The translations under genes and the position numbers were made by a program. The notes below the pieces were generated by a model, which ran no database searches, was not told the DNA's origin, and worked only from the letters and a program-made list of their open reading frames with translations. DNA of 38,495 bases from Thermosynechococcaceae cyanobacterium (lineage in GTDB: Bacteria; Cyanobacteriota; Cyanobacteriia; Leptolyngbyales; Leptolyngbyaceae). The DNA lies in assembly GCA_036703905.1 (NCBI GenBank), contig DATNQR010000718.1, positions 1-38,495 on the forward strand. Direction: 5' to 3'. Positions 1-38,495 of this stretch are shown piece by piece. Position 1 is the first letter of the stretch; each line of letters opens with the position of its first letter.

Positions 1-16
1 TTTTTAGTGAATGACT

Positions 17-136
17 CTACAAGCGTTGAATTTTGTCTTTTTGGCTGATGAAAATCAGTCCGATAGTGGCAGGAACCAGAATTACCACTGCACCAGCCAC
101 CAGGCTGAGTAGAAAGTTTGTTAAAGATGGAGTCAT
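17..136 (-). CDS. psbX: Photosystem II reaction centre protein X (PsbX), 39 aa
   Basis: Sub-threshold ORF absent from the supplied track. Minus-strand ATG at 134-136, TAG at 17-19. It translates to [39 protein letters not shown]: one TM helix plus the ISQKDKIQR tail typical of cyanobacterial PsbX. Confidence 0.85.
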
Positions 137-369
137 GAATCCCTCTACCTGCTCAACAATTACGACGGTTTGCTCCTCATAATTTTAACGGTCTGTTACG
201 CCCTTGAGAAGTCTATCGTTCAAAAGGATTCTCAGAAGTTGCCAAAAAGGCCGTTCCGACCAAGTTCACAATCGATCTGGAAATCTCGCCCTACGCGGTT
301 CGGTTGAACCACACCGAAAGCCACTAAGATCTAAGAAATGACTTACAATCCGTCCCTACCTACCTGCTT

Positions 370-651
370 ATGACTGCTGACACGATCGCCGCCTGGGTTC
401 TCAATCCTTTGCTGGCAGTGATGACTTTCCTGTTCATCATCCGCATCGTCCTCACTTGGTATCCCCAGATTGACCTGACTCGGTTCCCTTTCAACTTAGT
501 CGCGGCCCCAACTGAACCACTTCTGGCTATTGTCCGTCGCTTTGTTCCCCCGATCGGCGGTGTGGATATTTCTCCGATCATCTGGGTAGCGATCTTCAGC
601 CTAGTGCGTGAAATTCTCCTGGGTCAGCAAGGCCTGCTCACCATGATGTGA
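370..651 (+). CDS. ycf19: YggT/Ycf19 family integral membrane protein
   Basis: 93-aa ORF with ATG start and two hydrophobic segments. Motifs IRIVLTWYPQID and PTEPLL...VPPIGGVDISPI are typical of the YGGT repeat family. Confidence 0.8.
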   Translation: MTADTIAAWVLNPLLAVMTFLFIIRIVLTWYPQIDLTRFPFNLVAAPTEPLLAIVRRFVPPIGGVDISPIIWVAIFSLVREILLGQQGLLTMM

Positions 652-750
652 TGCAGAGGGAGCAGGTGGGTGAGAGGCTAAAAGACTGTCAAATGTAAGG
701 CCCCTATCCCATACTGTAGACAAGATAACCCTTGCATTTTGAGCTTTCCT

Positions 751-1833
751 ATGGCTGCTATTCCCGTCTCGCTGCCGCAGAACTCCTATACCATCACGAT
801 CGTCCCTGGCTGCCTCGATCGGCTGGGCGACGAGATGCAGCGCCTCAACTTGGGCCGATCTGTTCTGCTGGTATCGAATGCAGTGATCTTTCGGAATTAT
901 GGGCGACGGGCGATCGCGGCGCTGGAGCAAGCCGGCTTCACTGTGGCTCAGTGTATTCTGCCTGCCGGAGAACGATACAAAACTGCGGCCACTCTTCAGA
1001 AAATCTACGATGCAGCCCTGGAGAACCGCTTGGAGCGCTCCTCAACCTTTGTGGCCCTGGGGGGCGGCATTGTGGGGGACATGACGGGCTTTGCGGCGGC
1101 AACTTGGCTGCGGGGCGTGAACGTGGTGCAGGTTCCGACCTCGCTTCTGGCAATGGTGGATGCCGCGATCGGGGGCAAAACGGGCATCAATCATCCCAAA
1201 GGCAAAAACCTAATCGGCGCGTTCTACCAACCCAAGCTGGTGCTAATCGATCCCCAGGTTCTCAAAACGCTTCCGGCGCGGGAGTTTCGAGCAGGGATGG
1301 CTGAAGTGATCAAGTACGGTATCATTTGGGATGTCCAGCTATTCGAGCAACTGGAATCTAGCCGTCTGAGCCAGTCTGGACTGACGGAGGAACAGCTACA
1401 AAACATCCTGGAGCGCTCCTGTCAGGCGAAGGCCCATGTTGTTAGCAAAGACGAAAAGGAGTCTGGACTGCGGGCGATTCTCAACTATGGGCACACGATC
1501 GGCCATGCTGTAGAAAGCCTCACTGAATATCGGCTGGTGAATCACGGGGAGGCTGTGGCAATTGGCATGGTTCTCGCGGGGCAGATTGCTGTCGCTCTGG
1601 GACTGTGGGATCAAGTGAGTTGCGATCGCCAGCTTTCCCTGATTCAGAAAGCTGGGCTACCCAGTCGCCTTCCTGATGGGCTAGACATCGAGGAAATCTT
1701 GAACGCGCTTCAATCTGACAAGAAGGTGAAAGCGGGGCAGGTGCGCTTTGTGTTGCCCACCCAAATCGGAGCGGCGATCGTGACTGATCAAGTTCCAGCA
1801 GACACGATTCGGCAGGTGCTGGCGCAAAACTAA
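751..1833 (+). CDS. aroB: 3-dehydroquinate synthase
   Basis: Motifs [46 protein letters not shown] and [12 protein letters not shown] match AroB. The track ORF opens at a TTG (739). I prefer the in-frame ATG at 751 (MAAIPVSL). Confidence 0.9.
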
Positions 1834-1856
1834 GCGAGAGTATCAGCGAGAGTATT
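1833..1856. repeat. 12-nt tandem duplication (agcgagagtatc / agcgagagtatt)
   Basis: Read directly. It fills the 21-nt gap between the convergent stop codons of aroB (1831-1833) and the cupin gene (1855-1857). Confidence 0.9.
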
Positions 1857-2226
1857 AGTCTTGATCGAACTCCACGCTGTCTCCTGGAGTTGAGGGGAAG
1901 CGCACCGTCAGCACAGTGGACTCAGCTTCTGCCTGCCACCAGTGCGCTGTGCCCGGAAGCCACAGCACATAATCTCCTGGAGTGGCCAGCAGTACTGATC
2001 GATCGCGAAAAAAAGTCCGAAACTGCCCCTGCACCAAGATTGAAATAGTTGTGGCCTGGCGATTGACGGCCCAGCGCGATCGCGTTTCTCCTGCCGCATG
2101 GGTCGTCCACTTAAGCTCCAGAGCCGAAGTCGATCGAGGGTCGTCGGCTGGTCTGAAGAAATGCCCTAAAAACCAGGATTGGTAGGATTGACTATCTGCT
2201 GCTGCGTTGCCTGTGATGATTTGCAT
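1855..2226 (-). CDS. Cupin-fold protein of unknown function
   Basis: About 123 aa and beta-rich, with GDYVLWLPGTAHWW resembling a cupin motif. Start is ambiguous: ATG at 2226 or TTG at 2241. Confidence 0.5.
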   Translation of the reverse strand: MQIITGNAAADSQSYQSWFLGHFFRPADDPRSTSALELKWTTHAAGETRSRWAVNRQATTISILVQGQFRTFFRDRSVLLATPGDYVLWLPGTAHWWQAEAESTVLTVRFPSTPGDSVEFDQD

Positions 2227-2251
2227 CTGGGTTTCCACCAATTCTCAAAAT

Positions 2252-2301
2252 ATCTCAGCCAAAATATCTCAGCCAAAACATCTCAGCCAAAACATCTCAG
2301 C
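2252..2301. repeat. 14-nt tandem repeat, about 3.6 copies (atctcagccaaaa[t/c])
   Basis: Copies at 2252-2265, 2266-2279 and 2280-2293, plus a partial copy at 2294-2301 that overlaps the TGA stop of the TPR gene (2297-2299). A degenerate copy lies at 2241-2251. Confidence 0.9.
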
Positions 2302-2974
2302 GTGAATTTTGCAGCACTAATTTGGAGCGCTGAATCTGGTCAACACTGAACCCTGCCTCATTCAGATAATTCAGAAAAGCGCTGTCCCCGTAGCGACCGT
2401 CCACCGCCAGCGCTTGACGGTAAGCTTGCTGGGCGAGAGGACGATTGCCGTTGCCCCAGTGAGCGATCGCCAAGGCTACAAGAGGATGAGGATTACTAGG
2501 TTCTAGGCTGGCAGCAGTTTGAGCTGTAGAGATCGCCCAATTGTATTGACCCAGACGCTCGAAAGCCAAACTGAGATTGTAGTGGGCCACTTCGTTGTCG
2601 GCTTTGAGAAGAGCTGCCCAGCCGTGGGTGGCGATCGCGGCCGGCAGTCGGTCGCTCACGAGATGCACGATTCCCAGCGCGTTCAAAGTGGGAACCTCAA
2701 ATGGATTTAGAGAAAACGTCTCTTCCAGGGTTCGAGTAGCCTCAAGTTCCTGTCCGGCTCGGTGCTGTGTCCATCCCAACAGTACCCGCCCAGAGATGTT
2801 TTTCGGCTCCAGCGCTACCGCTTGCTTAAGGGCAGAGATCGCCTCTGGGTAACGCTCCTGCTGGCGAAAGCTCAAACCCGTTTGACGCAGTTGCTCTGCC
2901 GTCGCTGCCCAGCCCACTTCCGCGATCGCGCCGCTACTCAGGGCCAAAACTCCCGCAAAAAACAGTTTTCTCAC
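2297..2974 (-). CDS. TPR-repeat protein with N-terminal signal/anchor
   Basis: Repeated TPR-like units (A..AL..A..L.P.N, YNLSLAFERLGQYNWAI, AQQAYRQALAVD). The GTG at 2972-2974 (VRKLFFAGVLALSSGAIA) follows a TAGGAG Shine-Dalgarno-like sequence. It lies 2 nt after the mutM stop. The longer track ORF would overlap mutM by 88 nt. Confidence 0.7.
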   Translation of the reverse strand: MRKLFFAGVLALSSGAIAEVGWAATAEQLRQTGLSFRQQERYPEAISALKQAVALEPKNISGRVLLGWTQHRAGQELEATRTLEETFSLNPFEVPTLNALGIVHLVSDRLPAAIATHGWAALLKADNEVAHYNLSLAFERLGQYNWAISTAQTAASLEPSNPHPLVALAIAHWGNGNRPLAQQAYRQALAVDGRYGDSAFLNYLNEAGFSVDQIQRSKLVLQNSR

Positions 2975-2976
2975 TC

Positions 2977-3813
2977 CTAGCCTTTCTCCTGACAGGTGGG
3001 ACAAAAATGGGCCGATCGACCTGCCAGCTTGCGCCGTTGAATTACCGTCTCGCAAGTCCGGCAAGCCTGCCCGTCCCGTGCATACACCCAGGCTACGTTG
3101 CCGTAGTTACCGTTCACCCCTTCCACGTTGCGAAAGGTGCTGAAGGTTGTGCCACGGGCTGCAATACTGGCTTGCAGCACCTCAACGATATTGTTTTGCA
3201 GGCGGACAATTTGAGCCACAGTCAGATCGATGCCGAGGGTTTCGGGATGAATACCGCTCAGAAACAGCGCTTCGTCAGCGTAGATATTACCTACGCCTGC
3301 CACGATCGCTTGATCCAGGAGCGCGTTCTTGATGGGGCGGCGGCGCTGAAGTTGCTGCCAAAAATAATCTACCGAAAAATCCTCTGAGAACGGTTCGGGC
3401 CCAAGATTTTGCAGCCCAGTGATGACAGTTTCGATCGACTGATCGGGCGGCACGAACCACAGTTGACCGAAGGTACGCTGATCCACAAATCGCAATTCCT
3501 TGCCGCCCTCGAAGAACAACCGGACTCGTGTGTGCTTCTGGAGCGGTGAATCGCGATCGAGCCAGAGCAATTGCCCGGTCATGCGGAGGTGAACGCCAAG
3601 ATGGGAAGACGGGGAAAGGTCAGCTAGCAGGTACTTACCGCGCCTGTGCCATTGCGTGATCCTGCCTCCTTGCAGCCCAGCCAAGAAGCCTTCAACTGAA
3701 ACAGGGTGAGCAATGGTGCGATTAAGCAACACATCGCCACCCTGAATTGTTTGGTGCAGGGTCATTTGATTTAGACCCCGCTTGATAGTTTCGACTTCAG
3801 GCAGTTCGGGCAC
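2977..3813 (-). CDS. mutM: Formamidopyrimidine-DNA glycosylase
   Basis: Canonical N-terminus MPELPEVET, an H2TH region and a C-terminal zinc finger CRTCETVIQRRKLAGRSAHFCPTCQ. Confidence 0.9.
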   Translation of the reverse strand: MPELPEVETIKRGLNQMTLHQTIQGGDVLLNRTIAHPVSVEGFLAGLQGGRITQWHRRGKYLLADLSPSSHLGVHLRMTGQLLWLDRDSPLQKHTRVRLFFEGGKELRFVDQRTFGQLWFVPPDQSIETVITGLQNLGPEPFSEDFSVDYFWQQLQRRRPIKNALLDQAIVAGVGNIYADEALFLSGIHPETLGIDLTVAQIVRLQNNIVEVLQASIAARGTTFSTFRNVEGVNGNYGNVAWVYARDGQACRTCETVIQRRKLAGRSAHFCPTCQEKG

Positions 3814-3866
3814 GATCGACGCTCAACGGTGCTGAATGAATCTCCAGTTTACCGTTTTCAACAGTC

Positions 3867-4244
3867 TTACCGAGCTTCTGTACCCTGGTTAGGATCGCCC
3901 TCGATCAGTCCAGCGCCGCCAGGAGATTCTTCATTCGGGCCGGGCTTTCCGCCCCGACCTACTTCTGCACCGCCGCCTGTTTTCCGGTTGGATTCCTGAA
4001 TAGGGGTTTGTTTGCCACCGGAAGCAGCAGGGGTTGACCCAGCCTTCTTCTTGGGCGGTTCCACTTCCACAACTTCGCTCAGGGCAAAGTTGTTCGTGTT
4101 GACCTGGGCATAGTTGACCTTCTCAAAGCGCACAATGACGTTATATTTAATCCCGCTCTGGTCGATCGTGGCAACAGTGCCCACATCTTGGAACCAGTAA
4201 GACTCTTTGCGAAGGATTCTGACTTTAGAACCACGCTGAACCAT
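3867..4244 (-). CDS. psaE: Photosystem I subunit IV (PsaE) with long low-complexity C-terminal extension
   Basis: Core [61 protein letters not shown] is a clear PsaE SH3-like domain. The ATG at 4244 is preceded by GAGGAAGG. The frame continues for about 64 further G/P/K/E-rich residues. Confidence 0.85.
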
Positions 4245-4409
4245 GAGTATTCCTTCCTCTTGATTATTAAGCTTCAACTCATACAGCTTTGTCTCCCAAC
4301 TTTACTACGACTGTGGAAGCCTAATGCGGCGGTGGTGCTGAGTCGAAACAATCTGACACAAAAGAAGTCTTCGGTTCAAGCCTCTGTTTCAGACTGCTCC
4401 AGAACTCCC

Positions 4410-5666
4410 TTACTCATAGCTCCGACCCCGCCAGCTTTTCGGCTTTTGGATGGAGGAAAGGAAAATTCGCAAAACAGCCAGGGGATCGGCGATCGGCGAA
4501 AGCCAGAAAGCCCAGGCAGCTTGAGCTTGAGAGCGATCATAAGAAGGGGCGATCGCAAAGTTCAGCCCGACTCGGATCAGCACCAACAGCAAATTGAGAG
4601 CAAAGGCAACCTGACCCGGAAGGCTGGCAGCTCCTTGCAGTACTGAGCCTTGCAGTACCGTGGGCAACAGCAGCAAAGTTAAGGGCAAGGGCAAGCCCTG
4701 AACAGCGAGCAGCAGCAGCCAATCTCCCCAAACCTGGGCAACAGAGGCCGCGTCTTTGAGGTCGAGCGATCGTCCCCACTCACGCCAGGTTTCCGCCATG
4801 CCGTCATACATTCGTACCTTCAGCACCTTTGCACCATCCAGAAAACCAACTTTCGCGCCCTGCGCGGCAATGTTGCGGGCTAGGGTGACATCATCACAGA
4901 ATGAACGCCGAGCGCTGCTGTAGCCGCCGACTGCTGCCAGGGTCGATCGCCGACAGAAGAAGCACTGCCCGTTCGCCATAACGCGATCGGCTGAGTTGGC
5001 AGTCTCGCCGGCTGGCCCGAAGCGATACACAAGGGTCATCAGCAAAGCAGGCTGAAGCCACAATTCCCCCGGATGCTTCAGGATAAACTGCGGTGACAGT
5101 GAAATCAGGTCGTAGCCTTCAGTAGTGGCAGTGGCGATCAGGCTAGAAACCAATCCAGGCTGCGGCTGTGTATCGGCATCAATGCCCAAAATCCACTCAC
5201 TATCCTCAACGCTACTCAAAAAACCATTGTGTAAAGCCCAGGGGCGACCTACCCAATCCGGCGGCAGAGGATCGTCGTTCATCAACCGAAAGCGAGGGTC
5301 GCTCTGTTGGGCGACTTTAACTAGGTCGGGTGTCCCATCCTGGGAGTGGCTGTCCACAACCAGAATTTCCCTCACCTCGTAGCTCTGGCGGCTGAGGCCA
5401 TGCAGGCAGGGAGAGAGACGATCGACCTCGTTTAGGGTTGGCACAACCACACTCACAGCGCCCAAGAATTCCGGCTGGGCAGACTGAGGTTGTAGAGGCG
5501 GATGACGACGCGGCCCCCGCAGGAGCCGGGAAAGCAAGATGGCACTAGCGGGAACTTGTCCCAACAGTAACCCTAGCAGGAGCGCATTTTTCAAAGTACT
5601 CCAGGCTGGAGCAGTGTCCAGCGCTGCTAGAAGCGGCCCCAGATGATTGAGTACGATCAATTTCAA
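4410..5666 (-). CDS. cruG: Family-2 glycosyltransferase, CruG-like (myxol 2'-O-glycosyltransferase candidate)
   Basis: GT2 core VSVVVPTLNE...ILVVDSHSQDGT...GIDADT, flanked by N- and C-terminal TM segments. It lies 39 nt downstream of a CruF-like gene, the cruF-cruG arrangement described in Synechococcus PCC 7002. Confidence 0.6.
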   Translation of the reverse strand: MKLIVLNHLGPLLAALDTAPAWSTLKNALLLGLLLGQVPASAILLSRLLRGPRRHPPLQPQSAQPEFLGAVSVVVPTLNEVDRLSPCLHGLSRQSYEVREILVVDSHSQDGTPDLVKVAQQSDPRFRLMNDDPLPPDWVGRPWALHNGFLSSVEDSEWILGIDADTQPQPGLVSSLIATATTEGYDLISLSPQFILKHPGELWLQPALLMTLVYRFGPAGETANSADRVMANGQCFFCRRSTLAAVGGYSSARRSFCDDVTLARNIAAQGAKVGFLDGAKVLKVRMYDGMAETWREWGRSLDLKDAASVAQVWGDWLLLLAVQGLPLPLTLLLLPTVLQGSVLQGAASLPGQVAFALNLLLVLIRVGLNFAIAPSYDRSQAQAAWAFWLSPIADPLAVLRIFLSSIQKPKSWRGRSYE

Positions 5667-5705
5667 TATCGGTGTAGAGGAGCGAAGCGAAACAGTGCAG
5701 TCAAG

Positions 5706-6635
5706 CTATTTAGGCAATACTGCCGTGGGAATGATAGAAACCTCTGTGGCTTGGTGCGCTTCTTCCAGAGTCGATCGCACTTCATCTACGCTGGGAGCGG
5801 CAATCCACCACAGGACGATCGCTGGAACTACGCCTAGAGCAATGCTGATGCTGGTGGGAATCCAGTAGCGTACATCCAGGGAGGTGACAGTAATGATTGC
5901 ACCGAAGGCAAAGTTGGTTAGGTAGATAATCAACGGAACCCAAAGCTGGGAGCGAGTTAGCTTGGTGTAAGTGTTGCGCCACAGCAGGGCCGCTACAGAC
6001 ATGAACACCGCCCCTGTACCCAGCCAACCGGTCAGGTTGCGGTAGGGCATTCCAAAAAATTCCCCCGCATCCTGAAATTCCCAAAAAGGGTAAGCAGTCT
6101 GGCTCATGGCGGGGTCTAGGACAAAATCCCAGGCGGTGAGCATGATGGCTCCGAGGACGATCGCGCCCCCCTGTTTCATCCAGCCATTCACGCCCTTTGC
6201 TTCTAGTCCTGCCCGTGCCAGCACATAGGTAGACAGTCCCAGATAAAACCAAGAGAGGGGAATGGTGAAGGGAACCAGCCCAGCAATCTTGTAGCCCAAG
6301 CCACTCAGGTAGCCGTAGTGACCAAAGGGAAATCCCGTGCTGGTTCCCAACAACTCACTCCCAGCAGACAAGATCACGGCGGGCAGCATAAAACCCAGCC
6401 AGTTTCGCAGTCCCAGAGTCCGGTAGGCATAGATGGCCATCACGATCGCGCCTAGAACAATGTAAACCACGCCACCGCCCGACATGCTCAGACCGAAAGC
6501 AGCTTGCCCGATCGGAGGCAGCGCGGCAATAAAAGATGGGTTTGGCAACACCAGCAGCAACCCTGCCAGCCCAAACACTAGAGATGAAACATGACCAACT
6601 AAACAGAAGCGCTCGACAGTAATCAACTGCTTCAT
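5706..6635 (-). CDS. cruF: Carotenoid biosynthesis membrane protein, CruF-like (carotenoid 1',2'-hydratase/hydroxylase family, DUF422)
   Basis: 309-aa polytopic membrane protein. Motifs GFPFGHYGY, TAWDFVLDPAMSQ and YPFWEF are recalled from the DUF422/CruF family. Adjacent to the GT2 gene. Confidence 0.6.
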   Translation of the reverse strand: MKQLITVERFCLVGHVSSLVFGLAGLLLVLPNPSFIAALPPIGQAAFGLSMSGGGVVYIVLGAIVMAIYAYRTLGLRNWLGFMLPAVILSAGSELLGTSTGFPFGHYGYLSGLGYKIAGLVPFTIPLSWFYLGLSTYVLARAGLEAKGVNGWMKQGGAIVLGAIMLTAWDFVLDPAMSQTAYPFWEFQDAGEFFGMPYRNLTGWLGTGAVFMSVAALLWRNTYTKLTRSQLWVPLIIYLTNFAFGAIITVTSLDVRYWIPTSISIALGVVPAIVLWWIAAPSVDEVRSTLEEAHQATEVSIIPTAVLPK

Positions 6636-6752
6636 GGGGACTCCTCAAAAATGGGCGCTGAAAAATGCCTGCATACAGTTTACAAACGTTAAGAAAAAAC
6701 CGTAAGCATTCCAGTAATTTTTGAAGGAGTCGAAGAGTCCAGGACTTGAGAC

Positions 6753-6781
6753 AAAAAATCGGGGCGCACAGTGTACGCCCC
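6753..6781 (-). terminator. Rho-independent terminator (minus strand)
   Basis: The minus-strand RNA reads GGGGCGUACACUGUGCGCCCC followed by GAUUUUUUG. GC-rich stem at 6761-6766/6776-6781, U-tract at 6753-6758. It lies 183 nt downstream of the purQ stop. Confidence 0.7.
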
Positions 6782-6963
6782 ACAGGTCTCACATCATCAC
6801 AAAGACACACCTTCAAAACTTCGCAGGTCAGAGGCCTTTAGGAAATTACTGTCAGTGTTCTTACTCAGAAGCTACCACGGAGCTGTAGGGAAAGCAAGAG
6901 CGAGGCAGGCGGTGGGAGGATGTATTCCCCTCTACTCCTCTACCTTATGAATCATCTCGCCGA

Positions 6964-7674
6964 TCACCTGGCCAGTGCCTCGACCCCTACTTTTGCCAAC
7001 AGCCCTTCAAAAAGTAGTCGCCCGTCTGTTTTGCCCAGAGCCGGATCGGCTGCTCGTTCTGGGTGCGGCATCATGCCCAGAACATTTCCTTGACGGTTAC
7101 AGATCCCGGCGATGTTTTGAAGTGAACCGTTGGGGTTTGCGGCCGCACTCACTTCACCCTGAGAAGTACAGTAGCGGAAGAGAATTTGCTGGTTGGCTTC
7201 GAGGCTCTCCAGGGTGTCGGCATCGGCGTAGTAGCTTCCTTCTCCATGGGCGATCGGCAAGGTAATTACGGAGTCCTGATATTTCTGTGTCCAGGGCAAA
7301 TCTGAGCGATCGATCTTCAGGAAAACTCGATCGCAGATGAAATGCATTTCCCGGTTGCGAACCAGCGCTCCTTGCAATAGGCCTGCTTCAGTCAGGATTT
7401 GGAAGCCATTACAAATGCCAAGAACGTATTTTCCCTGCTTGGCATGGTCGATCGTGGCTTGCAGTGCTGGGGAGAAACGGGCGATCGCGCCGCAGCGCAA
7501 ATAATCCCCGTAGCTAAAACCACCGGGAACCACCACCACGTCCACATCGGTTAAATCACGCTCTGTGTGCCAGATCATTCGAGTGGGCTGTTGGAGTAGC
7601 CCTTGAGTTACCCAAGCCACATCGCGATCGCAGTTCGATCCAGGAAATACGATAATTCCAAATCTGACAGCCAT
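6964..7674 (-). CDS. purQ: Phosphoribosylformylglycinamidine synthase, glutaminase subunit
   Basis: MAVRFGIIVFPGSNCDRD, catalytic-Cys motif LGICNGFQIL, and MMPHPERA. Start taken at the ATG at 7674. The 44-codon upstream extension in the track has no PurQ counterpart. Confidence 0.9.
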   Translation of the reverse strand: MAVRFGIIVFPGSNCDRDVAWVTQGLLQQPTRMIWHTERDLTDVDVVVVPGGFSYGDYLRCGAIARFSPALQATIDHAKQGKYVLGICNGFQILTEAGLLQGALVRNREMHFICDRVFLKIDRSDLPWTQKYQDSVITLPIAHGEGSYYADADTLESLEANQQILFRYCTSQGEVSAAANPNGSLQNIAGICNRQGNVLGMMPHPERAADPALGKTDGRLLFEGLLAKVGVEALAR

Positions 7675-7978
7675 CTTCGCCCTCGTTTCTCTGCTTATTG
7701 CCATGATCGCACAGGATTTGTTCAACTGACTTTGAGGCCTGCCAGCTCTGAACCTGCCGTGTATAGCCATAGCCTCATAGGTTTGACGGATGTGTGGTGG
7801 TTCCATTCCTGCACACCCGTCAAACCTAATGTCCTAAGTTGTCTGTTATGTCTACTCAGACGCTTCAACGTGATCCAAATCACATCCAAGCCCCTTAAAG
7901 ATCACACTTAGGAATGATTTCAGTCAGGCGATCGGTATAGCTAATCACTGATACTGAGAAAGTCCCAGCCTGCATAGG

Positions 7979-8239
7979 ATGCTGTATATGATCGATGATC
8001 TGGTTCAGTCTGCTTTTCAAACGGGTTGTTTGAGTGTGGAGTCGGAAGGCCTGATTCGCCAAATTTTAGCAACGAGCAGTTGCAAACCCTCTGATGTAGA
8101 GGCACTGCGGCATCTTTGTGAGGCTGTGGAAACTGGAAAAATTCGGCGAGAAGCTCACCAGAAAGTTCAAATGCCTTCACTTGCCACTATCCGAGACGGC
8201 CTGGGCCAGCCGGTTCGGGAGAGAGCTTCAGCTTATTAG
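7979..8239 (+). CDS. Small hypothetical protein (86 aa)
   Basis: ORF only, no family recognised. I prefer it to the overlapping antisense 79-aa ORF because its sequence looks more protein-like (amphipathic helices, no Cys/Pro/Ser-rich runs). Confidence 0.35.
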   Translation: MLYMIDDLVQSAFQTGCLSVESEGLIRQILATSSCKPSDVEALRHLCEAVETGKIRREAHQKVQMPSLATIRDGLGQPVRERASAY

Positions 8240-8241
8240 GC

Positions 8242-9168
8242 TTAGCCTTTGCCGGTCAGTCCTTTAGACCGCAGAAACTCTCGCACTACTTCTTTCACGT
8301 CGCGCAGTTCTCCCTCCACCAGGTAATTCAACCGTTGCATTTCATTGGCAGAGATCTTTCCTTGTAGTTGCTCGATCGCACTCCGCAGTTTGGGATATTT
8401 CATCAGGGTTTGGCTACGCACGATCGGCACTGCTTCATAGGGAGGAAAATACCCCTTGTCGTCTTTGAGGATAGTTAGACCAAGACGAGCGATCTGACCA
8501 TCGGTTGAATTCCCTGCAATCAAATCAACTTGTTTTTGTAGCAACGCTCGGTAGATTAGCCCCAGATCCATGATCTGGGGCGTTTTGGCAAATTGTAGAT
8601 TGTAGGCCTTAGCAAGACCGGGATAGCCGTCTTCTCGCTCCAGAAACTCATACCCAAACCCTGCCCGCCACTGTGGAGCGTACTGGGCTACCTGAGACAA
8701 AGTTTGCAGGTTGTAGCGCTGGGCATCTTCACCTCGCACGATGATGGCGAAGGTGTTCTCGAACCCTAGCGGCGGCAGCACTGCCAGATTAAATCGTTGG
8801 GCGTAGGCTTCCTGGGTGCGCTGGTAGACCTGCTGAGGATCGGGAATTGGCGGCTGCTTTAGCAGCGTGGTGTAGGCGGTTCCGGTGTACTCCACGTAGG
8901 CATCGATTTTGCCGCTCATGATTGCCTGATGCGCCACGAAAGAGCCACCCAACCGGGGACGACGATCGACCTTGAGTCCCACACTCTCAATCTGCTGCGC
9001 TAATAATTCACCCAAAATGTCTTGTTCAGTGAAGTCTTTGGAGGCCACGATGATGTCTCCACCGCTGCTACTGCTGGAGCTTGGAGCGCAGGCAACGGTG
9101 GACAGCAGAATCACGATCGCCAAAAAAAACAGCGCCACGTAATTCTTTCGCTTTTCTTGCTTTCGCAT
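8242..9168 (-). CDS. Glycine betaine/choline-type ABC transporter substrate-binding lipoprotein (OpuAC-like fold)
   Basis: Signal peptide with lipobox LLSTVAC followed by a Ser-rich linker. The body resembles the OpuBC/OpuCC osmoprotectant-binding family (IIVASKDFTEQDILGEL, YVEYTGTAY, GYEFLEREDGYPGL). Confidence 0.8.
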   Translation of the reverse strand: MRKQEKRKNYVALFFLAIVILLSTVACAPSSSSSSGGDIIVASKDFTEQDILGELLAQQIESVGLKVDRRPRLGGSFVAHQAIMSGKIDAYVEYTGTAYTTLLKQPPIPDPQQVYQRTQEAYAQRFNLAVLPPLGFENTFAIIVRGEDAQRYNLQTLSQVAQYAPQWRAGFGYEFLEREDGYPGLAKAYNLQFAKTPQIMDLGLIYRALLQKQVDLIAGNSTDGQIARLGLTILKDDKGYFPPYEAVPIVRSQTLMKYPKLRSAIEQLQGKISANEMQRLNYLVEGELRDVKEVVREFLRSKGLTGKG

Positions 9169-9189
9169 TTTTATACTCCAGTAGACAAT

Positions 9190-9228
9190 TGATGAGCATC
9201 AAATTGGTCATCAACTTGATGCTCATCA
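9190..9228. repeat. Perfect 13-bp inverted repeat (intercistronic hairpin)
   Basis: TGATGAGCATCAA (9190-9202) and TTGATGCTCATCA (9216-9228) flank a 13-nt loop. It sits between the permease stop and the binding-protein start. Confidence 0.9.
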
Positions 9229-9326
9229 GGACTTATGCGGAAGAGATATTCCAAATCTTATAGGGAGGGGACTTCTGAGATTTTCCCTTTTTAGGGAGAG
9301 CTAGGGATAAGTCCTAATCAATTGCG

Positions 9327-9977
9327 CTAGCGAGTTAATCGTCGCTCTAGCCAGCCGATACCGGAGTCAGCGATCAGGGCGATCGCGGCAGCGGGAATTG
9401 CTCCAGCCAGAATGAGCTGGTTGTTGACAACGGCAATACCGCGAAAAATGAACACACCTAAACCACCCGCGCCAACGGCCGCCGCGATTGTTGCAATACC
9501 GATCGCAATCACAGTTGCGACCCGCACTCCTGCCAGGATAACCCCCAGCGCTAACGGGATTTCTACCTGGGTGAGCAGTTGCCAGTCAGTCATGCCCATG
9601 CCGCGTCCTGCCTCGCGCACTGCTGGATCGACGTTAGTGATGCCTGTATAGGTGTTGCGGATGATAGGCAGAAAGGAGTAGAGCGTTAGGGCAACGATCG
9701 CGGGGACTGCACCAATTCCCACTACCGGAATCAACAGCCCAAATAGGGCCAGGCTGGGAATCGTTTGCAGTACGTTAGCCAGAGCCAGGACGGGCCGCCG
9801 CAACGCTTTCTGGCGGGTGATCAGAATGCCGAGGGGAAGGCTGACCAGAATTGCGATCGTGATGGCTATGCCGACTAACAGCAAGTGCTCACCCGTCCGT
9901 TGCAGCACTTCGGCTCCATAGCGCAGGAAAATTGCTGAGATCCCAGCATAGAAATCAGAAAAAATATTACTCATCAA
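9327..9977 (-). CDS. ABC transporter permease, osmoprotectant (OpuBB/OpuCB-like) type
   Basis: 216 aa with about 5-6 TM helices. EAA-loop-like REAGRGMGMTDWQLLTQVEIPLALG. Directly upstream of the betaine-type binding protein. Confidence 0.8.
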   Translation of the reverse strand: MMSNIFSDFYAGISAIFLRYGAEVLQRTGEHLLLVGIAITIAILVSLPLGILITRQKALRRPVLALANVLQTIPSLALFGLLIPVVGIGAVPAIVALTLYSFLPIIRNTYTGITNVDPAVREAGRGMGMTDWQLLTQVEIPLALGVILAGVRVATVIAIGIATIAAAVGAGGLGVFIFRGIAVVNNQLILAGAIPAAAIALIADSGIGWLERRLTR

Positions 9978-10161
9978 AATTCATCAAAAATTCTGTTTCC
10001 TTGAAACCAATTGCAACCTAACGCGAGAACAATCGATAGCTCAATCACGATCGCTCTCAGGGTAACTCTACCCAAAGTAAGGCAAGGATAGTTGGGTAAG
10101 TCGCTAAAGTGTGAGATAACTGCTTTTAAGGGTAATAACATACTTAAAACACCAATGATTG

Positions 10162-10253
10162 GCCCTCATCCCCCAACCCCTTCTCCCAGGAAGGATAAGG
10201 AGAGCCGATCAAAGTCCCTCGCCTAGAGCGGGAGAGGGATGTAGGGTGAGGGC
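10162..10253. repeat. Imperfect palindromic C/G-tract element (MITE/REP-like)
   Basis: GCCCTCATCCCCCAACCCCTTCTCCC...GGGAGAGGGATGTAGGGTGAGGGC. The termini GCCCTCA/TGAGGGC and CCCTTCTCCC/GGGAGAGGG are complementary. It resembles short dispersed palindromic repeats common in cyanobacterial intergenic DNA. Only one copy occurs in this window. Confidence 0.5.
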
Positions 10254-10320
10254 AAATTCTGGTAAGGCAAGTATACGAATACCCTTCTAAGTGCTTCCAG
10301 ATTTAGCTGTTCATAAGTCT

Positions 10321-10725
10321 ATGCTCATGAGTTTATCGGCTTCAGGCGATCGAATTTTAATCGTCGATGATTTGTTGGACAATTTGTTTTTACTGCAAAC
10401 TTTACTAGAAGCAGAAGGCTACTCCGTTGACACAGCCGATAGCGGCACGATCGCCCTCTCCAAGATTGAATCAATGCCCCCGGATCTGGTGCTGCTAGAT
10501 GTCATGATGCCCGACATGAACGGGTTTGAAGTGACACAGAGAATTCGGCAGAACGATCAGCTTCCGTTTATTCCAATTTTGCTGCTGACAGCCCATGACC
10601 AAGCCAGTGCTGCTCAGGGGTTGAACTTAGGAGCGAATGATTTTATTCGTAAACCCGTCAATCTTGATGAGCTACTGGCGCGGGTCAAAGCTTTTCTGAG
10701 GCTCAAGCCCGATCGAGAAGTGTGA
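10321..10725 (+). CDS. Stand-alone response-regulator receiver domain (CheY-like)
   Basis: RILIVDD, phospho-acceptor context DLVLLDVMMPDMNG, LLLTA and DFIRKP. Start taken at the ATG at 10321 rather than the upstream GTG. Confidence 0.85.
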   Translation: MLMSLSASGDRILIVDDLLDNLFLLQTLLEAEGYSVDTADSGTIALSKIESMPPDLVLLDVMMPDMNGFEVTQRIRQNDQLPFIPILLLTAHDQASAAQGLNLGANDFIRKPVNLDELLARVKAFLRLKPDREV

Positions 10726-10763
10726 AGAACCTGAGCGCCACTGCGCTGCTGAATCTTTGTAGC

Positions 10764-10789
10764 GCTGATGCTCTTTGCTGATGCTCTTC
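10764..10789. repeat. 13-nt tandem duplication (gctgatgctcttt / gctgatgctcttc)
   Basis: Read directly, between the receiver gene and the ABC1 kinase gene. Confidence 0.9.
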
Positions 10790-10865
10790 AAACAAACTCT
10801 CCTTCTGGCAAAGTCCGCTTCTGGCCCCGAAGATCTTCAAGTCTGCTGATCTTCATCCTGGATGA

Positions 10866-12938
10866 GTGAGGGAAGTGCGTTCAGTTGTTACAATGCTTAA
10901 CATTATTGCTCTCACCAGGCTTAGACCCATGAGTGTCACGACCGTCACCCAGCCAGTTCCTCCCAGCACAGACGATCAGGTAGAAGTGAAACCAACCGCA
11001 ATCTACCTTGAGGGAGCCTCAGTTGGAGCCACCCTCAAGCCTGCCTATGCGCCTCTGGAAGCGGAACGGGGAGAGATGCGCTACGACCCAGAAGCGATCG
11101 CAGCTTACTATCGGCAGCATCCATTTCAGGTCTTGGGACGGATTCTAAAAATTGTGATGCCCTTTCTCTCCTTTGGGCTGACCTGGTGGTGGCATCAGCG
11201 CACTGGAGCCACAGATGGACAGCAGCGCCAGCAGGCAGCCCGTCTGCGGGAGATTTTGACTCGCTTGGGCCCGGCGTTCATCAAAGTAGGTCAGGCCCTT
11301 TCAACTCGCCCTGACCTTGTGCCGCCAGCCTATCTGGACGAGCTAACGCGGCTGCAAGACCAGTTGCCAGCTTTTGACAACGCGATCGCCTTCCAGTTCA
11401 TTCAGGAAGAGTTAGGCGGTCATCCCAGCGAGATCTATGCAGAACTGACCGCACAGCCGATCGCTGCCGCTTCACTGGGTCAGGTCTATCGTGGCCGCCT
11501 GAAGACTGGCGAAGAAGTAGCTGTCAAAGTACAGCGTCCTGGCTTAGCTCAATTGATCGCCCTAGATACCTACGTTCTCAGGCAGGCAGCTGCTCTAGCT
11601 ATGCGGAGCGTAAAGCGCATTCGTAGCGATCTGGTCGCCATCATGGACGAGTTTGGGGCCCGGATTTTCGAGGAAATGGACTACACCCACGAAGGACATA
11701 ACGCCGAGCGGTTCGCCCAACTCTATGGGCAAATGCCCGATGTCTATGTGCCCAAGATCTACTGGCAGTACACTGGGCGGCGGGTGCTGACGATGGAGTG
11801 GATTACAGGCACGAAGCTGACGCAACTGGAAGCGATTCGCGCCCAGGGAGTAGATGCGCGCTACCTGATCGAGGTGGGAGTGCAGTGTTCGCTGAGGCAA
11901 CTGCTGGAGCATGGCTTTTTCCACGCCGATCCTCATCCAGGCAATCTTCTGGCTACGCCCGACGGCAAATTGGCTTATCTGGACTTTGGCATGATGAGCG
12001 AAGTCAAGCCACCCCAGCGCTATGGCTTGATTGAGGCGATCGTCCACTTGGTCAACCGCGATTTTGATTCTCTAGCTCAGGATTATGTCAAGCTGGAATT
12101 CCTCAGTCCTGACACCGATCTCACGCCGATCATCCCTGCCTTTGCGTCTGTATTTAATGATGCGCTGGGGGCTAGCGTAGCCGAGATCAATATCAAAAGC
12201 ATCACCGACCAGCTTTCGGCCCTGATGTACGAGTATCCCTTTCAGGTTCCGGCTTACTATGCGCTGATTATTCGATCCCTCGTGACGCTGGAAGGCATCG
12301 CCATCAACGTTGACCCAAACTTTAAAGTCCTGAACGAAGCCTATCCCTACGTTTCCAAGCGGTTGCTAACTGATCCGGCTCCAGAACTACGGGCTTCCTT
12401 GCGAGATCTGCTGTTTCGGGACGGGCGCTTTCGCTGGAATCGGCTAGAAAATCTGCTGCGAAATGCTAGAACCAGCGCTGACTATGACCTAACTCAGGTT
12501 GTGGATCAGACCTTGGAGTATCTGTTCTCCGATCGTGGCGAACTAATTCGCAATCTCCTGGTGAGCGAGGTGGTCAAAAGCCTGGACACCCTAGGAAACA
12601 ATGCCTTGAATAGTTTGCGCCACTTGGTTTCAGCGCGCCTCGGTCAGCCGATCGTTTCCACATCCATTACTGCCGAGAACGAACAAACTCTGGGGCACAT
12701 TCAGCGCATCTGGGGCATTTTGCAGGAAACTCGCGGCTTTGATCCGGGCAAAGTTCTGCCCTTGATTCCGCGTTTGTTGTTTAAGCCAGAGGTGCATCGT
12801 ATGGGACAGCAAATTGTGAGCGGTTTGGCCCAAAAGGCGATCGCTCGTTTGATTCGCGAGTTTCTCATCCCCGATCCTGAACCTGAAGCTGTGCCCGACC
12901 TACCTAGCCGCCGGCCGCGCTTGTCTCCTGCCCCCTAG
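10866..12938 (+). CDS. ABC1/UbiB (ADCK) family atypical kinase
   Basis: AAASLGQVYRGRLKTGEEVAVKVQRPG, FHADPHPGNLL and YLDFGMM are hallmark ABC1 motifs. Start is uncertain: GTG at 10866, ATG at 10893 or ATG at 10930. Confidence 0.85.
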   Translation: MREVRSVVTMLNIIALTRLRPMSVTTVTQPVPPSTDDQVEVKPTAIYLEGASVGATLKPAYAPLEAERGEMRYDPEAIAAYYRQHPFQVLGRILKIVMPFLSFGLTWWWHQRTGATDGQQRQQAARLREILTRLGPAFIKVGQALSTRPDLVPPAYLDELTRLQDQLPAFDNAIAFQFIQEELGGHPSEIYAELTAQPIAAASLGQVYRGRLKTGEEVAVKVQRPGLAQLIALDTYVLRQAAALAMRSVKRIRSDLVAIMDEFGARIFEEMDYTHEGHNAERFAQLYGQMPDVYVPKIYWQYTGRRVLTMEWITGTKLTQLEAIRAQGVDARYLIEVGVQCSLRQLLEHGFFHADPHPGNLLATPDGKLAYLDFGMMSEVKPPQRYGLIEAIVHLVNRDFDSLAQDYVKLEFLSPDTDLTPIIPAFASVFNDALGASVAEINIKSITDQLSALMYEYPFQVPAYYALIIRSLVTLEGIAINVDPNFKVLNEAYPYVSKRLLTDPAPELRASLRDLLFRDGRFRWNRLENLLRNARTSADYDLTQVVDQTLEYLFSDRGELIRNLLVSEVVKSLDTLGNNALNSLRHLVSARLGQPIVSTSITAENEQTLGHIQRIWGILQETRGFDPGKVLPLIPRLLFKPEVHRMGQQIVSGLAQKAIARLIREFLIPDPEPEAVPDLPSRRPRLSPAP

Positions 12939-13177
12939 TGATGCTTTGCTGATCAGCTTTATGAGCCGGATCTGGGTCTGGTCTGGGGGTTTACAGAGTT
13001 TCATAAACTAGAGTTCCACAGAGCGGAAAGTTAGCGCTGCGTGACACGAGCAGTTCAGCTACCTTTACGGAGATAGAAGCTGTAATACAATAAGGTCTTC
13101 ACAATTTTTAGCCTGATCGTTCCCTCAACACCCGTTGCGGTAGCGCAATCGCGTCTACTCCTCCCCCTGTGACTCTT

Positions 13178-15286
13178 ATGACTTCCTCGATTCGCTTCCT
13201 GATGTGTGCTCCTGACCACTACGACGTGGACTATGTGATTAACCCCTGGATGGAGGGAAATATTCACAAGTCTTCCCGCGATCGGGCAGTGGAGCAGTGG
13301 CACAAGCTGTTTCACGTGCTGAAAGACCACGCCTTAGTAGATCTGGTCAAACCACAGATTGGCGTACCAGATATGGTGTTTACAGCCAATGCTGGACTGG
13401 TGCTGGGTCAAAACGTTGTCCTTAGCCGTTTCTTCCACAAAGAGCGTCAGGGCGAGGAGCCGTTTTTCAGGCAGTGGTTCGAGGAGCAGGGCTGCACGGT
13501 GTATGAACTGCCGAAGGATCTGCCGTTTGAAGGGGCAGGAGATGCCCTGTTCGATCGTGAGGGTCGATGGCTATGGGCAGGCTATGGATTCCGATCGGAG
13601 TTAGATTCTCACCCGTTGATCGCCAAGTGGCTGGATGTGGAAGTGGTGTCGCTGCGGCTGATGGATGAGCGCTTCTACCACCTCGACACCTGCTTCTGTC
13701 CCCTGACGGATGGCTATTTGCTCTACTATCCGCCAGCCTTCGATTCCTATTCCAACCGCGTGATTGAGATGCGGGTTCCAGAGAGCAAGCGAATCGCGAT
13801 CGTCGAAAGTGATGCAGTGAACTTTGCCTGCAATGCGGTGAATATCGATCGCAATGTGGTGGTGAACAAAGCCAGCGATGAACTAAAGCAGCGCCTCGGC
13901 TCCGCAGGCTTCCAGGTGATCGAAACGCCGTTGACAGAATTTCTCAAAGCAGGTGGCGCGGCCAAATGTCTGACCTTGCGGATGACAGAACCCGTGCGAG
14001 AGGAAGTCCATGCCAGTGCCTCTGTGGAGAGTCGGGTAATGCGACTGGAAGGACACCTGCTGGATGCTGGACTGATCAACCAGGCCCTAGATCTGATTGT
14101 AGAAGGCGGCGGCAGCTTTCAGGTGCTGAGCTTCAACCTGGGTGAGCAGCGCCAGAGTACTTCTGCCGCCGAGGTAAAAGTGACGGCTCCTTCCCATGAG
14201 GTGATGGAAGTTTTGATATCGCAGTTGATTGACTTGGGCGCTTTGCCGCCGCCCCAGGAAGTTTGCGATACCAGTTTGGAAACTGTGGTGCAGGCTGGGG
14301 TGTCGCCGGATGATTTCTACGTCACCACAATCTATCCCACCGAAGTGCGGGTGCAAGATCAGTGGGTACGGGTGCAAGGACAGCGCATGGATGCGGCGAT
14401 CGTCGTTGACCCCGACAAGCTCACGGCCCGGTGCTGTCTGCTGCGGGATTTGCAAGTGGGCGATCGAGTGGTCGTTAGCGTTGAGGGCATTCGCACCATC
14501 CGCAAAACCGAGTCCCGCGAACAGCGCAACACTCAGGAGTTCAGCTTTATGGGAGCCGGAGTCTCCAGTGAGCGCCGAGTGGAACTGGTGGTGGAGCAGA
14601 TCGCCTGGGAATTGCGTCAGATCCGCGATCAGGGCGGTAAAGTTGTCGTTTCGGCTGGCCCAGTTGTGATTCACACGGGCGGCGGCGAACATTTAGCTAA
14701 GCTGGTACGCGATGGCTACGTGCAATCGCTTTTGGGCGGCAACGCGATCGCAGTTCACGACATGGAACAGTCGATGATGGGCACGTCCCTCGGTGTGGAC
14801 ATGAAGCGTGGCGTTTCGGTACGCGGTGGTCATCGCCACCATCTGAAGGTGATCAACATCATTCGGCGCTACGGCAGCATTGCCAAAGCTGTTGAACAGG
14901 GCATCATCACGAGCGGCATTTTCTACGAGTGCGTTCAGCACAATGTCCCCTTTAGACTGGCAGGCTCGATCCGCGATGATGGGCCGCTGCCGGATACCGA
15001 AATGGATCTGCTCAAGGCTCAAGCCGCCTACGCTGAACAAATCCAGGGCGCAGACATGATCTTGATGCTGTCCTCTATGCTGCACTCGATCGGCGTGGGC
15101 AACATGACTCCCGCCGGGGTGAAGATGGTCTGCGTGGACATTAACCCTGCCGTGGTGACGAAGTTGAGCGATCGCGGCTCCGTGGAATCGATCGGCGTAG
15201 TGACAGACGTGGGCCTGTTCCTCAGCCTGCTGTTGCAGCAACTCAGCAAGCTCACCAGTCCTTACCAGTTCGTGCGATCGGTATAG
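13178..15286 (+). CDS. argZ: Bifunctional arginine dihydrolase / ornithine-utilising enzyme (ArgZ/AgrE family)
   Basis: The N-terminal ~270 aa have a guanidino-group-modifying fold (LMCAPDHYDVDYVINPWMEGN, MVFTANAG, FYHLDTCF, GGAAKCLTL with Cys at codon 264, nt 13967-13969). The C-terminal ~420 aa are LOR/SDH- and ornithine-cyclodeaminase-like. Length and N-terminus closely parallel Synechocystis Sll1336. Confidence 0.85.
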   Translation: MTSSIRFLMCAPDHYDVDYVINPWMEGNIHKSSRDRAVEQWHKLFHVLKDHALVDLVKPQIGVPDMVFTANAGLVLGQNVVLSRFFHKERQGEEPFFRQWFEEQGCTVYELPKDLPFEGAGDALFDREGRWLWAGYGFRSELDSHPLIAKWLDVEVVSLRLMDERFYHLDTCFCPLTDGYLLYYPPAFDSYSNRVIEMRVPESKRIAIVESDAVNFACNAVNIDRNVVVNKASDELKQRLGSAGFQVIETPLTEFLKAGGAAKCLTLRMTEPVREEVHASASVESRVMRLEGHLLDAGLINQALDLIVEGGGSFQVLSFNLGEQRQSTSAAEVKVTAPSHEVMEVLISQLIDLGALPPPQEVCDTSLETVVQAGVSPDDFYVTTIYPTEVRVQDQWVRVQGQRMDAAIVVDPDKLTARCCLLRDLQVGDRVVVSVEGIRTIRKTESREQRNTQEFSFMGAGVSSERRVELVVEQIAWELRQIRDQGGKVVVSAGPVVIHTGGGEHLAKLVRDGYVQSLLGGNAIAVHDMEQSMMGTSLGVDMKRGVSVRGGHRHHLKVINIIRRYGSIAKAVEQGIITSGIFYECVQHNVPFRLAGSIRDDGPLPDTEMDLLKAQAAYAEQIQGADMILMLSSMLHSIGVGNMTPAGVKMVCVDINPAVVTKLSDRGSVESIGVVTDVGLFLSLLLQQLSKLTSPYQFVRSV

Positions 15287-15292
15287 CTTCGG

Positions 15293-15340
15293 TCAAATCT
15301 AGAGCTTCCCAAGCCCCTGCCTGGGAAGCTCTAGATTTGA
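15293..15340 (+). terminator. 19-bp perfect hairpin, likely argZ terminator
   Basis: TCAAATCTAGAGCTTCCCA (15293-15311), a 10-nt loop, then TGGGAAGCTCTAGATTTGA (15322-15340). A T-rich stretch gcgttgtgattgtttta follows. It starts 7 nt after the argZ stop. Confidence 0.6.
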
Positions 15341-15592
15341 GCGTTGTGATTGTTTTATGTGATCTCGCGCTGTTGGGCTAAAGGAAGCTGCCGCAGTGAG
15401 CTTGGCTGCGGTCGCGATTGCTCAAACCACAGGTCTAATTACGGTTGAGATTCAGAATTTGTAAGCTGAGCCGTAGCCTATGTCCTAAGCTGTCAGTCTG
15501 TAGCTATATTTGTAGGCTAATCGTCCTACAATCTCTGGGGTTAGTCTGCGGGCCGGATAGTTGCTTTAACCTGTTCCGGCGGAGGTCTTCTG

Positions 15593-15979
15593 ATGCTCCT
15601 CTCCACCTCGCTGATCAAGGTGCTGGCAGTTGCGATCGGGGCAATTCCAGGTGCACTGATTCGCTTCTACTTGACAGAGTGGTGTCGCAGGGCGAGCGGG
15701 ACTGGCTTCCCCTACGGTACTTTCCTGATCAACATTACAGGCTGTGGAGCGATGGGATTTTTTGTCGGCTTCACGACTAGGGTTCTGTTGCCGCCAGAGC
15801 TGAGCCTGCTGATTGCTACAGGCTTTCTGGGTTCCTACACCACGTTTTCGACTTACGAATTGGATGCTTTGACATTAGCTCGACGCGGCAAAGTGGGAGC
15901 CAGCTTGTTCTACTGGGCAGGCAGCGTTGTGCTGGGTGGGCTGGCACTGCAACTGGGCGATCGCCTAGCGCAGCTTTAA
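15593..15979 (+). CDS. crcB: Fluoride ion channel CrcB/Fluc
   Basis: 128 aa with 4 TM helices. GALIRFYL, FPYGTFLINITGCGAMGF and GFLGSYTTFSTY are typical CrcB motifs. GGAGG lies 8 nt upstream of the ATG. Confidence 0.9.
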   Translation: MLLSTSLIKVLAVAIGAIPGALIRFYLTEWCRRASGTGFPYGTFLINITGCGAMGFFVGFTTRVLLPPELSLLIATGFLGSYTTFSTYELDALTLARRGKVGASLFYWAGSVVLGGLALQLGDRLAQL

Positions 15980-16140
15980 GCTTAGCCCTGAAAGTATAGT
16001 TACCGCCAGTAAGATTGCGGTATTGCAACCACCCAGATCAATGACCCCAACTCATCGCCCTAGTCCACAACGCCTGACGCAAAAGTTGCTCGTCAGCTAG
16101 CCCACTAGATTGCAGAATGCGATCGCCTTAGCTAAAGGGA

Positions 16141-16175
16141 GGGGGAGTGGAGAAATTAGCCTCTTCCACTCCCCC
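16141..16175. terminator. GC-rich hairpin between convergent crcB and vipp1
   Basis: GGGGGAGTGGA (16141-16151) pairs with TCCACTCCCCC (16165-16175). It lies about 20 nt beyond the vipp1 stop. There is no clean U-tract on either strand, so function is uncertain. Confidence 0.4.
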
Positions 16176-16194
16176 GTCCCTCAACGTCGTCCCA

Positions 16195-16962
16195 CTAAAG
16201 CTTATCTAGCTTGCTCCGTAGGGCTTCCAGTTCTGCATCCACTGCTGGATCTTGAGGCTTCGCGGTGGCGGTTTGACCGGGAAGCTGGGCCTGGTTTGTG
16301 GGCGTGCCCACCAGTTGAGCTTTCATCGCGGCCAGTTCGTCATCCACGCCGCCACTCGATTCCAGCATGGCGAACTGGCTTTCCAGATCTGCTCCAGCAA
16401 GTTCCCCGGCAGCCTGAGATCGGGCTTCCATTTGCAGGACTTTTTCTTCCATACGCTCGAAAGCTCCCATGGCGCTGCCCGTTCCCATGCGGCCCACTGT
16501 GGCTTGAAGCTGCTCGTTGGCTTTGGCCGCACTGACGCGGGCCTTGAGCATATCCTTCTTAGTTTTTGCCTCTGAAATTTTGCCTTCCAGAGCAATCAGG
16601 TTGCGCTTCATGGTATCCACCATGCCGTTCTGCTGGTCAAGCTGGGATTTAAGACTAGCAGCGGTTTCAGACTGGGTTTTCTTCCGCATCAGGGCTTCCC
16701 GCGCCAGGTTTTCGTCTCCCTTTTGCAGGGCCAGTTGGGCCCGTTGCTGCCAGTTATTAGACTCAGTTTGCGCCTGGTTGTATTGCTGCTGAACGCGCTT
16801 CTGACTGGCGATCGCGCTGGCTACCGCTTGCCGAAGCTGCACCAAGTCCTCATGCATATCAATGATGGCTTGCTCCAGAATCTTTTCTGGATCTTCTGCT
16901 TTGCTGACCAAATCGTTCAGATTGGCCCGGGCGACCCGGCTCACACGGTCAAATAATCCCAT
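16195..16962 (-). CDS. vipp1: Vesicle-inducing protein in plastids 1 / IM30 (PspA family)
   Basis: MGLFDRVSRVARANLNDLVSKAEDPEKILEQAI... is a canonical PspA/Vipp1 N-terminus. The C-terminal extension after the PspA core (VDDELAAMKAQL...VDAELEALRSKLDKL) indicates Vipp1 rather than PspA. Confidence 0.9.
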   Translation of the reverse strand: MGLFDRVSRVARANLNDLVSKAEDPEKILEQAIIDMHEDLVQLRQAVASAIASQKRVQQQYNQAQTESNNWQQRAQLALQKGDENLAREALMRKKTQSETAASLKSQLDQQNGMVDTMKRNLIALEGKISEAKTKKDMLKARVSAAKANEQLQATVGRMGTGSAMGAFERMEEKVLQMEARSQAAGELAGADLESQFAMLESSGGVDDELAAMKAQLVGTPTNQAQLPGQTATAKPQDPAVDAELEALRSKLDKL

Positions 16963-17211
16963 AGCTTCCTTGTTTCTTCGTGTTGTGTTGGAGGGGTCAA
17001 CGATCACAGGCTAGAACAAGCCTGCTCAAGGCTATTACTTAGTATGGCAATTTCAAGTAGCTTTTGAGTAGAACAACTCCCACCCTAGCTAGTGACTGCT
17101 CCCGCCTAGCTCTAGTGTAAAAACTTCAGCAGACGATCGACCAATTGCGGAGAATTTTTCAAAGTGGGCGATCGTCGCTGTCCAGACTCTTCTACTTCTC
17201 TACTCCTTCCC

Positions 17212-17661
17212 ATGAACTACTGGCTGATGAAATCTGAACCAGAGGCTTACAGCATCACAGATCTAGAGCGCGATCGCGAGACAATCTGGGATGGCGTTCG
17301 CAACTATCAAGCGCGAAATTATCTCAAGTCGATGCAGCCGGGAGACTTTGCCTTTTTCTATCATTCCAACACCGTGCCGCCTGCGATCGTGGGGCTGATG
17401 CAGATTGGCGACAATCTGGTTGACCCGACCCAATTTGACTCTAGCAGCAAATATTACGATGCCAAATCCACGCCTGAGGCTCCACGCTGGCACACTGTTC
17501 AGGTGGCGTTTGTGGAAAAGTTTTCTCAGGTGCTAACTCTGGAGCAACTGCGTCAGGAGTTTATCCCCGATGATCTGTGGGTAGTGCGGCAGGGCAACCG
17601 CTTGTCTGTGATGCCAGTGGCAGAGTCGATCGCCCAGCAGATTCTAAAGAAGGTGCGATAG
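17212..17661 (+). CDS. EVE (PUA-like) domain protein
   Basis: MNYWLMKSEPEAYSITDL...WDGVRNYQARNYL..MQPGDFAFFYHS matches the EVE/DUF55 family. Start at the ATG at 17212. Confidence 0.8.
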   Translation: MNYWLMKSEPEAYSITDLERDRETIWDGVRNYQARNYLKSMQPGDFAFFYHSNTVPPAIVGLMQIGDNLVDPTQFDSSSKYYDAKSTPEAPRWHTVQVAFVEKFSQVLTLEQLRQEFIPDDLWVVRQGNRLSVMPVAESIAQQILKKVR

Positions 17662-18753
17662 AGACGGTGAAGAGGGCGATGAATGTGCGGCAGACGGACT
17701 TCTAAGGGCGGTCAGCTTTTCTGCCAACTCCTTAATGTGCTGGGCAGAGCTATAGTGCTTCAGTGCCATTCTGTAGCCTCGCTCAGCCTGGGCTTGGGCA
17801 GCGGCGGGGTCACTCAACAATCGAACGATCGCCCGCCTCAAGTCCTCTGGATCGCCTGCCCTCACACCAGTCACGCAGCCTGCCTCGACCAGATCGGCAA
17901 TCAACCCTTCAGAGTAGGTGATCACTACAGGTTTGCAGCACGCCATCGCTTCCAGCAGAGTTGTGGTTCCTGCCGAGTACCTGTTTTCAAACAAGCTAAT
18001 CGCTACAACATCGGAATCCTGGTAAAGCTGGAGCAGATCAACCCAGTCGAAGAACCCGCAGTACATATTCTTTGGCATCACGGGCGGGAAGGTGCGGGCT
18101 GTGGCGGCGGCGTTGTTGGAGAAGGCGCAAACCTTGACATCCACATCCATGTTTTGGGTTGCTTCTGCCAGAGTGCGGTAGTCTCGCTTCTCCATACCGC
18201 CACTAACGATCAACGGACGAGCCTTGCGGCCACGATCGACCCCTGGCTTAAAAAAGTTCGTGTCGGTCTGATCCCGCACTAGATGCAGCAATGAATCTGA
18301 CAAACCCAAATACTGCTGCAAAAATTCGTATTGAGTGCGAATCGGAGTCAGCAGTAGATTATCGCGGTGGGCAATGTGGAACAGCTTGAGCGCCAGCCGA
18401 CCTCTGGGCCGATCGAGATTGGTGACGTACATTGCAACTTTGGGTCGATCGGGCTTGAAGGCACACAGGGCAGCTAGAGGGATTCCCACATCCTCGTTCA
18501 TGCAGAAGACGACATCTTCACAGGTGAGTTGGGCCGCAAGCGATCGAGCCAAGGCCCACTGAGCAGGCTGGCTGCTGATTTTGGATCGCATTCGATCCAG
18601 CGCATTGATGGGATCGGCTCCCGGTTGGTGAATCTGCGCGCCTAGTTTCTGGCTCAAACTCCAGATCACGTGATGTGGTCGCTGACCCGCTTGCGCTTCG
18701 CGGGCAATTCCCTCTAGATCGATCGGAGCGCTCAGAACAACGTGGTATCTCAC
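17644..18753 (-). CDS. GT-B fold glycosyltransferase (GT4/group-1-like)
   Basis: The C-terminal half has the group-1 GT pattern (LIVSGGMEKRDY..., FENRYSAGTTTLLEAMACCKPVV, DPEDLRRAIVRLLSD). The N-terminal half is divergent. The 3' end overlaps the convergent EVE gene by 18 nt. Confidence 0.65.
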   Translation of the reverse strand: MRYHVVLSAPIDLEGIAREAQAGQRPHHVIWSLSQKLGAQIHQPGADPINALDRMRSKISSQPAQWALARSLAAQLTCEDVVFCMNEDVGIPLAALCAFKPDRPKVAMYVTNLDRPRGRLALKLFHIAHRDNLLLTPIRTQYEFLQQYLGLSDSLLHLVRDQTDTNFFKPGVDRGRKARPLIVSGGMEKRDYRTLAEATQNMDVDVKVCAFSNNAAATARTFPPVMPKNMYCGFFDWVDLLQLYQDSDVVAISLFENRYSAGTTTLLEAMACCKPVVITYSEGLIADLVEAGCVTGVRAGDPEDLRRAIVRLLSDPAAAQAQAERGYRMALKHYSSAQHIKELAEKLTALRSPSAAHSSPSSPSLSHLL

Positions 18754-18808
18754 TGGAGTATTCTCCTTCGCTTTTTAAAGTATAGGAACTACAGGAACTA
18801 AAGTGGAC

Positions 18809-18841
18809 TGCGTCTGCATTGCGTCTGCGTCGCATCTGCAT
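18809..18841. repeat. 11-nt tandem repeat x3 (tgcgtctgcat / tgcgtctgcgt / cgcatctgcat)
   Basis: Read directly. It lies 56-88 nt upstream of the GT4-like start codon (18753, minus strand). Confidence 0.9.
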
Positions 18842-18931
18842 AGTGCTTCTGCCTCAACTGCACTCACTGAGCAGGTTGGTTGAACAGGTGACAGAGTGCC
18901 CAGGTCGATGCTGCGATCGAAAATTGTCTGA

Positions 18932-18976
18932 TTGATCCACAGTGATTAAACAGTTTGATCCACGGTGATTAAACAG
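18932..18976. repeat. 22/23-nt direct repeat x2 plus partial third copy
   Basis: ttgatccacagtgattaaacag (18932-18953) and tttgatccacggtgattaaacag (18954-18976), followed by ggattaaactgttcaaacag. Located in the 371-nt gap between the nucleotidyltransferase and GT4-like genes. Confidence 0.9.
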
Positions 18977-19124
18977 GGATTAAACTGTTCAAACAGGCTT
19001 CTAGACCTGAGATGTGGATGAAGTCGGGAAAAGGAAACCCTGCTTGTAAAGCAACCAGAAAATAGACAGGTGCAGCAGCGTAAGAAAATCAGGATTGCCT
19101 GAGAAGGGAAAAGTTGGTGGAGCT

Positions 19125-19925
19125 TTACCAGGTTGGCTCTCGAACTGCCCGCATCAAGTCTTCAGGAGTGCCGATATCAAGATAGGCTCCTTCGGGAAAA
19201 GCTTCGGCTTCCACTTTTAGGCCTTTCTCGATCGCCGCCTGAATCACGTCTCCAATGGGAACTTCAGGATAGGCAACATTTGGATCACGATCGCGCTCCA
19301 AGTCTGCCAGATAGATGTGGAGAAACTGAGTGAAAGCAGGAGTCCAGACGGCAACGCCCCACATATACCGAAGATGGGTCGTTTTTGGTTTCTCAACAAT
19401 CCACAGAACTCGCCCCGTTTCATCAAAATCCACCATGCCAACTTTGTAGGGTTGATTGGAGGGGAACGCACCCAATACAACGTCCGCTTGGTTTCGGGAT
19501 TGACGATCGAGTAGCCGAACGAACACTTCTTCAGGTTGCAGCAGCAGATCAGGGAACCCCATTGCGACGATCGCGTCTTTGACAAACGGATATGCCTGAT
19601 CCAGGGTGTAGGGCACGCCGTAGGGTCGGCCCATCATCAGGTAGCCCAGGGACATTCCTAGTGCCGAGCCATCGCCAAAGTAAGCGGGAATGTCCCATTT
19701 ACCAGAGCGAAGGATAATGTAGGTTTTGGTGATGCCTGCCCGCCGCAGTCTTTCAAGTAGGTACTGCCCCACAACCTTGGGACGGAGATTGCCGCAATCA
19801 TCAATTGACTGAAAGCCGATCGGGTATAGCTCTTTGCTTAGGGGAAGGGGAGAGATGCGGGTTGCCTGACCTGCGGCGGGGATCAGCGCAACGACTTCAG
19901 GAGGTTTTTGGTCTGAAGGAGTCAT
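19125..19925 (-). CDS. Sugar-phosphate nucleotidyltransferase (RmlA/NTP_transferase-like)
   Basis: The N-terminal VALIPAAGQATRISPLPLSKELYPIG matches the G-x-G-x-R...K nucleotidyltransferase signature. Size (266 aa) is typical. Confidence 0.75.
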   Translation of the reverse strand: MTPSDQKPPEVVALIPAAGQATRISPLPLSKELYPIGFQSIDDCGNLRPKVVGQYLLERLRRAGITKTYIILRSGKWDIPAYFGDGSALGMSLGYLMMGRPYGVPYTLDQAYPFVKDAIVAMGFPDLLLQPEEVFVRLLDRQSRNQADVVLGAFPSNQPYKVGMVDFDETGRVLWIVEKPKTTHLRYMWGVAVWTPAFTQFLHIYLADLERDRDPNVAYPEVPIGDVIQAAIEKGLKVEAEAFPEGAYLDIGTPEDLMRAVREPTW

Positions 19926-20095
19926 TGGTTTCGTGAGAATAGTGGAGCAGCCTCTGGATGAAATCGAAAATTCCAGGGCAGATGAAGGACAGGGAACAGA
20001 ACACTCAGGGGTGCTGCCGAGGTTGTCTACTTAATTGCTTGCTGCTGAGATGCTCCGACCTATGCAGGCTTCGATGCAGTGGATCGGAGCAGCGC

Positions 20096-21406
20096 TCAAG
20101 CCGTGACCAGCGGTTTTGCGGCCGCAAAGTAGGCATTTTGCTCGGCTCGAAGCTTGTCCCCTAATCGACCCTCCGGCACTTCCACATCGCTGTAGGCGAT
20201 CGCCCCGTCTTTGGGAATGTCGCGCTTGAGGCGGCAACCTTCGGCCAGCCCGATCGGCAGCAGGTTTTCTGCCTGGGTGACATCGGAGTTCTCACACAAG
20301 CCGTAGGTCATGAAGCCGCCAATCTCGTCGATCGTTTCTCCGGCTTTGAGGTCGCGTTTGGCGATCGTCACCACGTCCACGACCTGCCCCGCTAACGGAG
20401 CCAACACCACATCCCCCAACAGCACCACGCGGGCAATGGAGATGGGAACCTCAAAGTAGCAGAGGTGGTAAGGCACATAGAAACTGTAGAGCGGCCCTTC
20501 GCCCATCTTCAGCAAGTGGAGATATTTGCGGTGTTTGGGGTCGTCGATCGTGCCAAAAACGTAAACCCCTGGCCCGGGTTGTGAGCCGAGAGCGTAATCC
20601 ACAATGCCACCGAGGGACTTGAGTTGCTCAATGTCGTAGAGTCCGGTCATCTGATCCACATGACCGGGGTGGTTGTAACCCAGCAATCCCCGCTTGGCAG
20701 CTTTCATGCCCGTGCCGTTGGCGACGATCGCCTGCTCAAACATCACTTTTGTGCCATCGGCAAAGTGAGTCGCCATCTGCACTGACAAGCCCCACTGGTG
20801 AGCGAAGGGAGCTTGGGTTTCGGGAGTGCGGTAAGGGTCGAGCAGTCCTTTGATGTTGCCGCAAACTAGAGGTGTGAGACCGATGCTTTTGACAAAGCGG
20901 TAGAGGTTCATCTGCACGCCGGGCTGGTCGCCATCACAAGCGCTGAGAATAACCCCGGCGCGATCGGCATAAACTTTGAGGATTGGCCCCAGTGTGCCGT
21001 CCAGTTCCGCGTTCATCAAAATCACATGCTTATGGTGATTGATTGCTTCCAGCACCACTTTGGCGGCATAGTCGATCGTCCCGGTCACTTCGACGATCGC
21101 TTCGATGCCGTCTGCTTGAGCCACTAGGAGGGGATCATCGGTAATGGCGTACTGGTTCTGGGCAATCGCGTCTTCCAGTTGGGTCACAGTTTGCACTTCC
21201 CGAATTTCCTCCACACCTGCTTCGGTGTAGGCACGGTGGGCATTTGCCAACGTGCGGTTGGCGATCGCCACCACTTCCATACCTGGAATTCCGTTCAAGA
21301 TGGTATTGGTCATGCCGCGGCCCATTGCGCCCGCACCGACGATCGCCACCCGGACTGGGTTGCCTGCTTCTTGGCGCTTCTGAAGCGCAGTATCCACCAT
21401 AATCAT
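20096..21406 (-). CDS. NAD(P)-binding oxidoreductase with C-terminal SAF-like domain (homoserine-dehydrogenase-like, function unknown)
   Basis: Rossmann motif VRVAIVGAGAMGRGM. Overall layout is as recalled for the 'predicted homoserine dehydrogenase with SAF domain' group. The start overlaps the upstream stop in an ATGA at 21403-21406. Confidence 0.6.
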   Translation of the reverse strand: MIMVDTALQKRQEAGNPVRVAIVGAGAMGRGMTNTILNGIPGMEVVAIANRTLANAHRAYTEAGVEEIREVQTVTQLEDAIAQNQYAITDDPLLVAQADGIEAIVEVTGTIDYAAKVVLEAINHHKHVILMNAELDGTLGPILKVYADRAGVILSACDGDQPGVQMNLYRFVKSIGLTPLVCGNIKGLLDPYRTPETQAPFAHQWGLSVQMATHFADGTKVMFEQAIVANGTGMKAAKRGLLGYNHPGHVDQMTGLYDIEQLKSLGGIVDYALGSQPGPGVYVFGTIDDPKHRKYLHLLKMGEGPLYSFYVPYHLCYFEVPISIARVVLLGDVVLAPLAGQVVDVVTIAKRDLKAGETIDEIGGFMTYGLCENSDVTQAENLLPIGLAEGCRLKRDIPKDGAIAYSDVEVPEGRLGDKLRAEQNAYFAAAKPLVTA

Positions 21407-21969
21407 GCGACGACCTCTCGTTTAACTGTGTTTGACAAATCTGTGTTCAACAAATCCCAAGCCTGATCTTTCTCAGAAATCTCGGTGACTTCTAGCGGCC
21501 AGTTAATGCCCAGGACTGGATCGTTGTAGCGTAAGCCGCGTTCGCCACCCGGTCTATAGCTTTCTCCGACTTGCAGCAGGATTTCTACGCGATCGGTCAG
21601 AGTTTGGTAGCCGTGGGCAAACAGGGGCGGAATGTAGAGCGATCGACGGTTTTCAGCGCTGAGTTCGATCGAAATGTGCTGGAGATAGGTAGGCGACTCT
21701 GGACGCATATCTACAACGATGTCCTGAACAGCCCCACTGATGCAGCGCATCAGCTTACTTTCGCAACTGGGAACCGCCTGATAGTGCAGTCCCCGTAGAG
21801 TTCCGCGCTGGTGGGTGAAGGCCAAGCTGCACTGGGCTACGGTGGGCAACAAGCCCTGGGCGGCGAATTCTTCCACGCAGAACGATCGAGCAAAAAACCC
21901 GCGATGGTCGTGCCGTTCCTCTAGATCCAGAATGAATGCACCTTTGAGTTTAGTTTCGGTGAATTTCAT
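21403..21969 (-). CDS. dTDP-4-dehydrorhamnose 3,5-epimerase family (RmlC-like cupin)
   Basis: MKFTETKLKGAFILDLEERHDHRGFFARSF...LRGLHYQ...LYIPPLFAHGYQTL is the RmlC pattern. The ATG at 21969 forms an ATGA overlap with the upstream stop (21966-21969). Confidence 0.8.
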   Translation of the reverse strand: MKFTETKLKGAFILDLEERHDHRGFFARSFCVEEFAAQGLLPTVAQCSLAFTHQRGTLRGLHYQAVPSCESKLMRCISGAVQDIVVDMRPESPTYLQHISIELSAENRRSLYIPPLFAHGYQTLTDRVEILLQVGESYRPGGERGLRYNDPVLGINWPLEVTEISEKDQAWDLLNTDLSNTVKREVVA

Positions 21970-22994
21970 AGCGTTTTCCAATAGAAATCTCGATCGATCT
22001 GCTGAGTACGAATCAGGTACTCCAGTTGCTTCAGGCGAGTGAAACCCCGGAACTTGTAGGTGTACTCGTCCAGATCAATTTGGGAGAACACATCGAAAAG
22101 CTGCTGTGCGCCCTGTTTAGCGTTCCAGTCGCACTTGAAGCCGGGGAGGAATTGATTGATCTTGTCAAAACTGACGCGGTAGTTGCGATTGTCTGGGCTT
22201 TCAGTCCCAAAGCTGACGTGGCAATCGGTGAAAACGGCGGCGATCGCCTCTGCAATGTCTTTCACCTGATAATTGTTGCCGTTGTCGCCCACATTGAAGA
22301 TCTGGTTGTGTACTATCTCGCGAGGTGCGTCCAGGGTACAAAGGATAGCTTTGCAAACGTCCAGGACGTGAACCAGGGGCCGCCAGGGTGTACCGTCACT
22401 GGTGAGCTTGATTTCCTTTGTCGTCCAGGCCAGACCCGCTAGAGTGTTCAGCACAATGTCAAATCGCAGGCGGGGCGAAGCGCCGAATACACTGGAGTTG
22501 CGGAGAAAAGTAGGCGAGAAGCCATCATCGGCGATCGACTGCACATCCCGTTCCACCAGAACTTTACAGTCTGCGTAGGCCGTTTGCGGGTTCACTGGGT
22601 CTGATTCTGTCAGTGCGCCCTCAGTTGAAACTCCGTAGACGCTACAGGACGACATATAGATGAACCGTCGCGCCCCGGCAGCCTTTGCCAAGCCGGCGAT
22701 GTGCAGCGAACCTTTGTGGTTGATGTCGTAGGTAATGTTGGGCGCAAGCTGGCCGGCGGGATCGTTGGATAACTCTGCCATGTGGACGACGGCTTCCACG
22801 CCCTCGAAGTCTTCGGCGGTGAGGTGTCGCAGATCTTTGTTCAGGGTTTTGGGCGTGAAGTTTGTACCGTTGTAGAGCCAGCCAACTTTGTAGAAGCCTG
22901 TGTCTACACCGAGGACTTCGTGACCCTGCTGCATCAGAAGTGGGGCGAGGACAGAGCCGATGTAGCCTTCAGTTCCAGTAACGAGAATTTTCAT
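21966..22994 (-). CDS. NAD-dependent epimerase/dehydratase (extended SDR)
   Basis: MKILVTGTEGYIGS (TGxxGxxG) and a catalytic YADCK (YxxxK). 342 aa. The start forms an ATGA overlap with the lhgO stop (22991-22994). Confidence 0.8.
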   Translation of the reverse strand: MKILVTGTEGYIGSVLAPLLMQQGHEVLGVDTGFYKVGWLYNGTNFTPKTLNKDLRHLTAEDFEGVEAVVHMAELSNDPAGQLAPNITYDINHKGSLHIAGLAKAAGARRFIYMSSCSVYGVSTEGALTESDPVNPQTAYADCKVLVERDVQSIADDGFSPTFLRNSSVFGASPRLRFDIVLNTLAGLAWTTKEIKLTSDGTPWRPLVHVLDVCKAILCTLDAPREIVHNQIFNVGDNGNNYQVKDIAEAIAAVFTDCHVSFGTESPDNRNYRVSFDKINQFLPGFKCDWNAKQGAQQLFDVFSQIDLDEYTYKFRGFTRLKQLEYLIRTQQIDRDFYWKTL

Positions 22995-24217
22995 GAGTAG
23001 GTAGATGACGAGGTGGCAAGGTCGGAGGAAAGACGATCGCCCACATGGGCCGCGATCGCTCGGCCAATCTCTAGAGAAGAAGTGGCGGCGGGGGAAGGAG
23101 CATTGCAGACATGAACTGAGCGATCGTCTTGGATAATCAAGAAATCATCCACTAACCGACCATCGTTCCTTAATGCCTGCGCCCGGACTCCTGCATGGGT
23201 GGGAATCAGATCATCTGCCTGAACTTCTGGGATCAAAGCTTGCAGGCTGCGGACGAAGGCGGTCTTGCTGACCGATCGCACCATTTCTCGCAAGCCTTCA
23301 TCGGCGTGTTTGGCAGCTAGTTTCCAGAAACCGGGAAAAGTCATGACCTCAACGAAGTCTCTTAGGTCAAAATCGGTTTTCTTGTAGCCTTCTCGCTTCA
23401 AACTAAGGACGGCATTGGGCCCAGCGTGGACGCTGCGATCGATCATGCGAGTAAAATGAACCCCCAAAAACGGAAAGTTTGGGTTAGGGACGGGGTATAT
23501 CAAGTGCTTCACAAGATATCGCTTTTCGGGTTTCAATTCGTAGTATTCCCCTCGAAAAGGTACAATTCTCGCCTGCGGGTCAACTCTTCCTAATTTGGCA
23601 ATTCGGTCACTTTGCAAACCACCACAGTTCACTACAAACCGAGTCTTAAAGATTCTCTGAGTTGTCTCCAGTACTTGAGTACGATCACGGTTTACAATCT
23701 GCGTCACCTGAGTGTTGAGATGTAGTTCGCCTCCTTGCAGGCTTATTAGTTCAGCGTATTTTTGAGCTACTTGTTTATAGTTCGCAATTCCCGTCGAAGA
23801 AACTCGAATTCCAGCTAGACATCGAACGTGAGGTTCAATTTCCCCAACTTGTTCGGCAGTGAGACGATCGACCGACAGGCCATTCTGTAAACCACGCTGA
23901 TACAAGTTCTCCAGCAGAGGTAGTTCTTCCGATCGTACTGCCACAATTACTTTGCCACAGACTTCATGCTCAATTCCGTGGGTCTGACAAAATTGCACCA
24001 TTGAATCCCGTCCAGCCCGGCAAAGTTCTGCTTTGAAACTACCTGGCTTGTAGTAAATACCTGAATGAATCACCCCACTGTTGTGGCCAGTTTGATGAAA
24101 CGCCCAGGTAGATTCTTTCTCCAAAACAGCAAGCTTAGCTCGGGGATGCTGTTGTCCTAGGGATAAAGCAGTAGAAAGCCCAACAATGCCGCCACCCACA
24201 ATCACAAAATCGTACAT
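22991..24217 (-). CDS. lhgO: L-2-hydroxyglutarate oxidase-like FAD-dependent oxidoreductase
   Basis: MYDFVIVGGGIVGLSTA, HQTGHNSGVIHSGIYYKPGS, PFRGEYY, HLIYPVPNPNFPFLGVHFTRMIDRSVHAGPNAVL and CNAPSPAATSSL. These are co-linear with my recollection of E. coli LhgO/YgaF over the full length. Confidence 0.8.
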   Translation of the reverse strand: MYDFVIVGGGIVGLSTALSLGQQHPRAKLAVLEKESTWAFHQTGHNSGVIHSGIYYKPGSFKAELCRAGRDSMVQFCQTHGIEHEVCGKVIVAVRSEELPLLENLYQRGLQNGLSVDRLTAEQVGEIEPHVRCLAGIRVSSTGIANYKQVAQKYAELISLQGGELHLNTQVTQIVNRDRTQVLETTQRIFKTRFVVNCGGLQSDRIAKLGRVDPQARIVPFRGEYYELKPEKRYLVKHLIYPVPNPNFPFLGVHFTRMIDRSVHAGPNAVLSLKREGYKKTDFDLRDFVEVMTFPGFWKLAAKHADEGLREMVRSVSKTAFVRSLQALIPEVQADDLIPTHAGVRAQALRNDGRLVDDFLIIQDDRSVHVCNAPSPAATSSLEIGRAIAAHVGDRLSSDLATSSSTYS

Positions 24218-24648
24218 ACAATCAACAGGTAGATTCTCTCAATTGCACTTACTGAAACCAAGTAATCTCACATATACAATTGTCTGTATAAATTGTGCAA
24301 GCGAGATTGGCAAAAAGTAGTAAAGAATTTCTCAAAAACACTCTAAGAAAAGCTACGCTCACTCAGACTAAGGAGTATCTAAAGTGAAGAAACCTTTCAG
24401 TAGTCTCTAGCAGAGATGTATCCTTACCTCACCATAATAGTTTTATTGGATACAATTCACAGTAAAGGAATGGTGAGTATTCAGAAAAATTTGTGAAGAA
24501 GATAAGAAGCTTTTTCTCAGCCTCACTAATCTCTTTATGTTGCTAACAAGTTACGATCGTTATGACTTCAGTAAAATCCACTGAACTGTTAATACTCGTC
24601 TTGCTGCAAGCTTTTAACCTGCTGCCTCTAAACCATGACTGAGGAATC

Positions 24649-25092
24649 ATGACTGAGCCAACTACCCTAACCCACCGCGTCCTTGAGCCAACCCACCAAC
24701 CGATTAGCTTTACTCTCTCCCTCACCTCAGAGGAGCGAACACGATCTCGCCACCGTTTTGAAACCCGCGCAGGACAGGTAGTGTTCCTCCAACTTCCCAG
24801 GGGAACCGTATTGCGGGATGGCGACGTGCTGCAATCCGAGACGGGGCAGTTTATTCGCATTGTCGCCGAACCTGAACCCGTGCTGACTGTGCAGACCGAA
24901 ACACCTCTAGCACTGCTCCAAGCGGCTTACCATTTAGGCAACCGCCACGTTCCTTTAGAAATTGCGCCGACCTATCTACGACTTTTACCCGACTCCGTGC
25001 TGCGGGATCTACTGGAGCACCGGGGCTTACGGGTGGTGGAAGAAGTGCAGCCGTTCCAACCGGAGCTTGGGGCTTACGGGCATGGGCACTAG
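24649..25092 (+). CDS. ureE: Urease accessory protein UreE
   Basis: [42 protein letters not shown] and a C-terminal His-containing tail GHGH. Confidence 0.9.
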
Positions 25093-25100
25093 GTAGCGTT

Positions 25101-25769
25101 ATGAACTCCTCTGATTTACTCAAATTGCTTCAGTTATCCAGCCCAGGTTTGCCTGTGGGAGCCTACAGCTACTCAGAAGGACTGGAGTTTCTGGTGGAGG
25201 CGGAGCAACTCACTGATGCTGCGGAGCTGACCCAGTGGCTGACCCAGGAGTTGCGCTATGGAGCAATTCGGCTGGAGGCGGCGGTGATGGTACGGAGCTA
25301 TGGAGCCAGTCAAGCCCAGGACTTCGATCGTCTCTCTCAATGGAACCACTGGCTCTCGGCGGCCCGGGAAACCGAGGAACTGCGATCGCAAAGCTGGCAG
25401 ATGGGGCGATCGCTCCTGCGGCTGTTCCAGGATCTCACGCCCAATTCTCTCGCAGCTGGACTGGAGAAGGAATGCAATTTCGCGATCGCCTTTGGCCTCG
25501 TTGCTTCTGCCTGGGAAATTGATCTTAATTCAGCAACGATCGGCTACCTGCACAGTTGGGCCATCAATCTGATTAACGCTGGGATCAAGCTAATTCCGCT
25601 AGGGCAAACTGCGGGCCAGAAATTGTTACTGCAACTCCAGCCCGTTCTGGAACAAGCCGCCCAGGAAATCCTAGCGCTGCCAGATGACAACTTGGATAGC
25701 TGCGGCTGGGGGCTGGCGCTGGCCAGCATGGCCCACGAAACCCAGTACAGTCGCCTGTTTCGGAGTTAG
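25101..25769 (+). CDS. ureF: Urease accessory protein UreF
   Basis: [21 protein letters not shown] is the conserved UreF N-terminal motif. It starts 8 nt after ureE. Confidence 0.9.
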
Positions 25770-25900
25770 CGATCGTCCCACGCTGGCTAGATTGTGCTGA
25801 CATTCTGGGTCGAAATGGGAGTGCAGAGAGGGTTGCCCCTGTTGAGGGCAATGCCTTTAAACTCCCTTATCGCCTTCATCTTGATTTAGAAGTCAACAGA

Positions 25901-25931
25901 ACTTAGTAAGGCCGCAACTTAGTAAGGCCGC
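25901..25931. repeat. 16-nt-period tandem duplication of the 3' end of the CAP gene
   Basis: acttagtaaggccgc occurs at 25901-25915 and again at 25917-25931. The second copy contains the real stop and last codons (QRPY*) of the CAP-domain gene. Confidence 0.9.
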
Positions 25932-26512
25932 TGCCCCACATAGTTTCCGGGCGGGTTGTAGTTGCAGACCCAGACTTCTTGATTGCCCGATCGACCAACC
26001 GCACAGCCCACCTCAGTGGTGTTGCGCCAGACAACTTGGGTATAGTGCCCACACACGCCGCGACAGCTGTTGTTGCTGTAGGTGTAGTCTTTCACTTCGT
26101 TGCCCCAACTGGTCACAACTTCGCTGGGCGACCAACGCTTGCCCTGGGCCCAAAATAGGTTCTCGCCGTACTTGCCGTTGGTACGGTGCTCGAATTTATT
26201 ATTTGCCGCTAGGTAGTTGGCCCACTCTTGAGCGTAGGTAGCTAGGGCACTTGACCAGCGCAAGGGGGGAACTCCGACCTTCGATCGCCACTGGTTATGA
26301 GCCGTCACCATTTGCTGGCCTACATCAGATGTCGCAGGAGTGGGAGCAGCGGGGGGAGCAGGGGGCGTGGGACGAGGGCGTGGACGGCGGAAGATCTGAG
26401 CCAGTTGGGGCGCGATCGTTTCAGCGTGGGCGGCGGGCATAACCGCAGGCATTGCTAGAGCAGCAACACCTGAGCTAACCACAGAAAGCGCGGTGAGTTG
26501 AGTCCAGTGCAT
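25919..26512 (-). CDS. Secreted CAP/SCP/PR-1-like domain protein
   Basis: Signal peptide MHWTQLTALSVVSSGVAALAMPAVMPAAHA, a Pro-rich linker, then a CAP domain with HNQWR, GENLFW and the signature GHYTQVVWRNTTEVGCA. Start taken at the ATG at 26512. Confidence 0.8.
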   Translation of the reverse strand: MHWTQLTALSVVSSGVAALAMPAVMPAAHAETIAPQLAQIFRRPRPRPTPPAPPAAPTPATSDVGQQMVTAHNQWRSKVGVPPLRWSSALATYAQEWANYLAANNKFEHRTNGKYGENLFWAQGKRWSPSEVVTSWGNEVKDYTYSNNSCRGVCGHYTQVVWRNTTEVGCAVGRSGNQEVWVCNYNPPGNYVGQRPY

Positions 26513-26632
26513 AGGGTGAAGACGGTATATTGGACAGTGCGATCGCTTGACTCTCTGAATCAGCCTAATGTTTCGCAAGCCTCAGAAACTTCACTCTTTT
26601 TTCTTTAACTTTCTCTCTGATAAAGGTTCAGC

Positions 26633-28084
26633 ATGACATCCATCCGCGAGTTGCATCAACAACTGCTCATCAAAGACTGCTCCGCCGTTGAAATTACCCA
26701 AGCTGCCCTTGATCGCATTGCGGCACTGGAACCGAAGCTGCACAGCTTTTTGCAGGTAACGGCAGAGCAGGCGATCGCTCAGGCTCAACAGGTAGATGCC
26801 CGGATCGCGGCGGGAGAGGAGATTGGGCTACTGGCGGGAATTCCGATCGGCATTAAGGACAACCTTTGCACCAAAGGCATTCCGACCACCTGCGCCTCGC
26901 GGATTTTGCAGAATTTTGTGCCGCCTTATGAGTCCACGGTGACGCAGAAGTTGAGCGCGGCCGGGGCCGTGATGGTGGGTAAAACCAACCTGGATGAGTT
27001 TGCCATGGGCGGCTCGACTGAGACTTCAGCCTTTGCTCAGACGGGAAATCCGTGGGATATTTCACGGGTTCCAGGCGGCTCCTCCGGTGGCTCGGCGGCG
27101 GCAGTAGCAGCAGAGGAATGCACTGTGGCTTTGGGGTCGGACACAGGCGGCTCGATTCGGCAGCCTGCGTCCTTCTGCGGCATTGTGGGACTGAAGCCAA
27201 CCTATGGGCTGGTTTCGCGCTATGGCTTGGTGGCGTTTGCGTCGTCATTAGATCAGATCGGGCCCTTCGGTCGATCGGTGGAGGATGCCGCCATTCTGCT
27301 AGGGGCGATCGCCGGACACGATCCCAAAGACTCCACTAGCCTCAAGGTTGAGATTCCCGACTACACCCAGTTTCTGAAACCCGACCTGAGGGGCAAAAAA
27401 GTTGGCGTGATTCGGGAAACCTTTGATGAAGGTCTCGACCCTCAGGTGGAAAAGGCAGTTCGAGGGGCGATCGACCAACTCAAAGCGCTGGGAGCCGAAA
27501 TCAAAGAAATCTCCTGTCCTCGCTTCCGCTACGGCATTGCCGCCTACTACATCATTGCTCCCTCGGAGGCCTCGGCCAATCTGGCTCGCTACGACGGCGT
27601 GAAGTATGGCCAGCGCGTTGATTCTGCGGAAAACCTGATGGAAATGTACACCCGCACCCGCGCTGAGGGTTTCGGAGCCGAGGTGAAGCGCCGTATCATG
27701 ATCGGCACTTACGTTCTGTCGGCGGGTTACTACGACGCTTACTACCTCAAGGCTCAAAAAGTTCGTACTTTGATCAAGCAGGACTTTGAGGCGGCGTTTG
27801 AGGAGGTGGATGTGTTGGTTAGCCCCACGGCTCCCAGCACTGCCTTCAAAGCGGGGGACAAATCCGCCGATCCCCTCAGTATGTATCTGATTGACCTGAT
27901 GACTATTCCAGTGAACCTGGCAGGACTTCCCGGCATCAGCTTGCCCTGCGGGTTCGACTCCAACGGACTGCCGATCGGACTGCAACTCATCGGCAATGTC
28001 CTGCGGGAAGACCAGGTGTTCCAGGTGGCCTACGCCTACGAGCAAGCCACTGACTGGCACAATCACACGCCCACGCTGGAGTAA
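26633..28084 (+). CDS. gatA: Glutamyl/aspartyl-tRNA amidotransferase subunit A
   Basis: Amidase signature [13 protein letters not shown]...[17 protein letters not shown]-terminal ELHQQL....SAVEIT and the 483-aa length are typical GatA. Confidence 0.95.
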
Positions 28085-28117
28085 ATCGTCCCTGAAGCTA
28101 ATTCTCATGGAGGTGCT

Positions 28118-28669
28118 ATGTCTCTCACAGTCAAGCATCTGGAGCAAGTTCAAGCGAAGCTCGGCACTGACTACCGGATAGAGTTAGTTAAGGGGAACAT
28201 CTCAGTTATGAGTCCATCCGGCTATGAGTCCGATGAGGTCGCTTCTGAGTTCAGCGCTCTACTCCGTAATTGGGTGCGTCCTCGCAAATTGGGCCGGATT
28301 ACAGGAGCAGGCGCGGGATTCAATCTGCCTAGCTCCGACACTCGCGCCCCGGATGTTTCCTTTGTGCTGGCGGCCCGACTGCGGAAAAGTCCCCGCACGT
28401 TTGCTGAGTTGGCCCCGGACTTGATGGTGGAGGTTAAGTCTCCCTCGGACAGTTTGACGGCACTGCGGGACAAAATTGATGATTTTCTGAGCCAGGGAAC
28501 GCGGGTGGGAATTTTGATTCACCCGGAACAGCGCTGGTTAGAGGTGCGCCGATCAGATGCGGAGCCTATGACGCTGCGGGATGGTGAGATTTTGACTGTG
28601 CCGGATCTGCTTCCCGGCTGGGAGGTGCAGATTGAGGATCTGTGGTCGCCGGAGTTTGATGAGGAGTAG
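28118..28669 (+). CDS. Uma2 family (DUF820) PD-(D/E)xK-like endonuclease
   Basis: YRIELVKGNISVMSP, APDVSF, PDLMVEVKSPSD and GILIHPEQRWLEV reproduce the Uma2 pattern that is abundant in cyanobacteria. Confidence 0.8.
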   Translation: MSLTVKHLEQVQAKLGTDYRIELVKGNISVMSPSGYESDEVASEFSALLRNWVRPRKLGRITGAGAGFNLPSSDTRAPDVSFVLAARLRKSPRTFAELAPDLMVEVKSPSDSLTALRDKIDDFLSQGTRVGILIHPEQRWLEVRRSDAEPMTLRDGEILTVPDLLPGWEVQIEDLWSPEFDEE

Positions 28670-28848
28670 GTTTGGCTAAATCTGAGCTAGTGACGATCGT
28701 GCCTTGCCTGATCTAAAGCAGAAGAAATTGGCGTTGCTGAATGACGCTTCAGGGTTGAGAAATGCCCCATCTTTCACCTGAAACTACGATCGCCCCGACG
28801 GCCCACTCCCAGCATTTCTACACGTTCCTTAAATTCACGTTTCTCGGT

Positions 28849-29739
28849 TCAAGAGGGCGATCGCAGAGAAGCAGTCATATAAAGCCCGATCGCGCTCCAG
28901 ACCAGCCCAAAGGTGACAAGGTGGGTCAGCGTGAACGGTTCATGGTAGAGAAACACCCCCAACAGCAATTGCAAGCTCGGTGCTAGATACTGGAAGAACC
29001 CCAGAGTGGAGAGGCGCAGGCGCTTAGCCGCCGTGTTAAACCAGAGCAAAGGCAGAGACGTGATCACCCCGCAACCGATGAACAAAGCAGTGATCAGACT
29101 ACTCTGCCCCCAGTGGGCAGTTCCCGTAGTCGCTCCATAGCTGATTAACCCAACCGCAAGAGGAGCAATCAGCAGAGTTTCCACAGTCAAGCCCACGGTT
29201 GGGTTAACTGCTGCTGACTTGCGTAGTGAGCCGTAGATGCCAAAGGAAATAGCCAGAGTCAGCGCAATCCAGGGCACAGTTCCGATGCGCCAGATGAAGA
29301 TAGCGACTCCGATCGCAGCTAACCCAACCGCACCCATTTGCAGTCGGTTAAGGCGTTCTTTGAAGAACAGCATCCCCAACAGAACATTAACCAATGGATT
29401 GATGTAGTAACCCAGGCTGGTTTCCACGACCCGATCGCTATTCACGCCGTAAATGTAGAGACCCCAGTTACCCGCTAGAATTGTGGCCGTAACCAGTAAT
29501 AGACCCACTTGTTGGGGCGATCGCCAAGCGGCTGCAAACTCCCGAAGCCGCCGTTGAACCAACAGTAGCCCAACCAAAAATACCGTTGACCACAGAATGC
29601 GATGACTCAGCACTTCGATCGCAGGAATTGAGCCAAACAATTTCCAGTAAAGTGGCAGCAATCCCCAAGCAGTGTAGGCAAGGACAGCATTCAGCGCGCC
29701 AGGGGGAACTGAACGGACAGAAGACACAAGGGGAATCAA
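28849..29739 (-). CDS. rarD: EamA/RarD family transporter
   Basis: 10-TM DMT-type protein. The N-terminal LAYTAWGLLPLYWKLF is RarD-like. No ATG precedes the conserved region, so the start must be TTG (29739) or GTG (29727). Confidence 0.75.
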   Translation of the reverse strand: MIPLVSSVRSVPPGALNAVLAYTAWGLLPLYWKLFGSIPAIEVLSHRILWSTVFLVGLLLVQRRLREFAAAWRSPQQVGLLLVTATILAGNWGLYIYGVNSDRVVETSLGYYINPLVNVLLGMLFFKERLNRLQMGAVGLAAIGVAIFIWRIGTVPWIALTLAISFGIYGSLRKSAAVNPTVGLTVETLLIAPLAVGLISYGATTGTAHWGQSSLITALFIGCGVITSLPLLWFNTAAKRLRLSTLGFFQYLAPSLQLLLGVFLYHEPFTLTHLVTFGLVWSAIGLYMTASLRSPS

Positions 29740-30118
29740 CGACTAACCGGATGAATGAGCAGGCTCATGATGCAATTCTCATCTCCGATTTGCCATCCTG
29801 CCGACGGATGAGTGACTGGTTAAGAAGCGATCGGGCTGACCCAATTAATCCTGATCCCACGCAACGATCGTGATTTTGCCAAAATTGAGACAGGGGACTT
29901 CAGCCCCTTATTGCGATACAGCTTCAGTATTGTCCTAAGCAAGTCGTCTATCGCTATAGCTACTCCGCTTACGTCGATCGCGAACTGTCTCCTCAGAGTT
30001 TATTCATTTTAGTGAAGTCTTCTTGAAGTTTTGCAGCATCAGTTAGGGTGATGATGAGCCAGCGATCGCTTCCGGGCACTCTACACTTAGTTCTAAGCTT
30101 CCCTCTCCTGTAACCTCT

Positions 30119-30907
30119 ATGTCAGTCTCCTTTCTAGCGGTAGCGCCGCAGTTAGCTCAAGCGCCCCCCAAATTCAGTAAAACTCAGCCCGCCTCTACCC
30201 CCGCTAAACCAGCCGAGAGTGGTTTCAACCTGTGGATGGGCGCAAGCGGAGTGCTGTTCTTACTGCTGGTGGGGCTGGGGGTCTACTCCAAGCTGAGTGC
30301 AGACAAACTGGCAAAGCAAGTCAAATTTGAAACCTTCAAGAACCGGGAGCTTCAGAAAAAGCTGAAATATGCCGTGGAAACGATCGGCAAAATGGAGCGC
30401 AACCCCGACCTGATCCACTCCCGCGAATTCAACCTTGACTACTTGAGAATGCGGATGGATGAAGAAGTTTTCCACTTCGCCATCTTGAACCAGATCAAAA
30501 TCAAAGTGAAGGAGAAAATCAGCGTAGCCCTACGGCCGGGTCAGGCTAGTCAGGGCGAACTGGGCATCGCCAGCAGTGGGCGACACATTGATGAGATTTT
30601 TGACGTGGAATATGATCCAGGAGACTTGCCTAAAGGCAACCGCCGCGTTCTGTTCCGCATTCAGATCAAAATCTTTAAGCTCCCCACCCAGCCCACATCC
30701 GTTACCATCAACCAGATCATTGACTGCATTGAGACGTTCCTGCGCCCTAACAGCGACCACGACACCTGGCAACCCACCATCCAAGGCCGCATCGCTACCA
30801 TGCACTGGGATCAGAAGGCCAAACCCACACCGCTGCTAGTGCTGGAGCAAACCCAGGAAGGCAGCAACGTTACCTTCAGAACCACCCGCATGGCCCAGAA
30901 TAGCTAA
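30119..30907 (+). CDS. Hypothetical membrane-anchored protein (262 aa)
   Basis: ORF with ATG start. One TM helix (FNLWMGASGVLFLLLVGLGVY), then a Lys-rich predicted coiled segment and a globular C-terminal part. No family recognised. Confidence 0.5.
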   Translation: MSVSFLAVAPQLAQAPPKFSKTQPASTPAKPAESGFNLWMGASGVLFLLLVGLGVYSKLSADKLAKQVKFETFKNRELQKKLKYAVETIGKMERNPDLIHSREFNLDYLRMRMDEEVFHFAILNQIKIKVKEKISVALRPGQASQGELGIASSGRHIDEIFDVEYDPGDLPKGNRRVLFRIQIKIFKLPTQPTSVTINQIIDCIETFLRPNSDHDTWQPTIQGRIATMHWDQKAKPTPLLVLEQTQEGSNVTFRTTRMAQNS

Positions 30908-31017
30908 GCCCAGCAGGAGTTCAACTTCCTTGGGTGGGGAGCGGTATAGGACTGTAGAATAAGGACGGAATTACTCCTTCTGGTACTCGTATCCAGGCAG
31001 AATTAAGCCTTAAAGCC

Positions 31018-32235
31018 TTGTTCAAATCTTCTGGAAAATGGATTGCAGTTCTAGCGATCGCTGCTCTAAGCGTGTCGGGAGTCGGCATCTTCTTAGCGCT
31101 ACGGCCCTCAACTTCTGCTCAGAATGCTACCCCGCCCACCGATCGCGGCGCAGACAGCGCCAGTCCTACGGGCGCGATCGCAGCTTTGGGACGGCTAGAG
31201 CCAGGGGGCGAGACCTACTGCGTCTATCCGCCTTCCTCCTCTGGTCTGAGCGGCACAATCAAACTGTGGCGGGTACGCGAGGGCGATCGGGTTAAGCAGG
31301 GCGACGTGATTGCAGTCATGGATACCTACGAGCGCTTGGAAGCGGCTGTGGTTCAGGCGCAGGCCCAGGTGGGCGAAGCCGAAAGCCGTGTGGCTCAGGC
31401 TCGGCAGGGATCAAAGCCCGCAGAAGTCAGCGCCCAGTCTGCCCAGATTGCCGCCAGAGCCGAGCAAGCCAACGCCAAGCAAGCAGAAGTGGTGCGGCGG
31501 CGAGCAGAACTAAAGAATGCGCAGGCGCAACTGAAGAACGCGCAGGTAGAACTGAAACGGGCTGAAGACTTGTTCAAAGTGGGGGCTGTCTCTGAGTCGC
31601 AACGGGATTCTCGTCAGACTGCCTTTGAATCTGCCAAAGCAGCTTCGGAAACTGCCGAAGCTGCTTTGGAGCAAACTGGCCGAGAAGTACAGCAGGCGGT
31701 GGCTGAGTTTCAGCAGGCGGGGCAAGTGAGGGAAGGACTGGTTCAAGTGCGCGATGTGGATGTGCAACAGGCGATGGCCCAGCGCGATGTGGCAGTAGCC
31801 AACCTCCGCAAGGCGAGCGTGGATCTAGACACGGCGGCGGTGCGCGCCCCGATCGCGGGTCAGGTTCTCAAAATTCACGCCAAAGAAGCAGAGCAGGTGA
31901 GTAGCGGCGTGGGGGGCAGCAACTCCAACGAATGCAATGGCGTAGCTGAACTGGGGGAAACCGATCGAATGTATGCCGTAGCTGAAGTTTACGAAACTGA
32001 TGTTGTCAGGGTTCGTTCCGGTCAGAAAGCCACAATTTCCAGCACTGCCTTTCCTAACAAAATTACGGGCACAGTGGAACGGGTGGCTCTGAGAGTCGGC
32101 AAGAAAGATGTATTGAACACTGATCCCGCTGCTGATACGGATGCCAGAGTGGTTGAGGTGAGAATTCGTCTGGACGACAGCAAGTTAGTTGCAGGCTTGA
32201 CAAATTTGCAGGTCAAAGTTGCGATCGCGCCCTAA
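31018..32235 (+). CDS. devB: ABC exporter membrane fusion protein, DevB family (HlyD-like)
   Basis: N-terminal TM anchor, ALGRLEPGGE, RVREGDRVKQGDVIAVMD (lipoyl-like hairpin), a long Ala/Gln coiled coil, and VRAPIAGQVLKIHAKEAE. The only in-frame start is TTG at 31018. Confidence 0.8.
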   Translation: MFKSSGKWIAVLAIAALSVSGVGIFLALRPSTSAQNATPPTDRGADSASPTGAIAALGRLEPGGETYCVYPPSSSGLSGTIKLWRVREGDRVKQGDVIAVMDTYERLEAAVVQAQAQVGEAESRVAQARQGSKPAEVSAQSAQIAARAEQANAKQAEVVRRRAELKNAQAQLKNAQVELKRAEDLFKVGAVSESQRDSRQTAFESAKAASETAEAALEQTGREVQQAVAEFQQAGQVREGLVQVRDVDVQQAMAQRDVAVANLRKASVDLDTAAVRAPIAGQVLKIHAKEAEQVSSGVGGSNSNECNGVAELGETDRMYAVAEVYETDVVRVRSGQKATISSTAFPNKITGTVERVALRVGKKDVLNTDPAADTDARVVEVRIRLDDSKLVAGLTNLQVKVAIAP

Positions 32236-32425
32236 ACCAAGTTTTGAATAAATAGCTGGGTGCAATAAAACTGTAGATAACTAAGGGGTGAAGGGGCGAA
32301 GTCTCCAGCTCCCTTTTACATTTAGTTAAGCCTACAGACTGAGTGAGTTTGAGCTGGGCTCACAGAAACAAGTTACGACCCTCGCTTATCCAATTCTCTT
32401 CAACTCAAAACTCAAACCTTCCCCC

Positions 32426-33586
32426 ATGTTCGCCATTCCTCTAGCCTGGTTACAGCTAAAACGTGAAAAGGTTCGTCTGCTGATTGCTCTGGCGGGCATT
32501 GGTTTTGCCGTTATCTTAATGTTCATTCAACTGGGCTTTCGAGACGCTTTGTTTGATAGCGCAATACGGATGCACCAGAACTTGCAGGGCGATGTTTTTT
32601 TGGTCAGTCCTCAATCCACTGCCCTGATCGCCATGAGGAGCTTTTCCCAGCGCCGCCTCTATCAAGCACTGGGATACGAAGGGGTAGAATCTGTCAGTGC
32701 GGTCTATCTGGACTTTGGGCTGTGGAAAAACCCCGATAATCGGCGCACTCGTGGAATTTTGGTGATTGGGTTTGACCCGAAAGAACCTATCTTTTCTCTG
32801 CCTGGAGTGGTGCAGGGCTTGGATAAGATTCAGCTACCGGACACTGTGTTGTTTGATGAAGATTCCAGGGAAGAGTTTGGGCCGGTTGGCAAGAAATTTG
32901 AAGCGGGAGAGCTTGTTCAAACAGAGGTAGCAGGACGACGAATCACGGTGGCTGGATTGTTCAAGATGGGGGCTTCTTTCGGAGCAGACGGCAACATTGT
33001 CACCAGTGATTTGAACTTTTTCAGAATTTTCGATCGTCGCAAGGCTGGACTCATTGACGTAGGGCTAATTAGGCTCAAGCCAGGAACCGATGTGCAGTCC
33101 GTGATGAATTTGCTGCGGAAGGACATTCAGGAACCCAACAGTGATGTCAAAGTGATGTCTAAACAGGAATTCATTGAGTTTGAGCAAAACTACTGGAAAA
33201 GCAGCACGGCGATCGGGTTTATCTTCACTCTGGGGGCAGCGATCGGGTTTGTGGTGGGCACGGTGATCGTGTACCAAATTCTCTACACTGATGTCACCGA
33301 TCACCTAGCAGAATACGCCACCCTCAAAGCGATGGGCTACCGCAATAGCTATTTGCTCTCAGTTGTATTCCAGGAAGCATTAATTCTCTCAATCATGGGG
33401 TACGTTCCCGGCTTTCTGCTAGCGCTCGGTCTCTACAATCTGACTCTGAAGGCCACCTCGCTGCCTATCGCCATGACCACAGATCGGGCAATTACCGTAT
33501 TGTGCCTGGCGATCGTCATGTGTACGATTTCTGGTGCGATCGCAGTTCGCAAAGTCCAGGATGCTGACCCCGCCGATATTTTCTAG
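32426..33586 (+). CDS. devC: ABC exporter permease, DevC family (FtsX/MacB-type)
   Basis: MFAIPLAWLQLKREKVRLLIALAGIGFAVILMFIQLGF is the DevC N-terminus. A periplasmic domain is followed by the C-terminal FtsX-like 3-TM module. Confidence 0.85.
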   Translation: MFAIPLAWLQLKREKVRLLIALAGIGFAVILMFIQLGFRDALFDSAIRMHQNLQGDVFLVSPQSTALIAMRSFSQRRLYQALGYEGVESVSAVYLDFGLWKNPDNRRTRGILVIGFDPKEPIFSLPGVVQGLDKIQLPDTVLFDEDSREEFGPVGKKFEAGELVQTEVAGRRITVAGLFKMGASFGADGNIVTSDLNFFRIFDRRKAGLIDVGLIRLKPGTDVQSVMNLLRKDIQEPNSDVKVMSKQEFIEFEQNYWKSSTAIGFIFTLGAAIGFVVGTVIVYQILYTDVTDHLAEYATLKAMGYRNSYLLSVVFQEALILSIMGYVPGFLLALGLYNLTLKATSLPIAMTTDRAITVLCLAIVMCTISGAIAVRKVQDADPADIF

Positions 33587-33638
33587 GTGCTTTCAGAACT
33601 GTGCTCCATTGGTTTTCCCTTCATATAGGTTCTGGTTT

Positions 33639-34565
33639 ATGTCACTTCCATCAAAATCGCTGCAAGCTCTACTTCTGAGCGTGTGCAGCTTTGCGCTCGT
33701 TCTGGTCGTTGCTGCCGGCTTTAACCCAGCGGCGATCGTCGCCCAAGAATCCCCGGCTCCAGCAAACAATGCTTCCCCTGTGCCTACCCAGAGTGCTCAA
33801 CCCAGTCCGGCTACCGCCAGTCCAACTGCACCTGATGCCCCAGGAGACATCGTAGAGGTTTTCATGAATGTGCTGAGCTTCGACCCCGTGAAGGGCGAGG
33901 TGGACGCTCGGTTAGAGTTTATTCCTAGAGGCAGTTATCGGCTGAACGATACCGATTTTCCCGCTAAAAACCTGCTGTTGACTGTGAATAACGTTGAGAA
34001 GCAAGGATCGCAGCTCACCTTCAAGAAAGGCAAGCCGATGGATGCGTCCAGCCTTAAGTTCATCACCAGTGAGGGCGATGCCGACAGCTATCCCTTCGAT
34101 CGCCACACGGCTGAGGTTCTCTTTTACCTGGAAACTACCGAAGGAGCAGAAGTGCCGCTGACCCTCAATTTCTTCGGCAAGCTTCCAGGCTACGATATTG
34201 AATACGCCACCGAGAAAGACAACTCAGCTGATCTGATTAACATTGATGTCAACGTCTCTCGATCTGGCACAACCAAGTTCTTCTCGATCGTCGTAATGAC
34301 GACGCTATGGGTGCTGGCGCTGTTGTCTTTGATGGTGGCGCTCAAAGTGGCTCAGTCTGGCAAACTTCCAGAGATTGGGATGTTTGGCTGGATGGCGGCT
34401 CTGCTATTTGCCTCTCCTGCCGTCCGCAACACCCAGCCCAATGTGCCGCCCGTGGGAACCGTGAGCGATAGTTTTTCCCTGCTGCTGACAGAAACGATCG
34501 TCGTCGTTGCCCTCGTGATTCTAGGAACTTGCTGGTTGCGCCGCTTCAATGCTCCAGCCAAGTAG
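33639..34565 (+). CDS. Membrane protein of unknown function (DUF4436-like from memory), inserted between devC and devA
   Basis: Signal/anchor MSLPSKSLQALLLSVCSFALVLVVAAG, a P/A/S-rich linker, a beta-rich ~170-aa ectodomain containing SYPFDRHTAEV, then three TM helices. Same strand, with 52-nt and 57-nt gaps to devC and devA. Start at ATG 33639 (TTG at 33609 is possible). Confidence 0.6.
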   Translation: MSLPSKSLQALLLSVCSFALVLVVAAGFNPAAIVAQESPAPANNASPVPTQSAQPSPATASPTAPDAPGDIVEVFMNVLSFDPVKGEVDARLEFIPRGSYRLNDTDFPAKNLLLTVNNVEKQGSQLTFKKGKPMDASSLKFITSEGDADSYPFDRHTAEVLFYLETTEGAEVPLTLNFFGKLPGYDIEYATEKDNSADLINIDVNVSRSGTTKFFSIVVMTTLWVLALLSLMVALKVAQSGKLPEIGMFGWMAALLFASPAVRNTQPNVPPVGTVSDSFSLLLTETIVVVALVILGTCWLRRFNAPAK

Positions 34566-34622
34566 CGTTATGGGGAGAATTAAAACATTGCTCCCCACCT
34601 GCCTATCTCCTCGTTACCTCCT

Positions 34623-35315
34623 ATGCAAGAACCCGTCATCTCCATCCAGCAGGTCAACCACTACTTCGGCACGGGTAGGCTTCGCAAGCAAATCCTGTAT
34701 GAAGCCACAACAGATATTCAGCCCGGAGAAGTGGTGATCATGACGGGGCCGTCCGGCTCTGGCAAAACGACATTGCTGACTTTGATTGGGGCCCTGCGAT
34801 CGACCCAGGAAGGCAGCATGAAGGTGCTGGGCGAAGAACTCAGCAACGCCCCCACAAACCTGCTGGTGAAGGTGCGGCGCAGTATTGGCTACATCTTCCA
34901 GGCTCACAATTTGCTAAAGTCCTTGACGGCTCGGCAGAACGTGCAAATGGCGCTGGAACTGCATGACTATTCTGACCAGGAACGTCGATCGCAAGCAGAA
35001 GCGATGCTGGAAGCTGTCGGTTTGAAAGACTGGGTTAATTACTATCCCCAGGAGCTATCTGGTGGACAGAAGCAGCGTGTGGCGATCGCCCGTGCTTTGG
35101 TTGGCCGTCCCCGCATCGTCCTGGCCGATGAACCCACTGCCGCCCTAGACAGAAAATCTGGTCGAGATGTAGTAGACATCATGCAGTCCCTAGCCAAGCA
35201 GCAAGGCTCGGCGATTCTACTCGTTACCCACGACAACCGAATTTTGGACGTAGCCGATCGATTGATTCACATGGAGGATGGACGGTTGGCTTCGCTGGAT
35301 CGATCGCCCGTCTAG
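34623..35315 (+). CDS. devA: ABC exporter ATP-binding subunit, DevA family
   Basis: Walker [10 protein letters not shown], signature [15 protein letters not shown], Walker [13 protein letters not shown] and H-loop LVTHD. The N-terminal [12 protein letters not shown] is typical of DevA. Confidence 0.85.
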
Positions 35316-35645
35316 GTTGAGCTGATTGCCTAATCCGTGGCGAGAATTTTAGAAAAGGGACTGGATCAGTTGGTCGTGTGCTAGACCTATTGATCCTCTG
35401 CTCAGGAAGCTTTGCTGGGTAAGCTTTCGTGATTTAGAGCTACACGTTCACTAGAACATCATCAATGCGAGGGATAGCACAGCCCAGCGATCGACCCGTC
35501 CCCTGTGTTAACCTGGAAAAGTTGTCTAAAACCCACACATCCGGGATTTCGGGTGTTTCCAGCACGGAAGGTCAGCACTTAGCCGATCGGTCTGCGGAGA
35601 TGCTCCTGGATGGAGGATTAACCCGAACTAGGAGTTCAAATCAAT

Positions 35646-36434
35646 ATGCCAGTTGTTTCGTTGGCTCAATTGCTAGAGTCTGGAGTTCACTTTGGGCATC
35701 AGACCCGACGGTGGAATCCCAAAATGGATCCTTACATCTACACCTCGCGCAACGGGGTTCACATCATCGACTTGGTGCAAACCGCCCAGTTGATGGACAG
35801 TGCCTACAACTACGTTCGCACTGCTTCCGAGCAGGGAAAGAAGTTTTTGTTCATCGGCACAAAGCGGCAGGCGGCGGGAATCATTGCCCAAGAAGCGGCC
35901 CGGTGTGGCGCGTACTACGTGAACCAGCGCTGGCTCGGCGGAATGCTGACTAACTGGGTAACGATCAAAACCCGTGTCGATCGCCTCAAAGACCTGGAAC
36001 GCCGAGAAGAAACCGGAGCGCTGGATCTGTTGCCCAAGAAAGAAGCCTCCATGCTGCGGCGAGAACTGGAGAAACTGCAAAAGTACCTTGGCGGCATCAA
36101 AGCGATGCGGAAGATTCCCGATATCGTAGTGGTGGTGGATCAGCGGCGGGAATACAACGCCATTCAGGAATGCCAGAAACTGGCAGTGCCCATTGTCGCT
36201 CTGTTGGACACCAACTGCGATCCTGATGTCGTGGATGTGCCGATTCCCGCTAACGATGACGCAATTCGATCGATCAAGCTAATCGTGGGCAAGCTGGCCG
36301 ACGCAATCTACGAAGGCCGCCACGGGCAGCTTGAGGGCGAAGACGAGTACGAAGACTACGACGGCGGTGAGGAAGACTACGAATACGAAGAAAGCGACGT
36401 TGCCGCCACTGGGAACGAGGAAACCGAAGGGTAG
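35646..36434 (+). CDS. rpsB: 30S ribosomal protein S2
   Basis: [27 protein letters not shown]..., with an acidic C-terminal tail as in other cyanobacteria. Confidence 0.95.
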
Positions 36435-36445
36435 GATCACTTTTG

Positions 36446-36489
36446 AGTTTCAGGTTTTGAGTTGATTTAGATACTCAAAACCTGAAACT
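36446..36489 (+). repeat. 17-bp perfect hairpin in the rpsB-tsf spacer
   Basis: AGTTTCAGGTTTTGAGT (36446-36462), loop tgatttagat, then ACTCAAAACCTGAAACT (36473-36489). It begins 12 nt after the rpsB stop. Confidence 0.9.
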
Positions 36490-36563
36490 TACAGTAGAAC
36501 TCACGGTTCTCAAACTTACGGTTCTTACAGTCCAAGCACTAAGGCAAGCACAAGGAGAGGCAC

Positions 36564-37316
36564 ATGGCTGAAATTACAGCAAAATTGGTAGGCGAACTGC
36601 GCCAGAAAACTGGTGCAGGCATGATGGACTGCAAAAAAGCGCTGAAGGAAAACGACGCTGATCTGGAAAAGTCGATCGAGTGGCTCCGTAAGAAAGGTAT
36701 GGCCTCGGCAGACAAGAAAGCAGGCAAGACAGCAGCCGAGGGCATTGTCGATAGCTATATCCATACCGGAAACCGCGTTGGCGTTCTAGTAGAAGTGAAC
36801 TGCCAAACTGACTTTGTGGCCCGTAACGAAGCCTTCAAAAAGCTGGTGCAGGACATTGCTAAGCAGATTGTCGCCAGCACCCAGGTCGAGTTTGTCCGCA
36901 TCAGTGATATTCCTGCCGAAATTGTCGATCGAGAAAAAGCGATCGAAATGGGCAAAGATGACCTGTCCGGGAAGCCGGATGCCATTAAGGAAAAGATTGT
37001 GCAAGGGCGAATTGATAAGCGCCTGAAGGAACTCTGTTTGCTGGATCAAGCCTACATTCGCGATTCCAGCATCACTGTTGAAGAACTGGTGAAGCAGCAC
37101 GTCGCCCAACTGGGAGAGAACATTCAGGTGCGCCGCTTCGTGCGGTTTGTGCTGGGCGAAGGCATTGAACGGGAAGAAACCGACTTTGCGGCTGAAGTAG
37201 CTGCCCAAATTGGCACAACCGCCACAGTGCCGGAAGCCAAGAGCGAACCCGAAACTGAAGCTGAAGGAACCTCTGAGAAAGAGAGCAAAAAAAGTAACAA
37301 GAAAGGGAAGAAGTAA
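36564..37316 (+). CDS. tsf: Elongation factor Ts
   Basis: [27 protein letters not shown]..., [23 protein letters not shown], and a lysine-rich C-terminal tail. Confidence 0.95.
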
Positions 37317-37408
37317 AGTTGCAGTGTACGGGCTTAAGGACTTTGCTCCCCTAGCCTTTCAACCCTTTTTGTGGAGCAGAAACACCAAAAGCCTCTTTGG
37401 AGAGTGAG

Positions 37409-37528
37409 AGGATGTCCGAGAAGTTCTATTGTCTGTAGCAAAGCACGATCGTTCCCCCTTAGTTAGTAAGGGAACTAGAAAGATCTTTGAGTGCTGAACA
37501 CTACAGTCCGTGCTTTCTCGGACATCCT
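37409..37528 (+). other. About 120-nt nested imperfect hairpin (candidate structured RNA or MITE-like element)
   Basis: Co-linear nested complementarities: 37409-37422/37515-37528 (14 bp), 37433-37438/37501-37506 (6 bp), 37442-37446/37491-37495 (5 bp) and 37451-37456/37470-37475 (6 bp). Strand and function are unknown. Confidence 0.4.
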
Positions 37529-37634
37529 ACTCAAGAGGTTAGGATCTCAGCCTTCCGCTCGTTCATTCTCAAAGCGAATCAAGCCCTAAGCAGAAATTCT
37601 TCAATACTGGGTAAGCTGTTGCTGCCTCGATCGC

Positions 37635-37949
37635 ATGGAAGCCTTTTCGCCCACACCGCCCCCCTGGACTCAGGCAGCCATTCACGCCTTTACGTTCTGC
37701 TGCCCCACCTGCCATTCCACAACTCAGTGCGCTCAACAGGTTTGGATCAACCGTCGATCGCCTGTCCTCACCCCAGATCAGGGTCGTAAGTGGCAGGAGT
37801 TTTATCACTGTCAATGTGGAACGGTTTGGTGGGCTTGGAGCAGCGATCGTCCCCCTTCAGAACTAGCAGGCAAGGAGCGAGAAATTCCGCCCCCGCCGCG
37901 CCGCTTTTCTAACCCCTTCGACGATAACCCCTTTGATGAATTGCTTTAA
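37635..37949 (+). CDS. Small hypothetical protein with 4-Cys zinc-ribbon-like motif
   Basis: 104-aa ORF with CCPTC...(34 aa)...CQC and Trp-rich WWAW, plus a Pro-rich C-terminus. No family name recalled. Confidence 0.5.
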   Translation: MEAFSPTPPPWTQAAIHAFTFCCPTCHSTTQCAQQVWINRRSPVLTPDQGRKWQEFYHCQCGTVWWAWSSDRPPSELAGKEREIPPPPRRFSNPFDDNPFDELL

Positions 37950-38039
37950 GAGCACTGCCTTGAGACCATGAACAGTGGAGAATTTAGAGTTAAAAATGCA
38001 AAGTACACTAACGAACATTGATCAACGTTTTTAACTTAT

Positions 38040-38495
38040 ATGCAGATCCAAATCCAGACTTTTACCGTTCAAAAGCGCTTTGCCCTAACCATCAGTCGAG
38101 GCACAACGGCTCAAAGTACAAATGTCTGGCTCAGGATTGAGCATAACGGTGTTGAAGGGTGGGGAGAAGCATCGCCCTTCTCCATCGGCGACGTTACCCA
38201 GACGACTGAAACGCTCGCCCGCTCACTTCAAAAAATCGTGCCCTTGCTGAAGGCGATGAGTCCGATGGAGCGACAGCGCATCGATCGCCTAGTGCAAGCG
38301 GCCCAGCTTCCCTCTGGAGCTAGAGCAGCTTTGGATGTGGCGCTACACGATTGGCTGGGGCGTTATGCAAACCTCCCCCTATGGCAGCTGTGGGGACTGG
38401 AGCGCGATCGCATTGCACCGACGACGGTAACGATAGGGATCAATTCGTCAGAGATGGTGCAGCAGCGTGTGTTGGATTGGCTAGGTCGCGGTACA
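38040..38495 (+). CDS. Dipeptide (L-Ala-D/L-Glu) epimerase, enolase superfamily; 5' fragment truncated by window end
   Basis: Open frame from the ATG at 38040 to the window edge, not in the track because it has no stop. MQIQIQTFTVQKRFALTISRG...GWGEASP...AALDVALHDWLGRYANLPLWQLWG matches the capping domain of MLE-subgroup dipeptide epimerases. Confidence 0.75.
   Translation, partial: MQIQIQTFTVQKRFALTISRGTTAQSTNVWLRIEHNGVEGWGEASPFSIGDVTQTTETLARSLQKIVPLLKAMSPMERQRIDRLVQAAQLPSGARAALDVALHDWLGRYANLPLWQLWGLERDRIAPTTVTIGINSSEMVQQRVLDWLGRGT

Follow-up and report, generated by a model that had tools for sequence, protein, structure and literature searches.

A DUF4436 gene of predicted pLGIC-like architecture lies between devC and devA in a cyanobacterial DevBCA-type exporter locus

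The DevBCA family comprises MacB-type tripartite ABC exporters, of which DevBCA–HgdD of Anabaena sp. PCC 7120 exports glycolipids, and in the Anabaena paradigm devB, devC and devA form a contiguous three-gene unit. The DNA analyzed here, a 38,495-nt stretch from an uncultured cyanobacterium (hereafter, the window), carries on its + strand a locus that departs from this plan, with an additional open reading frame (ORF) between devC and devA. What kind of protein does the additional gene encode, and does that protein belong to the exporter? The locus consists of the following features:

31018–32235, + strand: devB, TTG-initiated gene for a periplasmic adaptor (membrane-fusion protein) of the DevBCA exporter family, 405 aa
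32236–32425, + strand: devB–devC spacer, 190 nt, with a long hairpin at 32270–32335
32426–33586, + strand: devC, MacB/FtsX-type permease, 386 aa
33587–33638, + strand: devC–DUF4436 spacer, 52 nt
33639–34565, + strand: inserted DUF4436 gene, membrane protein of predicted pLGIC-like architecture, 308 aa
34566–34622, + strand: DUF4436–devA spacer, 57 nt, pyrimidine-rich
34623–35315, + strand: devA, ABC ATPase, 230 aa

A DevBCA-family locus with a fourth gene

All four ORFs lie where the initial annotation had placed them, including the 308-codon ORF, which shares its strand with devC and devA and is separated from them by 52 and 57 nt. The three dev identifications of that annotation all score above the cutoffs of the curated NCBI (NCBIfam) models on which these calls rest. 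DevB scores 278 bits with TIGR02971 (DevB family; cutoff 129), DevC 585 bits with TIGR01185 (cutoff 290) and DevA 364 bits with TIGR02982 (DevA family; cutoff 296). Pfam matches agree: HlyD_3, Biotin_lipoyl_2 and HlyD_D23 in DevB, FtsX in DevC and ABC_tran in DevA. Permeases of the DevC type belong to the FtsX/MacB class, with four transmembrane (TM) helices and a periplasmic domain. Relatives on other contigs are close for DevB (79% identity to the L082 orthologue), DevC (86–88% in L081 and L082, 78% in L083) and DevA (87% to L082). On these matches, we assign the locus to the DevBCA family of MacB-like ABC exporters.

The window shares with Anabaena DevBCA–HgdD and its DevBCA-like paralogues the adaptor, permease and ATPase, encoded on one strand in the order B–C–(x)–A. 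It differs in the DUF4436 gene between devC and devA and in its surroundings, because no biosynthetic context, including heterocyst-glycolipid or PKS genes, was found in the window. The claim that the window lacks a TolC-type factor and a PKS held, in that no TolC/OEP or PKS protein is encoded among its ORFs of at least 400 aa; the outer-membrane factor of Anabaena, HgdD, is likewise encoded elsewhere than devBCA (PMC8277102). By analogy, a DevA2/DevC2 complex would work together with DevB adaptors and with an outer-membrane factor of the TolC type whose gene lies elsewhere, and the exported substrate would probably be lipidic. Contiguity of devBCA, taken as the paradigm in the initial annotation, proved common but not universal: devA lies downstream of devC in 49 of 65 informative DevC loci and is absent in the other 16, among them L083. 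The DevBC-like hgdB–hgdC cluster of Anabaena also has no ATPase gene (PMC6161253), so that an ATPase gene need not adjoin DevB/DevC-type genes. The window differs from hgdBC in that devA is still there, one gene further downstream.

The inserted gene and its likeness to pLGICs

The inserted gene encodes a member of DUF4436 (PF14494), matched with an E value of 3.1e-41 and 141.9 bits (gathering score 23.2) over 234 of 255 model positions. This is a large, uncharacterized family, with 2,210 clusters at 50% identity (E up to 0.001), and its members mostly stand alone. The gene has GC and GC3 values typical of the window and dN/dS ratios of 0.08–0.13, compared with 0.05–0.06 for the dev genes, at dS > 1. 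It is a real gene of native composition, under purifying selection. An artefact was considered and refuted, as no supporting evidence turned up for either of its forms: a spurious gene call is ruled out by the Pfam match (E 3e-41), the dN/dS ratios and an AF2 model with a pLDDT of 87, and a mis-assembly by recurrence of the arrangement on the independent contigs L169 (from the same organism), L082 and L081.

The description of the insert as a polytopic membrane protein holds in part: it is a membrane protein, but not a classical polytopic one. The AF2 model and family alignment define these elements:

33651–33719, + strand: N-terminal hydrophobic helix (AF2), residues 5–27, a signal-anchor or signal peptide
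33720–33833, + strand: disordered Pro/Ala/Ser-rich linker of low pLDDT, residues 28–65
33852–34262, + strand: predicted periplasmic β-sandwich, residues 72–208, ~140 aa, AF2 strands with pLDDT >90
34089–34100, + strand: YPFD motif, residues 151–154, in the β6–β7 loop, the 'Pro-loop' signature of pLGICs
34266–34544, + strand: three C-terminal TM helices (AF2), M1 210–240, M2 246–263 and M3 275–302

The N-terminal hydrophobic segment is present in 130 of 133 family members. Linker length varies in the family alignment (alignment A1), and linker pLDDT is mostly 47–63, falling below 50 in segments 35–40 and 42–46. Conservation across 133 sequences is concentrated elsewhere. In the YPFD motif, which AF2 places between strands 137–145 and 155–166, Y151 is 97%, P152 100%, F153 80% and D154 98% conserved; R208 (34260–34262; 99%), which closes the last strand of the sandwich, directly precedes the 210–240 helix; and the M2–M3 loop (RNxQPxxPPxGTxxD, residues 263–277) has R263, P270, G273 and D277 at 100% and P267 at 98%.

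[quoted passage not shown] The inserted protein and GLIC/ELIC share an extracytoplasmic β-sandwich leading straight into TM helices, a β6–β7 loop tipped by [F/Y]PxD, the pre-M1 Arg in the β10–M1 linker and Pro in the M2–M3 loop. They differ in other elements: the inserted protein has three TM helices after the extracellular domain instead of four, with no M4 (its fourth hydrophobic helix is N-terminal and followed by the disordered linker), residues 210–240 lack the M1 Pro kink, Gly aligns at the position of the buried β9 Trp, and the extracellular domain spans ~140 aa compared with ~190 aa in pLGICs.

Profile and structure comparisons point to the same superfamily with differing force. An hhalign comparison with 37 prokaryotic pLGICs gave P = 4.4e-4, colinear over 229 columns (reversed controls score 21), and aligned M1, M2, the M2–M3 loop and M3 with their counterparts, the loop falling on the LPR/LPK loop of prokaryotic pLGICs; the hhalign probability was 34%, with the Pro-loop block alone giving most of the score (block-shuffles still 29–37). 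A profile search of PDB sequences matched an octopus pLGIC in register (E 7e-4), and YPFD aligns in register with the Pro-loop of this protein and of GLIC. With Foldseek, all top 50 matches of two models were pLGICs (E ~1e-8 to 2e-8, probability 1.00), at global TM-scores of only 0.28–0.43, below 0.45 throughout. Pfam Neur_chan_LBD and Neur_chan_memb did not match any of 13 DUF4436 members, even at E up to 10. Structure prediction gives the inserted protein a pLGIC-like architecture, homology to pLGICs is probable, and the protein would most likely form its own oligomeric membrane receptor or channel-like protein.

The origin and prokaryotic functions of the pLGIC superfamily are poorly understood. 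A family that carries the Pro-loop, pre-M1 Arg and M2–M3 Pro signature on a β-sandwich and three-helix scaffold may, as a by-product of this analysis, matter more than the operon split itself. If homology were confirmed, DUF4436 would add a minimal, M4-less relative to the superfamily, and the operon context conserved in one clade would offer one concrete functional lead.

A DUF4436 gene inserted between devC and devA in one narrow lineage

Linkage of DUF4436 to dev genes is confined to a narrow clade, formed by the window and two metagenome contigs at 75% identity (L082 and L081). Within 8 kb of DUF4436, none of 80 GTDB loci (~17 independent contexts) has DevB, DevC or DevA, and none has an ABC ATPase except L066, whose ATPase is unrelated (29% identity) and is encoded on the other strand at a distance of ~4 kb. 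The next-nearest insert homologues (45–48% identity) are also not linked to DevBCA, and DUF4436 neighbors vary from lineage to lineage. Conversely, a DUF4436 gene is missing from all 80 of the nearest DevC loci. In the syntenic outgroup L083, which shares the same upstream 262-aa gene, devB and devC are present and both DUF4436 and devA are absent. Within the clade, the order devC–insert(–devA) is kept in three lineages despite saturated dS (>1) and different flanks, and devC–DUF4436 adjacency persists in L081 although devB is gone.

The devC/devA junction holds other genes in other lineages, on the same strand and with short gaps: MAPEG and 4HBT thioesterase genes in L145 and an SfLAP gene in L155, from families unrelated to DUF4436. 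These loci indicate that the junction is permissive, with different lineages placing different genes there. The thioesterase, MAPEG and SfLAP inserts are all of lipid-metabolism or lipid-addressing types.

The initial annotation had proposed co-transcription and a four-component machine. The neighborhood comparison, chosen beforehand as the check that could overturn this proposal, largely spoke against its general form: insert homologues are unlinked to DevBCA outside the narrow clade, and unrelated genes occupy the same junction. Sequence comparison across these genomes indicates that DevBCA exporters do not in general contain DUF4436 as a component. For ABC-exporter biology, the gene that splits the operon is an insertion specific to one lineage and does not speak for a new four-component architecture.

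Transcription and possible roles of the inserted gene

A consensus scan, which poorly captures cyanobacterial promoters, detected no terminator-like or σ70-like sites in any of the three spacers, in agreement with the earlier view that neither gap flanking the insert has a terminator. The devB–devC spacer is ~150 nt longer than those of relatives (40 nt in L082 and 94 nt in L083) and folds with z = −2.0. Folding is not significant for the devC–DUF4436 spacer (z = −0.9), which is conserved in neither length nor sequence and exceeds 120 nt in L082 and L081, or for the DUF4436–devA spacer (z = −1.0), which has a weak 6–9-bp hairpin (GGGGAG..CTCCCC, 34571–34596) without a U-run and is not conserved with its ~110-nt counterpart in L082. 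Because the gaps are short and terminator-free, the DUF4436 gene is probably transcribed together with devC and devA, and this part of the proposal, also consistent with the shared strand, remains plausible.

We consider it reasonably probable that the window holds a DevBCA-type exporter locus with a lineage-specific insertion of a pLGIC-like DUF4436 gene, probably co-transcribed. For the role of the insert we favor a passenger or loose functional association over a possible clade-specific accessory. That DUF4436 is a genuine partner of the DevCA–DevB exporter in this lineage seems rather unlikely; it could then act as a periplasm-facing sensor or regulator, or as an accessory subunit gating, targeting or supplying substrate to the pump, and co-transcription would give stoichiometric production. 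Such a partnership would fit the same-strand, terminator-free 52- and 57-nt gaps, the purifying selection on the insert, an adjacency to devC that has outlasted dS >1 and flank rearrangement in the window, L082 and L081, and the accessory-looking, lipid-related genes that other lineages place at the junction. It sits poorly with linkage in 0 of 80 other DUF4436 loci and 0 of 80 other DevC loci, with a family of >2,000 clusters that mostly stand alone, and with spacers variable in length; moreover, only three lineages support it, so that shared ancestry suffices to explain the linkage. We regard as very improbable, and put forward as speculation, a bolder version in which DUF4436 is an unrecognized M4-less pLGIC (Pro-loop) branch, one member of which was recruited into the DevBCA operon as a periplasm-sensing, ligand-gated partner controlling or cooperating with the MacB-type exporter. 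If true, the DUF4436–DevBCA pairing would link an ABC efflux pump with a receptor of the channel type; to our knowledge, no such coupling has been described.

The insertion could instead have brought or created a promoter, leaving DUF4436, devA or both transcribed apart from devBC as mere neighbors. We judge this broken-operon arrangement to be quite unlikely in the window, where the spacers of just 52 and 57 nt contain no promoter-like consensus or terminator and the hairpin in the second gap has no U-tract, although several observations would accommodate it. The devC–DUF4436 spacers of L082 and L081 (>120 nt) leave room for a promoter, the 190-nt devB–devC spacer of the window contains a structured element, and in L081, which has no upstream devB, devC must be transcribed from a promoter of its own. 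devA is also dispensable as a neighbor, being absent from 16 of 65 loci and from hgdBC (PMC6161253).

With respect to the favored passenger or loose association, two observations point the other way. The adjacency survives saturated dS and three flank contexts, a pattern that selection for keeping these genes side by side would produce as well. Lipid-related inserts occur at the same junction, and inserts there may tend to be functional accessories.

The interrupted devBCA locus

The four open reading frames that the initial annotation placed on the + strand between 31018 and 35315 are present at those coordinates and match family models, confirming the observation.

ORFs of the exporter locus, with family-model matches
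31018-32235, + strand: devB, membrane fusion protein, 405 aa (TIGR02971, 278 bits against a cutoff of 129)
32426-33586, + strand: devC, permease, 386 aa (TIGR01185, 585 bits against a cutoff of 290)
33639-34565, + strand: inserted ORF, DUF4436 protein, 308 aa (PF14494, E 3.1e-41)
34623-35315, + strand: devA, ATPase, 230 aa (TIGR02982, 364 bits against a cutoff of 296)

The spacers measure 190 nt between devB and devC, 52 nt between devC and the inserted gene and 57 nt between the inserted gene and devA. Downstream of devA, after 330 nt, lie rpsB and tsf; devB is preceded by a 262-aa gene of unassigned family and by an oppositely oriented rarD. As first proposed, neither a TolC/OEP protein nor a polyketide synthase is encoded among the window ORFs of at least 400 aa. 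HIP1 octamers (GCGATCGC) occur 38 times against about one expected, an excess that marks the window as cyanobacterial.

A consensus scan of the three gaps returned no sigma-70-like site and, in agreement with the earlier reading of the insert-flanking gaps, no terminator-like site. The gap between the inserted gene and devA contains a small hairpin (34571-34596) that is not followed by a U-run and folds no better than shuffled sequences (z = -1.0). The spacers flanking the inserted gene are short in the window, whereas those of its relatives exceed 110 nt and are not conserved; it is on this divergence that a case for transcription of the inserted gene or devA independently of devBC would be built, and given the short spacers in the window we regard such independence as unlikely. 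A conserved regulatory element in these two gaps was also considered and rejected, as spacer length and sequence vary among the window and the related loci L082 and L081.

The devB-devC spacer (32236-32425) is 190 nt long in the window but shorter in L082 (40 nt) and in L083, another related locus (94 nt). The extra ~150 nt folds as a long hairpin (32270-32335, z = -2.0) with no second copy elsewhere in the window; it may be a small insertion or, alternatively, a structure that acts in processing or attenuation. A repeat search around the inserted gene turned up no relevant mobile-element or repeat signature. Elsewhere in the window, a tandem array of ~5 copies of a 14-nt unit (CAAAATATCTCAGC) occupies an intergenic or ORF-start region at 2246-2315, and a 25-nt inverted repeat (15290-15343; 92% complementary, 4-nt loop) directly 3' of an ArgZ-like gene (13169-15286) is likely a terminator or repeat element.

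The 262-aa gene (30119-30907, + strand) ends 110 nt 5' of devB and encodes a single-TM protein that matches nothing in Pfam or NCBIfam. Its homologs (64-78% identity) adjoin the same devBCA subfamily in seven other loci. In L083, L086 and L087 the gene precedes the exporter genes on the same strand, whereas in L098, L101, L102 and L109 it follows devA in the opposite orientation. This gene recurs beside these exporters more than DUF4436 does.

Linkage across genomes and variation at the devC/devA junction

The initial annotation had read the arrangement as a co-transcribed four-component exporter, or an exporter with a dedicated partner or substrate, and looked to recurrent linkage in other genomes for support. 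Outside one narrow clade, such linkage did not materialize. We surveyed one genome per GTDB species and recovered 80 DUF4436 loci with 8-kb flanks, mostly from Microcoleus/Tychonema and otherwise from other cyanobacteria, Acidobacteria and Actinobacteria; together they represent ~17 independent contexts. In tblastn with the window DevB, DevC and DevA, not one of the three was detected at any of the 80. The sole ABC ATPase in these loci lies ~4 kb from DUF4436 on the opposite strand in L066 and is 29% identical. Neighbors vary by lineage and appear housekeeping-like by sequence (primase, RNase R, Obg and methyltransferases). DevBCA linkage was likewise absent for the next-nearest DUF4436 homologs (P0005, P0007 and P0008; 45-48% identity), and the 80 metagenomic loci with the closest DevC (53-78% identity) all lacked DUF4436 within 6 kb.

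The search for a conserved DUF4436 partner gene in other genomes yielded a fixed context only within Microcoleus/Tychonema, which is trivial synteny of close relatives. In this one genus group (L002-L062, ~4850-9900 in locus coordinates), and invariably in Microcoleus, DUF4436 comes after same-strand genes for a 484-aa BT1/MFS-like membrane protein and a ~498-aa carotenoid-cleavage-oxygenase-like protein and is succeeded by an oppositely oriented GDSL-like gene, all three as judged by sequence.

DUF4436 and DevBCA were linked only in L082 and L081, whose DUF4436 proteins are 75% identical to that of the window, and in L169, a contig of the window's own organism, which is also present in JGI metagenome 3300018916. 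L082 retains the order devB-devC-DUF4436-devA, with products 79, 88, 75 and 87% identical to those of the window, respectively. L081 (5935-8000) contains devC and DUF4436 up to the contig end and has no devB upstream; in its place are a DprA-like fragment on the opposite strand and a 359-nt gap. The operon is therefore broken at the devB/devC junction in L081, with the devC-DUF4436 adjacency kept. With search patterns that do match the window sequence, no GTDB r232 species representative yielded a DUF4436 protein above 48% identity to that of the window; the lineage comprising the window, L081 and L082 is therefore seemingly absent from reference genomes and seems to be known only from metagenomes.

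To place the interruption in context, we note that canonical devBCA and several paralogs in Anabaena are contiguous (PMC8277102). Sufficient downstream sequence was available at 65 DevC loci. In 49 of them a same-strand devA lies downstream, and in 47 of those the gap is shorter than 400 nt (median near 40 nt). The other 16 lack a downstream devA, as does Anabaena hgdBC, which has no ATPase gene (PMC6161253); one of the 16 is L083, which has the upstream 262-aa gene, devB and devC in common with the window. Two loci hold other genes at precisely the devC/devA junction, namely those for MAPEG and 4HBT thioesterase proteins (L145, 7300-8202) and for a SfLAP (sulfolipid-addressing) membrane protein (L155, 7150-7827), all from lipid-related families. 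Taken together, these loci and hgdBC show that gene content at the devC/devA junction repeatedly differs in a lineage-specific way. Outside the clade, the DevC proteins nearest to the window's (72-78% identity) are those of L083 (7162-8664) and L086 (7159-10300), both of which have devB-devC and no devA within 6 kb; devC is followed by a convergent acyltransferase gene in L083 and by a 923-aa opposite-strand ORF in L086, which is adenylating-enzyme/carrier-protein-like as judged by sequence.

We therefore lean toward the view that the DUF4436 gene is a lineage-specific insertion into a DevBCA-family operon, probably co-transcribed with it, rather than a general exporter subunit. A functional partnership with the exporter confined to this clade is a somewhat unlikely alternative: the devC-DUF4436 adjacency has outlived saturated synonymous divergence (dS above 1), complete turnover of the flanks and, in L081, even the disappearance of devB, and the junction inserts of other lineages are lipid-related and accessory-looking, but the arrangement occurs in only three lineages, so inheritance alone suffices to explain it. 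By analogy with DevBCA-HgdD, the exporter itself would presumably consist of a DevA2/DevC2 motor and DevB adaptors with a TolC-like duct encoded elsewhere (PMC8277102, PMC6161253). For specialists in transporters, the interest of the operon variant is modest.

Predicted architecture of the DUF4436 protein and its likeness to ligand-gated channels

The inserted gene had been described as encoding a polytopic membrane protein. AlphaFold2 instead predicts an architecture that is not classically polytopic, with a mean pLDDT of 73 from a 13-sequence alignment and of 87 (pTM 0.78) from a 133-sequence alignment.

Predicted segments of the DUF4436 protein (AlphaFold2)
Residues 5-27: N-terminal helix
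Residues 28-65: disordered Pro/Ala/Ser linker
Residues 72-208: beta-sandwich
Residues 210-240, 246-263 and 275-302: three helices

The N-terminal hydrophobic helix is present in 130 of 133 DUF4436 members. The dN/dS of the insert against its two closest orthologs is 0.08-0.13, compared with 0.05-0.06 for the dev genes. The PF14494 match, these ratios and the predicted fold rule out a pseudogene or spurious ORF, and GC, GC3 and codon usage typical of the window rule out recent horizontal acquisition; judged from its sequence, the insert is a real gene. Its family is large, with 2,210 clusters at 50% identity in an exhaustive HMMER search (E ≤0.001). [quoted passage not shown]

When both models were compared with the PDB by Foldseek, the top 50 matches were all pLGICs (GLIC, nAChR, GlyR and GABA-A), spanning ~290-300 columns at probability 1.00, with E values of ~1e-8 to 1e-7; the two models gave 668 and 227 matches at E ≤0.001. 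Global TM-scores against pLGICs are only 0.28-0.43. In a search of all PDB sequences, the DUF4436 profile matched an octopus chemotactile receptor, itself a pLGIC (E 7e-4), in an alignment that stays in register as it runs from the YPFD motif past the pre-M1 Arg into M1; a profile from the deeper alignment brought no gain (E 2e-3). We also combined 37 natural prokaryotic pLGICs into a profile, gathered with a GLIC query 99% identical to the Gloeobacter proton-gated channel, and aligned 133 DUF4436 sequences to it by hhalign. The alignment spans 229 columns and is colinear all the way from beta1 to M3 (P = 4.4e-4, probability 34%). It scores 37, against 21 for reversed controls; block-shuffled controls nevertheless reach 29-37, since most of the signal comes from the Pro-loop block alone, and the sequence evidence by itself is therefore weak. 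Pfam Neur_chan models gave no match, even a weak one, among the 13 DUF4436 members scanned.

Hallmark pLGIC positions have DUF4436 equivalents. Across the superfamily, conservation is 100% for Pro and 93% for Asp in the [F/Y]PxD motif of the beta6-beta7 loop, 94% for the pre-M1 Arg and 88% for the M2-M3 loop Pro (Jaiteh et al., PMC4795631, Table 1); the corresponding DUF4436 residues are Y151 (97%), P152 (100%) and D154 (98%), R208 (99%), and P267 (98%) and P270 (100%). In contrast, DUF4436 lacks the M1 proline, the beta9 Trp and M4, and has the N-terminal hydrophobic helix instead. DUF4436 is not a canonical pLGIC member. The two families very likely share an architecture, and true homology is reasonably probable. 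The likeness, a more interesting by-product of this analysis than the operon variant, rests on structure prediction and a motif-centered sequence signal. That a pLGIC-type receptor is functionally coupled to a MacB-type exporter here strikes us as improbable. In L066, a Synechococcus-like MAG, tandem DUF4436 paralogs (6883-7656 and 8001-8783) are 38-40% identical to the window protein and would fit hetero-oligomer formation if DUF4436 is pLGIC-like.

Follow-up and report, generated by a model that had tools for sequence, protein, structure and literature searches.

A cyanobacterial stretch of 38,495 nucleotides (the window) carries an open reading frame inserted between the permease and ATPase genes of a DevBCA-type exporter, and so raises two questions: what kind of protein the ORF encodes, and whether its place among exporter genes reflects a role in export. 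The initial annotation had proposed that it resembles a pentameric ligand-gated ion channel (pLGIC) lacking the fourth transmembrane helix, M4, and would be a channel-like sensor module within the operon of an ABC exporter. The reading frame exists as described, running from an ATG at 33639 to a TAG at 34563-34565 on the + strand and encoding 308 aa, and every peptide quoted in support of the comparison is found in the translation (DIVEVFMNVLSFDPVKGEVDARLEFI at residues 70-95, SYPFDRHTAEVLFYLE at 150-165, LINIDVNVSRS at 199-209, and RNTQPNVPPVGTVSD at 263-277). The genes concerned are:

31018..32235, + strand: devB, membrane-fusion protein (context; TIGR02971, E 1.2e-82)
32426..33586, + strand: devC, FtsX/MacB-type permease (context; TIGR01185, E 4.7e-176)
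33639..34565, + strand: DUF4436-family gene encoding a pLGIC-like protein of 308 aa (ORF, Pfam PF14494, AF2 models, Foldseek)
34623..35315, + strand: devA, ABC ATPase (context; TIGR02982, E 2.3e-109)

On the evidence of its sequence the ORF is a genuine gene and a full-length member of Pfam family DUF4436 (PF14494): the match scores 141.9 bits (E 3.1e-41), above the family's gathering threshold of 23.2 bits, and pairs residues 69-301 with positions 21-254 of the 255-position profile. Fourteen close homologues were returned by a word-indexed search and 208 by a profile search, DUF4436 is matched by all 124 homologues that we collected, and an exhaustive HMMER search over 1.84 billion representatives of clusters at 50% identity gave 2210 proteins at E<=1e-3, of which 526 reach E<=1e-30. 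Genome matches come mainly from Microcoleus, Tychonema and other cyanobacteria, and also from Acidobacteria and Actinobacteria MAGs. None of the sources we looked at gives the family a functional name, an NCBIfam scan of the ORF returned nothing meaningful, and the sole literature mention of DUF4436 that we found is a gene list for Aspergillus flavus. Longer family members carry DUF4436 only, sometimes twice, with no other fused domain. Weak matches to a different Pfam family, DUF4307, were seen for 20 of the 124 DUF4436 proteins (best E 0.0025).

Template-free AlphaFold2 (AF2) models were made from the 124-sequence alignment, for the full-length protein (pLDDT 79.8, pTM 0.66) and for residues 68-308 (pLDDT 85.0, pTM 0.72). 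The predicted fold has a helix at 5-26, nine strands within 72-208, and helices at 210-240, 246-264 and 275-303. Together with the alignments described below, it divides the protein into the following parts:

33651..33716, + strand: N-terminal hydrophobic helix TM0, residues 5-26 (AF2 helix, pLDDT 64-82)
33717..33839, + strand: low-complexity linker rich in Pro, Ala, Ser and Thr, residues 27-67, about 40 residues (AF2, alignment)
33840..34262, + strand: predicted extracytoplasmic beta-sandwich domain, residues 68-208, about 9 strands (AF2; hhalign to GLIC ECD)
34089..34100, + strand: YPFD, residues 151-154, equivalent of the pLGIC Pro-loop (Cys-loop) tip (conservation; hhalign to GLIC YPFD)
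34260..34262, + strand: Arg208, pre-M1 arginine (invariant, 124/124; hhalign to GLIC pre-M1 Arg)
34266..34358, + strand: M1-like helix, residues 210-240, without the pLGIC M1 proline (AF2)
34374..34430, + strand: M2-like helix, residues 246-264, after G241-K242 and E245 (AF2)
34431..34469, + strand: M2-M3-like loop, T265-D277, part of an RNxQPxxPxxGxxxD motif (invariant P267, P270, G273, D277)
34461..34547, + strand: M3-like helix, residues 275-303, then a 5-residue basic C-terminal tail (AF2)

The ectodomain strands are placed by AF2 at 72-82, 87-96, 112-116, 125-128, 137-145, 155-166, 174-179, 185-194 and 199-208. The linker ahead of them is disordered in the model (pLDDT <50 over residues 33-67) and, over residues 27-67, gap-rich and variable in the homologue alignment. 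When each of the two models was compared with the PDB by Foldseek, all 50 best matches listed were pLGIC chains (E 6e-9 to 3e-7, probability 1.00), with alignments that span ECD and TMD; the pLGICs among the matches listed include alpha7 and alpha4beta2 nAChR, GABA-A, GlyR, ZAC, Alpo4 and GLIC. Query TM-scores for the matches listed are modest (0.33-0.42 with the full-length model, at most 0.52 with the trimmed model) at an rmsd of ~9 A, and thus indicate a match to the architecture and not a close superposition. The training of AF2 included pLGIC structures, which could favour a pLGIC fold. As far as these models go, the pLGIC subunit fold, a beta-sandwich ECD followed by a helical TMD, is present, and the monomer prediction and structure search that the initial annotation had called for came out on its side, with only pLGICs among the best 50 matches listed.

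Direct sequence searches went the other way. Neither Neur_chan_LBD (PF02931) nor Neur_chan_memb (PF02932) matched the window protein at E<=1 or any of the 124 homologues at E<=10; of the three models that the initial annotation had named for profile searches, only DUF4436 is matched. Because direct Pfam pLGIC matches are absent, any relationship is one of remote homology and not of ordinary family membership. Searches of PDB sequences with phmmer and hmmsearch gave non-significant matches only (E 0.07-4), a few of them collinear matches to pLGICs, including the M2-M3/M3 region of sTeLIC (phmmer, E ~1) and, weakly, the Cys-loop of an octopus chemotactile pLGIC (E ~0.6).

For comparison between profiles, the reference consisted of 42 GLIC-like proteins, all with PF02931 and with or without PF02932. 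The GLIC query behind this set matches database GLIC at 99%, and the GLIC string given in the initial annotation, YPFDSQTLHIYL, was likewise correct. Alignment of the DUF4436 profile (124 sequences) to this set by hhalign gave a probability of 68.7% with E 4.6e-5 over 212 columns, collinear from beta1 as far as the M2-M3 loop, and a local re-run gave 73.7% with E 2.9e-5, both probabilities lying below the customary 90%; the number of collinear columns ranged from 132 to 212 across runs. The alignment places YPFD on the YPFD of GLIC, R208 on the Arg in the ...RISRQ... stretch of GLIC, and QPxVP on GLIC LPKTP (P267 on the M2-M3 Pro), in agreement with the element-by-element mapping of beta1, Pro-loop, pre-M1 Arg and M2-M3 loop that had been drawn by eye. 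Taken by domain, the ECD alone gives E 2e-4, and the TMD by itself does not reach significance (E 0.17), its best local alignment nevertheless falling in the right place, on M2 and the M2-M3 loop. The true score of 43.3 compares with a mean of 26.6 (sd 3.4, maximum 37.2) over 40 block shuffles and with 24.5 for the reversed alignment. From sequence comparison, then, the pLGIC signal is real but weak, and centred on the Pro-loop and the M2-M3 region. The claim of a pLGIC-like protein without M4 is upheld by fold, by motif register and by hhalign E-values of 3-5e-5, but not by a Pfam pLGIC match, and we consider remote homology of DUF4436 to the pLGICs very likely.

The residues that the family keeps point in the same direction. 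YPFD occurs in 123 of the 124 homologues, with Y, P and D invariant, as expected by the initial annotation, and the RNxQPxxPxxGxxxD motif occurs in most of them. Positions invariant in all 124 sequences are Y151, P152, D154, R208, L226, L255, F257, R263, P267, P270, G273, D277 and W299, the last in the M3-like helix, where R302 is nearly so. Over 261 weighted members, the lowest entropies belong to R263, P270, G273, D277, P152, R208, F257, Y151, P267, D154 and W283, all at the junction between beta domain and helices, that is, the ECD-TMD interface. By segment, weighted entropy in the 261 sequences is 1.37 for the M2-M3 loop, 1.72 for M2, 1.94 for M3 and 2.38 for M1, and at 2.86 TM0 is conserved least of all segments in the family. 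M2, with invariant F257 and R263, is therefore the most conserved helix, as would be expected if it were shielded from lipid in an oligomer with its loop contacting the YPFD loop; it is largely hydrophobic and has no clearly variable lipid-facing side. It is preceded by a G-R/K-K-x-E/N/D pattern, in which position 245 is E, N or D in 88%.

In pLGICs, conservation is likewise highest at the ECD-TMD interface, in F/Y-P-x-D, the pre-M1 Arg, the M2-M3 Pro, the M1 Pro and the beta9 Trp (Jaiteh et al., PMC4795631). The Pro of [F/Y]-P-x-D, at the tip of the beta6-beta7 loop, is 100% conserved (PMC4795631), and the frequencies of the pre-M1 Arg, the M2-M3 loop Pro and the M1 Pro are 94%, 88% and 77%. 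Because the invariant positions of DUF4436 cluster at the same interface, its conservation matches the pLGIC pattern of that study.

Prokaryotic pLGICs (GLIC, ELIC, sTeLIC, DeCLIC) thus share with DUF4436 the order of a periplasmic beta-sandwich followed by M1-M2-M3, the [F/Y]PxD tip, the pre-M1 Arg, the M2-M3 Pro and mostly stand-alone genes. There are differences as well, several of which had been anticipated. Whereas pLGICs have four TM helices after the ECD and an extracellular C-terminus, the DUF4436 protein has three: the chain stops 5 residues past helix 275-303 (its end reads RRFNAPAK), at residue 308, so M4 is indeed missing and, because the chain ends after M3, the C-terminus should be cytoplasmic. 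The M1 proline of pLGICs is absent from residues 210-240, as had been noted, and also from the DUF4436 consensus. The ectodomain (68-208) has about 140 residues where GLIC has about 193, and so is some 50 residues shorter, which agrees with what had been said of it relative to GLIC. At the position of the beta9 Trp, GLIC W160 aligns with Y185 here, and the family majority is V, I or F, mostly aliphatic. The beta9-beta10 turn, at the position of loop C, is only ~4 residues long, for which reason a canonical agonist pocket is unlikely. As neither four TM helices nor a Pfam pLGIC match is found, DUF4436 is not to be filed as a pLGIC family.

A feature that the initial annotation lacked is the hydrophobic helix ahead of the ECD, present in most DUF4436 members, which gives a layout of one TM segment before the ectodomain and three after it. 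In the window protein a Kyte-Doolittle TM segment is found at residues 10-28. Bacterial pLGICs have a cleaved signal peptide, and TM0 is a putative signal peptide or uncleaved anchor. If retained as an anchor, it could occupy the peripheral position of M4, whose in-to-out orientation it has.

The reading we favour, and hold to be probable, is that the DUF4436 protein is a pLGIC-like protein of the cytoplasmic membrane that may form a gated pore. An N-terminal helix and flexible linker would lead to a compact periplasmic beta-sandwich, followed by equivalents of M1, M2 and M3 and a cytoplasmic C-terminus. The positions through which pLGICs link the ectodomain to the pore, at the YPFD tip, the pre-M1 Arg and the M2-M3 Pro, are the most invariant ones of DUF4436. 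Subunits would assemble round the conserved M2 helices into a pore, probably pentameric, and a periplasmic signal on the beta-sandwich would pass through the interface of YPFD, Arg208 and M2-M3 loop to gate it. The acidic or polar ring that position 245 would form brings to mind the rings of charge at the cytoplasmic mouth of the pLGIC pore and suggests passage of cations; because M2 is largely hydrophobic, ion conduction is uncertain. Taken by itself, operation as a gated oligomeric channel is a proposition that we place slightly below an even chance. All three observations on which the initial annotation had staked the idea of pLGIC kinship were made: profile-level similarity to pLGICs, a predicted beta-sandwich ectodomain and a conserved YPFD.

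A protein of pLGIC ancestry and fold need not be a channel. It might instead be a monomeric or otherwise organised receptor or anchor, in which a three-helix bundle tethers a periplasmic binding domain, and the lack of M4 and of the M1 proline, the very short loop C and the mostly hydrophobic M2 would all suit such a protein. So would the existence of tandem two-unit proteins. Three representative clusters hold two complete DUF4436 units per chain, with the YPFD motif and the Pfam stretch each occurring twice (P0197, 631 aa; P0219, 771 aa; P0205, 513 aa); such chains sit poorly with an odd stoichiometry or a strict pentamer and fit hetero-oligomers, and if the genes are real, the fusion bears on subunit stoichiometry. 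Against a non-channel role stands the location of the strongest conservation, in the elements of the gating interface (M2, M2-M3 loop, Pro-loop and pre-M1 Arg): a passive anchor needs no invariant coupling interface, and its M2 would not be expected to go without a clearly variable side facing lipid. We therefore think this explanation unlikely. A separate observation concerns a Synechococcus MAG that carries tandem DUF4436 paralogues on the same strand (L071:4781-5677 and L071:5896-6804), 38% and 41% identical to the window protein, which could mean hetero-oligomers.

The genomic setting suggests a different role, in which the protein would serve the tripartite DevBCA exporter as an accessory or sensor subunit: its membrane-anchored periplasmic beta-sandwich would bind substrate or regulate DevC, and its pLGIC-like fold would be incidental. 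To our knowledge the canonical DevBCA operon has three genes and no fourth component. Here the ORF lies between devC and devA, with spacers of only 52 bp (devC-ORF) and 57 bp (ORF-devA) and no terminator-like site between the genes, and it is probably co-transcribed with the dev exporter genes; rpsB and tsf follow downstream of devA. We found no signature of horizontal insertion in the form of a GC anomaly relative to the neighbouring genes. The arrangement recurs in two relatives at 75% identity, as devC-ORF-devA in L005 and as devC-ORF in L004, whose contig stops there. Among distant bacterial members, P0074 also adjoins a PadR gene and two MacB_PCD/FtsX permeases.

Beyond these relatives the association disappears. 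Tblastn searches with DevB, DevC and DevA covered 85 loci. No homologue of any of the three lies within 6 kb at 80 genome loci (27-57% identity; Microcoleus, Tychonema, Synechococcus, Acidobacteria and Actinobacteria), where the flanking genes encode unrelated products (RPE65, primase, RNase R, RtcB, SulP, kinases), and dev neighbours are likewise lacking at the other loci examined, L004 and L005 apart. A homologue at about 48-57% identity, 48% at the lower end, is already a stand-alone gene among unrelated genes, and relatives do not keep the devC-ORF spacer. Neither all-vs-all clustering of flanking ORFs over 20 diverse loci nor Pfam scans of 20 neighbours revealed a partner conserved across lineages; the only synteny was within Microcoleus. 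Compared with DevBCA as defined by TIGR02971, TIGR01185 and TIGR02982, the flanking genes are the same and the extra gene belongs to this lineage only. The proximity of P0074 to MacB-type permeases is probably coincidental. Since dev neighbours are found only here and in L004 and L005 and are absent at the 80 loci, the exporter link is lineage-specific, and the ORF owes its place between devC and devA to an insertion in this lineage and not to a family-wide functional partnership. The notion of a sensor module in an ABC-exporter operon thus finds no support as a general one, the dev linkage being limited to the present genome and to these two relatives. The invariant residues, moreover, fit the gating elements of pLGICs and not an ABC interface. 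A DevBCA subunit is accordingly an improbable identity for the protein.

Several further features of the neighbourhood were recorded. A hairpin at 34571-34597 (GGGGAGAAU...GCUCCCC; centroid free energy -11.9 kcal/mol, z-score vs shuffles -2.3) stands directly after the ORF stop and before devA; having no T-run, it is not a typical intrinsic terminator. An Rfam scan of the window gave no matches. Upstream of devB, a 262-aa ORF (30119-30907, +) has an N-terminal hydrophobic segment and no Pfam match at E<=1. In L004 (L004:1-5973, P0002) there is no devB within 4.8 kb ahead of devC; opposite-strand ORFs of 172 aa and 1338 aa are found instead, and the devC-DUF4436 pair persists despite the rearrangement. 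At the P0074 locus (L087:5001-9123), the PadR gene begins 97 bp after the DUF4436 gene and is followed by the two permease genes, and the DUF4436 gene is divergent from an RND efflux operon.

That DUF4436 has no kinship with pLGICs and resembles them by convergence or through an artefact of modelling, as the missing direct HMM match, an hhalign probability of ~70% and TM-scores <=0.52 might be taken to mean, is scarcely credible, given that motifs, their order and spacing agree with an independently predicted fold, that the hhalign score exceeds all 40 block shuffles, and that the best 50 Foldseek matches listed are exclusively pLGIC for two models.

We classify the finding of a pLGIC-like DUF4436 protein as a remote, M4-less branch related to the pLGICs, not previously reported in the literature searched; no published link of DUF4436/PF14494 to pLGICs was found in a search confined to sources outside most subscription papers and database annotations. 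In its fullest form, which we advance tentatively, DUF4436 would be an unrecognised and widespread sister branch of the pLGICs, composed of gated pentameric channels built from subunits with M1-M3 only, in which the N-terminal helix possibly replaces M4.

If this sister-branch reading is true, nature can dispense with M4, and pLGIC-type proteins extend to fungi, DUF4436 being annotated in Aspergillus, whereas pLGICs themselves have not been found in fungi (Jaiteh et al. 2016, PMC4795631). A structural class would be assigned to a DUF that occurs in bacteria as well as in fungi, and the evolution of pLGICs would gain an outgroup by which it could be rooted. Few receptor families have been studied as much as the pLGICs, for which GLIC and ELIC serve as the workhorse bacterial models. 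A large natural family that has the gating interface and a minimal ectodomain, and does without both the M1 proline and M4, would mark out the smallest core that the fold requires and would put to the test the parts proposed for M4 in lipid sensing and in folding. We know of no prokaryotic pLGIC for which the role in vivo has been established; the placement of the present gene in a dev operon would provide a genetically tractable spot at which to seek one.
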